A stretch of 64,000 nt of DNA from Candidatus Woesebacteria bacterium GW2011_GWB1_39_10 (lineage in GTDB: Bacteria; Patescibacteriota; Microgenomatia; UBA8517): the NCBI GenBank assembly GCA_000993205.1, contig LBVU01000004.1, positions 208,030 through 272,029 of the forward strand, given 5' to 3'. The translations under genes and the position numbers were made by a program. Of the stretch, positions 1 to 64,000 are shown one piece after another (the stretch's first letter is position 1; each line of letters begins with the position of its first letter). The notes beneath the pieces were generated by a model, which was given only the letters and a program-made list of their open reading frames with translations, was not told the DNA's origin and ran no database searches.

Positions 1-1040
1 TCAAACCAAGTACTGTAGATTCTAAATAACGAAATTGACATATATCTGTCCTGAAAAAGTAATGGAACAACAAACGCTATTGCTCCAAGAAAAAATATTA
101 GTCTGGAAAGATCGGGTTTTTTAATGCAAAGAATTACCAAAAATGGCACAATCCAAAGGAGCCACTGAACATGGAATAATGCGAAGGAAAAAATAATCAA
201 AAACATGGAAACCCAATAGTTAAACAGGTTGATCTTTTTGTCAAATAGGGCTACATAGAAGAACAGGAGTGAAAGAGCCAATGTTGCAAAGTCGGATGTA
301 AATATACCGGTGGTAAGCCCCGAAACCAACGCCGATTGAAAAAACGCGCTAGAGATGAAAGGCAAGATTATTATTCCGAAAGTAATTAACGGAGTAACGG
401 AAAGAATAGCCTTCTCTTTTAAATTCCTCCCTGCCAAAAACAAAAATGGTATAAAAAGTAGCGGATATAATTTAAAACCGGAAGCCAGACCCAAAAAAAT
501 CGCTGCAGAAAACAATTTTTGTTTTTTGATCATTAAAAACGACAAGACTGTTAGAATTACAGAAAAGATATCGATATTAGAAAAAACATAAATAATAATT
601 ATTGTAAAAGGGTTGAATAACCAAAAAACAAAAGCCTTCTTCTTCTCCTCTTTATCTTCAAAAAACTTCATCAAAAGAAATGCAATTAGAACATCTAAAA
701 CCAAATACGGGAGTTTTAGTGTCACCAAATACTTAAATATATTTGGGTTCTCAACCGCAGAATATGAACCCGCATCGGCAAGCCAGGAATCAAAACCTTT
801 ACCCAGAACTCCCGACGCCGCCCATTGATATCCACCTACCGTAAAATAAGTTAGTGGGAAATAAACAAAATCATCCTTTAACGTAAGTGATTTTTTGTTA
901 TCTACAAGATAGGTATAAATATTAAATACTCCAGTTTTTAAAAATGAGGCTTGAAAATTGATTGTCTTAATATCCGGGTGAAATAAAAATCCTGCTACCA
1001 AAAGTCTCAAAACAATTGCCAAAATTAGAAGTCTCTTCAT
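1..1040 (-). CDS. polytopic membrane protein, 3' end beyond window start (absent from ORF track because it runs off the edge); paralog of 2677..3921; putative GT-C-type glycosyltransferase
   Basis: Manual minus-strand translation from ATG 1040-1038 (ATGA overlap with TGA stop of the upstream gene) gives an open frame of more than 340 aa, rich in TM helices. The segment LKLPYLVLDVLIAFLLMKFF..WLFNPFTI..FLGLASGFKLYPLLFIPFLF aligns with LKLPYLPFDLGVAALLYKFF..WMFNPINL..FLGLGASFKIFPFLFLVPLAL of 2677..3921. Confidence 0.5.
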   Translation of the reverse strand, partial: MKRLLILAIVLRLLVAGFLFHPDIKTINFQASFLKTGVFNIYTYLVDNKKSLTLKDDFVYFPLTYFTVGGYQWAASGVLGKGFDSWLADAGSYSAVENPNIFKYLVTLKLPYLVLDVLIAFLLMKFFEDKEEKKKAFVFWLFNPFTIIIIYVFSNIDIFSVILTVLSFLMIKKQKLFSAAIFLGLASGFKLYPLLFIPFLFLAGRNLKEKAILSVTPLITFGIIILPFISSAFFQSALVSGLTTGIFTSDFATLALSLLFFYVALFDKKINLFNYWVSMFLIIFSFALFHVQWLLWIVPFLVILCIKKPDLSRLIFFLGAIAFVVPLLFQDRYMSISLFRIYSTWF

Positions 1041-2680
1041 TGTACTTTATATATATTAACAGTATCGTTCTCAAAAATCTTAATCATTGGATATTCTTCC
1101 TCGGCCATAGGCAGTTGATAGATCTTGGGCAAATAAATATAACGTATATTGTTATCTTTCAAAAACTTGCTTGACCACTTTAAGTCTTTTTCATCGAAAA
1201 ACCTGTCGGCATTTTTTATCCTTGATTCATAATCAGTATTAAGGATTATCTGTTGTTCAACATCTTCAATGTAGACACTTTTACCGGAATAGGCGGACAC
1301 ATACGAATTATCTGCGTAAACACTTAATGGATACGGATCTTTAAATTTGCCGCGCAGATCTCTATCAAACGGATGCTTTAAGACAATACCGTCTGTCTGA
1401 GTAGATAGATATTTTAAGGCGGTGTACTCTGAAACCGGCAAATAAGCCGGGGGTTGGGGGTATAGCCAGCTTCGAAACGTAGCAGCCGAGCTAATTGGAG
1501 TAATTAATAAAACTAAAACCACCAGAGAAATTGAAGATTTTTTAAGAGCATTTGCCGCATATAAACCAGAAAAAAACAAAAAATAATAAAAAAACTGAAT
1601 AACGTTCCAAGGATTCCCTTTTTGAACGAAAATGAGCGTCGGGATAATTGAAATTGCCATCAAAGAAAAAATAAAGATATGCAAATCTTCCTTAAAATAA
1701 TTTTTTCTTAATCCCCAAAAACCAACTATCCTAGTTCCCAGGTTTCCTACAAAAAATATCATTAGAGCAATTAGTTCAAAAATAGCATAATTGAGCCATC
1801 TTCCACCCCCAATATAGGCAAATCTTCGTGCAGTAAAATTTGGAATACCTACCCTATCCCCGGCATCGATCATTGTATCGACCAGCCAAAGTGGCTGAAA
1901 TGCGACAAGACCGGCGGCCTCCTTGCTAATTGATAGATATATGGTGATAAATATACCTGCTGAAAAAATAAACACAGGCAGAAGGCTGAAATTTTTGTCG
2001 AAAAATATTTTCTTTAACGTCAAAACAAATAAAGCGCTCAGACATATTGCGCCTGCATACGCTTTAAAACCGACAAGAACCCCGAACGCAATTGATAAAA
2101 TCAAACCTTTTAAAAAGTCCGGTTTTTTTAGATATAAATCTAAAAGAATTACTGAAAAAATTATTATGACCAACGATATTGCATAGGGGGGGTTAAGGTT
2201 CATTGAAACCGGCTGGTTAGCCCAAAATGCGGACTCGCCGCCGATTTGCTGACCTTTGATCAAATTCACAACCCAACCAAAACTGCTTGCAAAATAGGCA
2301 AAAAACACAGCCAAGAGAGCTACTTTCTTATCTTTAAAAAGTAAATTGACCAACTTGTATGTTCCTATTCCAAGTAAAATCGAAAAGACGACCGGAAAAA
2401 ATCTATAAACAAGAAAGTTTGTAGATATTCCCAGGTTGTGTATTAAAGAAACTAAAAGGTCATATAAATAGTGATAGTTATATAATAACTGACCTGCGAA
2501 TCCCGGGTTTTGCGGGGGAACACCTTTACTCAACTGTCCGACAAGGGCTTCGTGCCATACTCCATCCCGAGCAAGCGGGCCGAAGTATCCTACTCCGTAA
2601 TTATAAAGCCACCCGCTTCTAAACATAGAAACGCCTTGAAAAATTACACCCAAGATAGTTAAAACCGTTAAGATAATCAT
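1037..2680 (-). CDS. GT-C-like polytopic membrane protein (YfhO/PTPS-related type) with C-terminal soluble domain
   Basis: 547 aa with about 10 N-terminal TM helices. The N-terminal motif GPLARDGVWHEALVGQLSKG..NPGFAGQLLYNYHYLYDLL is analogous to the D-x-x-H..G..P..FNFYxPLxYY motif of paralogs 3918..8794. About 150 aa of soluble C-terminus follow. Confidence 0.45.
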   Translation of the reverse strand: MIILTVLTILGVIFQGVSMFRSGWLYNYGVGYFGPLARDGVWHEALVGQLSKGVPPQNPGFAGQLLYNYHYLYDLLVSLIHNLGISTNFLVYRFFPVVFSILLGIGTYKLVNLLFKDKKVALLAVFFAYFASSFGWVVNLIKGQQIGGESAFWANQPVSMNLNPPYAISLVIIIFSVILLDLYLKKPDFLKGLILSIAFGVLVGFKAYAGAICLSALFVLTLKKIFFDKNFSLLPVFIFSAGIFITIYLSISKEAAGLVAFQPLWLVDTMIDAGDRVGIPNFTARRFAYIGGGRWLNYAIFELIALMIFFVGNLGTRIVGFWGLRKNYFKEDLHIFIFSLMAISIIPTLIFVQKGNPWNVIQFFYYFLFFSGLYAANALKKSSISLVVLVLLITPISSAATFRSWLYPQPPAYLPVSEYTALKYLSTQTDGIVLKHPFDRDLRGKFKDPYPLSVYADNSYVSAYSGKSVYIEDVEQQIILNTDYESRIKNADRFFDEKDLKWSSKFLKDNNIRYIYLPKIYQLPMAEEEYPMIKIFENDTVNIYKVQ

Positions 2681-3921
2681 GTTTTATCAATCCTTTTGGG
2701 GAAATAATAATAAATAAAATAGAGAGCCACCGAAGCAAACACGGTTTGCAAGATACTTCTCGCAAAGTTTATATCTACATTAATTCCTAAATTTGTCCAA
2801 ATTCCCGGTTGTCCATATAAACCCGGGGATATTGGGGAGAAAAGCCAAACCGACAGACCCGGGTCAAAAAAAGTCACTTGTCCAAGCCAAACGACAAACA
2901 ACGTAATGGTTAGCGGCCAATGGGAAAAACGCGACTTAATTAAATCAATCACTAAAAACGGCGTTAACCACAAAAACCATTGGGGATGGGTATGGGTAAA
3001 TATGAAAAAGGTGAGAATTAATATAAAAAATCTATTCCAAAGATCATCAGTCTTTGCTTTATTAAACAGAAATACTATGTAGCAAAAAAGTATAAAAAGA
3101 GGGAAATAAATTATTGCCTCACCTCCCGAAATCGGAAGAGTGGCATACAGACTTTTGGTGGTTTGACCGGCAAGTAGCGCAGTAGCTCTAAATCCGTGTG
3201 AATTTATGAAAGGCAGGATGGTTACAAGATATGTTAGCGCTCCGATTCCAAGGATTTTAATTCTATCCAACCACTTACTCTTCATCAACGCGAGCGGTAC
3301 AAGAAATAAAAACGGGAATATCTTAAAAGAAGCACCCAATCCCAAAAAAAGAGCCGCAATAAAATACTTTTCCCTCTTGACGGCAAAATAAAGCGTAAGA
3401 ATTGCCAAAAAGGTCGGAATGACATCGAATTGTCCCATCATATATGTTGCGTATAAATTAATAGGATTAAACATCCATATAGTAAATGCTAAAAATTTAT
3501 TTTTGGGATCTTTAAAAAATTTGTAAAGTAGAGCCGCTACTCCCAGGTCAAAAGGCAAGTACGGAAGTTTTAGAACCAGTAGCAAAAAATTTAGTTGAAT
3601 ATTACCCAAAAGTGCTGGCAAATTGAATATGAAATCATGAAGTAAGCCTCTATCGAAAGGAAGCGATAATAAATAGCTTACAGGGCCCAAGAAAAAGTAA
3701 ACCAAGGGCGGATAATTAAAGAGATCGGTCGGATAGATTTTCAAAATCGGATCGGAAGATGGCAGGTTTCTTAAATAATCGTAAAAATTTAGAACATTTC
3801 CTTTGGCAATCACCTCGCCGGCGAAGTAGAACGGTTGGACATCCGAATGGTACGTTGAAAATGCCAGAAAAAACCTGATTAAAATTCCAATAACCAGAAC
3901 CGTGATGATTTTCTTAGTCAT
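2677..3921 (-). CDS. polytopic membrane protein, putative GT-C glycosyltransferase (DUF2029/GT87-like)
   Basis: 414 aa, about 11 TM helices. It is a paralog of the partial gene at 1..1040. Start and stop overlap the neighbouring genes (operon). Confidence 0.45.
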   Translation of the reverse strand: MTKKIITVLVIGILIRFFLAFSTYHSDVQPFYFAGEVIAKGNVLNFYDYLRNLPSSDPILKIYPTDLFNYPPLVYFFLGPVSYLLSLPFDRGLLHDFIFNLPALLGNIQLNFLLLVLKLPYLPFDLGVAALLYKFFKDPKNKFLAFTIWMFNPINLYATYMMGQFDVIPTFLAILTLYFAVKREKYFIAALFLGLGASFKIFPFLFLVPLALMKSKWLDRIKILGIGALTYLVTILPFINSHGFRATALLAGQTTKSLYATLPISGGEAIIYFPLFILFCYIVFLFNKAKTDDLWNRFFILILTFFIFTHTHPQWFLWLTPFLVIDLIKSRFSHWPLTITLFVVWLGQVTFFDPGLSVWLFSPISPGLYGQPGIWTNLGINVDINFARSILQTVFASVALYFIYYYFPKRIDKT

Positions 3922-5489
3922 TTATTCCTTCTAACTAGTATTGTAATGGCACCTAAGACGCTTAGCAAAGAAATTATATCCAATACCTTCCTGAATCTCG
4001 TTTCTTTAAATGCAATTTTCAGTTCGTGTTCCCCTGCCGGAACTTTAAATTCTAGTTGTCCATACGGTTCGCCGGCATAGACGTCAACTTTCTTGCCATC
4101 GACAGTTACAATCCAGCCGGGAAAATAATATTTACTGTAGTCAAAAATAGTTTCCTTTGCATAGTTTACTTTAAAGGTAGCTCCTAAGCCTTGATCGGGC
4201 GAAAGTTTATCCGGACGCATTTGAGTTTTTTGTGGTAAACGCAAATACTCCTCCTGAGTTTTAAGATATTCGGCTGAGGCGGACGGGAACGGAATATATC
4301 TATTTAGATAATATGCATCGGTTCTCCCTAAAAAGTCATGAGGTTTGTAATTTGTAAAGTTAAGCGCAACAGCCGTAAGAACAACTACAATGCCAATGGT
4401 CTTTGCAAGTTTAAATTTGTCGAATGATATTACAAGAACTGAAGTGGCAAACGTGGTCAAACTCAAAAACCTCCAAGGAAATTGAAAGTATGGTAAATAC
4501 GGAATGATTTTCCATAAAAATGTTGATCTAAAATTCATCAGGAATACAGAAACGGCTATGGTAAAAAGCGCCCAATATATAATCGGCTTTCCTTTCCTGA
4601 TAAGAACTACCGTCGCAACAACCAGTAAAACATTTATCGCTCCCATAAAAAAACTCATTCCGTCATGGGGCCCCGGGACTGACGCGCCGTATCCAAAATG
4701 GGGAGTGACTAATTGTTTAAGAGTGGGGAAATGATCGATAAAATTAAAATTTCCCGTACCATACTTCATCAATTTGCTCTCAATGAGCGCCGGGAGCCAA
4801 AAATACAAACTTACTAAAAGACCCAATATAAATCCGTAAATGGATCTGAGTATTCCTTTCCATTGCACCAATGCAAACAATGCCAGAAACGGAATAAACA
4901 TATAAGCCATAATGTCGTGCGATAAGATGAGCCCCGCAACACCCAATGAAAGGAGGCAAATCCATTTAATTGATTTCTCTTTACCGATCTTTGTGATCGA
5001 AAAAGCGATCAATGGAGGAAAAACAAACGCCAATATTTCCCCTATTGCCCCCCTGACATATATATCTGTAGCCCTATACGGGGTATAAACATACAATACG
5101 GCCCCTGCAAGCGCTAAGAATTCATTTGTATACTCTTTTATAAATTTATACATGAAGTACATCGAAAGAGGCACACTCATAAGGAATATTGCTTTAACGC
5201 TGTCGACAAGGGATAAACCTAACTTGTGGAATATTTCTCCGATGTAAAAAGGCAACGGAAAAACAAAATTAAAAAGAGGGTAGCCGAATCCAAAGGAAAG
5301 ATCCGGAACAAACCTGGGGGGAAATTGGCCGAGAGATAGCGACCTATTCATCTCGAATAACCATCCAATATGCAAGTCGTCACTAGCGCCAAAGTATCCC
5401 GGTACAAATAGTGCCCAAACAGCCGGAATTGACAATAACAGAATAATTAGAAATGGATATTTAACTAAAAATTTTTCTACCTTTTGCAT
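3918..5489 (-). CDS. membrane glycosyltransferase-like protein, paralog 1 of tandem triplet (PTPS-related/YfhO-like GT-C family)
   Basis: N-terminal motif PGYFGASDDLHIGWLFEMNRS..GFGYPLFNFVFPLPFYIG is shared with 5461..7113, 7094..8794 and the N-terminal half of 20532..23645. There are 10 or more TM helices, a C-terminal beta-rich periplasmic domain and a terminal TM anchor. Confidence 0.5.
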   Translation of the reverse strand: MQKVEKFLVKYPFLIILLLSIPAVWALFVPGYFGASDDLHIGWLFEMNRSLSLGQFPPRFVPDLSFGFGYPLFNFVFPLPFYIGEIFHKLGLSLVDSVKAIFLMSVPLSMYFMYKFIKEYTNEFLALAGAVLYVYTPYRATDIYVRGAIGEILAFVFPPLIAFSITKIGKEKSIKWICLLSLGVAGLILSHDIMAYMFIPFLALFALVQWKGILRSIYGFILGLLVSLYFWLPALIESKLMKYGTGNFNFIDHFPTLKQLVTPHFGYGASVPGPHDGMSFFMGAINVLLVVATVVLIRKGKPIIYWALFTIAVSVFLMNFRSTFLWKIIPYLPYFQFPWRFLSLTTFATSVLVISFDKFKLAKTIGIVVVLTAVALNFTNYKPHDFLGRTDAYYLNRYIPFPSASAEYLKTQEEYLRLPQKTQMRPDKLSPDQGLGATFKVNYAKETIFDYSKYYFPGWIVTVDGKKVDVYAGEPYGQLEFKVPAGEHELKIAFKETRFRKVLDIISLLSVLGAITILVRRNK

Positions 5490-7113
5490 ATATTAAAACC
5501 AATATAATAAAACTTAATACGGTAAGATTGTTTCCTAAAATTCTAATAGGTGTATTTTTAAACCTTCCCTCAATACTCGACATTCCTTCCGGTATAGTTA
5601 TACCAATTCTACCCAAAACGTTGTCGTTCGTGTGGACAGATTCTTTACCGTTTACAAACACCGTCCAGCCCGGGAAATCAAAAACAGGTATCTCAATTTT
5701 AGACTCGCTTTCGGCATTTGTTTTAAACGACCATCTATCTGATTTATTAATAAAATCAGATATTTTTACCTTTCCTGAAACAACATATGGCGCAACCGGA
5801 GCAAGCTCTCTGGGCTCAAGTGCGGTTTTGGGAAGATAGTCTAAAAGAGCCCCCTTTTGTTGATCAATAAAGTTTTGACCGGAAAGAAGCTCTTTATCGG
5901 TCAAGTTGAAATAAAAATGCTCGGGCTTAAAATATTGCCAGTTCAGCAATATTGCTAATAACGAAAATGTAATAGCAAAAAGATAACGAGTTTTACCACT
6001 AAATAAAGATATAAAATAACCACCAATTAAACTTGATGTAAAAATTACAACTGACAGAAACCTCCAGGGAAATTGAACAAATGCCAAAATATTTATCCGC
6101 TCCCAAACAAACGAGGATTTATTGTGAGTCATGTACACTCCAAAAGTAAAAAGTAAAAAGTAAAAAGTAAAAAGTGCGATATCTTTTCTTTTCCTACAAA
6201 AAATCACAGCAACAAGAGATAAAACCACAAGCCACCAATGGGGCCAACCAATTTGATAAGAAATTGTATTGGCAGATTGGGGTTGTGACCCAGCATAATT
6301 CCATGACCTGTCAATAAACAGTTGTGAGACCTTTACAAACTGCGCCCTAAAATCCAGCTCATTTCTGGTTAGTGCTTCAGTTTGCACCAAACTCTTTTCT
6401 AAAAATGCAGGCAGAATAAAAAAGGCCGAAATGCCAACGGCCAATCCCAAACTCAAAATTGCGATTTTAAACCCATTCCATTTATCTTTATGTAGCAAAA
6501 ATAAAACCCAAATGACTATTAGTGGTGTAAAAATTAATGTCATAATGTTGTGGGACACTAAAAGTAATGACATCGAAACAGTAGCGAGTGCAAAATATTT
6601 CTTTTCTTTAGTTTTAATCAGTCTTAAATACAAGTAATAAACAAGAGGGATAATTGCAAGGGCAAAACTTTCCCCCACCGCACCTCTTACATATGAATCT
6701 AGCGCCCTATACGGCGCAAATAGATAAAGTATTGCTGAAACAGTTCCGGGAATTTTTCCAAAAAGTTCCTTTCCCAGAAAATACATTCCCAGCCCGCCAA
6801 AAACCAATGGAAGAAAGAATAAAAGTTTTGCTGACCAAATATAACCTAAAAGAAAACTCGCAACCGCACCCAGATAGTAAGACAGAGGTCCATAGAAATT
6901 AAAAAGCGGATAACCATTTCCAAATCCCATATCAGGAACCCACCTACAGGGAATTTGAAAATCAGCAAAACACCTCCTCATCTCGAAAATCCTCATTGCC
7001 TGAAGATTGTCGTGGTGAGAAAAGTAGCCTGGCATGAGTATTGGCCAAACAACAAGGACCGAAAGTGTAAATATCAAAATTAAGGACCAATTATTATGAA
7101 AGAATTTTTTCAT
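5461..7113 (-). CDS. membrane glycosyltransferase-like protein, paralog 2 of tandem triplet; contains (AAAAAGT)n tract
   Basis: Motif PGYFSHHDNLQAMRIFEMRRCF..GFGNGYPLFNFYGPLSYYLG. The architecture is the same as paralog 1. Confidence 0.5.
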   Translation of the reverse strand: MKKFFHNNWSLILIFTLSVLVVWPILMPGYFSHHDNLQAMRIFEMRRCFADFQIPCRWVPDMGFGNGYPLFNFYGPLSYYLGAVASFLLGYIWSAKLLFFLPLVFGGLGMYFLGKELFGKIPGTVSAILYLFAPYRALDSYVRGAVGESFALAIIPLVYYLYLRLIKTKEKKYFALATVSMSLLLVSHNIMTLIFTPLIVIWVLFLLHKDKWNGFKIAILSLGLAVGISAFFILPAFLEKSLVQTEALTRNELDFRAQFVKVSQLFIDRSWNYAGSQPQSANTISYQIGWPHWWLVVLSLVAVIFCRKRKDIALFTFYFLLFTFGVYMTHNKSSFVWERINILAFVQFPWRFLSVVIFTSSLIGGYFISLFSGKTRYLFAITFSLLAILLNWQYFKPEHFYFNLTDKELLSGQNFIDQQKGALLDYLPKTALEPRELAPVAPYVVSGKVKISDFINKSDRWSFKTNAESESKIEIPVFDFPGWTVFVNGKESVHTNDNVLGRIGITIPEGMSSIEGRFKNTPIRILGNNLTVLSFIILVLIYAKGRKIFS

Positions 7114-8794
7114 GCTTTTTTAATCTTATTACCAAATAAATAATATATCCAAGACTTATTAGGGTTAAAGTATTACCTATTTTTCTAATCGGAGTATCTA
7201 AGAGTCTGATCTCAATAAAATGTTTCCCTGACGGAACTGAAAAAGTAATAAGGCCACGACAATATCTTTCTCCGCTACAATTATCATTAACATGAGGAAC
7301 TTTTCTTCCGTCAATTTTCACGACCATTCCGGGGAAATCAAAAAGTGGAACACGAATCAGAGAATCTTTTGACACCTCGACAGTTCCTGTTTGAAAATCA
7401 CTACCCTTTTTATATTCTATAAACTTCGCGTTTCCTATCAAAACCTCCGGAAATTCAGGAGCTTTGCTCCAGGGAGGCAAGACTCCGTAAACCGGTAAAT
7501 AATCGAAAATGCTAATCGTAAGTTGCTTTTCCCAAGATATGCCCGAAAACTTGTCGGTATCGGTGATATCTAACCAGCTTTTGGGGATATAAAAAGAAAT
7601 TGTGAGTGCAAAAGAAACAGTGACCAGAACTACACCCAAAAAATACTTAAAACGTCCTGCAAAATAAATGGCAAAACCAGACAACATACAGAGCAGAAAA
7701 ATACTTATCGCCAAAAATCTCCATGGGAACTGCAAATACCACAGAGGTGGAATAAGCGTCCAAATAAAACTGGATTTCATATGTATCATGAATATGCTTG
7801 CGAGTGTTAATAAAATTAGGGCGAAAGCAAACAATGAATTTTTTTTGTTTTTACGAAAATTGAAAAATGCTAAGACCGGCAGGACAATTAATCCCGTCAC
7901 CCACTGCACAATTCCAAGTGAGAGGTTTAGTTTTTCATTAGGGAAACCTGACGAGCCATACCCCCACTCCCTGGAAATAAACAGTTTGTATAAATTCACA
8001 AAATGTTGTCTGTAATCAAAATATCCTGAAAGAAGACTTTCCGTATGCACGAATTTTTTTTCAAAAATAACAGGAAGAACAAAAAAAGCTGAGAGACCAA
8101 ACCCTAAGACTCCTCCCCACACGACCTTAATCCAATTACCCCATTTTTCTCTTATCAGCCAATAAACTGCCCAGATGACTGCAATTGGAACAAAAACCAT
8201 CGTCATTAAAGTATGCGTAGTTGCAAGGGCTGCGGAGGAGAGAGCAAACCAGATTAAATATTTTGCCTTCCCGGTTTTAACCAGTTTATATATTGCCCAT
8301 AAAATTAGCGGAAAGAAAATTTGCGCCCAAAACTCACTCAGCGCCCCCCTTACATAAACCTCTACTGCTTTATATGGAATATAGGTATACAAAAGTGAAG
8401 CAATCAATCCAGCCCAGGTATCGAATAGTTCTGCTACAAGAATGAACATCGTTATGGCCGAAAGAATATAACCCAAAACAAAAAGTATTTTGACAGAATC
8501 TATATATTGAACACCGATTCTGTGTAGTCCTGCCCCTAAATAATAAGGCAGAGGCGGGTAAAAATTGAATTGGGGATATCCATACTGGTAACCTGCATCG
8601 GGTACCCAGCGACAAGGAATTTGAAGATCGGTATAACATTTATCCATTTCAAAGACTCTAAAGGCCTGCAAATCATCCTGCATAGGGAAAAAACCCGGTT
8701 GAAGTAGTTTGAAAAATGTTGGGGAAATAAGAAAAATTAAAAGGATTACTATTAATTTTTTTGAAATATTTTTTGCCATTTTTGTCCAGCCCAA
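7094..8794 (-). CDS. membrane glycosyltransferase-like protein, paralog 3 of tandem triplet
   Basis: Motif PGFFPMQDDLQAFRVFEMDKCY..GYQYGYPQFNFYPPLPYYLG. The architecture is the same as paralogs 1 and 2. Confidence 0.5.
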   Translation of the reverse strand: MGWTKMAKNISKKLIVILLIFLISPTFFKLLQPGFFPMQDDLQAFRVFEMDKCYTDLQIPCRWVPDAGYQYGYPQFNFYPPLPYYLGAGLHRIGVQYIDSVKILFVLGYILSAITMFILVAELFDTWAGLIASLLYTYIPYKAVEVYVRGALSEFWAQIFFPLILWAIYKLVKTGKAKYLIWFALSSAALATTHTLMTMVFVPIAVIWAVYWLIREKWGNWIKVVWGGVLGFGLSAFFVLPVIFEKKFVHTESLLSGYFDYRQHFVNLYKLFISREWGYGSSGFPNEKLNLSLGIVQWVTGLIVLPVLAFFNFRKNKKNSLFAFALILLTLASIFMIHMKSSFIWTLIPPLWYLQFPWRFLAISIFLLCMLSGFAIYFAGRFKYFLGVVLVTVSFALTISFYIPKSWLDITDTDKFSGISWEKQLTISIFDYLPVYGVLPPWSKAPEFPEVLIGNAKFIEYKKGSDFQTGTVEVSKDSLIRVPLFDFPGMVVKIDGRKVPHVNDNCSGERYCRGLITFSVPSGKHFIEIRLLDTPIRKIGNTLTLISLGYIIYLVIRLKKHEKILS

Positions 8795-9585
8795 AGGATT
8801 GCGTTTATAATGTAATGTTTAAAAAAACCATGATAAATTTTACTGGAAGGAATTAATTTCCTCCAACGATTGGCCTCATCACCCAATTTTTTGAAGGTCG
8901 CCCCATGATAGTGTGTAATAACTGAATCAGGTAAATAATATACTTTAAGCCCCTGCTTCCATGTTTGCCTGCAATAATCTATGTCTTCAAAATAAGCAAA
9001 ATAATGTTCGTCCAAAATTCCGACGCTCTTTTTGGCCGCAGGTGTTATTAAAAAGGCGGCCCCAACCACAGAATCAACTGTAACAGGAGTCTTTTCCCGC
9101 GGTGCAAATTTTTCAAATAATCCCTTTTGCCCCAACCAATATTCTTTTATGGCATTTGTTATTGTAGGAAAATTAAAACAGGACATTTGTAAACTGCCGT
9201 CAATGTTAAGAAGACATGATCCGACAACTCCGGCATCCGGAGTATTTTTTACAAATTTTAGTAAATTTTGGAGGGCATCTTTGTGAACCACCGTATCGTT
9301 ATTCAAAAGAAATATATATTTTCCTTTCGCGCGCCTTATTCCCTGGTTGTTCGCCTTTGCATAACCGGTATTTGCCTCATTCAAAATTAAAGTGAAACGT
9401 TTTTTCCAAAACTTTTCTTCTTTTATCTCTTTAAAGGCTTCAACAGAACCGTCGTTACTGCCATTGTCTGTCAAAAGTACCTCAAAAGAAATATTTTTTG
9501 CTTGTTTTTCGATAGACCTAATGCACCCCACCGTAAGATCTTTGGTATTTAGATTAACGATAATTATAGAAAGCTCAATATTCAT
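8752..9585 (-). CDS. glycosyltransferase family 2
   Basis: N-terminal LSIIIVNLNTKD..LLTDNGSNDGS matches the GT-A fold DxD region. Confidence 0.7.
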   Translation of the reverse strand: MNIELSIIIVNLNTKDLTVGCIRSIEKQAKNISFEVLLTDNGSNDGSVEAFKEIKEEKFWKKRFTLILNEANTGYAKANNQGIRRAKGKYIFLLNNDTVVHKDALQNLLKFVKNTPDAGVVGSCLLNIDGSLQMSCFNFPTITNAIKEYWLGQKGLFEKFAPREKTPVTVDSVVGAAFLITPAAKKSVGILDEHYFAYFEDIDYCRQTWKQGLKVYYLPDSVITHYHGATFKKLGDEANRWRKLIPSSKIYHGFFKHYIINAILWAGQKWQKIFQKN

Positions 9586-9586
9586 A

Positions 9587-10492
9587 TTAACCTGTAAATT
9601 TTGAGAAAATAGCCTCGTCGGAAACCTTGCTATCCTTGATTTCCTTCTTTCGTGCTTTAATCGCGATTCCCAGCCGTCCCAAAGCCATAAGAACTACTCT
9701 TATGTACCCGGGGTGCTTAATAAGCCGCATAAAAAGGCCGGCAATATGTTTCCTAATCAAATTTTGTGAATGTATATTTTTCCAAAGCATAAGAAGTTGA
9801 TTTCGTTCGCGGACTTTTTGAACATACGATTTGGAAAATGTACTGATCGTCGACTCATGATTGTGTACCACATGCCCATCGGGTTCCCAAAGATTTAAAT
9901 ATCCTCGCTTGGCTGCTCGATAGCAGATATCTATATCCTCCCAATAAAAGGGGGAAAGCAATTTCTCGTCCATTCCACCCAGTTCAACCCATATACTTCT
10001 CCTAAAAACTCCGCTTCCTCCACTTACATAAAAGCTTGAATGGGGATCGATACTTTCTTTCCCCATACTCAACTGTATAAAGCCTTCAGCAAAAGAGCCT
10101 CCCGCCCACCCATAGCCATTCTCATGAAGAGAAACTGCAAATGTTCTTTTGTCTTCAAAATGCTTAAAAATGGGTGCCAGAAAGTTTTCTTCAGGTAATA
10201 CGTCCGTATTGAGAAGTAATATCAGATCTCCTTTTGCGGCTCGAACACCGGTATTTACCCCTGCAGAAAAACCCCGATTTTTTACATGTTTAATTAGCTT
10301 GACAGACGAGAATTTATTTTTAATCAGAGAAACGCTTGCATCAATGGAACCATCGTCAACTATAATAATTTCCTTAATTTGATTTCTCGAATCATTTTTG
10401 GCATCCAATACTCTAGGAAGATTTTTTTCAATCAACTTTTCCCCATTATAGTTGGGTACAACAATAGAAACCGAAAAGTTTTTGCTGTTCAT
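9587..10492 (-). CDS. glycosyltransferase family 2
   Basis: VSIVVPNYNGEKLIEKNL..IIVDDGSIDAS, with a DXD-like LLNTDVLPEE. Confidence 0.7.
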   Translation of the reverse strand: MNSKNFSVSIVVPNYNGEKLIEKNLPRVLDAKNDSRNQIKEIIIVDDGSIDASVSLIKNKFSSVKLIKHVKNRGFSAGVNTGVRAAKGDLILLLNTDVLPEENFLAPIFKHFEDKRTFAVSLHENGYGWAGGSFAEGFIQLSMGKESIDPHSSFYVSGGSGVFRRSIWVELGGMDEKLLSPFYWEDIDICYRAAKRGYLNLWEPDGHVVHNHESTISTFSKSYVQKVRERNQLLMLWKNIHSQNLIRKHIAGLFMRLIKHPGYIRVVLMALGRLGIAIKARKKEIKDSKVSDEAIFSKFTG

Positions 10493-10559
10493 ATCAGAAT
10501 TTTAGACTACAGATGGTCCAAAAGCCAGATGCTACAAACTTTTCATCCTGAATAAGTTT

Positions 10560-11213
10560 CTATTTTTCTGCTTTAACCAAGTGCAACATTCCCAAAAGGA
10601 ATTTTTTATCCACTTTGATTTTGAAACCGGCCTTTTTAACTATTTTTGGTAAATAATTACCGCTATAAGTTTGAATGTGAGTTTCTTTCCAAATACCGCC
10701 ACGCGGGTAAAAATTCAACCATAAATACCAAACAAATCTGAAAAGAATACTATCGGAGGGAACCAGAAAAATTCCGTATCCGCCTTTTTTAAGAACTCTG
10801 CGGGCTTCCGTTAGCACTTCCAACGGATCAAATACATGCTCTAGCATTTCCAAGGCAAAAACCGCATCAAACGAATTGTTTTCAAAGGGAAGATTGTGGG
10901 CATCCGCAACTTTAAATTCCATCTTTCCATTTGACGTCCAATGTTTATTGGCCCAGTCTACAGTCTTTTTAACAACATCAATCCCAACGAGCCCCGAAGC
11001 TCCTGATGTATTTAATATAACCTTTGAAAAAGTCCCGTCGTTGCAACCTAAATCCAAGATCTTTCCTTCAACTTTTTCTGTAACTGCCGAAACTTCTTCA
11101 AACCGTCTCTTGTGCCAATATCTTTGAAGCAGGTCAACCTTTATTGATTGAAAATACCAATTAGCCGGCACGTTCCTGTGAAGCTCCTCTGCTGAGATTT
11201 TTTGCATTGTCAA
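10560..11213 (-). CDS. class I SAM-dependent methyltransferase
   Basis: ILDLGCNDGTFS (motif I) and FDAVFALEMLEHV (motif II/post-I). Confidence 0.65.
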   Translation of the reverse strand: MTMQKISAEELHRNVPANWYFQSIKVDLLQRYWHKRRFEEVSAVTEKVEGKILDLGCNDGTFSKVILNTSGASGLVGIDVVKKTVDWANKHWTSNGKMEFKVADAHNLPFENNSFDAVFALEMLEHVFDPLEVLTEARRVLKKGGYGIFLVPSDSILFRFVWYLWLNFYPRGGIWKETHIQTYSGNYLPKIVKKAGFKIKVDKKFLLGMLHLVKAEK

Positions 11214-12268
11214 AGTATAGATGAAATTATTTCCTTTTCAAACCGTTCAAACGAAAAAGCACTTGAATCTCTTTTGGCTTTTTTTGAAACGGATGAATAT
11301 ACGCTCCTGTCTTTAAGGATATGATTTGTAATTTTTATAAGTTGGTCAGTTGATTCCCATAAAAATCCATTCACTCCATCTTTAATAATCTCCTTATGTC
11401 CTCCGGCATTAAAAACAACAGGTATTGCACCCGCCGACATTGCCTCAACTACTGTTATTCCAAAATGTTCAACTTTTTCAGGATTTTTTTCATTATCCTC
11501 ACCAAAACCGGATGCAGACCAAAAAATTCTTGCTTTTCCGTATAGGTTTTTTAGTATTGAAAAGTCAGGGCTTCTAATTATTTCAATCAAATATCTTTCC
11601 GACATTTTTTCCAAATTTTTTAAATAATCTGCATCCACTATCTCAGTCCCACCTGCAAGAATCAATTTCCAATCCTTTAAGCCATTGTCTACGAGTTTTT
11701 TGAAAACTTCTATCAAAACATTCTGATTCTTGTTTTGCTTCAACTGAGAAAATCTACCGACAAACAAAATTAAATTTTCTTTTCTCTTGGATATAATGCG
11801 ATCGACGTCAACCGGAGGATAGACAACCACACTTTCGGTTCCGTATTCTTTATCTATAATTTTCTTTGTAAACTTGGAGTTACAAATAATTTTTTCGATA
11901 CGAAATAATTTCATTTTATTAAGAAGATTGTTTCCCCCAATATTATGAAATGGCACTTGAAAATGGAGAAGGTTTTTTCTGGATCTTAACGTAGGAATAC
12001 TGCCATCGGACACCCAAAAACACAAATCGTATCCGTCTCCCTTTTTTATATCTTTTACCACTTCCAATCCTTTAAGGTTTATTCCAAACCTGTCTTGCAT
12101 TGAAGTTATTATTGAAGGATGGTTCCACTCAATATCCACCTTCCAACCGGAGTTCAAAAGAACTTTTGCAAAAGAAACTGTGTATCTTTCACCACCACCT
12201 AAAGTGTCGAGATATGGATTATATATTGCTGCTCGCATATTTAGTTTTTTCTTAATTGCATCTCCCAA
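11210..12268 (-). CDS. glycosyltransferase family 4 (GT-B); true start probably the ATG at 12238
   Basis: The C-terminal GFGEDNEK..EHFGITVVEAMSAGAIPVV matches the EX7E motif of GT4. The N-terminus has LGGGERYT. Confidence 0.7.
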   Translation of the reverse strand: MGDAIKKKLNMRAAIYNPYLDTLGGGERYTVSFAKVLLNSGWKVDIEWNHPSIITSMQDRFGINLKGLEVVKDIKKGDGYDLCFWVSDGSIPTLRSRKNLLHFQVPFHNIGGNNLLNKMKLFRIEKIICNSKFTKKIIDKEYGTESVVVYPPVDVDRIISKRKENLILFVGRFSQLKQNKNQNVLIEVFKKLVDNGLKDWKLILAGGTEIVDADYLKNLEKMSERYLIEIIRSPDFSILKNLYGKARIFWSASGFGEDNEKNPEKVEHFGITVVEAMSAGAIPVVFNAGGHKEIIKDGVNGFLWESTDQLIKITNHILKDRSVYSSVSKKAKRDSSAFSFERFEKEIISSIL

Positions 12269-12948
12269 AGTTTTGAGTATGAAATTAGCCTACTAAACAC
12301 CTGATACAATCCATAAATTACGCCCTCGGTTCCATCCAAAAAAGCGGCCTGAACAATCATTCTTAGCCAAAACTCCCTAAATCCCGCGCTAAAAAAACGC
12401 AACGCGTTCATTTTCGGATGACGAGCCTCAAACAGCAACTCCGCCTCGATTTCCGACCATTCATTAGTCTTATCTACCATTTCACCCAAACTTTTGTGTT
12501 TTACGTGAATTAAAGGTTCTTTTAGATGACATATTGTTCCAAGAACTTTTGGTTGTTCGTGCAATTTTCCAAACCACCCCTTAAGTTTATCCTTCCTTAT
12601 GAGACGCAAGACAAAATCAGGCCAAAGTCCGCAATGTTTCATTTCTTTTCCAAAAATAAAGTTACGTCTCGGAATCGCATATGCAGAAAATTCACTGGAG
12701 CCGACAACTTGTTGAATTATTTTTGCAAGACTTGGTGTAACCTGCTCATCCATGTCCACGTATATTAGCCAATCACTTTTTGCTTTTTTGGCTCCATAAT
12801 TCCTCCAATCAGAGAAACTGCCTTTTATTTTACTTGTGTCTACAATCACTTTTTCATCTGCAAATGAAATAGAATTTAAACATTTTTTATAAAGCGCTTC
12901 GTTTATTTTTCCACCTTTCAAAATTATCGCCGAAATTGAAGTTTTCAT
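12241..12948 (-). CDS. glycosyltransferase family 2-like (short)
   Basis: ISAIILKGGK followed by the DxD-like YVDMDEQ, and an operon position among other GTs. Confidence 0.5.
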   Translation of the reverse strand: MKTSISAIILKGGKINEALYKKCLNSISFADEKVIVDTSKIKGSFSDWRNYGAKKAKSDWLIYVDMDEQVTPSLAKIIQQVVGSSEFSAYAIPRRNFIFGKEMKHCGLWPDFVLRLIRKDKLKGWFGKLHEQPKVLGTICHLKEPLIHVKHKSLGEMVDKTNEWSEIEAELLFEARHPKMNALRFFSAGFREFWLRMIVQAAFLDGTEGVIYGLYQVFSRLISYSKLWEMQLRKN

Positions 12949-13886
12949 TTTTTACGTTTTAACCATCTTCCCGATTTCCATCTGCCCAAATAGAAATCAA
13001 TAACACCTTTTTTTTGCCATTCTCTCCCCGTAAAGAGTAAACGAACACTATCCCTAAACAGCGCAAATTTTGTCCTGAGACCCGAATATCTTAAACCAAA
13101 AATTAACCGATTTCGGATAATGAAATAGTCGTTTGACGGACTCCCGCTTTTACCTGTACTAACCGACACCATATGCCAAAGATGAGTTTCCGGGGTGTAC
13201 ATCACTCTAAACCCTGCCCGCCTGGCTTTCTCAGAATAGTCGGCGTCTTCCCAATACAAGAAAAACGTTTCGTCAATCAATCCGATTTTTTTAATTAAGT
13301 CCCTGGTAATCAAAAAGCACGCCCCGTTTACATAATCTGTATCATAAATTTCATCATATTGACCATTATCGACTTCATCTACTCCACGATGTTCGGAATA
13401 AACGTTATTCCTATCAATGACCCCTCCTGCATACCAAATTACCTTACCCAATTCCGACTCCTTATACCTGTCCTTATGAAATTCAAAACCCTTAGCAAAA
13501 TACATTTTAGGGGCAACAAGACCTATTTTATTATCTGATTCTGCAAGTTTTACTAGCTTGATCAAAATGTCTTTGGCAAGAATCAGGTCATTATTCATTG
13601 AAATTACGTAGTCCGCACCACGCTCAATCGCGTCTTTTATTCCGATATTGTTTCCGCCGGCAAAACCCAGGTTTGAACCGGTCTCGATAAATTTATATTG
13701 CATATTTGGAAGTTCAAATTTGGAAAGCTCATCTATTGTTGCGTCTGTTGAACCGTTGTCCACAACAATCATTTCCACATTAAGACCTGTTACATCAAGT
13801 TTGGCGACCCCTGCGAGTTGATTTTTAGTCATCTTACATTGGTTCCAAGTCAGGATTACTATCGAAACTTTGAGTTTAGTTGCCAT
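12945..13886 (-). CDS. glycosyltransferase family 2
   Basis: VSIVILTWNQCKMT..VVDNGSTDAT..MNNDLIL. Confidence 0.7.
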   Translation of the reverse strand: MATKLKVSIVILTWNQCKMTKNQLAGVAKLDVTGLNVEMIVVDNGSTDATIDELSKFELPNMQYKFIETGSNLGFAGGNNIGIKDAIERGADYVISMNNDLILAKDILIKLVKLAESDNKIGLVAPKMYFAKGFEFHKDRYKESELGKVIWYAGGVIDRNNVYSEHRGVDEVDNGQYDEIYDTDYVNGACFLITRDLIKKIGLIDETFFLYWEDADYSEKARRAGFRVMYTPETHLWHMVSVSTGKSGSPSNDYFIIRNRLIFGLRYSGLRTKFALFRDSVRLLFTGREWQKKGVIDFYLGRWKSGRWLKRKK

Positions 13887-13887
13887 T

Positions 13888-14787
13888 TTAAATCTTAAAT
13901 TTTCTTCGAATACGATCGGCCAACTTTCCTGATTCTTTAAATTGAGAGTCCCCTTGCCAATAATGAAGTTCCTTTTCTTCGTCGCGCATTAACAAGTTAA
14001 CCTCACTAATAGTCAAATCTTTTTCCGCGAATTTTTCCTTTTGCCAAATTTTAAGGTACATCACCAATTCGGAGAAAGCTTGAAGAAAAGAAAGTGCCAA
14101 TCCATGCAATCCATCCTTATACCCCTCTCCGAAAAAATATCTGCTGAAAAACTCGTTTGAGGGTTTTGTAATTACATCTTTCCAGGAGAACTCATAACCC
14201 TCATTTATTCTAAGGAGTGCATGTTGAGAAGTGTACCTATTCATCCTCTCAATATATTGTTCAACCGTATCGTAATTGTGGTGGACTATTGCAAGTTCTT
14301 CCTCAGATTCGAGTTCTGCACCAATTCCTTGTGTCATAGGGACAGCGTGAATGACTTCGTTCCAGGAAACAGACCCTTTTTTGAAAAGTCGGATGTTATA
14401 GTCCGGCCACCACCTTGAATGTTTCAGCCATTTGCCGAAAATAATATTTTTACGTGGAATTCTGTAATAATCAGCCTTTGGATTTTTTAATATTTTTTGA
14501 ATCTGCAAGGACAGTCCTTGAGTAACTTCCTCATCTGCATCTAAAACTAAAATCCATGGATTTGATGCTTTTGAAATGGCGAAGTTCCTGCCAGGCTCAA
14601 CATAGCCCATTTTTTTATGAAAAAATACTTTTGCACCCAATTTTTTTGATACTTCGACAGTTTTGTCCGTGGACTCCATATCAACAACTACAATTTCATC
14701 CGCAAACCCATTGATTGAAGCGATTGCACGAGGGAGATTTTCCTCCTCGTTTAGTGTATTAATTACTACCGAAATCTTGGAAGCCAT
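13888..14787 (-). CDS. glycosyltransferase family 2
   Basis: ISVVINTLNEEENLPRAI..VVVDMESTDKT..LDADEE. Confidence 0.7.
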   Translation of the reverse strand: MASKISVVINTLNEEENLPRAIASINGFADEIVVVDMESTDKTVEVSKKLGAKVFFHKKMGYVEPGRNFAISKASNPWILVLDADEEVTQGLSLQIQKILKNPKADYYRIPRKNIIFGKWLKHSRWWPDYNIRLFKKGSVSWNEVIHAVPMTQGIGAELESEEELAIVHHNYDTVEQYIERMNRYTSQHALLRINEGYEFSWKDVITKPSNEFFSRYFFGEGYKDGLHGLALSFLQAFSELVMYLKIWQKEKFAEKDLTISEVNLLMRDEEKELHYWQGDSQFKESGKLADRIRRKFKI

Positions 14788-14867
14788 GGCTAAATTTTAC
14801 CCCCACACCACACACAACTCAAGCATTGCTTTATTTTTGACAGAAATTGGTGTAGGGGTGAACCACT

Positions 14868-16349
14868 TTATCTGTTAAAAATCGTCTTAAAGCTCTTTTT
14901 GGCATCTTCAATAAGAGATAGCCCCATCATTGAAATCATGGAGGTTGCATAGATCGCCATTCCCGTAACTATCAAAATTTCCATGGAAACCAGACTCGTT
15001 GGTAAAAATCCTCGCAACATCAATAGGACAGCTCCCATAACAACTGCTCCTACTGCGGGCTTAATCATTGAGTCTGTTATTGAAAAATTAATGTATTTCT
15101 TAGTGATAAAAATTGCGACGACGGAGGATGCCCCTACCAATGAATAACCGATAGCAGCCCCGACAACATCAAATTTTATCGCAAGAACGGGTACAAGGGC
15201 CCAGGTAAGGGCTGTCCACATAACCATTAAATAGAATGTAATCTTGATTTTACCAATGGCATTTAACAAATTTGTAAGCTGCGTTGTCGCTGCTGCAAAT
15301 ACAAAATTAATCGATATAAAAATAATGGGAACAAGCGCCGGAATCCATTGACTATATCTGGGGATCACACGAACCAATATTGGCGCCAGAATTGAAATTC
15401 CGACAAGGCTAGGAAACACTAAGAAACAAATAAAAAAAACGGACCGCGTAACACTTCGTTCAAGATCAGCCTTTGCATCCTGCATACGCGAAAATGCGGG
15501 AAAGGTGACCCTGGTTACCGTATCCATAAAAAATGTCAGGGGAAGCCGGGAAATTTTTTGAGCAAAAGACAGAATTCCTACACCTGCCGGTCCAAGTATT
15601 CCACCCAGAACCAATGTCATTCCGTCATCCTTAAAGGTGGCCAGAAAAGTGTTGATTTGATAAGGAATTCCAAATTTAAAAAGCCCACTTAATGTCTTCC
15701 TTGAAAAAGCTACGCCCGGAATCCATGGCTGAAGTGTATAAATTGCAATAACACCGATAACTCCGCGTAAAAGTATCGCATATGTAAAACTCATGAGTCC
15801 AAACCCTTTCATTGCCAATAAAACCAATACAACGTTATAAACAACTTGTTCCAAAATTTGGGGAAATACAAGTTTTACAAATTCAAGTTTCCGTTCCAAA
15901 AGTACCGACGGAATGCTTTTCAGAGACGAAAAAAGAAGAGATACGCTTAATGCATACAAAAGGATTCGTCCATCCCAGTTAAGCGAATATTTCTGAACAA
16001 AAAAAGGTGCTAACAAAAAGACGGCTATAATAATCGAAAGTACAAGCAATTGTTGAACAAAAAATGTTGTCTTTAAATCAGAATCTGTGGGTTTGTCCTT
16101 TTTTTGAATAAGGGCTGCAGCCAAACCAATATCTGAAAAATAGACAAGAAAATTTATTATTGCGCTGACTATTGCGAAAACTCCAAATTCGTATTTACCT
16201 AAATACGCAAACAGAAACAATTGGGCAACAAGCCCTATTATCTGAAGCAGGAATGTTCTCCCGGTCAAAACAACAATACCCCGTACGGAACGCTCTTTGA
16301 CGGTTTCCAAAGAGATTTCAGTAGTTGGATCTAAATGTTCACCTTCCAT
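14868..16349 (-). CDS. Wzx-like oligosaccharide flippase (MOP superfamily polysaccharide biosynthesis protein)
   Basis: 493 aa with 12-14 TM helices, located within the glycosyltransferase operon. Confidence 0.6.
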   Translation of the reverse strand: MEGEHLDPTTEISLETVKERSVRGIVVLTGRTFLLQIIGLVAQLFLFAYLGKYEFGVFAIVSAIINFLVYFSDIGLAAALIQKKDKPTDSDLKTTFFVQQLLVLSIIIAVFLLAPFFVQKYSLNWDGRILLYALSVSLLFSSLKSIPSVLLERKLEFVKLVFPQILEQVVYNVVLVLLAMKGFGLMSFTYAILLRGVIGVIAIYTLQPWIPGVAFSRKTLSGLFKFGIPYQINTFLATFKDDGMTLVLGGILGPAGVGILSFAQKISRLPLTFFMDTVTRVTFPAFSRMQDAKADLERSVTRSVFFICFLVFPSLVGISILAPILVRVIPRYSQWIPALVPIIFISINFVFAAATTQLTNLLNAIGKIKITFYLMVMWTALTWALVPVLAIKFDVVGAAIGYSLVGASSVVAIFITKKYINFSITDSMIKPAVGAVVMGAVLLMLRGFLPTSLVSMEILIVTGMAIYATSMISMMGLSLIEDAKKSFKTIFNR

Positions 16350-17887
16350 TATTTCAGTTCAAATAAATAAAGCGCGTCTTGCGGTCCATTATGTAAAAAT
16401 TCAGTTGTACCAGGAACACGCGGCTCTTTGGGAAACTCCTGAATGAGTTTGATGTTCAACTTTGAAGGATCGACAATGAGTCTTGATTTATTAACTATTA
16501 AATACGTCGGGTTCCCGGCTTTTTTGGCCTCAACTAGGGGTTGCGGAATTTTATTTATCGCGAGCCCTGTTCCTACAACTATGACATTCGACAAATCTTG
16601 AACATACATGGTAAAACCGTCGGGAAGTGTACCAAAATATCCTTCGGTACCTACTACAATTTGTTTATCCGGATTTAGACTGTGTATATTTCTTACATAG
16701 TCTGCCGATTCTTTTATTCCGATTCCCGATGTCCACTCCTGAAAATACCCGGACCTATCGCGCGCCGGGAAATTGGCTTTCTGAGGACTGACTACAAGAA
16801 AATAATCAAAAATACCGGCCTGGATTAGGAAAATAGCAAAAAAAATTGCTGTTAAATACCTCCACTTGTTATTTAATTTACTAAACGCCGAGGCGGCAAA
16901 TACATAAAGCGGTGGAATTAAAAAAAGAATATATCTTAAAGTAAAACTTTTTGAAAACTCTGCTTCGTAAATGAGAGGCGTTATAAACCAAACGCCCAAT
17001 ATTAAAATATATTTTGTTTGTTTTTTGAAATTAGTTGCGATACCAACAAAAGCCAATAAAAGAAGGCCAACCGGCCCCATCGCAATTAGCCAACTAAGAG
17101 TCGTTGGTAAATTATATCGAATGGGGTCTGTCGGATACACAAATATTCTTGATAACGGAAAAATATAATCCGAAGTGCGCGAGGAAAGCATGCCAAAATT
17201 TGGTCCCAGTCGCTGAATATTATACATTCCTAAAGCGATAACATAGGCAACACCCAAAAGACCTGCGTATTTAAAAATATCCTTCGGTTTTTTGAGAAGA
17301 ATTACACATACAGGAATGAGTGCGGCAAAAAATAAGGCAGGAGATTTTGTAAGTCCCGCAAAACCCAAGACAAATCCTAAAATCATCGCCATATCAAGCC
17401 TCAAAGTGTCTGCAACAACCAAGCTTAGATAAAGCGTCCATATCCCAAAACATGTTAGCATTGCATCAACCAGGGCCATTCTGTCAAAAAAAAGAGATAC
17501 CGGAGAAACCGCCCAGAGAATCGAAGCGAAAAGCGCAGCCTTCTTTGACTTAAAAATATAATAAGTCAGTAAAAAAAGGCCAATCATGCTTCCAACTCCC
17601 GAGACGGCTGAAAGCAGTCTCCCGGCAAAAAGAGGGTCCGTCATTTTCTTGACGAAGAACATCAAAATCCACATAAAAAGAGGTTGCTTGCCGTCTGAGA
17701 GGGGCAAAAACCTCAAAGTCGGCTCAGAGGCCATAATTTGACTCCAGCGGATATAAATGGCCTCATCCGCAAAAACGGGGATAATTGTCAGGTGGAAAAT
17801 ACGAAGCACAAAACCAAAACCCAGAATGATAATACCAGCCACAATAACCCATTTCCAATCTTTCAGAAACTTTTTCATTCCCTTCAA
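16349..17887 (-). CDS. ArnT/PMT-type (GT39/GT83-like) GT-C membrane glycosyltransferase
   Basis: 512 aa with N-terminal TM helices. The DE motif FADEAIYIRW sits in the first loop, as in the PMT_2 family. There is a C-terminal soluble domain. Confidence 0.6.
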   Translation of the reverse strand: MKGMKKFLKDWKWVIVAGIIILGFGFVLRIFHLTIIPVFADEAIYIRWSQIMASEPTLRFLPLSDGKQPLFMWILMFFVKKMTDPLFAGRLLSAVSGVGSMIGLFLLTYYIFKSKKAALFASILWAVSPVSLFFDRMALVDAMLTCFGIWTLYLSLVVADTLRLDMAMILGFVLGFAGLTKSPALFFAALIPVCVILLKKPKDIFKYAGLLGVAYVIALGMYNIQRLGPNFGMLSSRTSDYIFPLSRIFVYPTDPIRYNLPTTLSWLIAMGPVGLLLLAFVGIATNFKKQTKYILILGVWFITPLIYEAEFSKSFTLRYILFLIPPLYVFAASAFSKLNNKWRYLTAIFFAIFLIQAGIFDYFLVVSPQKANFPARDRSGYFQEWTSGIGIKESADYVRNIHSLNPDKQIVVGTEGYFGTLPDGFTMYVQDLSNVIVVGTGLAINKIPQPLVEAKKAGNPTYLIVNKSRLIVDPSKLNIKLIQEFPKEPRVPGTTEFLHNGPQDALYLFELK

Positions 17888-17928
17888 TTCTAATTCAGTA
17901 TCACAACAGAAGCAATTATACCTTCCAT

Positions 17929-17961
17929 CATTGTTCTAATGTTCTAGAACAATAGAACATG
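17929..17961. promoter_or_regulatory. candidate operator: clustered TGTTCTA/TAGAACA half-sites around the perfect palindrome TGTTCTAGAACA
   Basis: Sequence CATTGTTCTAATGTTCTAGAACAATAGAACATG lies in the 108-bp gap upstream of the 16349..17887 operon. Confidence 0.4.
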
Positions 17962-17995
17962 ATGAAAAGAGAAAAAATTAAATTAGTTGGCCACT

Positions 17996-18460
17996 TTAAC
18001 GAACCAACTCAAAACGACCCGTGCTTCCGTAATACGGAGTGGTTATCTCGCGGAGGTCCCGATAACCACTTGAACCAACATCGTTAAAATTTTTCCAAAT
18101 TCCACCGCCTACGTCAAAAATATAAACACTTGCCCTTAAACAAATCCTTTTGTCTCTAGTCGGAATAGTTAGATATCCGGTCTCACCGGCATCATCCGCC
18201 CTTCCCATCTTATAAAATATAACTTCAGGCTTTATTTTATCGATAATTTGTTTAACTAAATCAGTGTCCCCCAGACCTTTCGGTGATATATCAACAACCA
18301 GTCTGGGAAAACCCTTCTTTTCATCGATCTCTACCCATTTGTTATCCGACTGTTCAATCCCGTATTCAGTTAAAATTTCTCGAAGATTTGTTTCGAACCC
18401 AGGAGAACTTATTTCTTTTTCAAATCTAACAATTATTCCTCTGTCTTTATTTTCGGTCAT
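17996..18460 (-). CDS. hypothetical protein (ORF track extends to 18571; likely start is MTENKD at 18460)
   Basis: Open frame with no recognisable domain. Confidence 0.3.
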   Translation of the reverse strand: MTENKDRGIIVRFEKEISSPGFETNLREILTEYGIEQSDNKWVEIDEKKGFPRLVVDISPKGLGDTDLVKQIIDKIKPEVIFYKMGRADDAGETGYLTIPTRDKRICLRASVYIFDVGGGIWKNFNDVGSSGYRDLREITTPYYGSTGRFELVR

Positions 18461-18549
18461 TGATCTGACTATAACACAGACGATACTTCTGCATTTCATA
18501 AAAGTTATATATAGAAGAATTTGTCCGTCACACGATATACAATAATATT

Positions 18550-19746
18550 GTGCTAAAGAGAAATATAACAATCGCCTATATTTTGGCTTTTTCTAAAAAT
18601 ACTTGGTTTTGGTTGGGAATCTGGATTTTTTACTATCTTCGTTTTACAGATTATGCGGGGATTGGAATAATAGAAACTATTCTTATTCTTACAATGACAC
18701 TGGCGGAAATTCCGACCGGCGCGGTTGCCGATTTGTTTGGCAAAAAGAAGACATTAATTCTTGCCTTCACGTTGGAAACTATTGGCGCCTTCATGATGGC
18801 TACCGCCCCAAACTTTCAAATGTTGGCCTTGTCTGTCTTTGTTATGTGTGTTGGGGGGACATTTTATTCTGGTACAATTGATGCCTTGATATTTGACACT
18901 CTAAAGGAAAGTGGTGAGGAAAGATCCTATGATACAAAAATCTCGAACACAAACACTCTTTCACTTATTGCTCCGGCAATTTGCAGTATTCTTGGAGGAT
19001 TCATGTACAAGGTCAACCCTACCTTTCCATTTTACGGTAATGCATTTGGATATATGGTAGGGCTTATTGCTTCGTTTTTCCTAATTGAACCGCACATCGA
19101 TACCACCAAGTTCTCCTTTAGAAATTTTGTTAATCAAACGGGGCAAGGATTAAAGGAACTTTTTAAAAATCTTGATATCAAAAAACAGACGATACTTCTT
19201 CTATCGATAGGTTTTATTGTAGTAATAGCCTCCGAAATGTTGGATAGCTTTTTAGGATTTGAGTTTGGTTTTAGCGCGGAACAGTTGGGGATTTTATGGT
19301 CCGTCATATTTATTATTTCCGCCTTGGCTTCACAGTTGACGCCGTTTATAAATAGATTGTTTAAGGGAAACCTGTCAATTTTATTTGTCGGAGTATTAAT
19401 GGTCGTAACATTTTTCTTTTCACCCTGGATAGGACTTGTCTTTGGAGGATTATCCTTAGTGTTCCGTTCTTCACTCGAAGCAATATTCGACAACCTTGCG
19501 TCGATTACTGTAAATCAAAACACAGAATCTAAATACCGCGCCACAACTATTTCCACCTTTAACATGATTAAAAACATCCCCTACGTTCTGAGTGCTTATT
19601 TTATAGGTTCACTTTCAGATAAAATTTCTGCCAAGACAACCGCAATGTATTTGGGGATTCTTCTGCTTGGGTTCATTCTTGCACAATCAATATTCTCCCG
19701 AAAAACTTTAAAAGACAACCAGACCACAAATAAGTACGGATGTTGA
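18550..19746 (+). CDS. MFS-type transporter
   Basis: 398 aa with about 12 TM helices. It is one of very few plus-strand genes. Confidence 0.55.
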   Translation: MLKRNITIAYILAFSKNTWFWLGIWIFYYLRFTDYAGIGIIETILILTMTLAEIPTGAVADLFGKKKTLILAFTLETIGAFMMATAPNFQMLALSVFVMCVGGTFYSGTIDALIFDTLKESGEERSYDTKISNTNTLSLIAPAICSILGGFMYKVNPTFPFYGNAFGYMVGLIASFFLIEPHIDTTKFSFRNFVNQTGQGLKELFKNLDIKKQTILLLSIGFIVVIASEMLDSFLGFEFGFSAEQLGILWSVIFIISALASQLTPFINRLFKGNLSILFVGVLMVVTFFFSPWIGLVFGGLSLVFRSSLEAIFDNLASITVNQNTESKYRATTISTFNMIKNIPYVLSAYFIGSLSDKISAKTTAMYLGILLLGFILAQSIFSRKTLKDNQTTNKYGC

Positions 19747-19766
19747 AAGCAAAAGGAGCATTATTA

Positions 19767-20525
19767 TCAGACTCCATATTTCCCCTGAAGTGCATTTAGA
19801 CGGACCATGAGAAGACCCCTGAAACCCTCGATGGAATCTTTAATAGGATCTACCTTTGTTCCTTCTTTGTGATGCCAATCAACGGGGACTTCCGCAATTT
19901 TATAACCAAGCTTGCGAGCAACATATAAAATTTCCAAATCAAAACCCGCTGTAACGGAGGCACCAACACTTTTGTTCTTCGAATCAAAAATTTTGAGACG
20001 ACTAAAAATCTCTTTTGCGGCATCTTTCGAAAAAGCCTTGAATCCGCATTGCGTATCTTTAAACGGAAGTCTCAAAATCATCAATATTAGGAACGAAAAA
20101 CCCCAAGCCATAACTTTTCGAATTAACGGGGCTCCTTCACGCCCTCTGCGGGAACCAATAACGACATTGTAGTCATTTTCAAACTTTGGCAAGACCTTGG
20201 TAATTTGATCTATAGGTGTAGCTTGGTCTGTATCTGTAAAAAGAATTATTTCTCCCTTAGATTTCAAAACTCCCGCTATAACCGTCCCGGCCTTGCCCCT
20301 ATGGGGTTCCTTAAGAACAAAAAAATTTTTACGCAACTGAGCAAACTCTTCCGCAATTTTTGCCGTATTGTCAGTCGAGCCATCATCAACGAATATAATC
20401 TCCCATGAATATTTTTGTCTAGTCAAATAATCGTAAACTGAATCGAGGACTCCAGTACGCAAATTGTATGCTTCATTAAAAGCAGGGATAACTACCGAGA
20501 GAAAAATTTTGTTCATATGAATCAT
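19767..20525 (-). CDS. polyprenol-phosphate glycosyltransferase (GT2, Dpm1/GtrB-like)
   Basis: SVVIPAFNEAYNL..IIFVDDGSTDNT..FTDTDQ. Confidence 0.7.
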   Translation of the reverse strand: MIHMNKIFLSVVIPAFNEAYNLRTGVLDSVYDYLTRQKYSWEIIFVDDGSTDNTAKIAEEFAQLRKNFFVLKEPHRGKAGTVIAGVLKSKGEIILFTDTDQATPIDQITKVLPKFENDYNVVIGSRRGREGAPLIRKVMAWGFSFLILMILRLPFKDTQCGFKAFSKDAAKEIFSRLKIFDSKNKSVGASVTAGFDLEILYVARKLGYKIAEVPVDWHHKEGTKVDPIKDSIEGFRGLLMVRLNALQGKYGV

Positions 20526-20531
20526 TGTATC

Positions 20532-23500
20532 TTACTTAGACTTTTCCGGCCAATTATTTTTCAGCCATACCGGTGGGACGTAGATCCCTAGTTGTCCAAA
20601 TGAAAAAGTTGTAACCCTCTTTTGGCGGGGAATTACAAATTCTATCAAAGGGTCATTTGCGCTTCCTGAATGACCAACTTTGTGAAATTTAAGTAAATAC
20701 CTAAATCCGGTATCTTCATTAAAAGGAACATCGAACGAGATATTAAAAGGACTGGAATTCTTGGTTATTTCCTTCAACAAACCAACAGCCCGATCTTTTT
20801 CTCTTAAACTCAGGGAAACATCTCTTAATAGAGGAAGTGAGCAAACTCCAAAATAAAGCATTATTAAAATTAACGCAAAAAGCCCGAAACGCTTCAAATT
20901 TTTAAGTAGAATACTTATCAAAACAAGAAACGGAACAAGCAAATAATTAAAATAATATTCCGACGGGCTTTTTATTAATATGTAAAACAAAGGAAGACTC
21001 GCTACCCAGACACTACCCAGACCAAATAAAACTCTTCTCTGAACAATATCTTTGATTCTCGTAGCCGTTACAAAAAGACCGACAGAAACAAATAAATAAA
21101 TTGTAATTGCCAGTAATACTGAAGGCGAACCACCCACCATAAAAGAAGAAACTCTTTCCCAGACCATCAGCACTCTACCAACCCCTTCTCCCACACTTTT
21201 GGTAAATCCTGCTATCAAATTTAAATTTAAAAAATTATGCCTTAAATCAAAAAACAGAATCGGCACGAAAGGTATGACTGATCCCAAAATAAGAAGGATG
21301 AAATGTTTATACTTTTTACACTTGAATATGTCTATTAGCAATGGGGCGAACATGGGGGCAATAAACAAAAATTGAAGATGGGAACTCAATCCCATTCCAA
21401 ATATTATTCCAGCCAAGAAAATATATTTTGCTTTTATTTTTTTAAGATAAAGATAAATTAAATAAATCAAAGAGATAAATAAAAGAGGAACCACTACCGG
21501 ATTCCAAGCAATGGTGTCGACTGAAACGCTTAGTGGATTTACCGCCCAAAGAGCAAGGAAAATTAAAGCCATCTTTTTATCAAAAACTCGGGATAGAACC
21601 AGATAGCTCACTCCGAAAAATAAAGTCGACCAGAAAATTATAAATACGTTAGTAGCTATTGGATTCAAACCAGTCAAAAGATAAAAAGGTGTAAGGATAT
21701 AAAAGAAATATGGGGGTAGAAAAAACCCACTTGGCCCCTGAACCCTTGGACCCAAGAGAGTCAATTTCCCAGCAAGAATATTTGACACTGTTACAGCGTC
21801 TCTTTCCTGATCCCAACCAAATCCAAGTCGCCCGGGCAGATTGTAGCTTCTAAAAAAAATATATAATGTAAATACTGTTATTGCTAATAAGAAGGATATC
21901 AATTTCTTCCTGTTTTTATTTATTCCGGTTAAATAAATTATCAAAATAATTAACCAAATTAAGAAAAAGGTTAATGCTAAATAATTGAAAATTTTTTCAA
22001 TTCTACTTTGCCCTACTTTCCAAGATACTAGATTCTCCCCATTTCTGGTTTTGTCTGTATTAAAACAAACTAACCCACCGCAATCTGTATAATCTGTACT
22101 CTTACCATTTAATGAAACTGTGTGTATGTCCGAAAAATATCCTAAACCAATAATAATTTTGTTTCCCTTAATTTTATTTTTATCAATGAGGAACTTTACC
22201 GACCCGAAAGTGTTATCCCTCTCTACAATCCTGGAACTGAGATCTTCATTATTGTTGGTAGAAATGACCGGGGTAGAAAACCAGCAAGCTTTGACCGCAT
22301 TCGGACTTATAACATCATCCCCTAAGGTGGTTGTTGAATACCTATGCTGATGAAGTTTCTCAAAATCATCGTATTTGTAAAGATCCTCTACAGAAATAGG
22401 TTGGGGTAACATAAAATTTCTTGTACCAATAACCGTTAAAAAACTGACACCGATAAAAATAATTAAATAGACATATTTGGATTTGATTTTTGCTAACATA
22501 AATGAAAAAAGAGAACTTGTTGTAAAAATACCTACCCCAAGGAGCCTCCACGAGAATTGAATTTCCTGAAGCGGTCTAATCTTTTCCCAAAGGGGAATAG
22601 ATATTGGAAGTATTAAATAAATTGTAAAAAGCGAGCCAAGAAAGAAAAAAATGATCCAAACATTACCTTCAATAAAATCCCAAAATTTCGATTTGTTTCT
22701 AATAAAAAAGTAGACCTGACATACAAAAAAGATGCCAGCAATGCCAATTATTAACCACTGCGCATACCCAAGCATAAAACTCATTCCATCATTCACAGTT
22801 CCCAAAGATGAATAAAAATATTCCCAATTAGATTTGAGAAGTTGTCCAAATGTCGGAAAATGTTCACGCCACTGAATAAAATTTAAACCAATCTGAGTGA
22901 ATTTTTGCTCCGTCAAGGCCGGACCAATAAAAAAAGATCCCATTCCAAAAGAGGCCAAAAAAGAAAATGCAATCCAGATAACTTTTTGTAAATTAAATTT
23001 GTGGAGCCGGAGTTTAATAATTAAATAGACAAGGATGATCGGCATTAAAAACATTGCCGCAAAATTGTGAGATATAGTAAGAACCGCCCCCATCAAACTC
23101 GCCAAAAACGCATATACCATAAACCTTTTGCCGTTTGAGTTAAAACACAAAGCATAAAAAAATAAAACGATTGGCAACACTGCATAAGCCAGATATTCAG
23201 GACTACCCCTTACAAAAATTAAGGAAAACCTATATGGCGCGTATAAATATGTGAGAGCTCCGCCAATGGCTGCCAGTTCCTTATTTGTTTCTTCTTTGAT
23301 CCAGAAATAAAAAAATAATGTGCCCAAAAGGAGTGATAGGAAATTAATTATTTTGAGTGTAAAAATTACATCTTTTGTAAACGGGTAAACAGCAACGGAA
23401 AGATAATAAATTAACGGATAGAAAAAATTATAAATCGGCGCGCCGCAGAAATAATTGAGACTTCCGGCCCACCTTAAAGGAAATTGACCTTCTTTAGCAG

Positions 23501-23645
23501 TTTGAATTACGTCAAAAATACGGGCGATGTGATGATCCCCGTCGTGAGTACTGAAAACATTATATTTAAAAATACCTTTCCCTGCCCAAATAACAGCGCC
23601 AACTAATAATGCAAAAATCAGTATTTGTATAAATTTTTTTTTCAT
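20532..23645 (-). CDS. 1037-aa fusion of two GT-C membrane glycosyltransferase-like modules (N-terminal PTPS-related/YfhO-like, C-terminal ArnT/GT39-like)
   Basis: The N-terminal THDGDHHIARIFDVIQTAKEGQFPLRW..GAPIYNFFYPLIYYLS resembles the triplet family. The C-terminal half carries GFGWDQERDAVTVSNIL, resembling the WFDQGRDALVIW motif of 23642..25150. An A9 tract follows the ATG. Confidence 0.5.
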   Translation of the reverse strand: MKKKFIQILIFALLVGAVIWAGKGIFKYNVFSTHDGDHHIARIFDVIQTAKEGQFPLRWAGSLNYFCGAPIYNFFYPLIYYLSVAVYPFTKDVIFTLKIINFLSLLLGTLFFYFWIKEETNKELAAIGGALTYLYAPYRFSLIFVRGSPEYLAYAVLPIVLFFYALCFNSNGKRFMVYAFLASLMGAVLTISHNFAAMFLMPIILVYLIIKLRLHKFNLQKVIWIAFSFLASFGMGSFFIGPALTEQKFTQIGLNFIQWREHFPTFGQLLKSNWEYFYSSLGTVNDGMSFMLGYAQWLIIGIAGIFFVCQVYFFIRNKSKFWDFIEGNVWIIFFFLGSLFTIYLILPISIPLWEKIRPLQEIQFSWRLLGVGIFTTSSLFSFMLAKIKSKYVYLIIFIGVSFLTVIGTRNFMLPQPISVEDLYKYDDFEKLHQHRYSTTTLGDDVISPNAVKACWFSTPVISTNNNEDLSSRIVERDNTFGSVKFLIDKNKIKGNKIIIGLGYFSDIHTVSLNGKSTDYTDCGGLVCFNTDKTRNGENLVSWKVGQSRIEKIFNYLALTFFLIWLIILIIYLTGINKNRKKLISFLLAITVFTLYIFFRSYNLPGRLGFGWDQERDAVTVSNILAGKLTLLGPRVQGPSGFFLPPYFFYILTPFYLLTGLNPIATNVFIIFWSTLFFGVSYLVLSRVFDKKMALIFLALWAVNPLSVSVDTIAWNPVVVPLLFISLIYLIYLYLKKIKAKYIFLAGIIFGMGLSSHLQFLFIAPMFAPLLIDIFKCKKYKHFILLILGSVIPFVPILFFDLRHNFLNLNLIAGFTKSVGEGVGRVLMVWERVSSFMVGGSPSVLLAITIYLFVSVGLFVTATRIKDIVQRRVLFGLGSVWVASLPLFYILIKSPSEYYFNYLLVPFLVLISILLKNLKRFGLFALILIMLYFGVCSLPLLRDVSLSLREKDRAVGLLKEITKNSSPFNISFDVPFNEDTGFRYLLKFHKVGHSGSANDPLIEFVIPRQKRVTTFSFGQLGIYVPPVWLKNNWPEKSK

Positions 23646-25150
23646 ATTCCAGATATCCTATCTCTTTCCTGAACCACAATACCGCCGAATCTTTGCTCTT
23701 TTACAACCCTGCCAATACTCTTTTGTCTGTCCAACCAAGCCGTAAGTCGCTCGGGATGAGCCGAATCAACCTCGTACAAAGTATATAGTAAAGGTGTTTG
23801 ATTTTCAGTAAATTGGCCACTTGCCCCGCGAAGCCTTGGCGTAGTGGGGAGCCATTTGAATAAATAGTCATATGCATAGGGTATGACGGGCGGCACGTAT
23901 ACATCAATATTAAAGTTTCTATCGTCGGCGTTGTTATAAACCCACTCTATTACCTTTTCCTGATCACTCAAAATTATTACACTATTAATATTGGTAGATC
24001 TTTCTGTTAATCTTGGTAAGAGAATTGAAAGATTTGCATTTAAAAATAAATAAATAAAATACAATACGAAAATCTTTCCTGCTGTAAATTTCCATATATC
24101 CCCCAAAACTATTGCGAACAATAAAATAAATATCAAATAATATCCGGTAAAATAATAATCATATAAAACGGCATTATTGCCCTGATAAAAATATAGTCCG
24201 ATAATCGGAGAGATTAGAATTAAAATCAGAAGCGAAATTTTTTTGTTTTTTAAATATTTTGGGGTGGAAACCAAAAACCATGTAGCGATTATGCCCAACA
24301 TAATTTTTTCTCTTCCCCCTCTGGAATCAAATATTTTTTTTGTAAAAACATCATAATAAAAAATAGTCCTTTCTACTAAAAACTTTTTTGTCGGAACGGT
24401 AAAACTCTTCTCGGATACAAATGATTGATAAATATTCGTCCTTAAAATTCTACTGTGTTTAAAATCAAAAATTACCAAAGGAGCAAAAGTGATAATAAAC
24501 AGCAATATTGATAATAATAAATTTTTTAAATCCGGCCAATTTTTCTTTTGCCAGATGGCAAAAAATAATAATACAGGGGAATAAAACAACTCTCCGGATG
24601 AACCAAAATTAAATAGCGACAAACCAAAACAAAAAGAGATAATTGGCCAACCCCATTTTTTTCCCTCTATAACTTTAAACATTCCAAGGATCATCACAAG
24701 CGACAAAAGCATCATTGGCGTGGGATTAGACAGCCATCGAGATGCATCGACAATGTAAAATGAGAATGCCGCAATTGTGGTTGCCAAAAGTCCGGTTGAT
24801 TTTCCTTGAATTTTGTAACCCAAATAGTAAATTACTCCCAGAGCGGCAATCGTCGTAAATATCAGAAAAATCGAAGGATAAACTGGATTCCCGCGTCCTA
24901 TCCAGTAAAATGGAGTAATCAACCAATAATACCAGGGACCTCTAAAAATTCCGGCAAGGCCTGTTGTCGGCCCTATTAAAAAAAATTTTCCGTTATGTAA
25001 AAGATCCCAAATTACTAACGCATCACGCCCCTGATCGAACCAAAAGCCTAAAAGTTCGTTTATCCTATATAATCGGAGAAATGCGCCTAATCCCAAAATT
25101 AAAACTAGAAGATAGTTGAATACCAATGAAGATTTAATCTTTTTTCGCAT
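23642..25150 (-). CDS. ArnT/PMT-type (GT39-like) GT-C membrane glycosyltransferase
   Basis: WFDQGRDALVIWDLL motif after TM1, with 11 or more TM helices. Confidence 0.55.
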   Translation of the reverse strand: MRKKIKSSLVFNYLLVLILGLGAFLRLYRINELLGFWFDQGRDALVIWDLLHNGKFFLIGPTTGLAGIFRGPWYYWLITPFYWIGRGNPVYPSIFLIFTTIAALGVIYYLGYKIQGKSTGLLATTIAAFSFYIVDASRWLSNPTPMMLLSLVMILGMFKVIEGKKWGWPIISFCFGLSLFNFGSSGELFYSPVLLFFAIWQKKNWPDLKNLLLSILLFIITFAPLVIFDFKHSRILRTNIYQSFVSEKSFTVPTKKFLVERTIFYYDVFTKKIFDSRGGREKIMLGIIATWFLVSTPKYLKNKKISLLILILISPIIGLYFYQGNNAVLYDYYFTGYYLIFILLFAIVLGDIWKFTAGKIFVLYFIYLFLNANLSILLPRLTERSTNINSVIILSDQEKVIEWVYNNADDRNFNIDVYVPPVIPYAYDYLFKWLPTTPRLRGASGQFTENQTPLLYTLYEVDSAHPERLTAWLDRQKSIGRVVKEQRFGGIVVQERDRISGI

Positions 25151-26120
25151 ATTTTCTGGCAGTCTCCAAAACTTTAATTACAGCCTGGTCATATGGCATA
25201 TAAAGACGTGCAGCCGACGCTGACTTGTGTCCCCCTCCGCCTAATTTCTCTGCGATTTTCGAAACATCGAAATCATTTCTCGACCTAAAACTAACTGAGC
25301 AGAAGTTATCGAACTGTTCGAGAACAAAACCGAAATCCGTATTTTCAATGGATTGGATAAACGATCCTGCTATATAACTTTTTGCATCCCTGCTTCCGGG
25401 ATAATTTTTTGTGAGATCTTTAGGAACAGCCACCCAAGCGAACCTTGCGTCTTCCTCAACGACAACTTTAGTTAACATTTCTCCCATCAAATGTATTTCA
25501 TCAATAGGACGCGACATGTAAAGATTAAAAAGAATGTTCCTTCTGTCTGCTCCATTTTTGACGAGAGTGTCTGCCATTGAAAATGCCGATTCTCCGATAA
25601 TGTCTGTCTGAAAAGACATTGTGTCCGCGATTATACCCGTCAATAGTGATGTGGCAAGATCTGTAGTTAATTCCAGTTTCCAATCCGAAAATATTTTAAA
25701 CAAAAGAGCGCAACACGAACCGGTTTTTTCATCGACCAGATTAATATCGCCTTCCTTTGTGTTTGTATAATGGTGATCTATCACCACTTTTCGTATTTTG
25801 GAAGACAAAATGTTGTCTTTTCCGGTTGTCTGGTTCCAATTGCCGGAATCGACTATCACAAAAGTGTCATATTGAGAAAAATCAAAATCGTCAAAATTTA
25901 CTACTTTTATTGATTTCGAATTTGGTAAAAATTTACAATTATCGGGAATCTCGTCGGGAGAAATAATAGTGACATCGTCTTTTCCCAGCTCTTTCAATGC
26001 AAGGGACATTGAGGTTGCGCTACCAATACTGTCCGGATCGGGACTTCTATGACAATTAACCAAAATTTTGTTGGCTTTTTTAATTTCCTCTAAAATATTT
26101 TTACTTTCTTTGTAATTCAT
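25134..26120 (-). CDS. nrnA: DHH-family phosphoesterase (NrnA-like oligoribonuclease/pAp phosphatase)
   Basis: DHH motif VVIDHHYTN and DHHA1 GGGGHKSASAA. Confidence 0.7.
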   Translation of the reverse strand: MNYKESKNILEEIKKANKILVNCHRSPDPDSIGSATSMSLALKELGKDDVTIISPDEIPDNCKFLPNSKSIKVVNFDDFDFSQYDTFVIVDSGNWNQTTGKDNILSSKIRKVVIDHHYTNTKEGDINLVDEKTGSCCALLFKIFSDWKLELTTDLATSLLTGIIADTMSFQTDIIGESAFSMADTLVKNGADRRNILFNLYMSRPIDEIHLMGEMLTKVVVEEDARFAWVAVPKDLTKNYPGSRDAKSYIAGSFIQSIENTDFGFVLEQFDNFCSVSFRSRNDFDVSKIAEKLGGGGHKSASAARLYMPYDQAVIKVLETARKYAKKD

Positions 26121-27736
26121 TCTACGTTTACGTGACCAAGTTTATAAAGCGTTCCCCCCCAGACCTCCCATCTATCCACTATTTTAGTCCATCCGAACCT
26201 GGTAATCCAGGCGGAAGGACTATGTGTCGGATCGCACTTAGATTCTTCAAACTCACAGACAACAAAGAGCTGATCTGTTTGTGTAAATTCGGAGGTAGAA
26301 GGGTCGGTGTCGACCACATTGGCCCCCCAAATAATCAAAAAGTAGAGATAAACACTTCGATCGTCAAAATCTGATATCGCAGCTAAATTAAATTTGGCCC
26401 CACCCGCCTTCTCCTGTATAACTTTTGCCACAGATATCGCCCTAGGCATTTGATATGTAGGGTGTACAAACGGAGGATCGTTTTGAAAACTAACAAAGAC
26501 AATAAAACCAATAGTCAAAGAAAGCAGTACTTTAGCTATCAAGTTTTTATTATTTAAAATTTTTTGAGCAAAAGTTCCTAATAATAAAAACGGCGCCGGA
26601 AACAAAAAACCAAGGTAATGATCATAAATCTGACCTTTATAATAGGCTGTTCCAATAAGACCTACTGTAATCCATAAAGATAAAAGGCCGTAAGCGTCTG
26701 TAAAAAGGTGTTTTTTATAAATCCAGACTAAAAATATTATTGAGACCAATACCGCCAAAATTCCCAAATACATATTTTTGCCCATGGGCAAATTTGTAAA
26801 AACCATAAGAGTTGTTGCGCCAATTTTTGATAAATAGGCTAAAAGCGGGAGGCCAACATCACGACTGGAAGTAAAAAATATTTTTATTGCATTATAATTT
26901 TGCCAATTATGACGGATATCAAAGATGAGAAGTGGTGACATTAGCAGAGCGAAGAGCGAAAAAGCTAAGAATGAAGAGCGGACAAATATCGCTTTAACAA
27001 GTTTGTCATTTTTAATTTTGAATAACGTTAATAACCAAAAAACAAAAAGAGTTGGGGCAAGGAAAAGACCTAGATAGTGCGACTGGAGAACAAAGGCGTA
27101 GGAAATCCCCAATGTTATCAGCCAACCTCCCACTCCGCGCGAGGCTCCGCGGGATTCGTATACTTTCCATATGGAATATATAGAAAGTAACGAAAAAAAG
27201 GGCATTATATTTGGATTCCAAGAAGATCTTGAAAATGTTATTACAGTCGGTGAAATTGCATAAAGCCCAGCTGCCACCAACGCACCTACGTTCAGAGAGA
27301 CTTGAATGCCTCCTGTAGTTTTAACCGGAAACCACTCCCGCGTGATAAACCAAACAAAAAAAACTGTTACAACGCCTAATAGCGCAATTTGAACTGCCGG
27401 TCCAACCGGTGAAAAGTTGGCAAGAAGTAAAGCCGGGGCCATCATATAGTAATAAAGCGGCCCCAAATACATATTTCCAACCGATGTGCCAGGTCCAATT
27501 AGAGGTGGGTGCAGCTCGGTGATAAATCTTCTAACTATAAGCACGTCCCGCCCTTCATCACTAAGAAACGTCATATAATCAGAAATTCTATACAATCTCA
27601 TGAATGCACCGACTAATAGAATTAATAATAAAATCAAAAATTCTTTTTTATTCAACAAAATCCACGATCGAATTTTAGAAACTGTTGACTGTTGACTGTT
27701 GACTGTTGACTGTTCGATCATTTGAGTTTTCTCCAA
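26117..27736 (-). CDS. ArnT/PMT-type (GT39-like) GT-C membrane glycosyltransferase; likely ATG start at 27721 followed immediately by a heptanucleotide repeat
   Basis: FLSDEGRDVLIVRRF motif with multiple TM helices. The ORF-track start at 27736 is a TTG codon. Confidence 0.55.
   Translation of the reverse strand: MEKTQMIEQSTVNSQQSTVSKIRSWILLNKKEFLILLLILLVGAFMRLYRISDYMTFLSDEGRDVLIVRRFITELHPPLIGPGTSVGNMYLGPLYYYMMAPALLLANFSPVGPAVQIALLGVVTVFFVWFITREWFPVKTTGGIQVSLNVGALVAAGLYAISPTVITFSRSSWNPNIMPFFSLLSIYSIWKVYESRGASRGVGGWLITLGISYAFVLQSHYLGLFLAPTLFVFWLLTLFKIKNDKLVKAIFVRSSFLAFSLFALLMSPLLIFDIRHNWQNYNAIKIFFTSSRDVGLPLLAYLSKIGATTLMVFTNLPMGKNMYLGILAVLVSIIFLVWIYKKHLFTDAYGLLSLWITVGLIGTAYYKGQIYDHYLGFLFPAPFLLLGTFAQKILNNKNLIAKVLLSLTIGFIVFVSFQNDPPFVHPTYQMPRAISVAKVIQEKAGGAKFNLAAISDFDDRSVYLYFLIIWGANVVDTDPSTSEFTQTDQLFVVCEFEESKCDPTHSPSAWITRFGWTKIVDRWEVWGGTLYKLGHVNVE
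27681..27715. repeat. heptanucleotide tandem repeat (ACTGTTG)x4 plus an imperfect fifth unit, i.e. (CAGTCAA)n on the coding strand, at codons 4-13 of gene 26117..27736
   Basis: Read directly: actgttgactgttgactgttgactgttgactgttc. Confidence 0.9.
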
Positions 27737-28428
27737 AGTCTAAAAAGATCTGTAAAACTTTTGATTATAACATCTATATTTCTTCCGGTTCCCTCTCCTT
27801 TAGTTCTCGGATAATGGGTGACAGGAATTTCCTCAATTTTAAATCCCGCTTTTTTGGCCTTGATCAGAAGTTCGCTGGAAATAAAAGCCCCGCGTTCACT
27901 TTCCAATTTTGAAATTTTGTCTAACACTTTTTTGGAAATCAATTTAAAACCACAATCAATATCGCGTACCGTAAGACCAAATAACAAATAAACCAAAAGC
28001 TCCCACAGTCTACTGGTAATTTTTTTTCCAAAATTTACTTTTCGTGATGTGTAATAACCTATGACTAGGTCTGCATTCGTGTTTTTCTGTTTTTCGATAA
28101 AATTTACGATTTCGGTAAAATCAAACTGACCATCAGAGTCAGTAAACGCAATCCATGAGAATCTTGAATTATAAAAACCGGATGCGAGTGCCGCCCCATA
28201 TCCTCTATTTTTTTCATTATCTATCAGTCGTACATTTTTATCGGATTTTGAAAATTCGAGAGCAACTTCCCGAGTTGAATCGGTTGAGCCGTCATTAACT
28301 ATCAGAAGTTCCCATTTTTCGGAGACAGATTTGAGTACTTCTGTTGTTTTAACAATAACCGGCCTTATATTTGATTCTTCATTGTAAGTTGGTAGAAAAA
28401 CCGATATTTCCTGAATTAGTTTAGCCAC
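27718..28428 (-). CDS. polyprenol-phosphate glycosyltransferase (GT2, Dpm1-like)
   Basis: SVFLPTYNEESNI..LIVNDGSTDST..FTDSDGQ. Confidence 0.7.
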   Translation of the reverse strand: MAKLIQEISVFLPTYNEESNIRPVIVKTTEVLKSVSEKWELLIVNDGSTDSTREVALEFSKSDKNVRLIDNEKNRGYGAALASGFYNSRFSWIAFTDSDGQFDFTEIVNFIEKQKNTNADLVIGYYTSRKVNFGKKITSRLWELLVYLLFGLTVRDIDCGFKLISKKVLDKISKLESERGAFISSELLIKAKKAGFKIEEIPVTHYPRTKGEGTGRNIDVIIKSFTDLFRLWRKLK

Positions 28429-28437
28429 ATAAGTAGT

Positions 28438-28500
28438 CTATATCAGATTCAAGAAAACTGCGAGCTACAGCTCGCATGTGAATTAAACCTGATATATCCT
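28438..28500. promoter_or_regulatory. nested palindrome in divergent promoter region: TATATCAG..GCGAGCTACAGCTCGC..CTGATATA
   Basis: Perfect 7+2+7 palindrome at 28460-28475, flanked by an 8-bp inverted repeat. It lies between divergently transcribed 27718..28428(-) and 28537..29697(+). Confidence 0.4.
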
Positions 28501-28536
28501 GGCATATACCACTGCCTGCGTGTTAATATTTAATGT

Positions 28537-29697
28537 ATGCATAAAAAATTCAAAAACTTGACTTTGATCTTGGTTTTTTCTCTCGTTCCAACTTTACTTA
28601 TCTGGCTTCCGTTCATATTCCGGGTAAATTCGTTCTGGAAAATTCCGCTTCCGCAAAACGGTTTGGCAACAATCGTCGCAAACTACGATGGTCCGCTATA
28701 TATGGTTGCAGCCAAAACTTTATATAACAAGACTGATATCCAATCTAACTTTCAGTTTCCCCTTCCAACAGAATATTACTCCGCACATTTTCCTCTCTTT
28801 CCGGTGTTAATTCGCTTGATTGGAACTGTGACAAACTACCCTTACGCTATGCTGATTGTAACCCTTTTGTCCGGAATCCTGGCAACTTTCTTTTTCTTTA
28901 AATTGGTTAGTCTTTATACGGATGAAAAAAGCGCGCTTTTTCTTACATTCTTATTTTCATTTTTTCCCGCCCGTTGGTTAATTGTAAAGTCGGTTGGTTC
29001 CGCCGACCCTCTGTTTATTGGAAGTATCATCGCATCCCTTTATTACTTTAAAAATAAAAAATATTTACTTGCCGGTGTTTGGGGGGCAATAGCGCAACTA
29101 ACCAAATCACCAGGAATCTTATTGTTCGCCTCTTACTTTGTATTTCTTTTATTTCCTTTTATACGAAATCAAATTAATGTAACCGGAAATAGACTTATTG
29201 AAAAACTGAATTTTAAAAAAACATATCCACTTCTCCTAATTCCATTGTCGTTAATTCTTGTTTTTATATTTTACGCATTTGCAACGGGGGACTTTTGGGC
29301 ATACTTCCATTCCGGAGACAATATTCATCTTATTTTTCCTCCTTTTTCTATATTTAATTATTCGGCACCGTGGGTGGGAACTAGCTGGTTGGAAGAAATA
29401 ATCTTTATTTACTTATTTGGAGCTATTGGAGTTTATAAACTTTTTGAAAAGAAAGAATATGAATTCGGAACGTTTGTCGGGATTTTCTACATTCTGAGCC
29501 TCTTTATAGCCCACAGAGATTTAATGAGATATTTTTTGCCCGTAATTCCTTTTCTTTTTGTAGCATTTTCTGACATTTTAATTAAAGGGGAATTTAAAAT
29601 TGCATTTGCAATAATAATAGTTCCTATATATCTTTTCTCGCTGGCCTTCCTAAGCCAAAACGTGATGCCCATCAGCAATTGGGGGCCATTTTTGTAG
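28537..29697 (+). CDS. polytopic membrane protein, possible GT-C-type glycosyltransferase
   Basis: 386 aa with about 11 TM helices and no soluble domains. Confidence 0.35.
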   Translation: MHKKFKNLTLILVFSLVPTLLIWLPFIFRVNSFWKIPLPQNGLATIVANYDGPLYMVAAKTLYNKTDIQSNFQFPLPTEYYSAHFPLFPVLIRLIGTVTNYPYAMLIVTLLSGILATFFFFKLVSLYTDEKSALFLTFLFSFFPARWLIVKSVGSADPLFIGSIIASLYYFKNKKYLLAGVWGAIAQLTKSPGILLFASYFVFLLFPFIRNQINVTGNRLIEKLNFKKTYPLLLIPLSLILVFIFYAFATGDFWAYFHSGDNIHLIFPPFSIFNYSAPWVGTSWLEEIIFIYLFGAIGVYKLFEKKEYEFGTFVGIFYILSLFIAHRDLMRYFLPVIPFLFVAFSDILIKGEFKIAFAIIIVPIYLFSLAFLSQNVMPISNWGPFL

Positions 29698-29704
29698 TTG
29701 AAAT

Positions 29705-32308
29705 TTACCAGCACCACCAGAGGAAACAGTGATTATTGCTTGGCTTTGGAGTTCCCACTTTCGCTTCAGGCTTCGTCGAGACCGGGCTGGTTGGTGGAGA
29801 TGTTTGAACAACAAATCTGTCTGAATGAAGCCGTGTTTGTGATGGGTATGTCAAAGCATACAAAGAAAAGTTTTTTGTTGTAGTGGAAACCATATTTTTG
29901 ATCCAGTCAACTACAATTGGAGTTTTAATTGTTTTCCATTTTTTAGATTCTGAATCAAAATATGAAACTTTTAAAACTGTAGGAGAAACTCCATTTAGTT
30001 TTGTTTTGTCATATGGCAGTTGTACTGTAAAAGGCTTGTCGGTTTTGTTAATAGGAAAACCATTAAAGGCAGAAACTGAGGAAATTTTAAAAATGTCAGA
30101 ATATGTATTTAATCCTTGACTCCAAGGGTATGGAATATTTGAAGTGTCTAAATCCTTCAGACCTTGCCTTTTTATTGTTACATACATATCATCATGACTA
30201 CTATATGAAGGAATTATTGTTCCTGCCCAGGAGTTATTAACAAAGGTTTGTAAAATTGAGGTATTTTTAGTGTAATTTGGTCCTGCATTGATACAGTATT
30301 TGTAATCTGCTTTACAATTAGAGTCAGATGATTCATTTTCAAAGCTTCCCACTTTGTAAACAATATAATGAGACTGGGGAGTATATGAACCATTGGTGTC
30401 GTATGCACGGACATATATTAAATGATTACCAGTTGATAAATTACTTATATCACAATCAAATTTGGTTGTTCCACTACAACTTGTCCAAGAAGTAGCTGGT
30501 TGATAATTATCATCAATACTATATTCAACTCCTGCAACAGCAGTTGTTGAGTTGGGTGCAGAAACTGTTCCACTTATTTTTACATTTGAAGTTAATGGAC
30601 TTGAAGTAACCGAAACATCAATAGTGTGGGGGAAATTATAAATTATGTAAAGAGAACCTGAATTGGTACGAGAGTTAAAACTTGCAGCACCAGCATCAAC
30701 TAAAATATCCATTTTACCGTTACCATATAAATTACCAACAGACAGCGCGTGACCCGAAAAAAAGCTTGAGGCTGTTGGACCATCGTATCGGATAGAATAA
30801 TTTGTGCCTGTTGCCAAATCGATATTATTTCCTGTCCCAGAATAACTAGCAATGAGTGAATCATAAATTACATAAAGGGACCCTGAATCGCTTCTACTAT
30901 TTTGGTCAGCCCGATATGCCACCACCAAAATATCATATATTCCGTTTGAATTATAATCAGTGGCCAGTAAAGAGAAATATCCGAGGCCATCACCTGCTAC
31001 GGCACCATCATAGCGGATAGAGTAATTTGTGCTTGTAGCTAAATCTATATTGTTGCCAGTTCCAGAATAACTAGCAATGAGTGCATTTTTGATGATATAG
31101 ATTGAACCTGAATCAGTTCTACTGTTATTGTCCTCTAAATAAGTTCCAATTAGTAAATCTTTTTTACCATCAATGTTTCCAGTTTTTAATGATCCAGACA
31201 GCTGATCATTAGCAATAGCACCGTCGTATCTTAAATTGTAGTTAGATGTTGTATTCATATCAACGATATTTCCAGTACCAGAGTAGTCATCAATCAATGA
31301 AGCATAGATTACATACACAGAACCGCTTCCAGTACGAGAGTTATAATCGGCTTGCCTTGCACCAATGATAAGATCTAATTTATTGTTATCGTTAAGATCG
31401 GAAACAACATCGTTGTGCCTACCAAAATTATCCCCCGTCGCAGCACCGTCGTATCTGATTGTAAAATTAGAAGTCGTTGCTAAATCAATAGTATTACCTG
31501 TTCCTAAGAGATTACCAAAGACTGTATTAGCGATATAATAGACTGAACCAGATTCATTTCTTGAATTATTGTCAGCAAAAACAGAAGCTAAAATTATATC
31601 CTGTTTATTATCGCCATCAATATCAAGATTCGTAGTATCTACACTTTTTGTTGATAAATTGTCACTAGCCGCAGCACCGTCGAAACGAATATTGAAGTTG
31701 TTTGAACTCGCAAGATCAATTGTATTACCCGTACCAGAATAATCATCAAGTAAGGTATCGTAGATTACAAATACAGACCCAGAGCCACTCCTAGAATTGT
31801 TATCTGATCCAATACTGGGGATAAGAAGGTCAAACTTTCCATTGCCATTTAAATCTTGAACAAAGACTCCTGCAGAAAAACCTAGCATATCGTTTGCTGC
31901 AGCACCATCGATACGAATGTTATAGTTATTTGGATTGGCTAAATCGATCGTATTGCCTGTACCGGTTAAGCCTTTCCATAGTGAACTATAAATTATATAT
32001 ATTGAGCCGGAATCTGCTCTTGAATTGTAGTCCGTCCAACGCGCACCAACGATGATATCTCTGTTCCCATCGTTATCTAGATCGACATTTGTCGCATTAG
32101 AATAAGTTAAAAGGTCAGAAGCATTGGCACCATCGATTCTAATGTTCCAATTCGTTGTCGTAGCCATATTGTAAGTAGTGGATGCCAGGATTTTAGAAGG
32201 AAAAACAAAGGAAGAAAAAAAAAGAAACAGGAAAATAAAGAAAAGAGATTTTACAAAACAGCGAAACTGTTTACTCTCTCTCTCTCTCTCTCTCTCTCTC
32301 GAAAACAC
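29705..32308 (-). CDS. secreted FG-GAP/VCBS-type repeat protein, predicted 7-bladed beta-propeller with Ca-binding loops plus C-terminal beta-rich domains; start codon GTG at 32308 (see SSR)
   Basis: Signal-peptide-like FIFLFLFFSSFVFPSKILA. There are seven roughly 60-aa repeats, each with a D-x-[DN]-x-[DN]-G-x-x-D loop (DLDNDGNRDIIVGA, DLNGNGKFDLLIPS, DIDGDNKQDIILAS, DLNDNNKLDLIIGA, NIDGKKDLLIGT, DYNSNGIYDILVVA, NLYGNGKMDILVDA). Each repeat is followed by NSR..SGS..Y-I-I/V-Y. Confidence 0.65.
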   Translation of the reverse strand: MFSRERERERESKQFRCFVKSLFFIFLFLFFSSFVFPSKILASTTYNMATTTNWNIRIDGANASDLLTYSNATNVDLDNDGNRDIIVGARWTDYNSRADSGSIYIIYSSLWKGLTGTGNTIDLANPNNYNIRIDGAAANDMLGFSAGVFVQDLNGNGKFDLLIPSIGSDNNSRSGSGSVFVIYDTLLDDYSGTGNTIDLASSNNFNIRFDGAAASDNLSTKSVDTTNLDIDGDNKQDIILASVFADNNSRNESGSVYYIANTVFGNLLGTGNTIDLATTSNFTIRYDGAATGDNFGRHNDVVSDLNDNNKLDLIIGARQADYNSRTGSGSVYVIYASLIDDYSGTGNIVDMNTTSNYNLRYDGAIANDQLSGSLKTGNIDGKKDLLIGTYLEDNNSRTDSGSIYIIKNALIASYSGTGNNIDLATSTNYSIRYDGAVAGDGLGYFSLLATDYNSNGIYDILVVAYRADQNSRSDSGSLYVIYDSLIASYSGTGNNIDLATGTNYSIRYDGPTASSFFSGHALSVGNLYGNGKMDILVDAGAASFNSRTNSGSLYIIYNFPHTIDVSVTSSPLTSNVKISGTVSAPNSTTAVAGVEYSIDDNYQPATSWTSCSGTTKFDCDISNLSTGNHLIYVRAYDTNGSYTPQSHYIVYKVGSFENESSDSNCKADYKYCINAGPNYTKNTSILQTFVNNSWAGTIIPSYSSHDDMYVTIKRQGLKDLDTSNIPYPWSQGLNTYSDIFKISSVSAFNGFPINKTDKPFTVQLPYDKTKLNGVSPTVLKVSYFDSESKKWKTIKTPIVVDWIKNMVSTTTKNFSLYALTYPSQTRLHSDRFVVQTSPPTSPVSTKPEAKVGTPKPSNNHCFLWWCW
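32274..32300. repeat. dinucleotide microsatellite (TC)13 (plus strand), i.e. (GA)13 on the coding strand, encoding (RE)n at codons 4-12 of the FG-GAP gene
   Basis: Read directly: ctctctctctctctctctctctctctc. Confidence 0.95.
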
Positions 32309-32455
32309 AGGTTAAATTTTGAAAATATTTCATATATCATACCCATTTTTGTTCTACCTTTGTAACCCTTCAAGATTGTAAAATTCTTCGCGGGTTGGTG
32401 CATCATCCATATTTTTAGTATACTCTTCACATCTTCCAGTTCAATAAGAATTATT

Positions 32456-33204
32456 ACCTTGCAAGGTTTCTCCTTACAAGGTAATATAAATTATGCCTGC
32501 AAGAAACTTAATAAGATTTGAGGGTGATGATTGTTACTATCACGTTTATAACCGTGGAGTTGAAAAGCGAATTATCTTTGAAGATGAACAGGACTACAAA
32601 GTCTTTTTAAATTATCTAAAAGAATATTTAAGCCCACCACCCGACCTCTCTAAAATAACAAAAACTTTTACCTTGCAAGGTTTCTCCTTTCAAGGTGTAC
32701 CACACCAGCCTAAAAACTATTTCGAGAAAGTTGAGCTTTTGGCATATTGCCTTATGCCTAATCATTTTCATCTATTTCTACACCAAAAGAATGAACATGA
32801 CATTGAAAAATTTATGCGATCGCTTTTAACCAGATATTCTATGTATTTTAACAAAAAATACGACCGTGTGGGTTCACTTTTTCAGGGACCATATAAATCT
32901 GCCATTGTGAGAGATGAATCATACTTTCTTCATTTAAGCAGATACATTCATTTGAATCCTTCTGAATATACAAAAGATTTAGTATCTGCATATTCTTCGT
33001 ATTCAGAATATTTGGGACTCAGAAAAACACCTTGGATACATCCAGAGAAAATATTATTTTTCTTTAAACAAGCAAGTAAAGATTTTATTCAAAAGGAAAA
33101 TAGTTACAAAAATTTTGTGAAGAATTATAAAATTGATAGCACTTCAATTCTGGAAAACCTTACGCTTGAATAACTAACCTTGAAGGGTCTCTCCTTACAA
33201 GGTA
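32456..33204 (+). mobile_element. RayT/IS200-like Y1 transposase gene bounded by direct copies of a 28-bp REP-like palindromic element
   Basis: Copies are ACCTTGCAAGGTTTCTCCTTACAAGGTA at 32456-32483 and ACCTTGAAGGGTCTCTCCTTACAAGGTA at 33177-33204, plus a third copy inside the ORF at 32670-32698. CCTTGCAAGG is itself palindromic. Confidence 0.65.
32493..33173 (+). CDS. IS200-like / REP-associated tyrosine transposase (Y1 HUH, TnpA_REP/RayT family)
   Basis: HUH motif LMPNHFHLFL, catalytic Tyr region RYIHLNPSEY and N-terminal YHVYNRG. The fold is shared with the second copy at 47792..48433. Confidence 0.75.
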   Translation: MPARNLIRFEGDDCYYHVYNRGVEKRIIFEDEQDYKVFLNYLKEYLSPPPDLSKITKTFTLQGFSFQGVPHQPKNYFEKVELLAYCLMPNHFHLFLHQKNEHDIEKFMRSLLTRYSMYFNKKYDRVGSLFQGPYKSAIVRDESYFLHLSRYIHLNPSEYTKDLVSAYSSYSEYLGLRKTPWIHPEKILFFFKQASKDFIQKENSYKNFVKNYKIDSTSILENLTLE

Positions 33205-33207
33205 GCC

Positions 33208-33654
33208 GTGGGTTTTGAGAAAAACTTCAGACTAACTTTGTATATGGGTCATGAAATTCCCCGTCATTGGAGACTGAATGCGCAGAGATACAGACTTACC
33301 GGCGAAGTGTGTAAAAACGGACACAAAGTTTTTCCGCCTCGTGATGTTTGCCCTGACTGTCACGGGGAGGCCCACATTCCCTTCACTTTGAGTGGCAGAG
33401 GCGAGATTTATTCATCAACGGTAATGTATGAACCACCGGCTGGTTTTGAAGGGTCCGTCCCATACCAAGTCGCCTTAGTCAAACTAGAGGAAGGACCAAT
33501 GATAACCGCCCAATTAACAGATCTGGCCAGTGCCAATGTTCCCTTAGAAATTGGGGCCAAGGTGGAAATGGTCACAAGAAAATTGAAAGAGGATGGTGGG
33601 GCTGGTTTAATATATTACGGGTATAAATTCAGAATTCCAGTTAATGCTTCTTAA
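33208..33654 (+). CDS. Zn-ribbon plus OB-fold protein (DUF35-like); probable start is the ATG at 33244
   Basis: CKNGHKVFPPRDVCPDCHG is a 4-Cys rubredoxin-like ribbon, followed by a beta-rich OB-like region. GC content is about 47%, well above the local background. Confidence 0.45.
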   Translation: MGFEKNFRLTLYMGHEIPRHWRLNAQRYRLTGEVCKNGHKVFPPRDVCPDCHGEAHIPFTLSGRGEIYSSTVMYEPPAGFEGSVPYQVALVKLEEGPMITAQLTDLASANVPLEIGAKVEMVTRKLKEDGGAGLIYYGYKFRIPVNAS

Positions 33655-34795
33655 AGAATTTGGGCATGTGCCATGTTCGCCAGATGAATAAATTATAGAC
33701 AGTGTAATTGTAAGGTAAAACAACGGCAAATAAAGCAAACAACAGTGCCCCAAGATGAACCAACGGGCTATCTCCGAAAAGTTTAGCTGCCCCTGATACT
33801 ATAAATGGCTGAACGATAACTGCAAATAGGGATGAAAAATTAAACTTAAAAAACTGAACAAAAATATCTGACACTTTTGTAATAATTTTGTCTTTGAATG
33901 TCCAAATATTATTAAAAATAAAGTTAGAAATAATCGCAGCCTCTGTGGCAAGAAGTGTGGCGACAAAAGTTGTAAATCCAAAACGTTTCAAAACCTCCAA
34001 GCCTACATAATTAACAACAAATCCTGTCCCTCCTACAACTCCAAATTTAATAAATCTTTGCTTGTCTTTTATTCCCAAAATTACGGCAACGGTGAAAGTC
34101 GCAACCATTTCTTTCCAATTAAACTTTGATTTCTCTTTAGTTCTTGCCGCAAACTCGAGCGGAACTTCAACAATCTTTTTAGAATTTTTAAGACATTGAT
34201 ATAAAAGATCGACTTTGTAAGCAAAGCGGTCCAGATCCATTAGTTTTTCGAGGTTAATTTTATCGAGAACCCCATTAACCCGTGATAACCTAAAACCGGT
34301 AGTCAAATCGTGAACTTTAAAATTAAGTAGAACAATCCGAATAAATAAATTGCCAAAAAAACTGACCGCCTTTCTGCTTATTGCCCACTCAGACGGAACG
34401 GAACCTCCTTTGATATATCTGGATCCTATTGCATAATCGGCGCCGGATAAGTATGCCTCAACCATTGGTCTTACAAACCTTGGAGGATGTTGAAAGTCCG
34501 CGTCCATTTCCAAAATCGCATCTGCGTGAAGTTTGTTCATTGCATACTGCATTCCCCGAACATATGCCCATCCCAAGCCTTCTTTTTCTTTTTGAAGAAT
34601 ATGGAGATTTTTGTGATGATTCATTAAATTTTTAACTACGTCCCCGGTTCCGTCCGGAGAAAAATCATCAACCACTAAAAGGTGCATTTCTACCCCATCA
34701 ATTTTTGGAAACTCCTTAGAAAAAAGCTCATGAACCATAAGAGCTATATTCTGAGCTTCGTTATACGCGGGCATGACTATGACAACTTTGTCCAT
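33641..34795 (-). CDS. polyprenol-phosphate glycosyltransferase (GT2) fused to a C-terminal GtrA-like 4-TM domain
   Basis: VVIVMPAYNEAQNI..LLVVDDFSPDGT..EMDADFQ. The C-terminal GVVGGTGFVVNYVGLEVL and TM helices match GtrA. Confidence 0.7.
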   Translation of the reverse strand: MDKVVIVMPAYNEAQNIALMVHELFSKEFPKIDGVEMHLLVVDDFSPDGTGDVVKNLMNHHKNLHILQKEKEGLGWAYVRGMQYAMNKLHADAILEMDADFQHPPRFVRPMVEAYLSGADYAIGSRYIKGGSVPSEWAISRKAVSFFGNLFIRIVLLNFKVHDLTTGFRLSRVNGVLDKINLEKLMDLDRFAYKVDLLYQCLKNSKKIVEVPLEFAARTKEKSKFNWKEMVATFTVAVILGIKDKQRFIKFGVVGGTGFVVNYVGLEVLKRFGFTTFVATLLATEAAIISNFIFNNIWTFKDKIITKVSDIFVQFFKFNFSSLFAVIVQPFIVSGAAKLFGDSPLVHLGALLFALFAVVLPYNYTVYNLFIWRTWHMPKFFKKH

Positions 34796-34835
34796 AGGTT
34801 AACTTTATCAGCTTTCACTGATAGAATACAAGAGT

Positions 34836-35474
34836 ATGAGGATAGATATAATCACGCTTTTCCCAAAAATGTTTGAGGGAACCATGAATCAATCAATTAT
34901 GTGGAGAGCCCAGGACAAAAATTTTATTGACTTGAACATAATCGACCTAAGACAGTTTGGTGACGGACTGAGGAAAAATGTTGATGATAGACCTTATGGC
35001 GGTGGGGCCGGAATGATTCTTAGAATTGACATTATCGACGCTTGCCTTAAATCGATTAAGGCAAAGCCTGGTTCGAAAAATCAGAAAATAATATTAACTT
35101 CGGCGGGGGGTGTGAAATTTACACAAGAAAAAGCCTATAAATATTCAAAATTCAAAAGGATGATTATCCTCTGTGGTCATTACGAAGGAGTTGATAATAG
35201 AGTCGCCGAAAATTTGGTAGATGAGGTAGTCTCTATTGGAGACTATGTTTTAACCGGTGGGGAAATCCCGGCCATGGTTATTGCCGATACTGTTACAAGA
35301 CTAATCCCTGACGTCATAAAGCCGGATTCCCTGATAGAGGAATCTTTTTCCGGAATGGAAAGTGAATATCCGCAGTACACCCGTCCCGAAGTATACCGCG
35401 GATGGAAAGTCGCCAAAGTGCTTCTTTCAGGAAACCATGCCGAAATTGACAAATGGAGAAAAAACAATACTTAA
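34836..35474 (+). CDS. trmD: tRNA (guanine37-N1)-methyltransferase
   Basis: MRIDIITLFPKMFEG..VDDRPYGGGAGM..GGE..D is the TrmD signature. Confidence 0.85.
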   Translation: MRIDIITLFPKMFEGTMNQSIMWRAQDKNFIDLNIIDLRQFGDGLRKNVDDRPYGGGAGMILRIDIIDACLKSIKAKPGSKNQKIILTSAGGVKFTQEKAYKYSKFKRMIILCGHYEGVDNRVAENLVDEVVSIGDYVLTGGEIPAMVIADTVTRLIPDVIKPDSLIEESFSGMESEYPQYTRPEVYRGWKVAKVLLSGNHAEIDKWRKNNT

Positions 35475-35492
35475 TTACTATATAGTAATTAA
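35471..35492. terminator. perfect 22-bp palindrome TTAATTACTATATAGTAATTAA containing the stop codons of both convergent genes (trmD TAA and rfbD TAA); candidate bidirectional terminator
   Basis: Read directly. The stem is AT-only. Confidence 0.35.
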
Positions 35493-36388
35493 GTATTTAA
35501 TTGAGAAACAAACTCGTCCACCATCGCTCGCCAAGTTTTAAATTTCAAATTTAGGATATTTTGAGTTTTTAGAGTTTTTAGACCACCTAGACGGGGGCGT
35601 GGTGTACGACCGGGAGCTTTTAGAAACTCACCCATTGAACCCTTTTGCAACTCAACTGGTTTACCTGTATATTTTCCCAACAAATATAGCCCTATTTCGT
35701 GCGGCGTGGTCATATCACTTGAGGCAACGTGGAAGATACCAGATATTTCTTCATTAATAATTTTAACCAAAGGCTCAACTAAATCATCTACAAATAACAC
35801 ACTCTGAACCTGGTCCGTGAACATTGGATATAATTTTTGTTCATTGTATAAATTGATCAAATTTCTTGCCCAATCTTTCTTTAAATCGAATGGTGCTGCA
35901 CGAAACGGATATCCATACCTTACAATTGCGTAATTTGTTGAAGTATTTTGAATCATTAACTCGGCCCGGTTTTTTGTCCAACCATACCAACCGATTCCGA
36001 CAGGAGTCTCCGGAAGGCGGGCGTCTTCATCGTACGGACCTGGTTCCTCTTCTGTTCCGGGAAAAACAAAATCTGTAGAAATGTGAACTAGAAACGTGTT
36101 ATTGTCGTTACAATACTCGGCCAGATTTTTTGGTCCTAAAACATTTAATCGATATGTAAGACCTGTCTCGTCCCCGGTTTCTTTCTCAGCCGCGTCGACA
36201 TTTGTAAAAGCGGCAAAGTTAATCACAGCGTCAAATTTATTTTTTGTGAAATATTTTTCCACTGCCGTGTTGTCTATAATATCTAGGGTTTTTTCATCAA
36301 CTGAAACAATCTCCAGCTTGTCTTTTGCCAAATCAACAAATCTTGAAGCTACCATTCCAGTCCCACCAATTATCAATACTTTTTTCAT
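35489..36388 (-). CDS. rfbD: dTDP-4-dehydrorhamnose reductase
   Basis: Rossmann motif MKKVLIIGGTGMVASRF, a YGWTK (YxxxK) motif, and adjacency to rfbC and rfbB. Confidence 0.7.
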   Translation of the reverse strand: MKKVLIIGGTGMVASRFVDLAKDKLEIVSVDEKTLDIIDNTAVEKYFTKNKFDAVINFAAFTNVDAAEKETGDETGLTYRLNVLGPKNLAEYCNDNNTFLVHISTDFVFPGTEEEPGPYDEDARLPETPVGIGWYGWTKNRAELMIQNTSTNYAIVRYGYPFRAAPFDLKKDWARNLINLYNEQKLYPMFTDQVQSVLFVDDLVEPLVKIINEEISGIFHVASSDMTTPHEIGLYLLGKYTGKPVELQKGSMGEFLKAPGRTPRPRLGGLKTLKTQNILNLKFKTWRAMVDEFVSQLNT

Positions 36389-36408
36389 AATGTCATCCTG
36401 AATTCATT

Positions 36409-36990
36409 TCAGGATCTAAATTTTTCCGGGAAAAGCTCTCTTAATGTTGGATTGTGTTGGTCGCGCTCGGAAAGAATTGGCTCCTTTATCGGCCATTTTA
36501 TTTTTAGATCCGGATCGTTCCAGGCAACTCCCTTTGCCTTTGCATCGTCCCAATATTCATCAATAAGATAGAAATAATGCATCATTTCGGTTCCTAGTAC
36601 GCATACCGAATTACCAATCCCTCCAGCCGGCAGGAAAAGCGCCTGGCGTTTTGAATCTTCTTTGGTGTTGTCAATCGTGATATATTCAACCTTCCCAAAT
36701 GTTGAACTCTCCGGTCTAAGATCCACAATAGGGGCGTAAAGAATCCCCGTAATGGGGTAAATCATTTTGTTCCAATCTTCCGAATGAATGGCTTTAATAA
36801 CACCGGGTTTTATATAAGCATGAGTCCATTGCACCGGATTAAATTCAATCCCTGTTGCGGCTTTAAGTTCTTCTTTGTTATATGGTTCGTGAACAAATCC
36901 CCTGAAGTCTCCAAAAAGAGGGCGCTCGATAATAACAACGCCGGGAATAGAAGTATGCTTTATATGCTTTCTGTGATCAATTCGTATCAT
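36409..36990 (-). CDS. rfbC: dTDP-4-dehydrorhamnose 3,5-epimerase (cupin)
   Basis: 193 aa with PLFGDFRGFVHEPY and WTHAYIKPGVIKAIH. It sits between rfbD and rfbB. Confidence 0.7.
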   Translation of the reverse strand: MIRIDHRKHIKHTSIPGVVIIERPLFGDFRGFVHEPYNKEELKAATGIEFNPVQWTHAYIKPGVIKAIHSEDWNKMIYPITGILYAPIVDLRPESSTFGKVEYITIDNTKEDSKRQALFLPAGGIGNSVCVLGTEMMHYFYLIDEYWDDAKAKGVAWNDPDLKIKWPIKEPILSERDQHNPTLRELFPEKFRS

Positions 36991-36993
36991 ATT

Positions 36994-38919
36994 TTAATCG
37001 TTTTTTTTGTTATTCGTAGAAAAGTTTATCGTATAAATTCCGGAAAGAGTTAATCTCGACATTGCAGACAAGAAATATGAATCATCGCACTTACTTACTA
37101 TTTCGCTTACTTCACCAACTGGCCAAAGAACTATTCCCTCATTTTCTTCAAGTTTTTCTCCTGTCTGCACCTCCGGATAAATTCCGCGCCCAAAATCTAC
37201 TATAACCGCATACAAATTAGGATGGTTATTAGTCATTCCGGAATCGGGCGCAACTCGACCAAGACTTATTATTTCATTTAAAGTGATGTTTGGGTTGTGA
37301 ACATTCAAACCCAGATCTTTTTTAAGCGACCTAAGAATGAAGTTTAAAACGCTCTCGTTAAGCCTGGGGAAACCACCCGCCAAATTATACTCAATTGAGC
37401 CAGTAGGAAATTTACCTTCCCTTTGGAACGCAAAATGAGTTATTTCCCCATTCCTCCTAATCAAAACCAGCAGTTTTGCCCCAGACTTCGGACCCCAACC
37501 CCAAGAATAATATCCCTCCGACCTTCTCTCGCCTTTAGAATTCTCCACCACAAACCATGTTGCAATACCGTAAATTCCAAACTCGGGAGAGGCGTGATCG
37601 ATTTTTACCAATTTAAGCAGAGTATCTTCACCTATTTTATCTTCATGACTTGAAAGGTCTTCAACGTAACCAAAAGTTGCAGGACTTATTGCCAGCGCTT
37701 TTATCTCATCTTTTATGTTGTCCAAACTGTTCTGATACCACTTTTTAGACGCGAGATTTTTCATAACCATTTCATAACGAACAATATTAGCTTCAACAAA
37801 ATGCTCTTTGAGATCGCTTTTCGGAATTTTTATTCCTTCTTTTTCTTCAAGTTTTCCGAATATAAACTTAGTTTTCCCCGTCTCTCTATCCAATGTTATA
37901 AAAGCGCTAACTATTTTATCTTCATCCGAAATAACTGCGCGTCTCTTAAGAAGCGGTCTCCACCAATCCTGATTATTTTTGTACCAATCAATAGTTTCTT
38001 TTAGACCATCGTCAAAATTTTCCCTGCCGATTTCCGGTTTCCAACCCAATTCCTGAATTATCTTTGTGGCATCTATTGCATATCTTCTGTCGTTGCTGTG
38101 CCTGTCCGGAACGTGTCTGATCTTTCCGGCATCTTCACCGTAAATAGAAACAATTTTTTCTGCAATATAATTGTTATCCCTATCGTTATCGGAACCTATT
38201 AAATACGTTTGACCTTTTTTACCTTTTTGAAGGATTAAATCGATCGCGTATGCATGATCTTTCGTATGGATCCAATCACGTACATTACGACCATCGCCAT
38301 GGATTGGAACCTGAATACCGTCAATTAAATTGGCAATAACTATTGGCATAAATTTTTCCGGGAATTGATAGGGACCATAATTATTTGAACAATTAGAAAT
38401 TGTTGTAAACATATCGGTTTTTTTGTAAAAATCCAAAACGAGCTTGTCTGCTTCGGCTTTACTTAAGGCGTAAAGATTGTCGGGACGCGGGGAGTATGGT
38501 GTTTTTTCGTTAAATTTTTCGCTGGATAATAGAGGAAGTTCGCCATAAACTTCATCTGTAGAAATATGATGAAATCTGGGGATGCCTAATTTATGCGCTT
38601 CTTCCAAAAGAGTTACCGTACCGTGAACATTAGTCTGCCAATATCTACTGGGGTCGAAGATGCTTCTGTCTACGTGGCTTTCTGCAGCAAAATGGACAAC
38701 AGTGTCGACACCTTTCATTGCCTGCGAGACTTTGGGGCGGTCGTTAATATCGGCCTCGATAAATTTAATTTTCTTAATGACTGGAGCAAGATTTTCGATA
38801 TTGCCGGCATAGGTTAATGAATCAATAACGCGTATTTCGTCTTTGGGATATTTATGATTCCAATAATGAACAAAATTTGCCCCGATAAAACCCGCAGCTC
38901 CTGTAACAAGTAACTTCAT
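36994..38919 (-). CDS. rfbB: dTDP-glucose 4,6-dehydratase fused to a roughly 300-aa C-terminal Nudix-like domain with degenerate catalytic box
   Basis: The N-terminal 330 aa (MKLLVTGAAGFIGANFVHYW..YAGN..YALSKAEAD) is typical RmlB. The C-terminus has LAGGFPRLNESVLNFILRSLKKDLGL, which resembles a Nudix box (Gx5Ex7REUxEExGU) with RE and EE replaced by RS and KD. Confidence 0.65.
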   Translation of the reverse strand: MKLLVTGAAGFIGANFVHYWNHKYPKDEIRVIDSLTYAGNIENLAPVIKKIKFIEADINDRPKVSQAMKGVDTVVHFAAESHVDRSIFDPSRYWQTNVHGTVTLLEEAHKLGIPRFHHISTDEVYGELPLLSSEKFNEKTPYSPRPDNLYALSKAEADKLVLDFYKKTDMFTTISNCSNNYGPYQFPEKFMPIVIANLIDGIQVPIHGDGRNVRDWIHTKDHAYAIDLILQKGKKGQTYLIGSDNDRDNNYIAEKIVSIYGEDAGKIRHVPDRHSNDRRYAIDATKIIQELGWKPEIGRENFDDGLKETIDWYKNNQDWWRPLLKRRAVISDEDKIVSAFITLDRETGKTKFIFGKLEEKEGIKIPKSDLKEHFVEANIVRYEMVMKNLASKKWYQNSLDNIKDEIKALAISPATFGYVEDLSSHEDKIGEDTLLKLVKIDHASPEFGIYGIATWFVVENSKGERRSEGYYSWGWGPKSGAKLLVLIRRNGEITHFAFQREGKFPTGSIEYNLAGGFPRLNESVLNFILRSLKKDLGLNVHNPNITLNEIISLGRVAPDSGMTNNHPNLYAVIVDFGRGIYPEVQTGEKLEENEGIVLWPVGEVSEIVSKCDDSYFLSAMSRLTLSGIYTINFSTNNKKND

Positions 38920-39806
38920 ATATTGAGGGATTTTAAATACTCTCTAAATTCACCATTAATATCCGGACGGGCGAGGGCAAATTCGACTACGGTTTTGAGG
39001 TATTCCATCTTGTTACCAGTATCGTAATATTTGCCGTTTTTGATCTCAACAGCCAGAACTCTCTTTTTGTCATCAAGCATAAGTTTCAATGCGTCGTTGT
39101 AATAAAGTTCAGCACCAACCTTTAAATTTGCTAAAGCTGTATCCAAATAGTCGAAAATGTCGGAAGTAAACAGATAACCCGAAATATTCATCATGTCTGA
39201 AGGAGCTTTGTCTTTACCCGGTTTCTCGATAATTTCTTTTACATCCATTATCCCATCTTCAAGCATTACCCCACCAGAGCACCCATACCTATTGTAATCT
39301 TCATCCTTAGTAGCCCTTAGACTTGCCATACAACTGGCACCATATTTTTCATATGCCACAATAAGTTGTTTAAACCTGTTAGGTTCAGCTTTAATGAAAT
39401 CGTCACTCCAGGTATAAATAAATGGTTCATCTCCAATTAAATGTTTCACATTAAAAAGCGGGGTACCATTGCCATATGGGCCTTTTTGCCTAACATAAAC
39501 AAAATTGGCCATATTTGAAATTTTTTCTACTTCTTCCAACAAATAGCGTTTCTTTTCTCCTCCCATTTTGAGATTTTCAATTAAATCAAGATTGGGGGAA
39601 TCAAAATGGTCTTCAATCCCTCTTTTGTGATAACCGGTAACTATAAAAATGTCCTGAATTCCGGCCTCGACCAACTCCTCTACAACATACTGAATGACCG
39701 GTTTGTCTACAATCGGAAGCATCTCCTTGGGCATTGCTTTTGTTTGGGGAAGAAAACGGGTTCCAAAGCCGGCTGCGGGGATAACTGCTTTACGAACTTT
39801 ATTCAT
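38916..39806 (-). CDS. galU: UTP--glucose-1-phosphate uridylyltransferase (GalU-like sugar-1-phosphate nucleotidyltransferase)
   Basis: KAVIPAAGFGTRFLPQTKAMPKEMLPIVDKPVIQYVVEE matches the GalU N-terminal signature better than RmlA. Confidence 0.65.
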   Translation of the reverse strand: MNKVRKAVIPAAGFGTRFLPQTKAMPKEMLPIVDKPVIQYVVEELVEAGIQDIFIVTGYHKRGIEDHFDSPNLDLIENLKMGGEKKRYLLEEVEKISNMANFVYVRQKGPYGNGTPLFNVKHLIGDEPFIYTWSDDFIKAEPNRFKQLIVAYEKYGASCMASLRATKDEDYNRYGCSGGVMLEDGIMDVKEIIEKPGKDKAPSDMMNISGYLFTSDIFDYLDTALANLKVGAELYYNDALKLMLDDKKRVLAVEIKNGKYYDTGNKMEYLKTVVEFALARPDINGEFREYLKSLNI

Positions 39807-39832
39807 TGGTAGCTGAAAGTATACAGGTTGCG

Positions 39833-40090
39833 TTATTGCAAAATCAAGGAAAAGATAATTACAGTTCCTAAAATAGCCACAGCCAGATATTCCATAAAAA
39901 CCTCGAAGTGTAAATCTCTATGAATGTGGTGATGAATCAATCCCCATGAAACGTATGAAATTCCAGTTGCCAGTGCCACGGCAATTTGGAAGTTTCTGTC
40001 ATAGGAAAAAAGGGTGAGACCTGCAAAACCGGCCAAAAGAATGCCAATCAGAAGCATGTAGTGTGGTAAATCCCGAACAAAAGATTTCAT
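39833..40090 (-). CDS. small 2-3 TM membrane protein with a His-rich loop (HHHIHRDLH)
   Basis: 85 aa open frame with predicted TM helices. Confidence 0.3.
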   Translation of the reverse strand: MKSFVRDLPHYMLLIGILLAGFAGLTLFSYDRNFQIAVALATGISYVSWGLIHHHIHRDLHFEVFMEYLAVAILGTVIIFSLILQ

Positions 40091-40098
40091 AATAGTAA

Positions 40099-41049
40099 TT
40101 ATATAATTTGTCCTGCCTTAAGTATCAGTATAACTGCCAAAATCATTCCAAGGAAAGCTATATGGGCAAGGGTTCTGCCGCCAATCCTGGCAATCCTTTT
40201 TCTCCTTATAACAATTATGTCAATTGAAAGAGCCATAAGAAGTAATCCCAGAACTGCCGATGAAAGATTTTTAGTTGAACTAAAAGGTGAAATGAAAACA
40301 GACGAGATTGATTGCGGGGACGCTTGGGGAAGTGGTGTGGGAGTCCTGATGATAACCGGTGCAATGGTTGGCTCTGGCGATAAAGACGGGGTTGCCAATT
40401 TTTTGGGAGCGATCGATGGCTTGAGTGCCACTGATTTACCCTGTTCCTGAGCCTGAGCAATCGGAATTGAGGGGGAGTTCCCCAGTGGAGCGCCGAAAAA
40501 TTGGACAATAACCGTTGTATCAACCCCGGCCAAATTACCCTCAACAACTCCAATACCGATTTCCTTGTATTTAGAATTTAATATATTTTCTCTATGTGTT
40601 GGAGAGTTCATCCAAGCGTTAACAGCATCATTGGCGTTACTGAAATCTCTGGCCAAATTTTCCCCGGCATATTGATATTTATAGCCAAAACTCAGGAAAA
40701 AACTCCAAGGCGAGGTTCCGTCCGGAGCAAAGTGGGCCCAATACCCTTTTGCCAACATATCGTTACCCTTGGCCAAGGCTGCAGAATCCAAATTCGCATT
40801 TTCGGTAACTGTCGATAAACCATTTGCCGCCCTTTGAGCATTGGTTAAACGGATTACCTCACCAGGCGAAATGTTGGCTGCATAACCTAAAACCCGTGGA
40901 AGACCTCTGGGGAAAACATTTAGAAGCAACTGAAAACCAACCAGAAAAACAGCGATTATAGTTAAACTTGATGGATGCAAAATCTTACCCTTTTGATTGT
41001 TGGACTCATGAGGAATAAAAAGGTGATGTAAAAATCTAAGAAGTTGCAT
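40099..41049 (-). CDS. CAP/SCP/PR-1-like domain protein (YkwD-type) with N-terminal TM, Pro/Ser-rich linker and C-terminal TM anchor
   Basis: GYWAHFAPDGTSPWSFF, GENLARDF and AWMNSPTHRENIL..YKEIGIGV are CAP-domain motifs. Confidence 0.6.
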   Translation of the reverse strand: MQLLRFLHHLFIPHESNNQKGKILHPSSLTIIAVFLVGFQLLLNVFPRGLPRVLGYAANISPGEVIRLTNAQRAANGLSTVTENANLDSAALAKGNDMLAKGYWAHFAPDGTSPWSFFLSFGYKYQYAGENLARDFSNANDAVNAWMNSPTHRENILNSKYKEIGIGVVEGNLAGVDTTVIVQFFGAPLGNSPSIPIAQAQEQGKSVALKPSIAPKKLATPSLSPEPTIAPVIIRTPTPLPQASPQSISSVFISPFSSTKNLSSAVLGLLLMALSIDIIVIRRKRIARIGGRTLAHIAFLGMILAVILILKAGQII

Positions 41050-41080
41050 TAATCAATATTAGCCCTTAGGAGCCACTGAA

Positions 41081-42085
41081 TCAACGATCACTATTATATC
41101 CTCGGGGGTGATTTTTGTGCCATAAATATGCAGACTCGACTATTTTTTGAAGATCGTATCTTGGTTCCCAATTTAATTCTTTTTTAATTTTTCCGTTATC
41201 CGCATAAAGGGCGGCTGCATCGCCTTCCCGTCTCGGAGCTATCCTAATCTGGATCTTTGAACCCGTTACTTCTTCAACTTTACTAACAACTTCCCGATTC
41301 GAATAACCCTTACCAATTCCCATGTTATAAAAACCGCTTGGTTTACCATCAATAATAGCTTGAATCGCAAGTGAATGCGCTTCCGTCAAATCCAATACAT
41401 GGATATAATCCCGAATACACGTTCCATCCGGAGTCTCATAATTATCTCCAAAGAGAGTAAATTCTGTATTTTCTAAAACTGATTTAATTAGGTTTGGAAT
41501 TAAATGGCTTTCTTCTGGGTGATCCTCTCCTATCGATCCATCCAAGGCGGCACCGGCCGCGTTAAAATATCTGAGACTTATAAATTTAATTCCATAAGCG
41601 GAATCGTAGTCTTCGAGCATTCTTTCCATCATATATTTGGAATCACCATAGGCGTTTAAAGGATTCTTAATGTCTTCTTCCATAATAGGAACGCGGATTG
41701 GATTTCCGTAAATACCGGCGGTCGAGGATAGTATAATGTTGGTTACTTTATTGTTCTTCATAGAATCCAAAAGATTGATAAAACCACTAACATTGTTGCG
41801 ATAGTATTTGGCTGGATCTTTGAAGGATTCACCCATCTGAATGAAGCTTGCCATGTGAATTACCCCATCAAACTTTTCCTGCGAGAAAAGCGCGTCAAGT
41901 TTTTCTTTTTGAGTGACTAAATCGATTTTTTCCAGTCTAAAATCTTTAACCGATTCTTTATGTCCTTGAGAAAGGTTATCGAGAACGACAGGGTCGCACC
42001 CTGTCAGTCGAAGTTGGCGAACCATGAACGATCCTATGTAACCTGCGCCACCTGTAACAAGTATTTTTTTCATTTTCTTAGACAA
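41081..42085 (-). CDS. galE: UDP-glucose 4-epimerase
   Basis: KILVTGGAGYIGSFMVRQL, YGDSKYMMERM (YxxxK) and a length of about 330 aa. Confidence 0.75.
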   Translation of the reverse strand: MSKKMKKILVTGGAGYIGSFMVRQLRLTGCDPVVLDNLSQGHKESVKDFRLEKIDLVTQKEKLDALFSQEKFDGVIHMASFIQMGESFKDPAKYYRNNVSGFINLLDSMKNNKVTNIILSSTAGIYGNPIRVPIMEEDIKNPLNAYGDSKYMMERMLEDYDSAYGIKFISLRYFNAAGAALDGSIGEDHPEESHLIPNLIKSVLENTEFTLFGDNYETPDGTCIRDYIHVLDLTEAHSLAIQAIIDGKPSGFYNMGIGKGYSNREVVSKVEEVTGSKIQIRIAPRREGDAAALYADNGKIKKELNWEPRYDLQKIVESAYLWHKNHPRGYNSDR

Positions 42086-42500
42086 AACCTAAGTCTTTCA
42101 AGATAGATTGTACTTTTTTTGGCAGCTTTTGTAAAAATCTATAGATAAGGAAAATAACAATGCCTGCCCCGAGTGTATCAAATACGACATCGCGGATGCG
42201 CGCCTCGCGCCCCTGAGTAAACAACTGATGAAATTCATCGGAAGCTCCATAAAAAAATGCCAATATTACGGCCCAAATTGCAGCTTTTTTTTTGGGAATA
42301 TTTTCACCAAGTAGGCCCCTGTAAATTAATATTGCCAAAGCTCCAAAAAGAAACATATGACCGGTCTTTTTTACAGCAAAATCCCGCCAAAAAACTGAAG
42401 AGGCCGTAGGAACTGTACCTGATGAAAAATGAAATATTAGGTAAGCCCATATGGCGACCGGGAGCCAGAGGTCCAATTGTTTAAAAACTTTTTTACCCAC
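42078..42500 (-). CDS. VanZ-like family membrane protein
   Basis: 4 TM helices, with SDEFHQLFTQGREARIRDVVFDTLGAGIV resembling the VanZ consensus. Confidence 0.45.
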   Translation of the reverse strand: MGKKVFKQLDLWLPVAIWAYLIFHFSSGTVPTASSVFWRDFAVKKTGHMFLFGALAILIYRGLLGENIPKKKAAIWAVILAFFYGASDEFHQLFTQGREARIRDVVFDTLGAGIVIFLIYRFLQKLPKKVQSILKDLGFV

Positions 42501-42512
42501 CGGATTAGTATA

Positions 42513-43307
42513 TCAAGATTCCAGACTTGTAGGTTGTTTGATTTTTCTTACCACTGTATATCCGGAGAATCCGATAAGCAAAAGCCCTGTTCCAATTAAG
42601 ATAACCGCAATAAATGGAAATTTTTTCTGATCAGCTACCTCTTTTTGAACTGGGGTAGGAGAAGCAGTGGAAAGTTCCGGTTCCGCCACAGTTGTTTGTT
42701 CACCCAAAACCTCCGGGGTTGGTGTTGGAGTTGGTCTTGGAGTAGGAGTTTTTGTAGGGGTGGGGACGGGAGTAGGAGTTTTTGTTGGCGAAGGAGTGGG
42801 AGTCGGTGTTGTAGTTGGAGAGGAGGTCGGCAGTGGGGTGGGTGTTGGAGTCGGCCCTGTAATTTTTATTGAAAGTTCATTCGACCAATCGGCGCCGGCG
42901 TCCCCGGCCGAAGTATATCTCCCAATTTTGAATAAATATTCACCGGGGCCAAGATAACTGGGATCCAGAGTATCAAGTTTAACATGAAGTTTACCGCTCC
43001 AACTTGCGTCAACCAGATCTTCCTTTGCAATTTTAAAATATCTAGACCTATCGTTATCAGATCCTATCCATTCTCCAATATTATTTTGAGTAAGACCGAA
43101 ATAACTAGTTCCGTTCGGATAAAATACCCCTCGCATATATGAGTCACCGCACCCGCTACAAGTCAAAAAAACATTTGTCTCAGCTTCATTCGATTGATCC
43201 ATTGTTGTCGGTAAATCTGAAATTGTAATTGACCAAGCCTCAACTATTGAAGGAAAAATAAACAACCAAATTGCAGAAATAACTATAATTGAAATTAACT
43301 TTTTCAT
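42513..43307 (-). CDS. secreted protein with N-terminal globular domain, a (PT)n/TPTP proline-threonine linker and a C-terminal TM anchor
   Basis: Signal peptide [15 protein letters not shown], the run [47 protein letters not shown], and a C-terminal [21 protein letters not shown]. Confidence 0.5.
42690..42870. repeat. degenerate tandem DNA repeat (GGAGTNGG / GTNGGNGTTGG units) encoding the Pro-Thr linker
   Basis: Read directly within gene 42513..43307. Confidence 0.7.
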
Positions 43308-43314
43308 CTTGCAT

Positions 43315-43342
43315 TTGTTTCAATGATTCGAATCATTGAAAC
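43315..43342. promoter_or_regulatory. perfect 28-bp palindrome TGTTTCAATGATTCGAATCATTGAAACA (12-bp stem, TCGA loop)
   Basis: Located between the M23 peptidase stop (43366) and the start of gene 42513..43307 (43307). Confidence 0.4.
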
Positions 43343-43365
43343 AATAATATTAAATATTAATAATA

Positions 43366-44499
43366 CTATTGTACGTGCAAATATAGACTTACAACTCCGT
43401 TTCCGTGTTCAATATAGACTATATTTATAGTGCTACCTCCACAACTTTCCGCCGATTTAAATAGATCTCCGTCTGCGGGTGCGCGGATTACATCGGACGA
43501 GGTAGATACCATATCAAAACCAGTATGAATTCCACCTGAATATGAATATTTCCATGACCATGGTGTATGGCCAAAATGCTGAGTAAGTCGAACAGTATCC
43601 TGTATTGGCCATTGCCAATTTCCGGAACCAATATTTACATTTCCACCTTTTTCTTCATCGTTAACTACTTTATTCTGCAAGTAAGTTGAGGGGTCAACCC
43701 AAACATTGTCCTTTCTAATCTCAAAGTGAAGATGTTTTCCCGTTGAACATCCGGGGTAACCGGAATTGCCAATGAGGGCAATTGCGTCACCAGCCTTAAC
43801 CGGACCAACTTTAATACCCGAAATAAGTGCTTTTTCAACTGCCGCTTTTTCGGCTAGCGCTTGAGAAAGAAGCGATTGATATTTGCTTTCATCGTTTTTA
43901 GTAGCAGTTAAAAGGTTTGCCTTGGCAATCTTTTGAGCGCCCAAATTTGCTTTCTGCTTTGTAAGCTGAGTCTGTAATTCTTCCTGATCCTGTTTTTGAT
44001 TTTGATATGTAGTTTGGGCAGTTTGAAGCCTTTCCAGAAGACTCCTGTCTTCTTCCTGGATACGTTTTAGATAGTGAAATCTTGAAACGGCATCATTAAT
44101 ATCTGGAGCTGTTATAACAAAAGTAAAATTGGTTTCGAACCGGGACATTCGATAAGTTTCTACCGCCCTGGAAGAAAACGCTTTGGTTAAACTCTCAAGT
44201 GAAATTTCCAATTGATCGATTCTGCCACCCAAAAGAAGAATTTTATCCTCGGTATCCGCAATTTTGAGTGTGTTTAATCTTATTTGGGCGTCGAACTGAG
44301 CAATTTGATTTTTGAGCGTGCTTGCCTGAGTTTTCTTTTGAAGTACGGCAGACTCCAAACACTTTATTTTTTCGTCAATCCTGTCTGGGGTCGAAGGAAT
44401 ATTGTCACAGTCATCAGCCAAAACAGAAGATAACCTGCCTATTAAAACTAATGCTAGGAGGATTGTTGCGAAAACCAAAAAATTTTTTGCATTTCTCAT
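43366..44499 (-). CDS. M23-family (LytM) peptidase with N-terminal coiled-coil, EnvC-like partner of FtsEX
   Basis: C-terminal HTGFDM..GNSGYPGCSTGKHLHFEIR (HxH motif). The N-terminal 250 aa is heptad-rich. It sits immediately downstream of ftsX. Confidence 0.7.
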   Translation of the reverse strand: MRNAKNFLVFATILLALVLIGRLSSVLADDCDNIPSTPDRIDEKIKCLESAVLQKKTQASTLKNQIAQFDAQIRLNTLKIADTEDKILLLGGRIDQLEISLESLTKAFSSRAVETYRMSRFETNFTFVITAPDINDAVSRFHYLKRIQEEDRSLLERLQTAQTTYQNQKQDQEELQTQLTKQKANLGAQKIAKANLLTATKNDESKYQSLLSQALAEKAAVEKALISGIKVGPVKAGDAIALIGNSGYPGCSTGKHLHFEIRKDNVWVDPSTYLQNKVVNDEEKGGNVNIGSGNWQWPIQDTVRLTQHFGHTPWSWKYSYSGGIHTGFDMVSTSSDVIRAPADGDLFKSAESCGGSTINIVYIEHGNGVVSLYLHVQ

Positions 44500-45413
44500 T
44501 ATCTTGACTTCTTTACTCTAGAAATCGCAAATAAACTTCCTGTCATGGCCAGAACCAATCCTGCAACAAGTTCAACGGCTAAAAATATTCCAAAAAGTTC
44601 AAAAAGTCCTAATGTATCGCGAGGAAGAACCGGAATTTCACCAAAATAGGTTACTGCGGACGGAGCAGAATAAAGAATCGCTATGAAGGAAATGAGCCAA
44701 CCCAAAAAAGCGCCGAACAATGAGTAGAAAAGAGCTTCAACTATAATGGGACTTCTGATAAATGCCGGGGTGGCACCGATCAGATTCAAAATCTCCACTT
44801 CTTCGCGGCGTACGGCCATTCTCATACTGATGATTATTAGAAGGACAACAAAAGAAGCGGCTCCAAGAATTCCCACAAAGGCTATTCCACCGATCCTGAC
44901 ATACATCGTTATAGTTCTTAATCTTGTAACGACATCTTTAAGACTGGATTCGCCTCCAATGGCAGCGGTAAAGCCCACTGAGTCGACTATTTTTTCTCCC
45001 TTCACCTGATCGATAACAGCTTGGGCAAAGGACAAATCTTTGACCGAAAATTCGAGAGATGCGGGGAATATCGAAGGGCTGACAAGTTCCCCAAGAAGGG
45101 GATTATCGCTTGTTGCATTTTTGTAAATAGAAAGAGCTTCTTCTTTACTGACATATTTAACTTCTTTTACACGAGTATCTTTTTCTAATTTATGTTGTAA
45201 ATCAGCAATATCCGTTTGACCTGTGTCGTCTTTTAGAAAAGCGATCACCTGAGGACGTGTCTCAAAATAAGTAATCAGTTTTGAGGAGCTATAAACCAAG
45301 GTGGCAACGAGTGTTGCGACAAAAAAAGTTAAAGTTAGAACAAACGTGGCGGCAAATGCCTGAAAGGGAGAGCGCTTTATATAACCGACTGCTGTACGAA
45401 AATGTATATTCAT
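44499..45413 (-). CDS. ftsX: cell-division permease FtsX-like
   Basis: 304 aa with a large extracellular loop after TM1 and 3 C-terminal TM helices, adjacent to ftsE. Confidence 0.65.
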   Translation of the reverse strand: MNIHFRTAVGYIKRSPFQAFAATFVLTLTFFVATLVATLVYSSSKLITYFETRPQVIAFLKDDTGQTDIADLQHKLEKDTRVKEVKYVSKEEALSIYKNATSDNPLLGELVSPSIFPASLEFSVKDLSFAQAVIDQVKGEKIVDSVGFTAAIGGESSLKDVVTRLRTITMYVRIGGIAFVGILGAASFVVLLIIISMRMAVRREEVEILNLIGATPAFIRSPIIVEALFYSLFGAFLGWLISFIAILYSAPSAVTYFGEIPVLPRDTLGLFELFGIFLAVELVAGLVLAMTGSLFAISRVKKSR

Positions 45414-45499
45414 AGCTAATTAAAAATTAATAACTCAAAATTAATAACCATAACTTAAATCTAAAAACCATGAGAGTAAAAATTCTTAGTTATTAGATA

Positions 45500-46156
45500 T
45501 TAGTCCTTAGTTACTATTTTACCATTCACAATATTTATTATTCTCTTTTTAAATTTTTTAATTATATCCATATTGTGTGTTGCCATTATTACAGTTTTAC
45601 CTTCTTCGTTAATTTTTTCAAACAGTTTAACTACTCCTTCCGAAGTGTCCCAATCTAGATTCCCTGTGGGTTCGTCTGCTAAAAGTAGTTTTGGGTTTAC
45701 AACCAAGGCACGGGCAAGTGAAACCCTTTGAAGTTCGCCTCCGGAAAGCTGGGAGGGGAAGAGATTTATTTGTTTGGTAAGACCGACGAGTTTAAGAACA
45801 TGGTTAATTCTCTCTTTCCATTCATTCTCGGGAAGCCCGATAACCGCCAAGGCCACCTCTACATTTTCGCCCACTGTTCGTTCCGGTAAAACTTTAAAGT
45901 CCTGAAATACGGTACCTATTTTTTGCCTAAAATACGGAACATCTTTTGTCTTTAAATTTTTGATGTCTAAACCGTCAACGATAATGGTACCGCCATCGGG
46001 CGCAAGCTCCCCTAAAATTAATTTCAAAATAGTGCTTTTCCCGGCCCCTGAAGGGCCTGTTATAAAAACAAATTCACCTTTTTTGATCTCAAATGAGACG
46101 TCGGTTAAGGCGCTAACTGATCCAAACTTTTTTGTGACATTTTTGAAGTTGATCAC
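45500..46156 (-). CDS. ftsE: cell-division ABC ATPase FtsE
   Basis: Walker A GPSGAGKST, signature LSGGELQRVSLARAL and Walker B LLLADEPTGNLD. Confidence 0.85.
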   Translation of the reverse strand: MINFKNVTKKFGSVSALTDVSFEIKKGEFVFITGPSGAGKSTILKLILGELAPDGGTIIVDGLDIKNLKTKDVPYFRQKIGTVFQDFKVLPERTVGENVEVALAVIGLPENEWKERINHVLKLVGLTKQINLFPSQLSGGELQRVSLARALVVNPKLLLADEPTGNLDWDTSEGVVKLFEKINEEGKTVIMATHNMDIIKKFKKRIINIVNGKIVTKD

Positions 46157-46158
46157 GT

Positions 46159-46587
46159 TTATTGAACCTGAATTTTAGAAATATCCATTAACCATCCGGC
46201 CTTTTTGGACGCCAATGTCTCCCCCCAAATGCGGACTTTCTTCCCAACAAAGCTTTCCAAATCGATTACGCTGGAAGTTAAATAAACAGTCTGACTCACT
46301 CCACCATCACGGTCAAGATGGTGAGTTCCTTCGTTTCCAATCCCGCCAGATACCAATGTTCCGACTGCATCAGTGTATTGAATTTTAGGATCCAATCTCC
46401 CTGCTTCCGTATCGGTCACCTTTGACCCCGGAGCGGCAACTGAAGAAGAATTATTATTCATAACTTTAAAGAAAAGAAGCCAGGCGGCCGCGACTCCAAC
46501 AACAACTGTGGCAAGAGCCCCGGCAATGAGTGGCCACGATTTTGATATTTTGGGAGTTTCCACAGCTACTTGATTTTGATTTTCCAT
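46159..46587 (-). CDS. membrane-anchored hypothetical protein
   Basis: N-terminal TM (LIAGALATVVVGVAAAWLLFF) plus a soluble domain. Confidence 0.35.
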   Translation of the reverse strand: MENQNQVAVETPKISKSWPLIAGALATVVVGVAAAWLLFFKVMNNNSSSVAAPGSKVTDTEAGRLDPKIQYTDAVGTLVSGGIGNEGTHHLDRDGGVSQTVYLTSSVIDLESFVGKKVRIWGETLASKKAGWLMDISKIQVQ

Positions 46588-46655
46588 AACTTAATATACC
46601 ACTTAAAAAGCTAATAGCGCAAATCGAAAAAGTAAAAGCTTTTCGTTTTTCCTTT

Positions 46656-47732
46656 TTAGCTCTTCGTTAATTTTAATTCTGCGTCTATAAATTCATCTAT
46701 CTCCCCGTCAAGAACCGCATCCGTGTTCCCCGTTTCCTCTTGAGTGCGAAGATCTTTTACCATTTTATAGGGATGTAATACGTACGAGCGTATTTGGGTT
46801 CCCCAGGAGGCGGGCCGGTAGTCCCCTTTAATTTCCTTTTTAACTCCCTTTTCAATCTCCTGCTGTCTAATCCATAGTTTTCCACGAAGAAGATCCAGGG
46901 CGATTTTTCTATTTTGCTCCTGAAAACGTTCGGTTGAAGCCGTAATCACAATTCCGGTCGGAATGTGGGTAAGCCGTACCGCTGTAGCCACTTTGTTAAC
47001 ATTTTGACCTCCATGCCCGCCGGCATGAATAAACTGCCAATCGAGATCGTTATCTTTAATTTCCATATCATGAAGGTCGGTATCGGTTAGTTCAGGCATG
47101 ACTTCGACAAGCGCAAACGAGGTTTGTCTGAGCTTGTCCGCATTAAAAGGAGATTGGCGCACCAACCTGTGAGTTCCCGCCTCTCTTTTTAAGTAGCCGT
47201 AGGCATAATGCCCTGTAACTTTGAAAGTAACGCTCTTAATTCCGGCTTCTTCTCCCGAAGTATAATCAAGGTTCTCGGTTGGCCACCCACGGCGTTCACA
47301 AAAACGCAGGTACATGCGATATAGCATATTGCTCCAATCCATGGCTTCTGTGCCTCCTTGGCCGGCATGGATTGAAACTAGGGCATTCTTAGCGTCATAT
47401 TCTCCGGAAAGATAGGACATGAGCTCGAGCCTGGCAAGAGTTTTTTCCGCCTTTATTACTTCAGATTCATCCTGAACCAGTCCATCATCCTGAACTAGTT
47501 TCAGGATCTCCAAAGTTTCTGCGAGACTTTCAATTTCCTCAACTTCTTTTTTAATGTCCGAAAGCTCCTGGGTAACCGCCCTGGCTTGGTTTGGATCATC
47601 CCAAAGTGTAGGCTCGGACGCCTTGGCCTCAAGTTCAACTATTTTTTGCTTTTTTTCCGGAAGACCAACAACCTCGATAAGCTTTTCCAGACGTACTATT
47701 AGCTCATCAATTTTTTGTTTAAATTCCTGCAT
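46656..47732 (-). CDS. prfB: peptide chain release factor 2 (no programmed frameshift)
   Basis: SPF tripeptide (RF2-specific) and GGQ motif GGHGGQNVNK. The frame is uninterrupted from ATG. Confidence 0.85.
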   Translation of the reverse strand: MQEFKQKIDELIVRLEKLIEVVGLPEKKQKIVELEAKASEPTLWDDPNQARAVTQELSDIKKEVEEIESLAETLEILKLVQDDGLVQDESEVIKAEKTLARLELMSYLSGEYDAKNALVSIHAGQGGTEAMDWSNMLYRMYLRFCERRGWPTENLDYTSGEEAGIKSVTFKVTGHYAYGYLKREAGTHRLVRQSPFNADKLRQTSFALVEVMPELTDTDLHDMEIKDNDLDWQFIHAGGHGGQNVNKVATAVRLTHIPTGIVITASTERFQEQNRKIALDLLRGKLWIRQQEIEKGVKKEIKGDYRPASWGTQIRSYVLHPYKMVKDLRTQEETGNTDAVLDGEIDEFIDAELKLTKS

Positions 47733-47750
47733 GAAGTAAATTTTACCACA

Positions 47751-47773
47751 GTTCCGTTCCGGGATCGGAATAG
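47751..47773. repeat. REP-like palindrome family 2, inverted copy (GTTCCGTTCCGGGATCGGAATAG)
   Basis: Its reverse complement ATTCCGATCCCGGAACGGAA matches TTCCGATCCCGGATCGGAA at 48477-48495 and 61000-61018. Confidence 0.6.
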
Positions 47774-47791
47774 CTAGGCGAAACGGGTATT

Positions 47792-48433
47792 TTAGTCCAA
47801 AATCAACTGTTTGATTCGTGACAGGTCTCGTTGATATCCAACTCTATCGAGAACAAATTTTTGATAACTTTGTTTACCTAAAATATCTAATATAAGTGTT
47901 GGGTCAATTAAATTCGATTTTTCTTTGTGTAAATATTGAATGTATGATGAATATTTGTAATCTTCGGGTTTGTTGACAATATAATCAGTGACTGGATTCA
48001 AATGAATATACCTTGAAAGATGTAACAATTGCCTTTCATCAGAAATCCTAACAGCTTTAAAGTTACCAGAAAATAAGGCACCATTGACGTCGTACTTTTT
48101 ATTAAAATAGTGGGCATAGCTTCCACACAATCTCTGAATAAAATTTTTAATTCCATCCTCTGCTTCTTGTCTCAAGGTAAAATGATAGTGATTAGGCATC
48201 AAACAATAATTAAGCATTGAGACCAATTTATCATCTAACTGAAAAACATGTTTGTCTTTTTGTCTTCGATAAAAGGAAAACTTCACTTTGGGGAATTGTT
48301 GAAGATAATAGAGTGAAGCCTCCGTGAAAATTTGAAAGTCTTTATCGGATTTGAAAATTTGAATTTTGTGGGTTGATCTATTAAAAACATGGTAAATCTC
48401 ACCGGTTGCCAAAATAGTTTTTCTACGACTCAT
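47792..48433 (-). CDS. IS200-like / REP-associated tyrosine transposase (Y1 HUH, RayT-like), second family
   Basis: YHVFNRS, HUH motif LMPNHYHFTL and Tyr region SRYIHLNPV. It is flanked by inverted REP-like palindromes. Confidence 0.7.
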   Translation of the reverse strand: MSRRKTILATGEIYHVFNRSTHKIQIFKSDKDFQIFTEASLYYLQQFPKVKFSFYRRQKDKHVFQLDDKLVSMLNYCLMPNHYHFTLRQEAEDGIKNFIQRLCGSYAHYFNKKYDVNGALFSGNFKAVRISDERQLLHLSRYIHLNPVTDYIVNKPEDYKYSSYIQYLHKEKSNLIDPTLILDILGKQSYQKFVLDRVGYQRDLSRIKQLILD

Positions 48434-48460
48434 TGTATGTTAATAATATCACTGTTTAGA

Positions 48461-48500
48461 ACTAATAATACTGGTTCGTGGACACGTTCCGATCCCGGAT
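48461..48500. repeat. REP-like palindrome family 2 copy (CTGGTTCGTGGACACGTTCCGATCCCGGATCGGAATTTTG)
   Basis: Imperfect palindrome TTCCGATCC-C-GGATCGGAA. It matches the copy at 60985-61019 over 35 bp with 6 mismatches. Confidence 0.7.
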
Positions 48501-48690
48501 CGGAATTTTGCCAAAAAAAGCCCCGGTCAGGTTATTGAAACCCGATCAGGGCGAAGTGGGACCGGTACTATACCATAGAATCAATTAAGCTTAATAGTAC
48601 AACTACTATAAGATTGTGAAAACAATTTATGTATGGTAAAATCCCTTTCGATAGTTGGCACATTTTTCAAATCAAAAAAAGGAGTTCGTT

Positions 48691-49044
48691 ATGACTAAAG
48701 ATGTTTCTTTCTATGATCGTTTGAAGCACTATCCCTGGAAACTTTTTGGACAGTTAAACCCTCTGTTCAAAGTGATTGTCATTGTATTGGCACTCGGAGC
48801 CTGGGTTCCTGACCCCTTGGACATTGTTGGTATTTCGTTCTGGGGTATTCTGGCCGGTATATTGTTTCAGAAGATGGTTGCAACCTGGATCGTAGTGATC
48901 CTGAGCGTCCTTTTCTGGATCATAACCCAGATGATCGAATCGCTCTTGGTGATTTTAGTCACCGTCTATCTGATCCCTGCAGGTGTAGGCTTGATCTGTA
49001 TGTTCTTTGAAAAGGACCCAAACCCGATCATATTTAACAGTTAA
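48691..49044 (+). CDS. small 3-4 TM membrane protein (ORF track starts at 48655; ATG at 48691 has an AAGGAG SD)
   Basis: SD aaaaaggagttcgttATG. GC content is about 45%, intermediate between background and the downstream GC-rich cassette. Confidence 0.4.
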   Translation: MTKDVSFYDRLKHYPWKLFGQLNPLFKVIVIVLALGAWVPDPLDIVGISFWGILAGILFQKMVATWIVVILSVLFWIITQMIESLLVILVTVYLIPAGVGLICMFFEKDPNPIIFNS

Positions 49045-49058
49045 AAAAACAACATAGC

Positions 49059-49118
49059 AATCCCCGTGAGTCGGAACAACGCCATTTTGGCACCGAAACT
49101 TGCGGGGATTTTTTTTGG
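49059..49118 (+). terminator. putative rho-independent terminator (stem AATCCCCG..CGGGGATT followed by T8)
   Basis: Read directly downstream of gene 48691..49044. Confidence 0.4.
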
Positions 49119-49262
49119 AAAAAATAGTCAATCGAAATGAGGATAATTGAGGAAATTTGAATGAAGGTATTGCAGGGGCCGGAAGTCAAAGTGAGAGGTT
49201 ATCTCAATTTGATCTTCCGACCCCAATTTTAGAACTAAACTTCAAGAATATTAGGCCAGAGC

Positions 49263-49964
49263 CTAGAAAAACAGGCGAGCGCCAACGAGCAAAAGCACTG
49301 CAATCAGCACGTATACAGGCATCTTTGCCTTGTTCAAAGCGCCGAGAGCGTCCTTCTGATCAACCGCAGTCAGCAGTCCCAATGTAAAGAGCAGGCCACC
49401 GAGGCTGGCTGTAGCGATAATCAAAGCCGAATTAACGGTAAAGGGCGAAGGACTCGCAGCCGCCAAGCCTAAGACGATGAAAAGCCAACCGCCATTTTGC
49501 TGATCAAGGCGATCCTTGAAATCAGCCGACGCAAAAGTGAGAGCCGAAAAGGTCGCCAACATGGTGGCCATGGCAACAGGTACAACAAGGGTAACAAGCG
49601 CGTGAGTGTTGTAAACCTGAGTGCCCAAGGAACCCGCGCGGTAGGCGAGGAACGCCAAAACGGAATACACAACACCGAAAACTGGTTGGAATAACCGATC
49701 GGTGTAATAGTCGTCAACCAAAATGACGGTTCCGAAGGCGACAAAGGTAAAACCAATACCCACGAGCATACGTGCCGCAGTGTAGTCCAGGAACGAGACA
49801 AGCACGCCCAAGAGCACAAGCCCGAAGCCGATGACTAAAGGATCGCGTCCGTCACGATTGGATGACAGAAGGGCATTTTTGTTGTTCTTGCCCAGGAACG
49901 AAAACGCCGCGGCCAGGCCGAACAGAATAACCAAAGCAGGGTAGAAAACGAAATTTAAAATGTT
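49263..49964 (-). CDS. integral membrane protein (6-7 TM), unknown function; foreign cassette
   Basis: Start MNILNFVFYPALVILFGL is preceded by GGAGAGACGAG. The longer ORF-track start overlaps the upstream gene. Confidence 0.4.
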   Translation of the reverse strand, partial: NILNFVFYPALVILFGLAAAFSFLGKNNKNALLSSNRDGRDPLVIGFGLVLLGVLVSFLDYTAARMLVGIGFTFVAFGTVILVDDYYTDRLFQPVFGVVYSVLAFLAYRAGSLGTQVYNTHALVTLVVPVAMATMLATFSALTFASADFKDRLDQQNGGWLFIVLGLAAASPSPFTVNSALIIATASLGGLLFTLGLLTAVDQKDALGALNKAKMPVYVLIAVLLLVGARLFF

Positions 49965-49980
49965 CATCTCGTCTCTCCAA

Positions 49981-50901
49981 TTAAGGTGCCGCTGTCGGGG
50001 TGGCCGGGAAGAGTTCCTGGTCCTGACCAGATTCGATGATCTGCTGAGTATCAGCGCCAACAATACTGCGGGTCATGTACTCAAGGGCCGCATAGCGGGT
50101 CATACGACATTCGCCGTTGCCGCCGTTGGCCGCAGGATTCCAGGTGCTCTCGTAAAGACGGGCAAGGGCTGATTCATGGCCAGTGAACTTCAGTTTGGAC
50201 GAGTAAGAGATGTTCTGCATAAACTCGCCACTGATGTAATATTGACACAGGTTCTTATCACCATGGCTTACCCACAGGTTCGCTGTCGGGAGCCAGCTCC
50301 AATCGGAAACACCGACGCCATTGTCTGCCAATTTCTGGTAGACCAGCGTGGTATCGCCGTAGGTCTGCATGAGGTCGTTCATAAAATCGACCTCGGGGAA
50401 GGAACTAGTGTAGTTCATGTAGTCCGTAGCGGCCTCAAACGCCATGAGATTGGCATTCTGTACAGCGGCGCGGTTAGCGACGATGTAATCGGCAAGCTGG
50501 CGGAAAATCTGTGTGCATTCGGTCGTGGCTTGTTCGCCGGAGACGCTGTTTGTGACAAGCGCTGAGAAGATGGCATCGCCATCCATATTACCGGTAACTG
50601 CATTGCCGATCGTTGACTCAGTCGAAGCGACGCTTGCAGAGCATGCATTGGCCGCACCGAACAAATCCTTACCGCCGAGACGGAAGGTGTTCAACGAAAG
50701 TTCATATTTCCGCCACAGAACAGTAATGCTGGTCTCACGATCAACTCCGCCCTTGTAGTACGTCCGCGCCTGAGCCAAAATCGCAACAGGATCGAGTTTT
50801 GGCAAAGCCGGAACCGTGTCCTGAGGAGCCTTAGTCCCGCACGCAGACAAAACGAACATTGCCAGCAAAAACAGGGAAACGATTCTTTTAGTGACGTTCA
50901 T
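49981..50901 (-). CDS. predicted lipoprotein, unknown function; foreign cassette
   Basis: Signal peptide with lipobox LSAC-G, and SD AAAGGAGAAAAACCAATG. Confidence 0.45.
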   Translation of the reverse strand: MNVTKRIVSLFLLAMFVLSACGTKAPQDTVPALPKLDPVAILAQARTYYKGGVDRETSITVLWRKYELSLNTFRLGGKDLFGAANACSASVASTESTIGNAVTGNMDGDAIFSALVTNSVSGEQATTECTQIFRQLADYIVANRAAVQNANLMAFEAATDYMNYTSSFPEVDFMNDLMQTYGDTTLVYQKLADNGVGVSDWSWLPTANLWVSHGDKNLCQYYISGEFMQNISYSSKLKFTGHESALARLYESTWNPAANGGNGECRMTRYAALEYMTRSIVGADTQQIIESGQDQELFPATPTAAP

Positions 50902-50928
50902 TGGTTTTTCTCCTTTGTTGAAATGTAT

Positions 50929-52896
50929 CTACATCTGACTCCGCGCCGAACCGGCGAGGAACAGACAGATTATGGCTAAGACGAGGACAACCCACGCACC
51001 CCAAACGGGTGTAGAAGCAATTGCCCCGGCCGTAACCGTGTTCATGATCAGGAACCGACCGTCCTCGTTGACCTCGATGGTCGTCTTGAGGTAATCGGTG
51101 TTGCAAGTCGAGTACCGTACAAAGCCAACATGCTCAGCCTTGGCTTGATTACAAGCAGGGTCCGATGGGTCTGGAGGGGTGTAGTTGGGATCTGTCTCGT
51201 AGAGAAGCCCCACAACACTGTCGGCCTGAGTCAGGTCAGAAAACTGGTATTGGAATTTGTCCGCCTGCGAAGCGACATAACTTGCCGAGAATGAACCAAA
51301 GAGGTTTTCCTTGGTCAAGGACAAATTATCGCCCGCACGAACACTTGCCGTTACGTGACTGATGAGTACATCATTGCCGGTAGGCATGCCTGTTTCGAGA
51401 CCGCGGCCGGTAATCCGTGTTCCGTCATCGCTGATGGAGGTCACAGAAATCACGAGGTTTTTGGGCATTGAAAACAAGCTCCACACGCCCGAGTCACGGA
51501 GGTACGCCTTTACTGCAGAAACCGTGTAGGGCATTCCGCCGAGACGCTGAACGATACTATCACAAACAAGGAACCAGCGGAGTGAACCCTGTTTTGTAGG
51601 ACCGAAGTCCCCTTGGACCACCATGGCATATTCTGCATAACCCTGAAGTTGTTCCGGGCTTAAACAGCTGCCAATGACAAAGATCGGATTGAAACCGATT
51701 GCAAGGTCACCGTCCGTGGCCACCAGTTGAGTGGGCAAAGTTGCAGGCTTGCCGTATGCATCATTGATTGTAAAGTCAACGCCATTGGGGCCGGGTAAGT
51801 TCACGATGCCTCTGAGGTTGTTGTAGTCACCGTCATAAACATCGTAAAGTGGGCTGTCAGCCGCAAAACCCCAGTTGAAATAGGGTCCCACGAACGTTGC
51901 ATCCACAACCAAGCCGCCATTTTCTTTGGCAAGCTTCACCACCATATACGCATCGGGGATATGCTCATTGTATGAGCCGCGAGGTTCCTCGCAGGTCGTC
52001 CCGAAAAAGCCTGTTTCACAATAGAGATGATTCGGAGCATCTTGTGGGGCGCGCCAATCTGTATTTGCATACACAACAGGCTTACGCTTATCATTGATAC
52101 TCCCGTATTCATCCTTCGAACAAGGTTCAAACGCGCCATTATCTGCCAAACAGCTCTGATGATAGATCTGCTCGGATAAATATTTGGCACGAGTGTCCGG
52201 AATGATGTAATACCGCACAACGTTAGTAAACCAGGGGGTATACTCGTCATCGTGCTCCTCATGACAACTTTCAGTTGTATTACCATCTGAGTCTGTCGAA
52301 GTCGTACACACTTGATGTGAGTTGATCTCGCGATGGGTATAGTAGTTCGTGTTGCTTGAACAGAAGTCATGGTGATTCACGGTCCGTTCACAGGGTTGCG
52401 ATTCCATTCCGATCTGTGAAACAACTGCGTGGATGTATTGATAGTTGGTGGCTTGAGCACGCTGTGCCAAGTCAACTCCTTGAGTGACCGCTTTATCCGC
52501 CAGATCATGACCAACTTGGTCAACTTTTTCGGAGATTTGGAAATTGTTTATTGCGGCACCAAATGAGCCAAGCAGGATTGCCACCACAACGGCGACAGAC
52601 CACCATCCACATCCCTCGACTCCCAAAAAAATACCCGCACTGATCACGAACAAAACGAGGGCAAAGAACCAAAGCCAGGCACGCGTGTGCATACGACTCG
52701 TAACGTTGGTGTCAGCAATTTGCTGAGCCTCGTTATAGAGCTCTTGCACAGTGTAGTGCACCTGACCACCAGTGTTAGTGCCTGCAACCGGGGATGCCGT
52801 TGGTGAAGGTGTGGTTGAGCCGCAGGCCAGAACAACAAGCGCTAAAACACCGATTGCCAGCAAAACCACAACCAAATTCTTCTTTCGATTCTTCAT
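50929..52896 (-). CDS. 655-aa cysteine-rich predicted lipoprotein/membrane protein with two TM helices near the N-terminus and one at the C-terminus, unknown function; foreign cassette
   Basis: Lipobox VVLAC-G and SD GAAAGGAGATTTTGATATG. Many paired Cys residues lie in the predicted extracytoplasmic region. Confidence 0.45.
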   Translation of the reverse strand: MKNRKKNLVVVLLAIGVLALVVLACGSTTPSPTASPVAGTNTGGQVHYTVQELYNEAQQIADTNVTSRMHTRAWLWFFALVLFVISAGIFLGVEGCGWWSVAVVVAILLGSFGAAINNFQISEKVDQVGHDLADKAVTQGVDLAQRAQATNYQYIHAVVSQIGMESQPCERTVNHHDFCSSNTNYYTHREINSHQVCTTSTDSDGNTTESCHEEHDDEYTPWFTNVVRYYIIPDTRAKYLSEQIYHQSCLADNGAFEPCSKDEYGSINDKRKPVVYANTDWRAPQDAPNHLYCETGFFGTTCEEPRGSYNEHIPDAYMVVKLAKENGGLVVDATFVGPYFNWGFAADSPLYDVYDGDYNNLRGIVNLPGPNGVDFTINDAYGKPATLPTQLVATDGDLAIGFNPIFVIGSCLSPEQLQGYAEYAMVVQGDFGPTKQGSLRWFLVCDSIVQRLGGMPYTVSAVKAYLRDSGVWSLFSMPKNLVISVTSISDDGTRITGRGLETGMPTGNDVLISHVTASVRAGDNLSLTKENLFGSFSASYVASQADKFQYQFSDLTQADSVVGLLYETDPNYTPPDPSDPACNQAKAEHVGFVRYSTCNTDYLKTTIEVNEDGRFLIMNTVTAGAIASTPVWGAWVVLVLAIICLFLAGSARSQM

Positions 52897-53223
52897 ATCA
52901 AAATCTCCTTTCAGACTGAATGGTTGATGCCGATTAAAAGAGGTCGTCTCTATGTTTAGATTTAGAGATGACGTCTTGCATCGGCACCAATTTTAAAGAG
53001 AAAAAAGTTTTACTTTTTTAATATTCTTGAAGATGTTAATGTCCACTTTTTACACTGAAATTCCAGTCGCAAAAAAAATGACTGGCTCCCAGTCAAAAGA
53101 CGAAAGGCAAGTGTACCAGAAAAATAGAAAAAGTCAAGAGCTATGGGATGAAACTTTAATTTAAAATTAATAATTTAGAATTAAGAATTACGGAGAGTAA
53201 AACGAGGCTAAAAATCAGAATTT

Positions 53224-53472
53224 TCAACTGTAGTGGTTATTGATATCAACAATTTCTATAAAGTCTGGGGTAAGAAACACGAAAACAGCCCTATATTTCT
53301 TGTCTACTCGAAATGAATAAATTCTAAGGTTTTTAGGCTCCAGAACTTCGGTATTCAGTGAAGGATGTCTCGGATTTGCAACAAAAACCTGACTTTGACG
53401 AGCGAATTTCCTAGTTAAGTTTCTTTTTTTCAAAAATGAAGTCAAATCTTGCCTTAATGGTTTAATCCGCAT
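53224..53472 (-). CDS. type II toxin, RelE/ParE superfamily (mRNA interferase-like)
   Basis: 82 aa. It overlaps the upstream small RHH gene by 11 nt. The C-terminal YRAVFVFLTPDFIEIVDINNH is a RelE-like beta-sheet region. Confidence 0.5.
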   Translation of the reverse strand: MRIKPLRQDLTSFLKKRNLTRKFARQSQVFVANPRHPSLNTEVLEPKNLRIYSFRVDKKYRAVFVFLTPDFIEIVDINNHYS

Positions 53473-53725
53473 ACAAAGAAGACTTGGAAAGTCCTTTTGT
53501 TACACTTTCGATAAATTCCTGAGTATATTTGCCACTTTGGGCCAATTGAAGCTTAACCTCTGCAAGTGGAGTTTTATCAAAAACCTCAAATTTAGCTTCA
53601 TCTGACATATATTTTCTTAACACGTCACGCACAAACTCAGATCTGGTGGCAAACCCGAGTTTCTTGGTTTCGCGGTCTACAACCTGTGCAACTTGATCTG
53701 GTAACGAAATCGTAAATGTTGTCAT
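53462..53725 (-). CDS. ribbon-helix-helix (CopG/ParD-like) antitoxin; alternative longer start at 53746
   Basis: N-terminal beta-strand MTTFTISLPDQVAQVVD, then helices TRSEFVRDVLRKY. Confidence 0.5.
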   Translation of the reverse strand: MTTFTISLPDQVAQVVDRETKKLGFATRSEFVRDVLRKYMSDEAKFEVFDKTPLAEVKLQLAQSGKYTQEFIESVTKGLSKSSLYAD

Positions 53726-53727
53726 AT

Positions 53728-53755
53728 TGTTAATATTTAACAACATTTGTTAATT
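53728..53755. promoter_or_regulatory. TA operator candidate: near-palindrome TTGTTAATATTTAACAA plus repeated TTGTTAAT
   Basis: Located immediately upstream of, and overlapping, the antitoxin start. Confidence 0.4.
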
Positions 53756-53769
53756 TTTGTCAATACTTC

Positions 53770-54240
53770 TTATGGTTGGCAGATGAGGCTTTTGACCTTT
53801 TTAAGGTCTGCGGGGCTTAGAGTCTGAATATTTTCCAAGGCACCCTGAAAAGTGGAGCTGTCTTTAGCCAAAGAAGAAGGAATGGAACTTTTAACCCCCA
53901 AAACCTGAATAAGCTGGGTCCTCCCCGCATCCAAGGCTATCTGCAGGGGTTTTGGGGCGTTTTTCCAGCCTAAAAACTCGGTTAGGGCGGTTTTTCCCCC
54001 GACAATCAAAAATCCTTCTAAAAGTAATGCCAGAAGGAAGCCAAAAAATATTCCAAAGAGAGCACCTTTAAGACCCCAATCTACATAATGACGCCTGAAC
54101 TGAGCCATGCTCAAAATCAAAAGGAAAATGAGAAAAACTATAGCTGCCACTTCCCAGTAGGCCAAAGGGATCGAGAATTTTCCAAGGTTTAAATCAAAAC
54201 CGCGGCTTAAAAATTTAGAGGTTTGGGCAAACTGGTTCAT
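53770..54240 (-). CDS. membrane protein (3 TM), unknown
   Basis: 156 aa open frame with predicted TM helices. Confidence 0.35.
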   Translation of the reverse strand: MNQFAQTSKFLSRGFDLNLGKFSIPLAYWEVAAIVFLIFLLILSMAQFRRHYVDWGLKGALFGIFFGFLLALLLEGFLIVGGKTALTEFLGWKNAPKPLQIALDAGRTQLIQVLGVKSSIPSSLAKDSSTFQGALENIQTLSPADLKKVKSLICQP

Positions 54241-54327
54241 GGCAAAATAATATTAGCATAAAAGAAAAAACGGGAGCAACATTTTTTTCACACGGCTTTT
54301 CACAAGCCATGAGTTTGCGTGAAAATA

Positions 54328-54999
54328 TTAGATGGAGGTTGAGGTAGGAGAGGTGCTGGGGCTGGCACTTGGGGATACGCTTGGTTTGGGAGTGGGAGTG
54401 GCGGATGGCTTTGCTGTTGCCCCTTTCCTTAGACCTGTAACAATCACTGCGTCAAATGTCGGAGAGGTTGCGGTTTTAACAGTAACATTCTGATAAATAG
54501 AATTAAGTTTTAGAGTTAATTCGCTGACAACCGCTGAATCAAGTGAGCTTCCGAAAGTAACTACCGTTGCCGAAGCCGTTTGGTCTGGGGCATTCCCGAC
54601 TTTAATGTCTGTATATCCCAAATCCTTGAGCGCTGTTTGTAGGTAAGCTGCTTCTCCTGTTATACCTGTGCCATTTTGGATCTGAATAGAAACCTGAGTT
54701 TTGTCAATAGGCTTGGCAGTAGCTGTTGGAGAGGGTGTAGTCACATTTACATTCTCTTCTCCCAAGATTTGATTTTCGATCGGAGTTGGTTCGACTAAGG
54801 CCTCACCTTTGCTGGTCGCGCTTTTGTAAATGACAAAGCCCAGTATAGCTACAAGCACTAAGATGCCGATAACCAAAAGGGTTTTAGCCCCGCTACTTTT
54901 TTGAGGTTGACCAACAGTTGGAAAAGAAATGTTCGGTGAAGAATTCTCCTGGGGTGAAGCTTGAACTCCGCTATTTTCTGTATTTTGATTCCCTTCCAT
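54328..54999 (-). CDS. membrane-anchored LytR_C-domain protein (ORF track extends to 55293 in a frame overlapping tgt; real start is MEGNQ at 54999)
   Basis: Pro/Gln-rich N-terminus, a TM helix, then VSIQIQNGTGITGEAAYLQTALKDLGYTDIKVGNAPDQTASATVV, which matches the LytR/CpsA/Psr C-terminal domain pattern. Confidence 0.5.
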   Translation of the reverse strand: MEGNQNTENSGVQASPQENSSPNISFPTVGQPQKSSGAKTLLVIGILVLVAILGFVIYKSATSKGEALVEPTPIENQILGEENVNVTTPSPTATAKPIDKTQVSIQIQNGTGITGEAAYLQTALKDLGYTDIKVGNAPDQTASATVVTFGSSLDSAVVSELTLKLNSIYQNVTVKTATSPTFDAVIVTGLRKGATAKPSATPTPKPSVSPSASPSTSPTSTSI

Positions 55000-55042
55000 A
55001 GTTTTTGCGACTTCTGTCGTAAGTGCGCAAGTATAAACGCAT

Positions 55043-56155
55043 CTATCGCGAGATGTCAAGCGATAAATGCGACCGCAGTTTTTCCATAAGAATGGAGTAA
55101 AAGCGAAGGTTGTGGATTGTAGCAAGGCGCCCAGCAGTAAAATCTCCGATTTTAAATAAATGAGCAAGGTACGCCCTTGAATAGCGTGTACAAAGCAGGC
55201 AATCACATGCAAGACTAACGGGAGAACTGTCTTTATAATAAACTTCCTTGCTTGGAGTAAAAAACGAATAAATTTTTGGAGCAAAAACATCAATTCCTTT
55301 TAGGGAATTTGCGTTATAAACGTAAAGCCTTCCATGCCTGCCATCGCGCGTAGGTAAAACACAATCAAAAATATTAAAACCTAATTTAAAACATTCGACG
55401 ATTTCGTCTGGTTTTCCAACTCCGAGTCCGTATAGAAAATAATCCGGCGGAACATTGTTTGCAATGGATTTTGCGGATTCGTAATCAAAGTTTCCATCTT
55501 CCGTAATCGGCCAGCCGCCGTACCCCAAACCGTCAAATCCTATTTTGACCAGCTCTTTAGTGCAATATTCCCTTAAGTCTTGAAATTTGCCCCCTTGTAC
55601 TACCCCTAATAAATATGGCTGTTTGCTTTTTGCAATATGCTTTATGCGGCAAATTTTGTCAAATTCTTTTTTACTCCGGCGCGCCCAGTCGATTGTTCTT
55701 TCAACTGAGATTTTGGCCTCATCATAATTTGACTTTGGGTCGGTAAAGTCATCTAAAACGACTACCATATCTGTGTTAAGGGTCATTTGAAATTCGATTG
55801 ATTTTTCGGGGGTAAGAATCTTCTTTTTGTTTTGTGACGGGTAAAACACGGCTCCTTCATTTGTAATCTTGCCTTTAAGTTGCCCGGATTTAATAACAGA
55901 CATTACTTGAAACCCGCCGGAGTCGGAAATTACCCCTCCTTTATAGTCCATAAGCTCCCTGATCCCACCAAACTTTTTCAGGACATCTTTTCCAAGTCCC
56001 TGCCACAAATGAAAAGTGTTGACTAAAATTCCCGGAGTTTTGGTACTCTCAAGATCTGTTGTATCAATTGACCTCACAACGGCACGGGTGGCATCAGGAA
56101 AAAATACAGGAAGGGGAATGTCCCCGTTTTTCGATTTAAAGTATTTTCTTGCCAC
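55043..56155 (-). CDS. tgt: queuine tRNA-ribosyltransferase (GTG start)
   Basis: PVFFPDATRAVV, SDSGGFQVMS and the zinc site CDCLLC..H. Confidence 0.85.
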   Translation of the reverse strand: MARKYFKSKNGDIPLPVFFPDATRAVVRSIDTTDLESTKTPGILVNTFHLWQGLGKDVLKKFGGIRELMDYKGGVISDSGGFQVMSVIKSGQLKGKITNEGAVFYPSQNKKKILTPEKSIEFQMTLNTDMVVVLDDFTDPKSNYDEAKISVERTIDWARRSKKEFDKICRIKHIAKSKQPYLLGVVQGGKFQDLREYCTKELVKIGFDGLGYGGWPITEDGNFDYESAKSIANNVPPDYFLYGLGVGKPDEIVECFKLGFNIFDCVLPTRDGRHGRLYVYNANSLKGIDVFAPKIYSFFTPSKEVYYKDSSPVSLACDCLLCTRYSRAYLAHLFKIGDFTAGRLATIHNLRFYSILMEKLRSHLSLDISR

Positions 56156-56175
56156 GAGGAGATTTTAACATCTAA

Positions 56176-56433
56176 CTAGATTAATTTCCTTCGGGGATCG
56201 ATAAAGGGATCCGGATGATCGGTTCCTCCCATTCTGTCGATAGCCTCTAATGACTCGGGGAAAAGATCTTGGCCTTCTTCCATGCGTTTTAAACCAACCG
56301 CCAGCCACTGCGCAATTTGCATATCCGGGGTTATTTGTCCATACCTCATTCCGCGACCATATGCGTCCTTTATCAGGCTCAATCTAATCTGATCAGAATC
56401 GAATAGTACTTCTGTCATGGCCGGATTATACAC
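56176..56433 (-). CDS. hypothetical protein
   Basis: 85 aa open frame. Confidence 0.3.
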   Translation of the reverse strand: MYNPAMTEVLFDSDQIRLSLIKDAYGRGMRYGQITPDMQIAQWLAVGLKRMEEGQDLFPESLEAIDRMGGTDHPDPFIDPRRKLI

Positions 56434-56947
56434 CTAAAAACGCTAGCGAACTTGCACCAGCATACGCAATCGCACTAAATTTGATAAGTTTTCCCAACCA
56501 AACAGCTATTAGATATTTTTTAACCGAAACTTCGGTTGCTCCGGCCACAAATCCTGCCATATCAAATATCGGGTTAGGAATTGCGGCCAATAAAAAAAGT
56601 GTCAAAAAACCTCGTTTTTTCATCCACCCTCTAATCCTTTGGACTTTTGGATCCTTTTCCAAAATATCTTCAGCACCGTACCCGGCCAAATACCCAGTAA
56701 GTTCACCTATTGCCGAACCCGCCGATGCCACTACGGCCACCAAAATTGGATTATAAATTGAACCCGCGACAAAAGCGGTTAAAAAAAGTGGAGTGGGCAA
56801 AAAAATAGTGGCGCTTCCTAAAATATTTAAGACAAAGAGACCTAAAAATCCATAACCCTGAAGAGTTACTAATTTATCTCTGAAGATAAAAATTGAAATT
56901 GAAAGAACTATAGCCAGAACTATCACCCATACTTTTGAATGCTTCAC
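56426..56947 (-). CDS. DedA/TVP38 (SNARE-associated) family small membrane protein
   Basis: GYGFLGLFVLNILGSATIFLPTPLFLTAFVAGSIYNP is the DedA core. Confidence 0.55.
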   Translation of the reverse strand: MKHSKVWVIVLAIVLSISIFIFRDKLVTLQGYGFLGLFVLNILGSATIFLPTPLFLTAFVAGSIYNPILVAVVASAGSAIGELTGYLAGYGAEDILEKDPKVQRIRGWMKKRGFLTLFLLAAIPNPIFDMAGFVAGATEVSVKKYLIAVWLGKLIKFSAIAYAGASSLAFLGV

Positions 56948-57456
56948 TATTCTACTTTAAGGAGTTCCACCTCAAAAATCAAAGTGGCGCCGCCGGGAAT
57001 CGCGCCAGGAATACCATTAGGGCCATAAGCCAAGTCTGATGGAATTGTTAATTTTCTTTTTCCGCCAACTTTCATGCCGGCAAAGCCTTGGTCCCAACCT
57101 TTTATAACTTCACCCGCGCCCAAATTAAAAGAAAAGGGAGTCCCGCGGTCGTAAGAACTATCGAACTTTGTTCCATCGGTAAGAGTTCCCGAATAATTAA
57201 CTGTTATTTTTTTACCTACAACCGCCTCCGCTCCTGTTCCGATTATTTCATCTACTATTATTAATTTGTTTTCCATTTTTGGATTGGCTGAACCTGTTGC
57301 AATTGGTTCGGCCGAAGGTTCAATTGTAACTGAAGGAGTTGTGGTTGCCAAGGGTTGATTATTTATGGAATTTTTGGGACTAAAAATATAAATTCCGACG
57401 ACGATGGCCAGAACCGCCACAAAAATCATTATGTATAAGTTATTTTTGTTTTCCAT
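56947..57456 (-). CDS. FKBP-type peptidyl-prolyl cis-trans isomerase, membrane anchored
   Basis: VNYSGTLTDGTKFDSSYDRGTPFSFNLGAGEVIKGWDQGFAGMKVGGKRKLTIPSDLAYG. Confidence 0.75.
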   Translation of the reverse strand: MENKNNLYIMIFVAVLAIVVGIYIFSPKNSINNQPLATTTPSVTIEPSAEPIATGSANPKMENKLIIVDEIIGTGAEAVVGKKITVNYSGTLTDGTKFDSSYDRGTPFSFNLGAGEVIKGWDQGFAGMKVGGKRKLTIPSDLAYGPNGIPGAIPGGATLIFEVELLKVE

Positions 57457-57664
57457 TTTGTTTTAATTTTAAATATTCGTCCAAAATTTTTTCTGCCCAA
57501 AAAAGCCTACTGATTTGATTATCGGTTTTAAGACCTTCAAATGTTATACCAGATTTGTCCAAAAATTCCAAGCCAACTTTGTTTGATCCTTTTGCAAGAT
57601 AAAATGCCGCCCGGTAAAGATTGGCCAATTTGTCCGATGCTCGGGAAAATTTATTTAATGCCAT
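57440..57664 (-). CDS. hypothetical small protein
   Basis: 74 aa open frame. Confidence 0.25.
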   Translation of the reverse strand: MALNKFSRASDKLANLYRAAFYLAKGSNKVGLEFLDKSGITFEGLKTDNQISRLFWAEKILDEYLKLKQNGKQK

Positions 57665-57993
57665 AATTTCTCAAAATATTCTTTTACAATACTAACAAAT
57701 TTTTCCCGTCTTGTAGAATCCAATATTTCCATGCTGTCGTTTCCAAGTCTTGAACGAATATTTAATACAGCCGTTGTATCGATGATTTTATCTTCTAAGT
57801 TTAATCCTCCACCCCAAATGTTGTCCTGTTTTCCACCCTTTTCGAGAAGAATTTTTTCCCCATCTGCATGAAGTTCGCAACCAACTATGATTTTTTTATT
57901 TTCTAGATCCGCTGTTATTTTTACATAATTCCCAAATTCTTTTTTAATATTCTCAATCTCGGTTTTAGAAAGAACCTTGTCCATATATTTCAT
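57655..57993 (-). CDS. hypothetical protein
   Basis: 112 aa open frame. Confidence 0.3.
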   Translation of the reverse strand: MKYMDKVLSKTEIENIKKEFGNYVKITADLENKKIIVGCELHADGEKILLEKGGKQDNIWGGGLNLEDKIIDTTAVLNIRSRLGNDSMEILDSTRREKFVSIVKEYFEKLWH

Positions 57994-58115
57994 ATTTAGT
58001 TGAAGTATATGAGAAATTGAAAGGAATTTAAAGGATGTTAAAAAACTATTACCATGGGAAGAATCAAACTACCTACTTGCGCAGTATATGGGTTTTTAAA
58101 AGAAATTTAAAGAGG

Positions 58116-58160
58116 TTTGTTGACATCTATCCGATTAATCGATTATTCGGATAGATATGT
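58116..58160. promoter_or_regulatory. 45-bp near-palindrome TTGACATCTATCCGA-TTAATCGATTA-TTCGGATAGATATGTCAA
   Basis: 15-bp arms with one 2-nt indel and a palindromic centre. It lies between the secA stop and the start of the 57993 operon. Confidence 0.4.
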
Positions 58161-58189
58161 CAAATTAACCCTCGAAAAATTGTATCAAA

Positions 58190-60934
58190 CTATTGAGGCA
58201 ACTGAGGATAATGGCACTTTTTCCACTTTTTGCCACTACCGCACCAACAGGGGTCATTGCGGCTCAACTTGCGACTCGATACTTGTGACTCGATACTTGA
58301 TGGGAATGCTTTAGTACCTGATTTAGAAGTTTGATCTGCGTTGCCTGAAAGACCGGTTGTATCGGATTTGTCTAGATTTTCTCGGGCTAAGTTAAGTGGA
58401 ATTTCGGACTGGGGTTGCGCGACTCCAATACGGAAAATTCTGTGAGAAAGCTCTTCGTCTACCCTGTCAATTAATCTTTCAAAAAGATTGAAGGCTTCAT
58501 TTTTAAATTCGACTAAGGGGTCGCGCTGTCCGTAGGCCCTAAGTGTCACGCCTTCTCTAAGGTCGTCAATGTGGTCAATATGGTCCATCCACAAGTGGTC
58601 AATTGCACCAAGGTAGGCATACTTTTCCACCTCGCGCATAACTTTTTCCCCTAAATCTTTTTCCCTTTTTCCGTAAACATCAGTTAAAATCTGAAGCATA
58701 AACTCATTGATTTTTGCCTGCCCGCCAATGCTTTGCTCAGGCGCATGCAGGTGGGATATTTGATTTTTGATATTTCTTAACGATGCATCGTCAAAAGGAA
58801 TTATGTCCGCAAAACCCACAGCCAGCTGATCTGCATCCAGTTTTTCATCCGCCTGAGAGGTGGCGAGAAGGATGTTTTTTTCGATTTGATGTTTAAGTTT
58901 TTCGACCACTTCATCTTTAACGTCGGTAGAGTCGAGAATTCTCCTTCTTAATTTATAGACAATCTCTCTTTGTTGGTTTGCAACATCATCGTATTCTACA
59001 AGACGTTTACGGATATCAAAATGAAATCCTTCGACTTTCACCTGCGCCTGCTCAATTGCACGCCCAATTAGCGAATTTTCAATTGGTTGATCTTCAGGAA
59101 GGTTAAGCCTGTCCATAATTCCACTAATTTGTTCCCCGCCAAATATGCGCATTAGGTCGTCTTCCAGTGAAAGATAAAAACGAGAAGAACCCGGGTCGCC
59201 CTGACGTCCTGCCCGACCGCGCAACTGATTGTCTACACGACGGGCTTCATGGCGTTCGGTGCCAATTACATGCAAACCACCCGCACTAACCACTTTTTCG
59301 TGTAGATCCTTCCACATTTTGTATTCCTTAGATGATTCGTACTTTTCATTTGTCTCCCCCGCCTTTCTGTCCGGTTGCGCGCCTCCTAAAACTATGTCGA
59401 CACCTCGTCCTGCCATGTTTGTGGCAACTGTTACCCCACCTGGTTTACCGGCTCCTGCAATTATTTCTGCCTCTTTTTCGTGATTTTTGGCATTTAAAAC
59501 ATTGTGGGGAATCTTTTTTCTTTTTAGATATTCTGAAACAATTTCGTTTTTCTCGATCGAGGTGGTTCCCACAAGAACCGGCTGGCCATTTTTATAGCAT
59601 TCCGAAATTTCTTCAACCATGGCTCCATACTTTCCACGCAGGGTTTTGAAAATCTGGTCGGGTTTATCTTTCCTGACCATTGGCATGTGTGTAGGAATAG
59701 CTATGACCTCCAGTTTGTAAATCTTTCTAAACTCCTCCGCCTCGGTAGAGGCAGTTCCCGTCATACCAGATAGATGCTCATACATTCTGAAGTAGTTCTG
59801 GAAAGAGATAGTCGCCAAGGTTTTACTTTCTTGTTGAATCGTCACGCTTTCTTTTGCCTCAACTGCCTGGTGAAGTCCGTCGCTCCAGCGCCTGCCAACC
59901 ATAAGTCGGCCCGTAAATTCATCGACAATTGTGACCTGATTGTCTTTTACCACATAATCTTTGTCTTTTAGATAAAGTGTTTTGGCCCTAAGCGCGTTCT
60001 CTATATGATGAATTGAGTCAAAATCTTTCTCATATAAATTATCTATACCGAGTATTTTTTCTACTCGAGTAATTCCTGTCTCCGTTAAGGTCGCGCTCTT
60101 AGCTTTTTCGTCGATCTTAAAATCTGTATCCGGATTTAATTTTTCAACTAAGTGCGCGAATTCGTAATATTTTTTTGTAGGTTCTGTGTCGGGAGCCGAA
60201 ATAATTAGAGGGGTACGGGCTTCGTCGATTAAAATAGAGTCAACTTCGTCCACTATTGCAAAATAATGCCCACGCTGAACCATTTCCGGCAGACTTGATA
60301 CCATGTTATCGCGCAAGTAGTCGAATCCAAACTCATTATTGGTTCCATACAAGATGTCGCATTTGTAGGCATCGCGCCGCTCAGAGATTTTTAAATGGGC
60401 AAGGCGTTCATCGCCGTGACTTGTGTCAGAAAAATCGGGATCATAGACAAAGGATTTTGTTTCTTGGATTATCGAACCGGTTGTTAGTCCCAAAAGATGA
60501 AAAACGGGCCCGTTCCAGCCAGCGTCACGACGTGCCAAATAATCGTTAACGGTTACCAGATGCACTCCGCGGCCGGTGAGAGCGCGAAGATAAAGAGCGG
60601 GAACAGCCGAAAGCGTTTTTCCTTCTCCTGTTTTTTGCTCAGCAACTCGGCCTTCAAATAAAGCAGTAGCGGCAATAAGTTGAACGTCATAGTGGCGTTT
60701 ACCTAAAACACGATAGGTTGCCTCACGCACCAATGCGTACGCCTCAGGTAAAATCGCTATTAGCTCTTCGCCTTTCGCTATTCGCTTTTTGAACTCTTCA
60801 GTTTTCTTTTTAAAATCGGAGTCTTTAAGTTTTTTAGCTTTTGGTTCATAAGAATTTATTTTTTCGACAATCTTTTTAAGCCTATCTACCTCGCGGGCAT
60901 TAAGATCGAGAAGTTTGGAAAATATGTTTAACAC
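58190..60934 (-). CDS. secA: preprotein translocase ATPase SecA
   Basis: 914 aa with DEAD-like motor motifs and a C-terminal zinc finger CWCGSGKKWKKCH. Confidence 0.9.
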   Translation of the reverse strand: MLNIFSKLLDLNAREVDRLKKIVEKINSYEPKAKKLKDSDFKKKTEEFKKRIAKGEELIAILPEAYALVREATYRVLGKRHYDVQLIAATALFEGRVAEQKTGEGKTLSAVPALYLRALTGRGVHLVTVNDYLARRDAGWNGPVFHLLGLTTGSIIQETKSFVYDPDFSDTSHGDERLAHLKISERRDAYKCDILYGTNNEFGFDYLRDNMVSSLPEMVQRGHYFAIVDEVDSILIDEARTPLIISAPDTEPTKKYYEFAHLVEKLNPDTDFKIDEKAKSATLTETGITRVEKILGIDNLYEKDFDSIHHIENALRAKTLYLKDKDYVVKDNQVTIVDEFTGRLMVGRRWSDGLHQAVEAKESVTIQQESKTLATISFQNYFRMYEHLSGMTGTASTEAEEFRKIYKLEVIAIPTHMPMVRKDKPDQIFKTLRGKYGAMVEEISECYKNGQPVLVGTTSIEKNEIVSEYLKRKKIPHNVLNAKNHEKEAEIIAGAGKPGGVTVATNMAGRGVDIVLGGAQPDRKAGETNEKYESSKEYKMWKDLHEKVVSAGGLHVIGTERHEARRVDNQLRGRAGRQGDPGSSRFYLSLEDDLMRIFGGEQISGIMDRLNLPEDQPIENSLIGRAIEQAQVKVEGFHFDIRKRLVEYDDVANQQREIVYKLRRRILDSTDVKDEVVEKLKHQIEKNILLATSQADEKLDADQLAVGFADIIPFDDASLRNIKNQISHLHAPEQSIGGQAKINEFMLQILTDVYGKREKDLGEKVMREVEKYAYLGAIDHLWMDHIDHIDDLREGVTLRAYGQRDPLVEFKNEAFNLFERLIDRVDEELSHRIFRIGVAQPQSEIPLNLARENLDKSDTTGLSGNADQTSKSGTKAFPSSIESQVSSRKLSRNDPCWCGSGKKWKKCHYPQLPQ

Positions 60935-60984
60935 AGAGTAATTCTAGCAGATTGGACGAATCAATACTAAATCAGGAAAAATAC

Positions 60985-61019
60985 TGGTTCGTAGCCTCAT
61001 TCCGATCCCGGATCGGAAA
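60985..61019. repeat. REP-like palindrome family 2, solitary copy (CTGGTTCGTAGCCTCATTCCGATCCCGGATCGGAA)
   Basis: Matches the copy at 48461-48495. It abuts the stop codon of gene 61020..61991. Confidence 0.7.
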
Positions 61020-61991
61020 TTACTTTTCTCCAACTAGAAGCATGGTACTGTCGGGGTAAGGGGCAGGGACCAATTTTCCACTATTGTCTAAACGGTAAAC
61101 CTTAAAATCTCTTGAATAATGAGTATCCCTAAGGTATGGTAAAAGGTAACTTACAGCGTGAACTACTTTCAATCCGAACATCCTAAGAACCTTCTGATAT
61201 TCATTTAGTGTCCAAATTCCAAATTTCTCGGAAAGCTCAACCGGCAAATTTTCCTCAGCATAATGATACTTTGATAGCATCTCATTAGTATCCTGAGAAC
61301 CAATCTTTATAAGAAGGTTGTTTCTTTCAACTTCTCCAAAACTTGGAGCATTCCTAACTGCAAAATTATTTCCATTAAATTTGCCAAACGTAAAATCCAC
61401 ATTTTTTACCGCGCTAAAACCATTTATAAACTTTAAAAATCTATTATATGCAAAGTAGTTAAGTGGTTCTACAAAAAGAGTCTCCGGTTCGGGCATAACT
61501 CCGTCACGAATAATCAGTCTCCCTCCTTTTTTAAAGTTTTTATTATTCGCAACATTGTGTAAAGCCTGAACGACAGTACTGAAGTCAAAACCATTTCCCG
61601 AATATACTTCATGAAGAGCCGACACAAATATTGCCGTATCAAAAGATTTGTCGTAGGCAAAATCGACAGCATCTGCCTGAACAACGTCAATATTTTTTGT
61701 TCCGGAAAAACGTTTTTTGAGCCTTTCTACCATATTGCCGGAAAAATCAATTGGTACAAACTCGCTAGCCGGAAATCTTGCAGTCAAACCTGCCGTAACC
61801 GCGCCCGCCCCCGCGCATATATCCAGTATTCGACCCGGTTTTACAAACGGGGAAATTTCATCAACTTTTGCAGGTCCGCTTTTTTCCATGCTATCAACAT
61901 AAATTTTCTGACCAAAGGTCTGACGCTCACCAAGCCCCACTTGAATAGACATACTATTTAATGTTTCCATTGCCAAGCATGATACACCCAA
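61020..61991 (-). CDS. class I SAM-dependent methyltransferase
   Basis: ILDICAGAGAVTAGL (motif I) and AIFVSALHEV. Confidence 0.5.
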   Translation of the reverse strand: MGVSCLAMETLNSMSIQVGLGERQTFGQKIYVDSMEKSGPAKVDEISPFVKPGRILDICAGAGAVTAGLTARFPASEFVPIDFSGNMVERLKKRFSGTKNIDVVQADAVDFAYDKSFDTAIFVSALHEVYSGNGFDFSTVVQALHNVANNKNFKKGGRLIIRDGVMPEPETLFVEPLNYFAYNRFLKFINGFSAVKNVDFTFGKFNGNNFAVRNAPSFGEVERNNLLIKIGSQDTNEMLSKYHYAEENLPVELSEKFGIWTLNEYQKVLRMFGLKVVHAVSYLLPYLRDTHYSRDFKVYRLDNSGKLVPAPYPDSTMLLVGEK

Positions 61992-62143
61992 AACCCTCCA
62001 AAAGCAATACTATAGGAAATAAAATCATGCGCAAAAAAAAGGAGAACTCTTTGAAACACCCAGGGGGTGAAGCAAAAAATTCTCCTTTGTACTAACACGT
62101 ACCAAACTTGAGCCTTGAGGGCGTCTTCAGATATCCCTGCAAT

Positions 62144-62923
62144 TTAGGGAGTGAAGAAGCTGCTCTGGCTTCCGCCTGCAATCTTGGTCTGTGAGGTCTT
62201 GATGACGCTCGAGCTCCAGGTGCCGAATGCGCGGCGGCGGCCCGCGGGGGTCTTATCGAACTGCTTGGGATCGGGGAATCCCATCGAATTGGCCAAAACC
62301 GTTTCGTCAACGTCATTCCCCAATGCAATCAGGGTGAATGTTGCGTTTTCGCGTTTTCGACGAATTTCCTCGACAACGGTCTTGACATCCTGCGCTGACG
62401 CATGGCTTGAGTTATCATCCCCGTCCGTAAGCACGGCCACGTTCAGCTTGACACGCATGCCCTGCTGCTTGAGCGTATTCTCGTAATCCACCAAACCAGT
62501 GAGACCGTCAAGAATTGCGTCATAAAGCGCAGTACCACCGTCAGGGTGATAGTCTGTCAACTTTTCCACCAGATCCATGGTCAGGTAACTATGGATAAGG
62601 CGTGAGCGTGTATTGAAAGCCCAAAGGGTCAGAAGGATCTGGTCTGCTTGCTTGCTGCCACGAATGGCGTCAATGTTGTCGTCGTACTCGCGTACAACTT
62701 GGGCTTGGTCGTCATCCATCGACCCACTTTCGTCAAGAATGACAAGGGCCAAGGTGACTTCATCAGCAACATTCAGATCGTTGACATCGGGACCGGCTGC
62801 CCCTGCGACATTTTTTGCACTCAGGTTCTTGACCAGAATGTTTTGAGCTGCCTGGGAAAGGCCGGAGGCGACGATTGACTGCGAGGCCTGAGCCTTACTT
62901 GATTTGACAGTGTTTTTAGACAT
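62144..62923 (-). CDS. von Willebrand factor type A (vWA) domain protein (start MSKNTV at 62923)
   Basis: MIDAS motif LVILDESGSMDDD with downstream T and D residues (TLWAF, LTDGDDN). Confidence 0.55.
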   Translation of the reverse strand: MSKNTVKSSKAQASQSIVASGLSQAAQNILVKNLSAKNVAGAAGPDVNDLNVADEVTLALVILDESGSMDDDQAQVVREYDDNIDAIRGSKQADQILLTLWAFNTRSRLIHSYLTMDLVEKLTDYHPDGGTALYDAILDGLTGLVDYENTLKQQGMRVKLNVAVLTDGDDNSSHASAQDVKTVVEEIRRKRENATFTLIALGNDVDETVLANSMGFPDPKQFDKTPAGRRRAFGTWSSSVIKTSQTKIAGGSQSSFFTP

Positions 62924-62977
62924 TTCATCCTCCTTGTGGATGAGAAAGGTAATAAGAGGCGGAACCAAAACTTAGAA

Positions 62978-63901
62978 CTACTTAAGCGGGTCGGTGCTCT
63001 TGACCACAACTACGCCCTTTTTGACCATTTCGTCGAGCGAAGCTTTGGCAAGCATCGCAAAATCGATGGTGGGGTGCGCGACCGGTGAGGTGCAGTCGAT
63101 CATGAAGTGAAGCTTTTTGATGACATCCGGTTGATTACCGAAATGTTTTACTTCCTGCTTCATTGTTTCGTCCACACAGTGGCTCCAAGCCTCGCCGCCT
63201 TCATTGATCTCATCATAACCGGCCACCATGTCCAGCGCATCGACATCAATAAGAGAGGCTGGGTCTTTGGGGTCGGGAATTTCTGCGCCGAAGATGCCAT
63301 AGTGCTCAACACGTGGGTCAGTACCCTTTGTAATAAACCAGGGTTTTGTCTGACGTGCAGCGGCATGCCAAGCGATCGCTTCAGCAAGCGCCGGGACGAG
63401 CTTTTGGCCATCCGTGCCAACCAGGCAGTGGTACGGCCAAATCATCAGGTTCTTTTTGGCATTCTTTTCCAAAAGATCCACATAACGAACAGACCACGCG
63501 GGATCAACCAAAGCCTGCCATTTACCTGCCCTGATATCTGCCAAGGTAATCGGCGTAAAAGGATCAGGGTGCTTGTGGTTTTCCAGATTCATCCACCATT
63601 CTGGGTGGAAAATCATACGTGAAATGTGGGTGTCGAGACTGGCTGCAATCGTTGTTATCTTGTCCGCATTGCGGTAGATAAACTCAATAATGCGCTGAAT
63701 GTCACCGATTGCGCCCGGAACCGGAAGAGCCCCATCAGGGTGAACAAAGTCACGCTGCGGATCTACCAAAAGTAGAAGCCGACGAAACTTGTCGTCAGTG
63801 GCCGGTTTGAGACCAACTTTTTTACCGAGAGCCTCATGCTTCTTCAGATCCGGGTCATAGTTCTGACCCAAAACCGAAGGGTTTAAAAGTGATGTTGCCA
63901 T
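62978..63901 (-). CDS. isochorismatase-like cysteine hydrolase family protein (long form, 307 aa)
   Basis: LLLLVDPQRDF (catalytic Asp region) and GEAWSHCVDETM (nucleophile Cys) match the isochorismatase/nicotinamidase fold. Confidence 0.5.
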   Translation of the reverse strand: MATSLLNPSVLGQNYDPDLKKHEALGKKVGLKPATDDKFRRLLLLVDPQRDFVHPDGALPVPGAIGDIQRIIEFIYRNADKITTIAASLDTHISRMIFHPEWWMNLENHKHPDPFTPITLADIRAGKWQALVDPAWSVRYVDLLEKNAKKNLMIWPYHCLVGTDGQKLVPALAEAIAWHAAARQTKPWFITKGTDPRVEHYGIFGAEIPDPKDPASLIDVDALDMVAGYDEINEGGEAWSHCVDETMKQEVKHFGNQPDVIKKLHFMIDCTSPVAHPTIDFAMLAKASLDEMVKKGVVVVKSTDPLK

Positions 63902-64000
63902 TTTTTCTCCTTACTTCATGGTTATTTGAAGAACTCTATCTTGCTTGCTTGCCAAGATTGAGCCTCCAAAACGAATAAGACTGTCTCCACCATCTACAAA

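Follow-up and report, generated by a model that had tools for sequence, protein, structure and literature searches.

How does a block of GC-rich genes, each preceded by a Shine-Dalgarno (SD) motif, come to lie in the genome of a groundwater CPR bacterium with a transposase on one side and a toxin-antitoxin (TA) pair on the other? The locus is part of a 64,000-nt stretch of Candidatus Woesebacteria bacterium GW2011_GWB1_39_10 (the window), and an earlier note on this DNA had read it as a cassette recently acquired from a foreign high-GC, SD-using donor. Our analysis points to a different answer. We think it probable that the block is an old, lineage-conserved, fast-evolving envelope operon, made up of genes A, B and C and a divergent small gene, that is under a distinct expression regime (Table 1).

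Table 1. The module, its control region and the two flanking inserts, by position in the window
Feature	Position	Strand	Details
Variable insert 2: RayT-like Y1 transposase, 47792-48433, between two REP palindromes	47752..48505	-	Pfam, NCBIfam, repeat search
Small membrane gene, 117 aa, divergent	48691..49044	+	AAGGAG at 48679-48684
Terminator hairpin, bidirectional	~49060-49117	both	3' of small membrane gene
Gene C, 234 aa, polytopic membrane protein	49263..49967	-	GGAG SD within end of gene B
Gene B, 306 aa	49981..50901	-	SD is AAGGAG
Gene A, 655 aa	50929..52896	-	AAGGAG 7 nt upstream of ATG
Leader hairpin 2, ~25 bp	52924..52990	-	ends 27 nt before ATG of gene A
Leader box ACWTTAACAAYTTCAAGAATATT, nearly invariant	53017..53045	-	single occurrence in window
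Leader hairpin 1, GC stem then U8, terminator-like	53071..53095	-	starts 15 nt downstream of -10 hexamer
Module promoter TTGACT, 16-nt spacer with TG, TACACT	53110..53137	-	promoter-like scan; conserved CCCATAG before it
Variable insert 1: bicistronic TA	53224..53746	-	RHH antitoxin 53462-53746, 82-aa RelE/YoeB-like toxin 53224-53472

Composition and proteins of the block

In 300-nt windows, GC content steps sharply over ~49,250-52,950, from 0.31-0.40 on both sides to 0.49-0.54 inside. The 1-kb windows of the block measure 0.49/0.53/0.52/0.47, and the mean of the whole window is 0.394. The step and its sharp edges are therefore real, although the contrast is ~52% versus 39% instead of the 57% versus 35% claimed earlier. 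At third codon positions, the module genes reach 0.54 (A), 0.62 (B), 0.60 (C) and 0.55 (small gene), compared to 0.27-0.43 for other genes, and both the GC content and the codon usage of the block deviate from the rest of the genome sequence examined.

A jump in composition is also what would be seen if a fragment from a GC-richer organism had been joined into a CPR contig during assembly, and nothing beyond that jump speaks for such a chimera. We give this explanation practically no credence, because gene calls on 14 contigs include the exact A protein, and the flanking order is identical on both sides at the five places shown, which come from ENA, NCBI, JGI and Logan records and at least three samples. 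One of these five, L002, matches the window without a difference for 21,968 nt, and the arrangement recurs in divergent relatives. The earlier note had asked that chimeric junctions be checked for, and the outcome, at the level of assembled contigs, is that the arrangement is not an assembly artefact.

From their sequences, A and B are predicted to be disulfide-rich lipoproteins and C to have about seven TM segments, in agreement with the earlier description of a 7-TM protein and two lipoproteins, one of them Cys-rich. The lipoboxes are sequence motifs (VVLAC25G in A, VLSAC21G in B) whose Cys is aligned in full-length homologues. For protein A, which contains 15 Cys, the predictions give two TM helices, a C-terminal TM helix, and a large, Cys-rich, beta-rich ectodomain containing a TPM-like alpha/beta segment. 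Protein B has four invariant Cys and a predicted long helical hairpin or coiled coil with a small alpha/beta part. The TM segments of protein C are predicted from ~7 hydrophobic segments, and its identity to syntenic counterparts is only 34-47% in most pairs. The small gene, which had been suggested as a possible part of the cassette, does belong with it: in L007, L008, L054, L055 and L058 it occupies the same place and orientation, bears an SD, and has raised GC3.

The description of the block as an undescribed envelope module is borne out, as nothing meaningful was found for A, B, C or the small gene in Pfam, NCBIfam, PHROGs, PADLOC, or PDB sequence or profile searches. A PHROG ‘minor head protein’ match to C (E=2e-4) was discounted because it spans a hydrophobic stretch. 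Proteins with the TPM domain (PF04536) include TLP18.3/Psb32/MOLO-1, BA41, and the mycobacterial AscF/AscG (10.1101/2024.10.28.620569, PMC13456599). Protein A differs from these in that neither A nor 39 relatives have a Pfam match to PF04536, a PDB profile match is likewise lacking, and the TPM-like part makes up less than one fifth of the protein, as a possible resemblance in fold only. Foldseek returned nothing significant for A, including no match for its long-strand Cys-rich beta domain, so that its family and fold assignment goes no further than a TPM-like segment.

Translation starts, promoter and leader

In the 22-kb stretch identical to the window, 25 genes are called, and the GGAG-type SD is confined to A, B, C and the small gene, which confirms the SD contrast between block and neighbors reported earlier. 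The neighboring genes appear to have no SD because most of them look leaderless; in many, the last base of a -10 element lies 4-10 nt ahead of the start codon. Over 130 called genes, TANNNT ends 4-10 nt before the start in 46 (18 in a control window) and an SD-like motif is present in 32, and none has both. Our literature search turned up no work on how CPR bacteria use SD or leaderless starts, and none on the source accession.

The SD-led module begins with a near-consensus promoter of the same extended -10 type as is found before neighboring genes, and this promoter is kept in the nine leader-bearing loci and in L052. The leader is conserved in nine loci, including L056, where the genomic context is different, and its fold has z=-4.4. 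The structure of hairpin 1 is preserved despite differing sequences in L006, L007, L008, L054, L055 and L052. Hairpin 2 is supported by covariation, as 90.6% of cells are paired compared to 29-49% in slid controls, and seven pairs change on both sides. A covariance model of the leader finds exactly one sense-strand copy per locus and no further copies in the window or in 14 loci, and Rfam 15 has no match at E<=0.1 across 46000-56000.

We considered whether the box might sequester the SD and rejected this because RNAduplex energies in nine loci are not better than those of shuffles. The box was also set aside as a general motif; an exact-pattern scan of genome contigs gave mostly chance AT-rich matches, in which L025 was the only real match and the L029 match fell inside a kinase gene. 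Separately, simple high expression is hard to square with a terminator-like hairpin lying downstream of the promoter.

The mRNAs of abundant envelope proteins, such as E. coli ompA and the S-layer genes of Lactobacillus and Bacillus, have long structured 5' UTRs. By analogy, the module would share with them a strong promoter, a ~200-nt UTR, stable hairpins both near the 5' terminus and shortly before a strong SD, and biased codons. It is unlike them in that hairpin 1 has a terminator-like U-tract, and the invariant 23-nt single-stranded box is without counterpart. We propose that the module is read from the near-consensus promoter through a structured 5' UTR of ~200 nt (hairpin 1, box, hairpin 2), with an SD for each cistron, and that promoter, leader, SDs and codon usage together would serve strong and/or specially controlled synthesis of the module proteins.

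Codon usage explains the raised GC3 of the module, whose genes avoid AGR, GGR, ATA and TTA and prefer ATC, TTC, TAC, AAC and AAG. The same shifts recur in all 10 lineages compared, and module-gene GC3 lies 0.205 above the locus median (n=19, Mann-Whitney p=5e-12), whereas non-SD genes scatter by 0.046. All seven syntenic relative loci retain both the raised GC3 and the SD. Identity at 4-fold sites is 0.28-0.39 compared to 0.24-0.32 expected (the exception is A versus L007, 0.48). Because synonymous sites are nearly saturated and yet GC3 is raised everywhere, the bias is maintained and not left over. The atp operon of L008 shows a weak shift in the same NNC direction, as expected if the codon bias tracks expression. 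Against that link, the shift is no more than weak, and atpE has an SD but no raised GC3.

The pairing of high GC3 with an SD is not unique to the block, contrary to the idea that it is the sole GC-rich, SD-bearing one, as the genes at 62144-62923 and 62978-63901 combine the two traits as well. A second GC3-rich SD operon encodes PP2C-kinase-307aa-VWA, proteins that look cytoplasmic, and so the GC3/SD pair is not specific to envelope genes.

Conservation and exchange among relatives

Seven further CPR loci have the block in the corresponding place, and the housekeeping proteins of their genomes are only 60-85% identical. The order TGT-LytR_C-156aa-[A-B-C-small]-prfB-FtsE-FtsX is found in L006, L007, L008, L054, L055 and (partly) L058, and L025 has the upstream half of the same gene order. 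This conservation of synteny, which the earlier note itself had named as evidence that would speak against its proposal, overturns the claim of recent acquisition.

Within this fixed frame, the module proteins diverge far faster than the flanking proteins. L007 and L008 share 90% identity in prfB but only 45% in A, 32% in B, 45% in C and 48% in the small gene, and the window and L007 share 80% in A and B and 74% in prfB. The A-B tree disagrees with the flanks, and from this conflict together with the fast divergence we infer that A-B alleles have probably been exchanged between lineages. The alleles of gene C and of the small gene show a different pattern from those of A-B. A-B(-C) is also present in unrelated contexts in L052, L056 and L057, and in L057 the A-B copy sits between tRNA-Arg/tRNA-Ser and another tRNA-Ser-like gene and has the largest GC3 offset (0.58/0.67 versus 0.23-0.28) in a context that is much more AT-rich. 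A metagenome scan with the A profile added one fragment only. A weaker form of the foreign-origin idea thus survives, namely that the module is laterally exchangeable over long times.

The flanking elements behave differently from the module. The transposase has a Pfam Y1_Tnp domain (E=6.8e-9, 36.3 bits versus a cut-off of 23) and HYH (HUH-like) and YIHLNP tyrosine motifs in its translation, and, as in RayT/REP systems, its gene is bracketed by a recurring 19-nt palindrome, TTCCGNTCCNGGANCGGAA. The copies lie at 47752-47770 and 48487-48505, with a third at 61000-61018; three in 64 kb compares to 0.04 expected by chance. Unlike in described RayT/REP systems, the score to the NCBIfam REP tyrosine transposase model NF047646 (50.6 bits) is below the equivalog cut-off of 80, REP copies number only three in 64 kb, and the system is unrelated to the GC-rich genes. 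The transposase and flanking REPs of the earlier annotation can be kept, but not its inverted arrangement, because each REP is itself palindromic and they share one orientation, and so they form no inverted pair.

The two TA genes have 11 nt in common and the RHH gene comes first, as in type II RelE/YoeB-RHH systems. The antitoxin passes the Pfam threshold for PF01402 (27.8 bits, cut-off 20.5), which upholds that half of the RelE/RHH assignment. The putative toxin, unlike curated ones, matches RelE/HigB/YoeB families only below their cut-offs (HigB-like, 20.4 versus 27; YoeB TIGR02116, 17.9 versus 51.8; PDB YoeB, E=0.15).

In the relatives, the two inserts vary independently of each other. The RayT slot holds a 63%-identical Y1_Tnp in L055 and is without one in L006, L007, L008, L054 and L058. 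The TA slot, which separates the 156-aa gene from the module promoter, lacks the pair in L006, L007, L008 and L054 and is occupied by a different RHH/RelE-like pair in L025. In L058 an orthologous pair (60% and 71% identity) is found beyond the opposite end of the module. The suggestion that the layout of transposase, cargo and TA marks a mobile or stabilized island is thereby contradicted. This layout is coincidental, and RayT/REP and TA are unrelated small inserts at two slots flanking a lineage-core operon.

Weighing the explanations

Our preferred reading, an old envelope operon under its own expression regime, brings together the conservation, the composition, the dichotomy between SD and leaderless starts, the leader structure, the extracytoplasmic features and the incongruent divergence. 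That the block is a recently acquired island from a high-GC, SD-using donor, mobilized or stabilized by RayT and TA, is by comparison very unlikely. The sharp compositional edges, the restriction of the SD to this block among the 25 called genes, and the adjoining transposase and TA pair made it attractive, but the same traits at the same site in the seven other loci, the near saturation of synonymous sites, and the absence or different placement of RayT and TA at those loci all argue against it. The substrates of RayTs are REP sequences, and the family is not known to carry cargo. The window also has no tRNA that could mark an integration site, and its only repeats are the REPs around RayT. 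A foreign donor is also at odds with the non-coding DNA of the module, which at 29-38% GC is AT-rich and host-like, with leader and promoter of the host's own type.

A more serious alternative, which we regard as possible though doubtful, is that the module has been mobile since ancient times and moves between CPR lineages as a cassette, taking along its promoter, leader and SDs. Repeated re-import and a shared GC-richer gene pool or donor would then account for the composition, in place of selection for expression, and at one locus the cassette would have become fixed in the clade, with alleles replaced by homologous recombination. The incongruent A-B phylogeny and the unrelated contexts of L052, L056 and L057 (the last among tRNA genes and with the largest GC3 offset) favor this model, as does the leader that accompanies the operon into L056. 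However, leader and promoter are AT-rich like the host, module GC3 partly tracks host GC3 and is highest in the 50%-GC L056, and C and the small gene depart from the A-B allele pattern. Furthermore, no integrase or direct repeats were found, and phage and plasmid collections have no match to the block. There is also no GC-rich donor lineage among 131 family representatives, judged by the representatives themselves. That GC3 is lifted by a recombination hot spot with GC-biased gene conversion, independently of expression or origin, seems to us improbable. Such conversion fits with the evidence for allele exchange at the locus and with GC3 being elevated more than GC1 or GC2 in the module, but it would not deplete the GC-rich codons AGG and GGG and enrich the T-ending CGT, and the adjacent leader, which would share conversion tracts, remains ~33% GC. 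Reported effects of biased gene conversion in bacteria are also much smaller than the +0.2 offset seen here.

For the old envelope operon, we propose that A, B and C would form a membrane-anchored, disulfide-bonded surface complex of a TPM-like lipoprotein (A), a coiled-coil lipoprotein (B) and a polytopic membrane protein (C). Its hypervariability and allele exchange would fit a surface interface under diversifying selection from contact with phage or host. The C. difficile S-layer cassette, which undergoes recombinational switching, is a useful comparison, because in both cases the flanks are conserved, the envelope block diverges far faster than housekeeping genes, and the alleles depart from the genome tree. 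For the slpA locus, both the cassette term and the role of SlpA as a phage receptor are described (PMC5270738, PMC8809339, PMC10100898). The module proteins resemble S-layer proteins neither in sequence nor in fold, and they are predicted to be lipid- or TM-anchored and not cell-wall-binding.

These results carry a caution for annotation: an anomaly in GC and SD beside a transposase and TA pair resembled a fresh island, and comparison shows a codon regime that is specific to these genes and has long been maintained. In the conserved leader there is a new motif for a regulatory RNA that can be put to the test, and the split between leaderless-type and SD-type starts suggests that expression classes might be read straight from CPR genomes. 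Tentatively, some CPR bacteria may run two initiation regimes side by side, one leaderless or SD-free for the bulk of genes and one SD-led and GC3-rich for a few operons. A-B-C could then be the flagship of the second, a hypervariable, laterally exchanged surface complex of undescribed folds, under the control of an undescribed leader RNA with the role of an attenuator or of a binding site for protein or RNA. CPR bacteria are uncultured episymbionts whose cell-surface machinery is largely unknown, and an envelope operon that is conserved in a clade yet hypervariable, and that has a promoter, leader and translation signals of its own, is a concrete candidate for their interface with host or phage.

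Conserved setting and variable borders

The module consists of genes A (655 aa), B (306 aa) and C (234 aa), all on the minus strand (49263-52896), plus a divergent gene for a 117-aa small membrane protein. The family of A is small, a word search giving 16 clusters and a threshold of E<=1e-3 giving 131 representatives in a set of 1.84 billion proteins. Four cysteines are invariant in the lipoprotein B, which also has a long helical hairpin, and C has about seven hydrophobic segments.

An earlier note, made from sequence alone, had read the module as a recent acquisition from a high-GC donor using Shine-Dalgarno (SD) motifs, and had proposed comparison with relatives as a check. Synteny proves to be conserved, and recent acquisition is refuted. 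The layout TGT, LytR_C, 156-aa membrane protein, module, prfB, FtsE, FtsX, M23/PcsB-like peptidase is present in six loci with A homologues on their own contigs (L006, GCA_040960375.1; L007; L008, GCA_034680565.1; L054; L055; L058), and its upstream half is seen in L025. Since housekeeping proteins of these relatives are merely 60-85% identical to those of the window, the arrangement is older than a deep split. The module is a fast-evolving envelope operon that belongs to the lineage core and was not acquired by this genome; the earlier observation was largely right and its main interpretation wrong. L025 (CAZBTH010000006.1) is the nearest relative of the locus, with A 91% identical; its record, titled 'uncultured Gammaproteobacteria', was probably binned or labelled wrongly.

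The rise in GC is real and sharp (0.49-0.54 in 300-nt windows over ~49,250-52,950, versus 0.31-0.40 on both sides), although the module stands at 52% and the window average at 39.4%, rather than at the 57% and 35% first given. An assembly chimera, also raised earlier, is excluded because the identical gene order recurs in ENA, NCBI, JGI and Logan assemblies. L002 (GCA_000998925.1, contig LCFI01000001.1), from a groundwater metagenome-assembled genome of the candidate phyla radiation type, is identical to window positions 40929-62896 in reverse orientation.

A RayT-like Y1 transposase beside the module is supported. The window has three copies of the REP palindrome versus 0.04 expected. Each is self-palindromic, so the two copies at the transposase do not form the inverted pair that had been claimed. 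In the proposed RelE/RHH toxin-antitoxin (TA) pair, the RHH antitoxin is above its Pfam threshold, but the toxin is only weakly RelE/YoeB-like. RayT is absent from L006, L007, L008, L054 and L058, and L055 has a 63%-identical RayT in the same slot. The TA pair is absent from its slot in L006, L007, L008 and L054. In L025 this slot, which separates the 156-aa gene from the module promoter, is taken by a different RHH/RelE-like pair, and L058 has the orthologous genes (60% and 71% identity) on the module's opposite side. These 'mobile' genes are the variable parts, two unrelated small inserts bordering the module. TA pairs in the slot differ between relatives, and it looks like a TA insertion hot spot. 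Elsewhere in the window lies another Y1_Tnp/RayT-like gene, which has 39% identity to this RayT and is flanked by a different palindrome type, with repeats containing CCTTGCAAGG / CCTTACAAGG.

Initiation signals and codon usage

Among 25 called genes in a 22-kb stretch, GGAG-type motifs precede only A, B, C and the divergent gene, which bears out the SD contrast originally noted. An extended -10 element (TGnTAnAAT) lies close upstream of many neighbouring genes, with 5-9 nt separating its end from the start codon, which implies leaderless mRNAs. Across six loci, TANNNT ends 4-10 nt upstream of the start in 46 of 130 called genes (18 in the control window), SD-like motifs precede 32, and no gene has both. 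Judging from this split, most genes of the genome seem to be initiated in a leaderless or SD-free way; unlike these, the module is a leadered, SD-dependent operon.

The window ends in a second SD operon rich in GC at third codon positions (GC3), encoding a PP2C phosphatase, a 622-aa kinase, a 307-aa protein and a 259-aa VWA protein (GC3 0.39, 0.43, 0.55 and 0.60 in that order, climbing 5' to 3' much as in the module). Three of its genes have a full SD and PP2C has AGGA only; the 307-aa and VWA proteins, the two checked, look cytoplasmic because they have no hydrophobic segments. A REP copy lies two genes downstream. In some relatives extra small SD-bearing genes, several GC3-rich, adjoin the module, so that the SD-type block grows or shrinks at its edges. 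The release factor, of RF2 type by its SPF motif, is encoded by a single continuous ORF and lacks the programmed +1 frameshift often seen in prfB.

Most of the module's GC rise falls at third codon positions, with GC3 of 0.54 in A, 0.62 in B, 0.60 in C and 0.55 in the small gene, versus 0.27-0.43 in other genes. A is the GC3 minimum in every locus examined, with B and C both above it in either order. Without exception, the relatives have SD motifs before their module genes, whose GC3 lies 0.1-0.35 above that of neighbouring genes; the excess is +0.205 (six loci, n=19, p=5e-12), and the scatter of non-SD genes is 0.046 (100 genes). At 4-fold sites the window and its relatives have an identity of 0.28-0.39, near the chance expectation of 0.24-0.32, so the bias is no relic of a transfer that has yet to ameliorate. 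Both the unusual composition and the SDs are maintained properties of the operon. The shift is codon-specific rather than a plain GC rise: AGA, AGG, GGA, GGG, ATA, TTA, CTA and GTA are avoided, CGT, CGC, GGC, ATC, TTC, TAC, AAC and AAG are preferred, and the direction is common to all ten lineages. Non-coding DNA of the module is AT-rich, with 29-38% GC. A weak shift towards NNC codons is also seen in the atp operon of L008; this fits translational selection but is far from proof.

A structured leader upstream of A

Four elements make up the conserved leader, in the order in which they open the table below. Hairpin 2 has 90.6% of cells paired versus 29-49% in slid controls, with seven pairs changed on both sides, and the fold of the leader in the window has z=-4.4. 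With a covariance model, each locus yields exactly one copy, on the sense strand, and no further copies turn up elsewhere. The leader has no match in Rfam, and it accompanies the operon in L056 despite a different genomic context. It is a new motif, and could act as an attenuator, mRNA stabiliser, RNase III site or regulator binding site. The idea that the box pairs with the SD failed its test.

Positions of features in the window and in loci from other genomes
Feature	Locus	Position	Remark
Near-consensus promoter	window	53137-53110	first leader element
GC hairpin then U8	window	53095-53071	structure kept among lineages, sequence differs
23-nt box ACWTTAACAAYTTCAAGAATATT	window	~53045-53017	better conserved than the proteins
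Hairpin 2, ~25 bp	window	52990-52924	ends 24-27 nt before ATG in 7/9 loci
Extended -10 examples	window	upstream of 60934, 56155, 47732, 46587	secA, tgt, prfB for the first three
Release factor	window	46656-47732
Second SD operon	window	62144-62923, 62978-63901	extends beyond 64000
Second SD operon	L009	7370-11758
REP copy	window	61000-61018
Extra SD-bearing genes	L054	7163-7489, 12237-13205, 14414-14830
Extra SD-bearing gene	L055	5705-6679
Extra SD-bearing gene	L007	14367-14783
TA pairs	L025; L058	3155-3728; 5623-6124
Second RayT-like gene	window	32493-33173 (+)	repeats ~32455-32490, ~33175-33205
A-B pair	L057	5569-9113

Divergence of the module and its likely basis

The sister genomes of L007 and L008 share 90% identity in prfB and 83% in FtsX, versus 45% in A, 32% in B, 45% in C and 48% in the small protein, while the window and L007 share 80% in A and B and 74% in prfB. 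Evolution at the locus is thus much faster than in its flanks, and the A-B alleles depart from the genome tree. L052, L056 and L057 carry more distant A-B copies in unrelated surroundings. The L057 pair is bordered on one side by tRNA-Arg/tRNA-Ser(cga) and on the other by a second tRNA-Ser-like gene, whose ACT anticodon is odd. It lacks the conserved box, and its GC3 is 0.58/0.67 versus 0.23-0.28 in flanks whose background is far richer in AT; in this lineage the module may have inserted as a true island.

Such copies might be expected of a cassette in long circulation, with a composition that mirrors a shared gene pool. This is the main rival account, which we regard as rather unlikely; it and our preferred mechanism are not mutually exclusive. 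The envelope operon has an expression signature of its own, maintained over a long time, besides the new leader motif. As the mechanism we favour, with some reserve, a surface complex that would be expressed strongly or in a special manner and would face diversifying selection.
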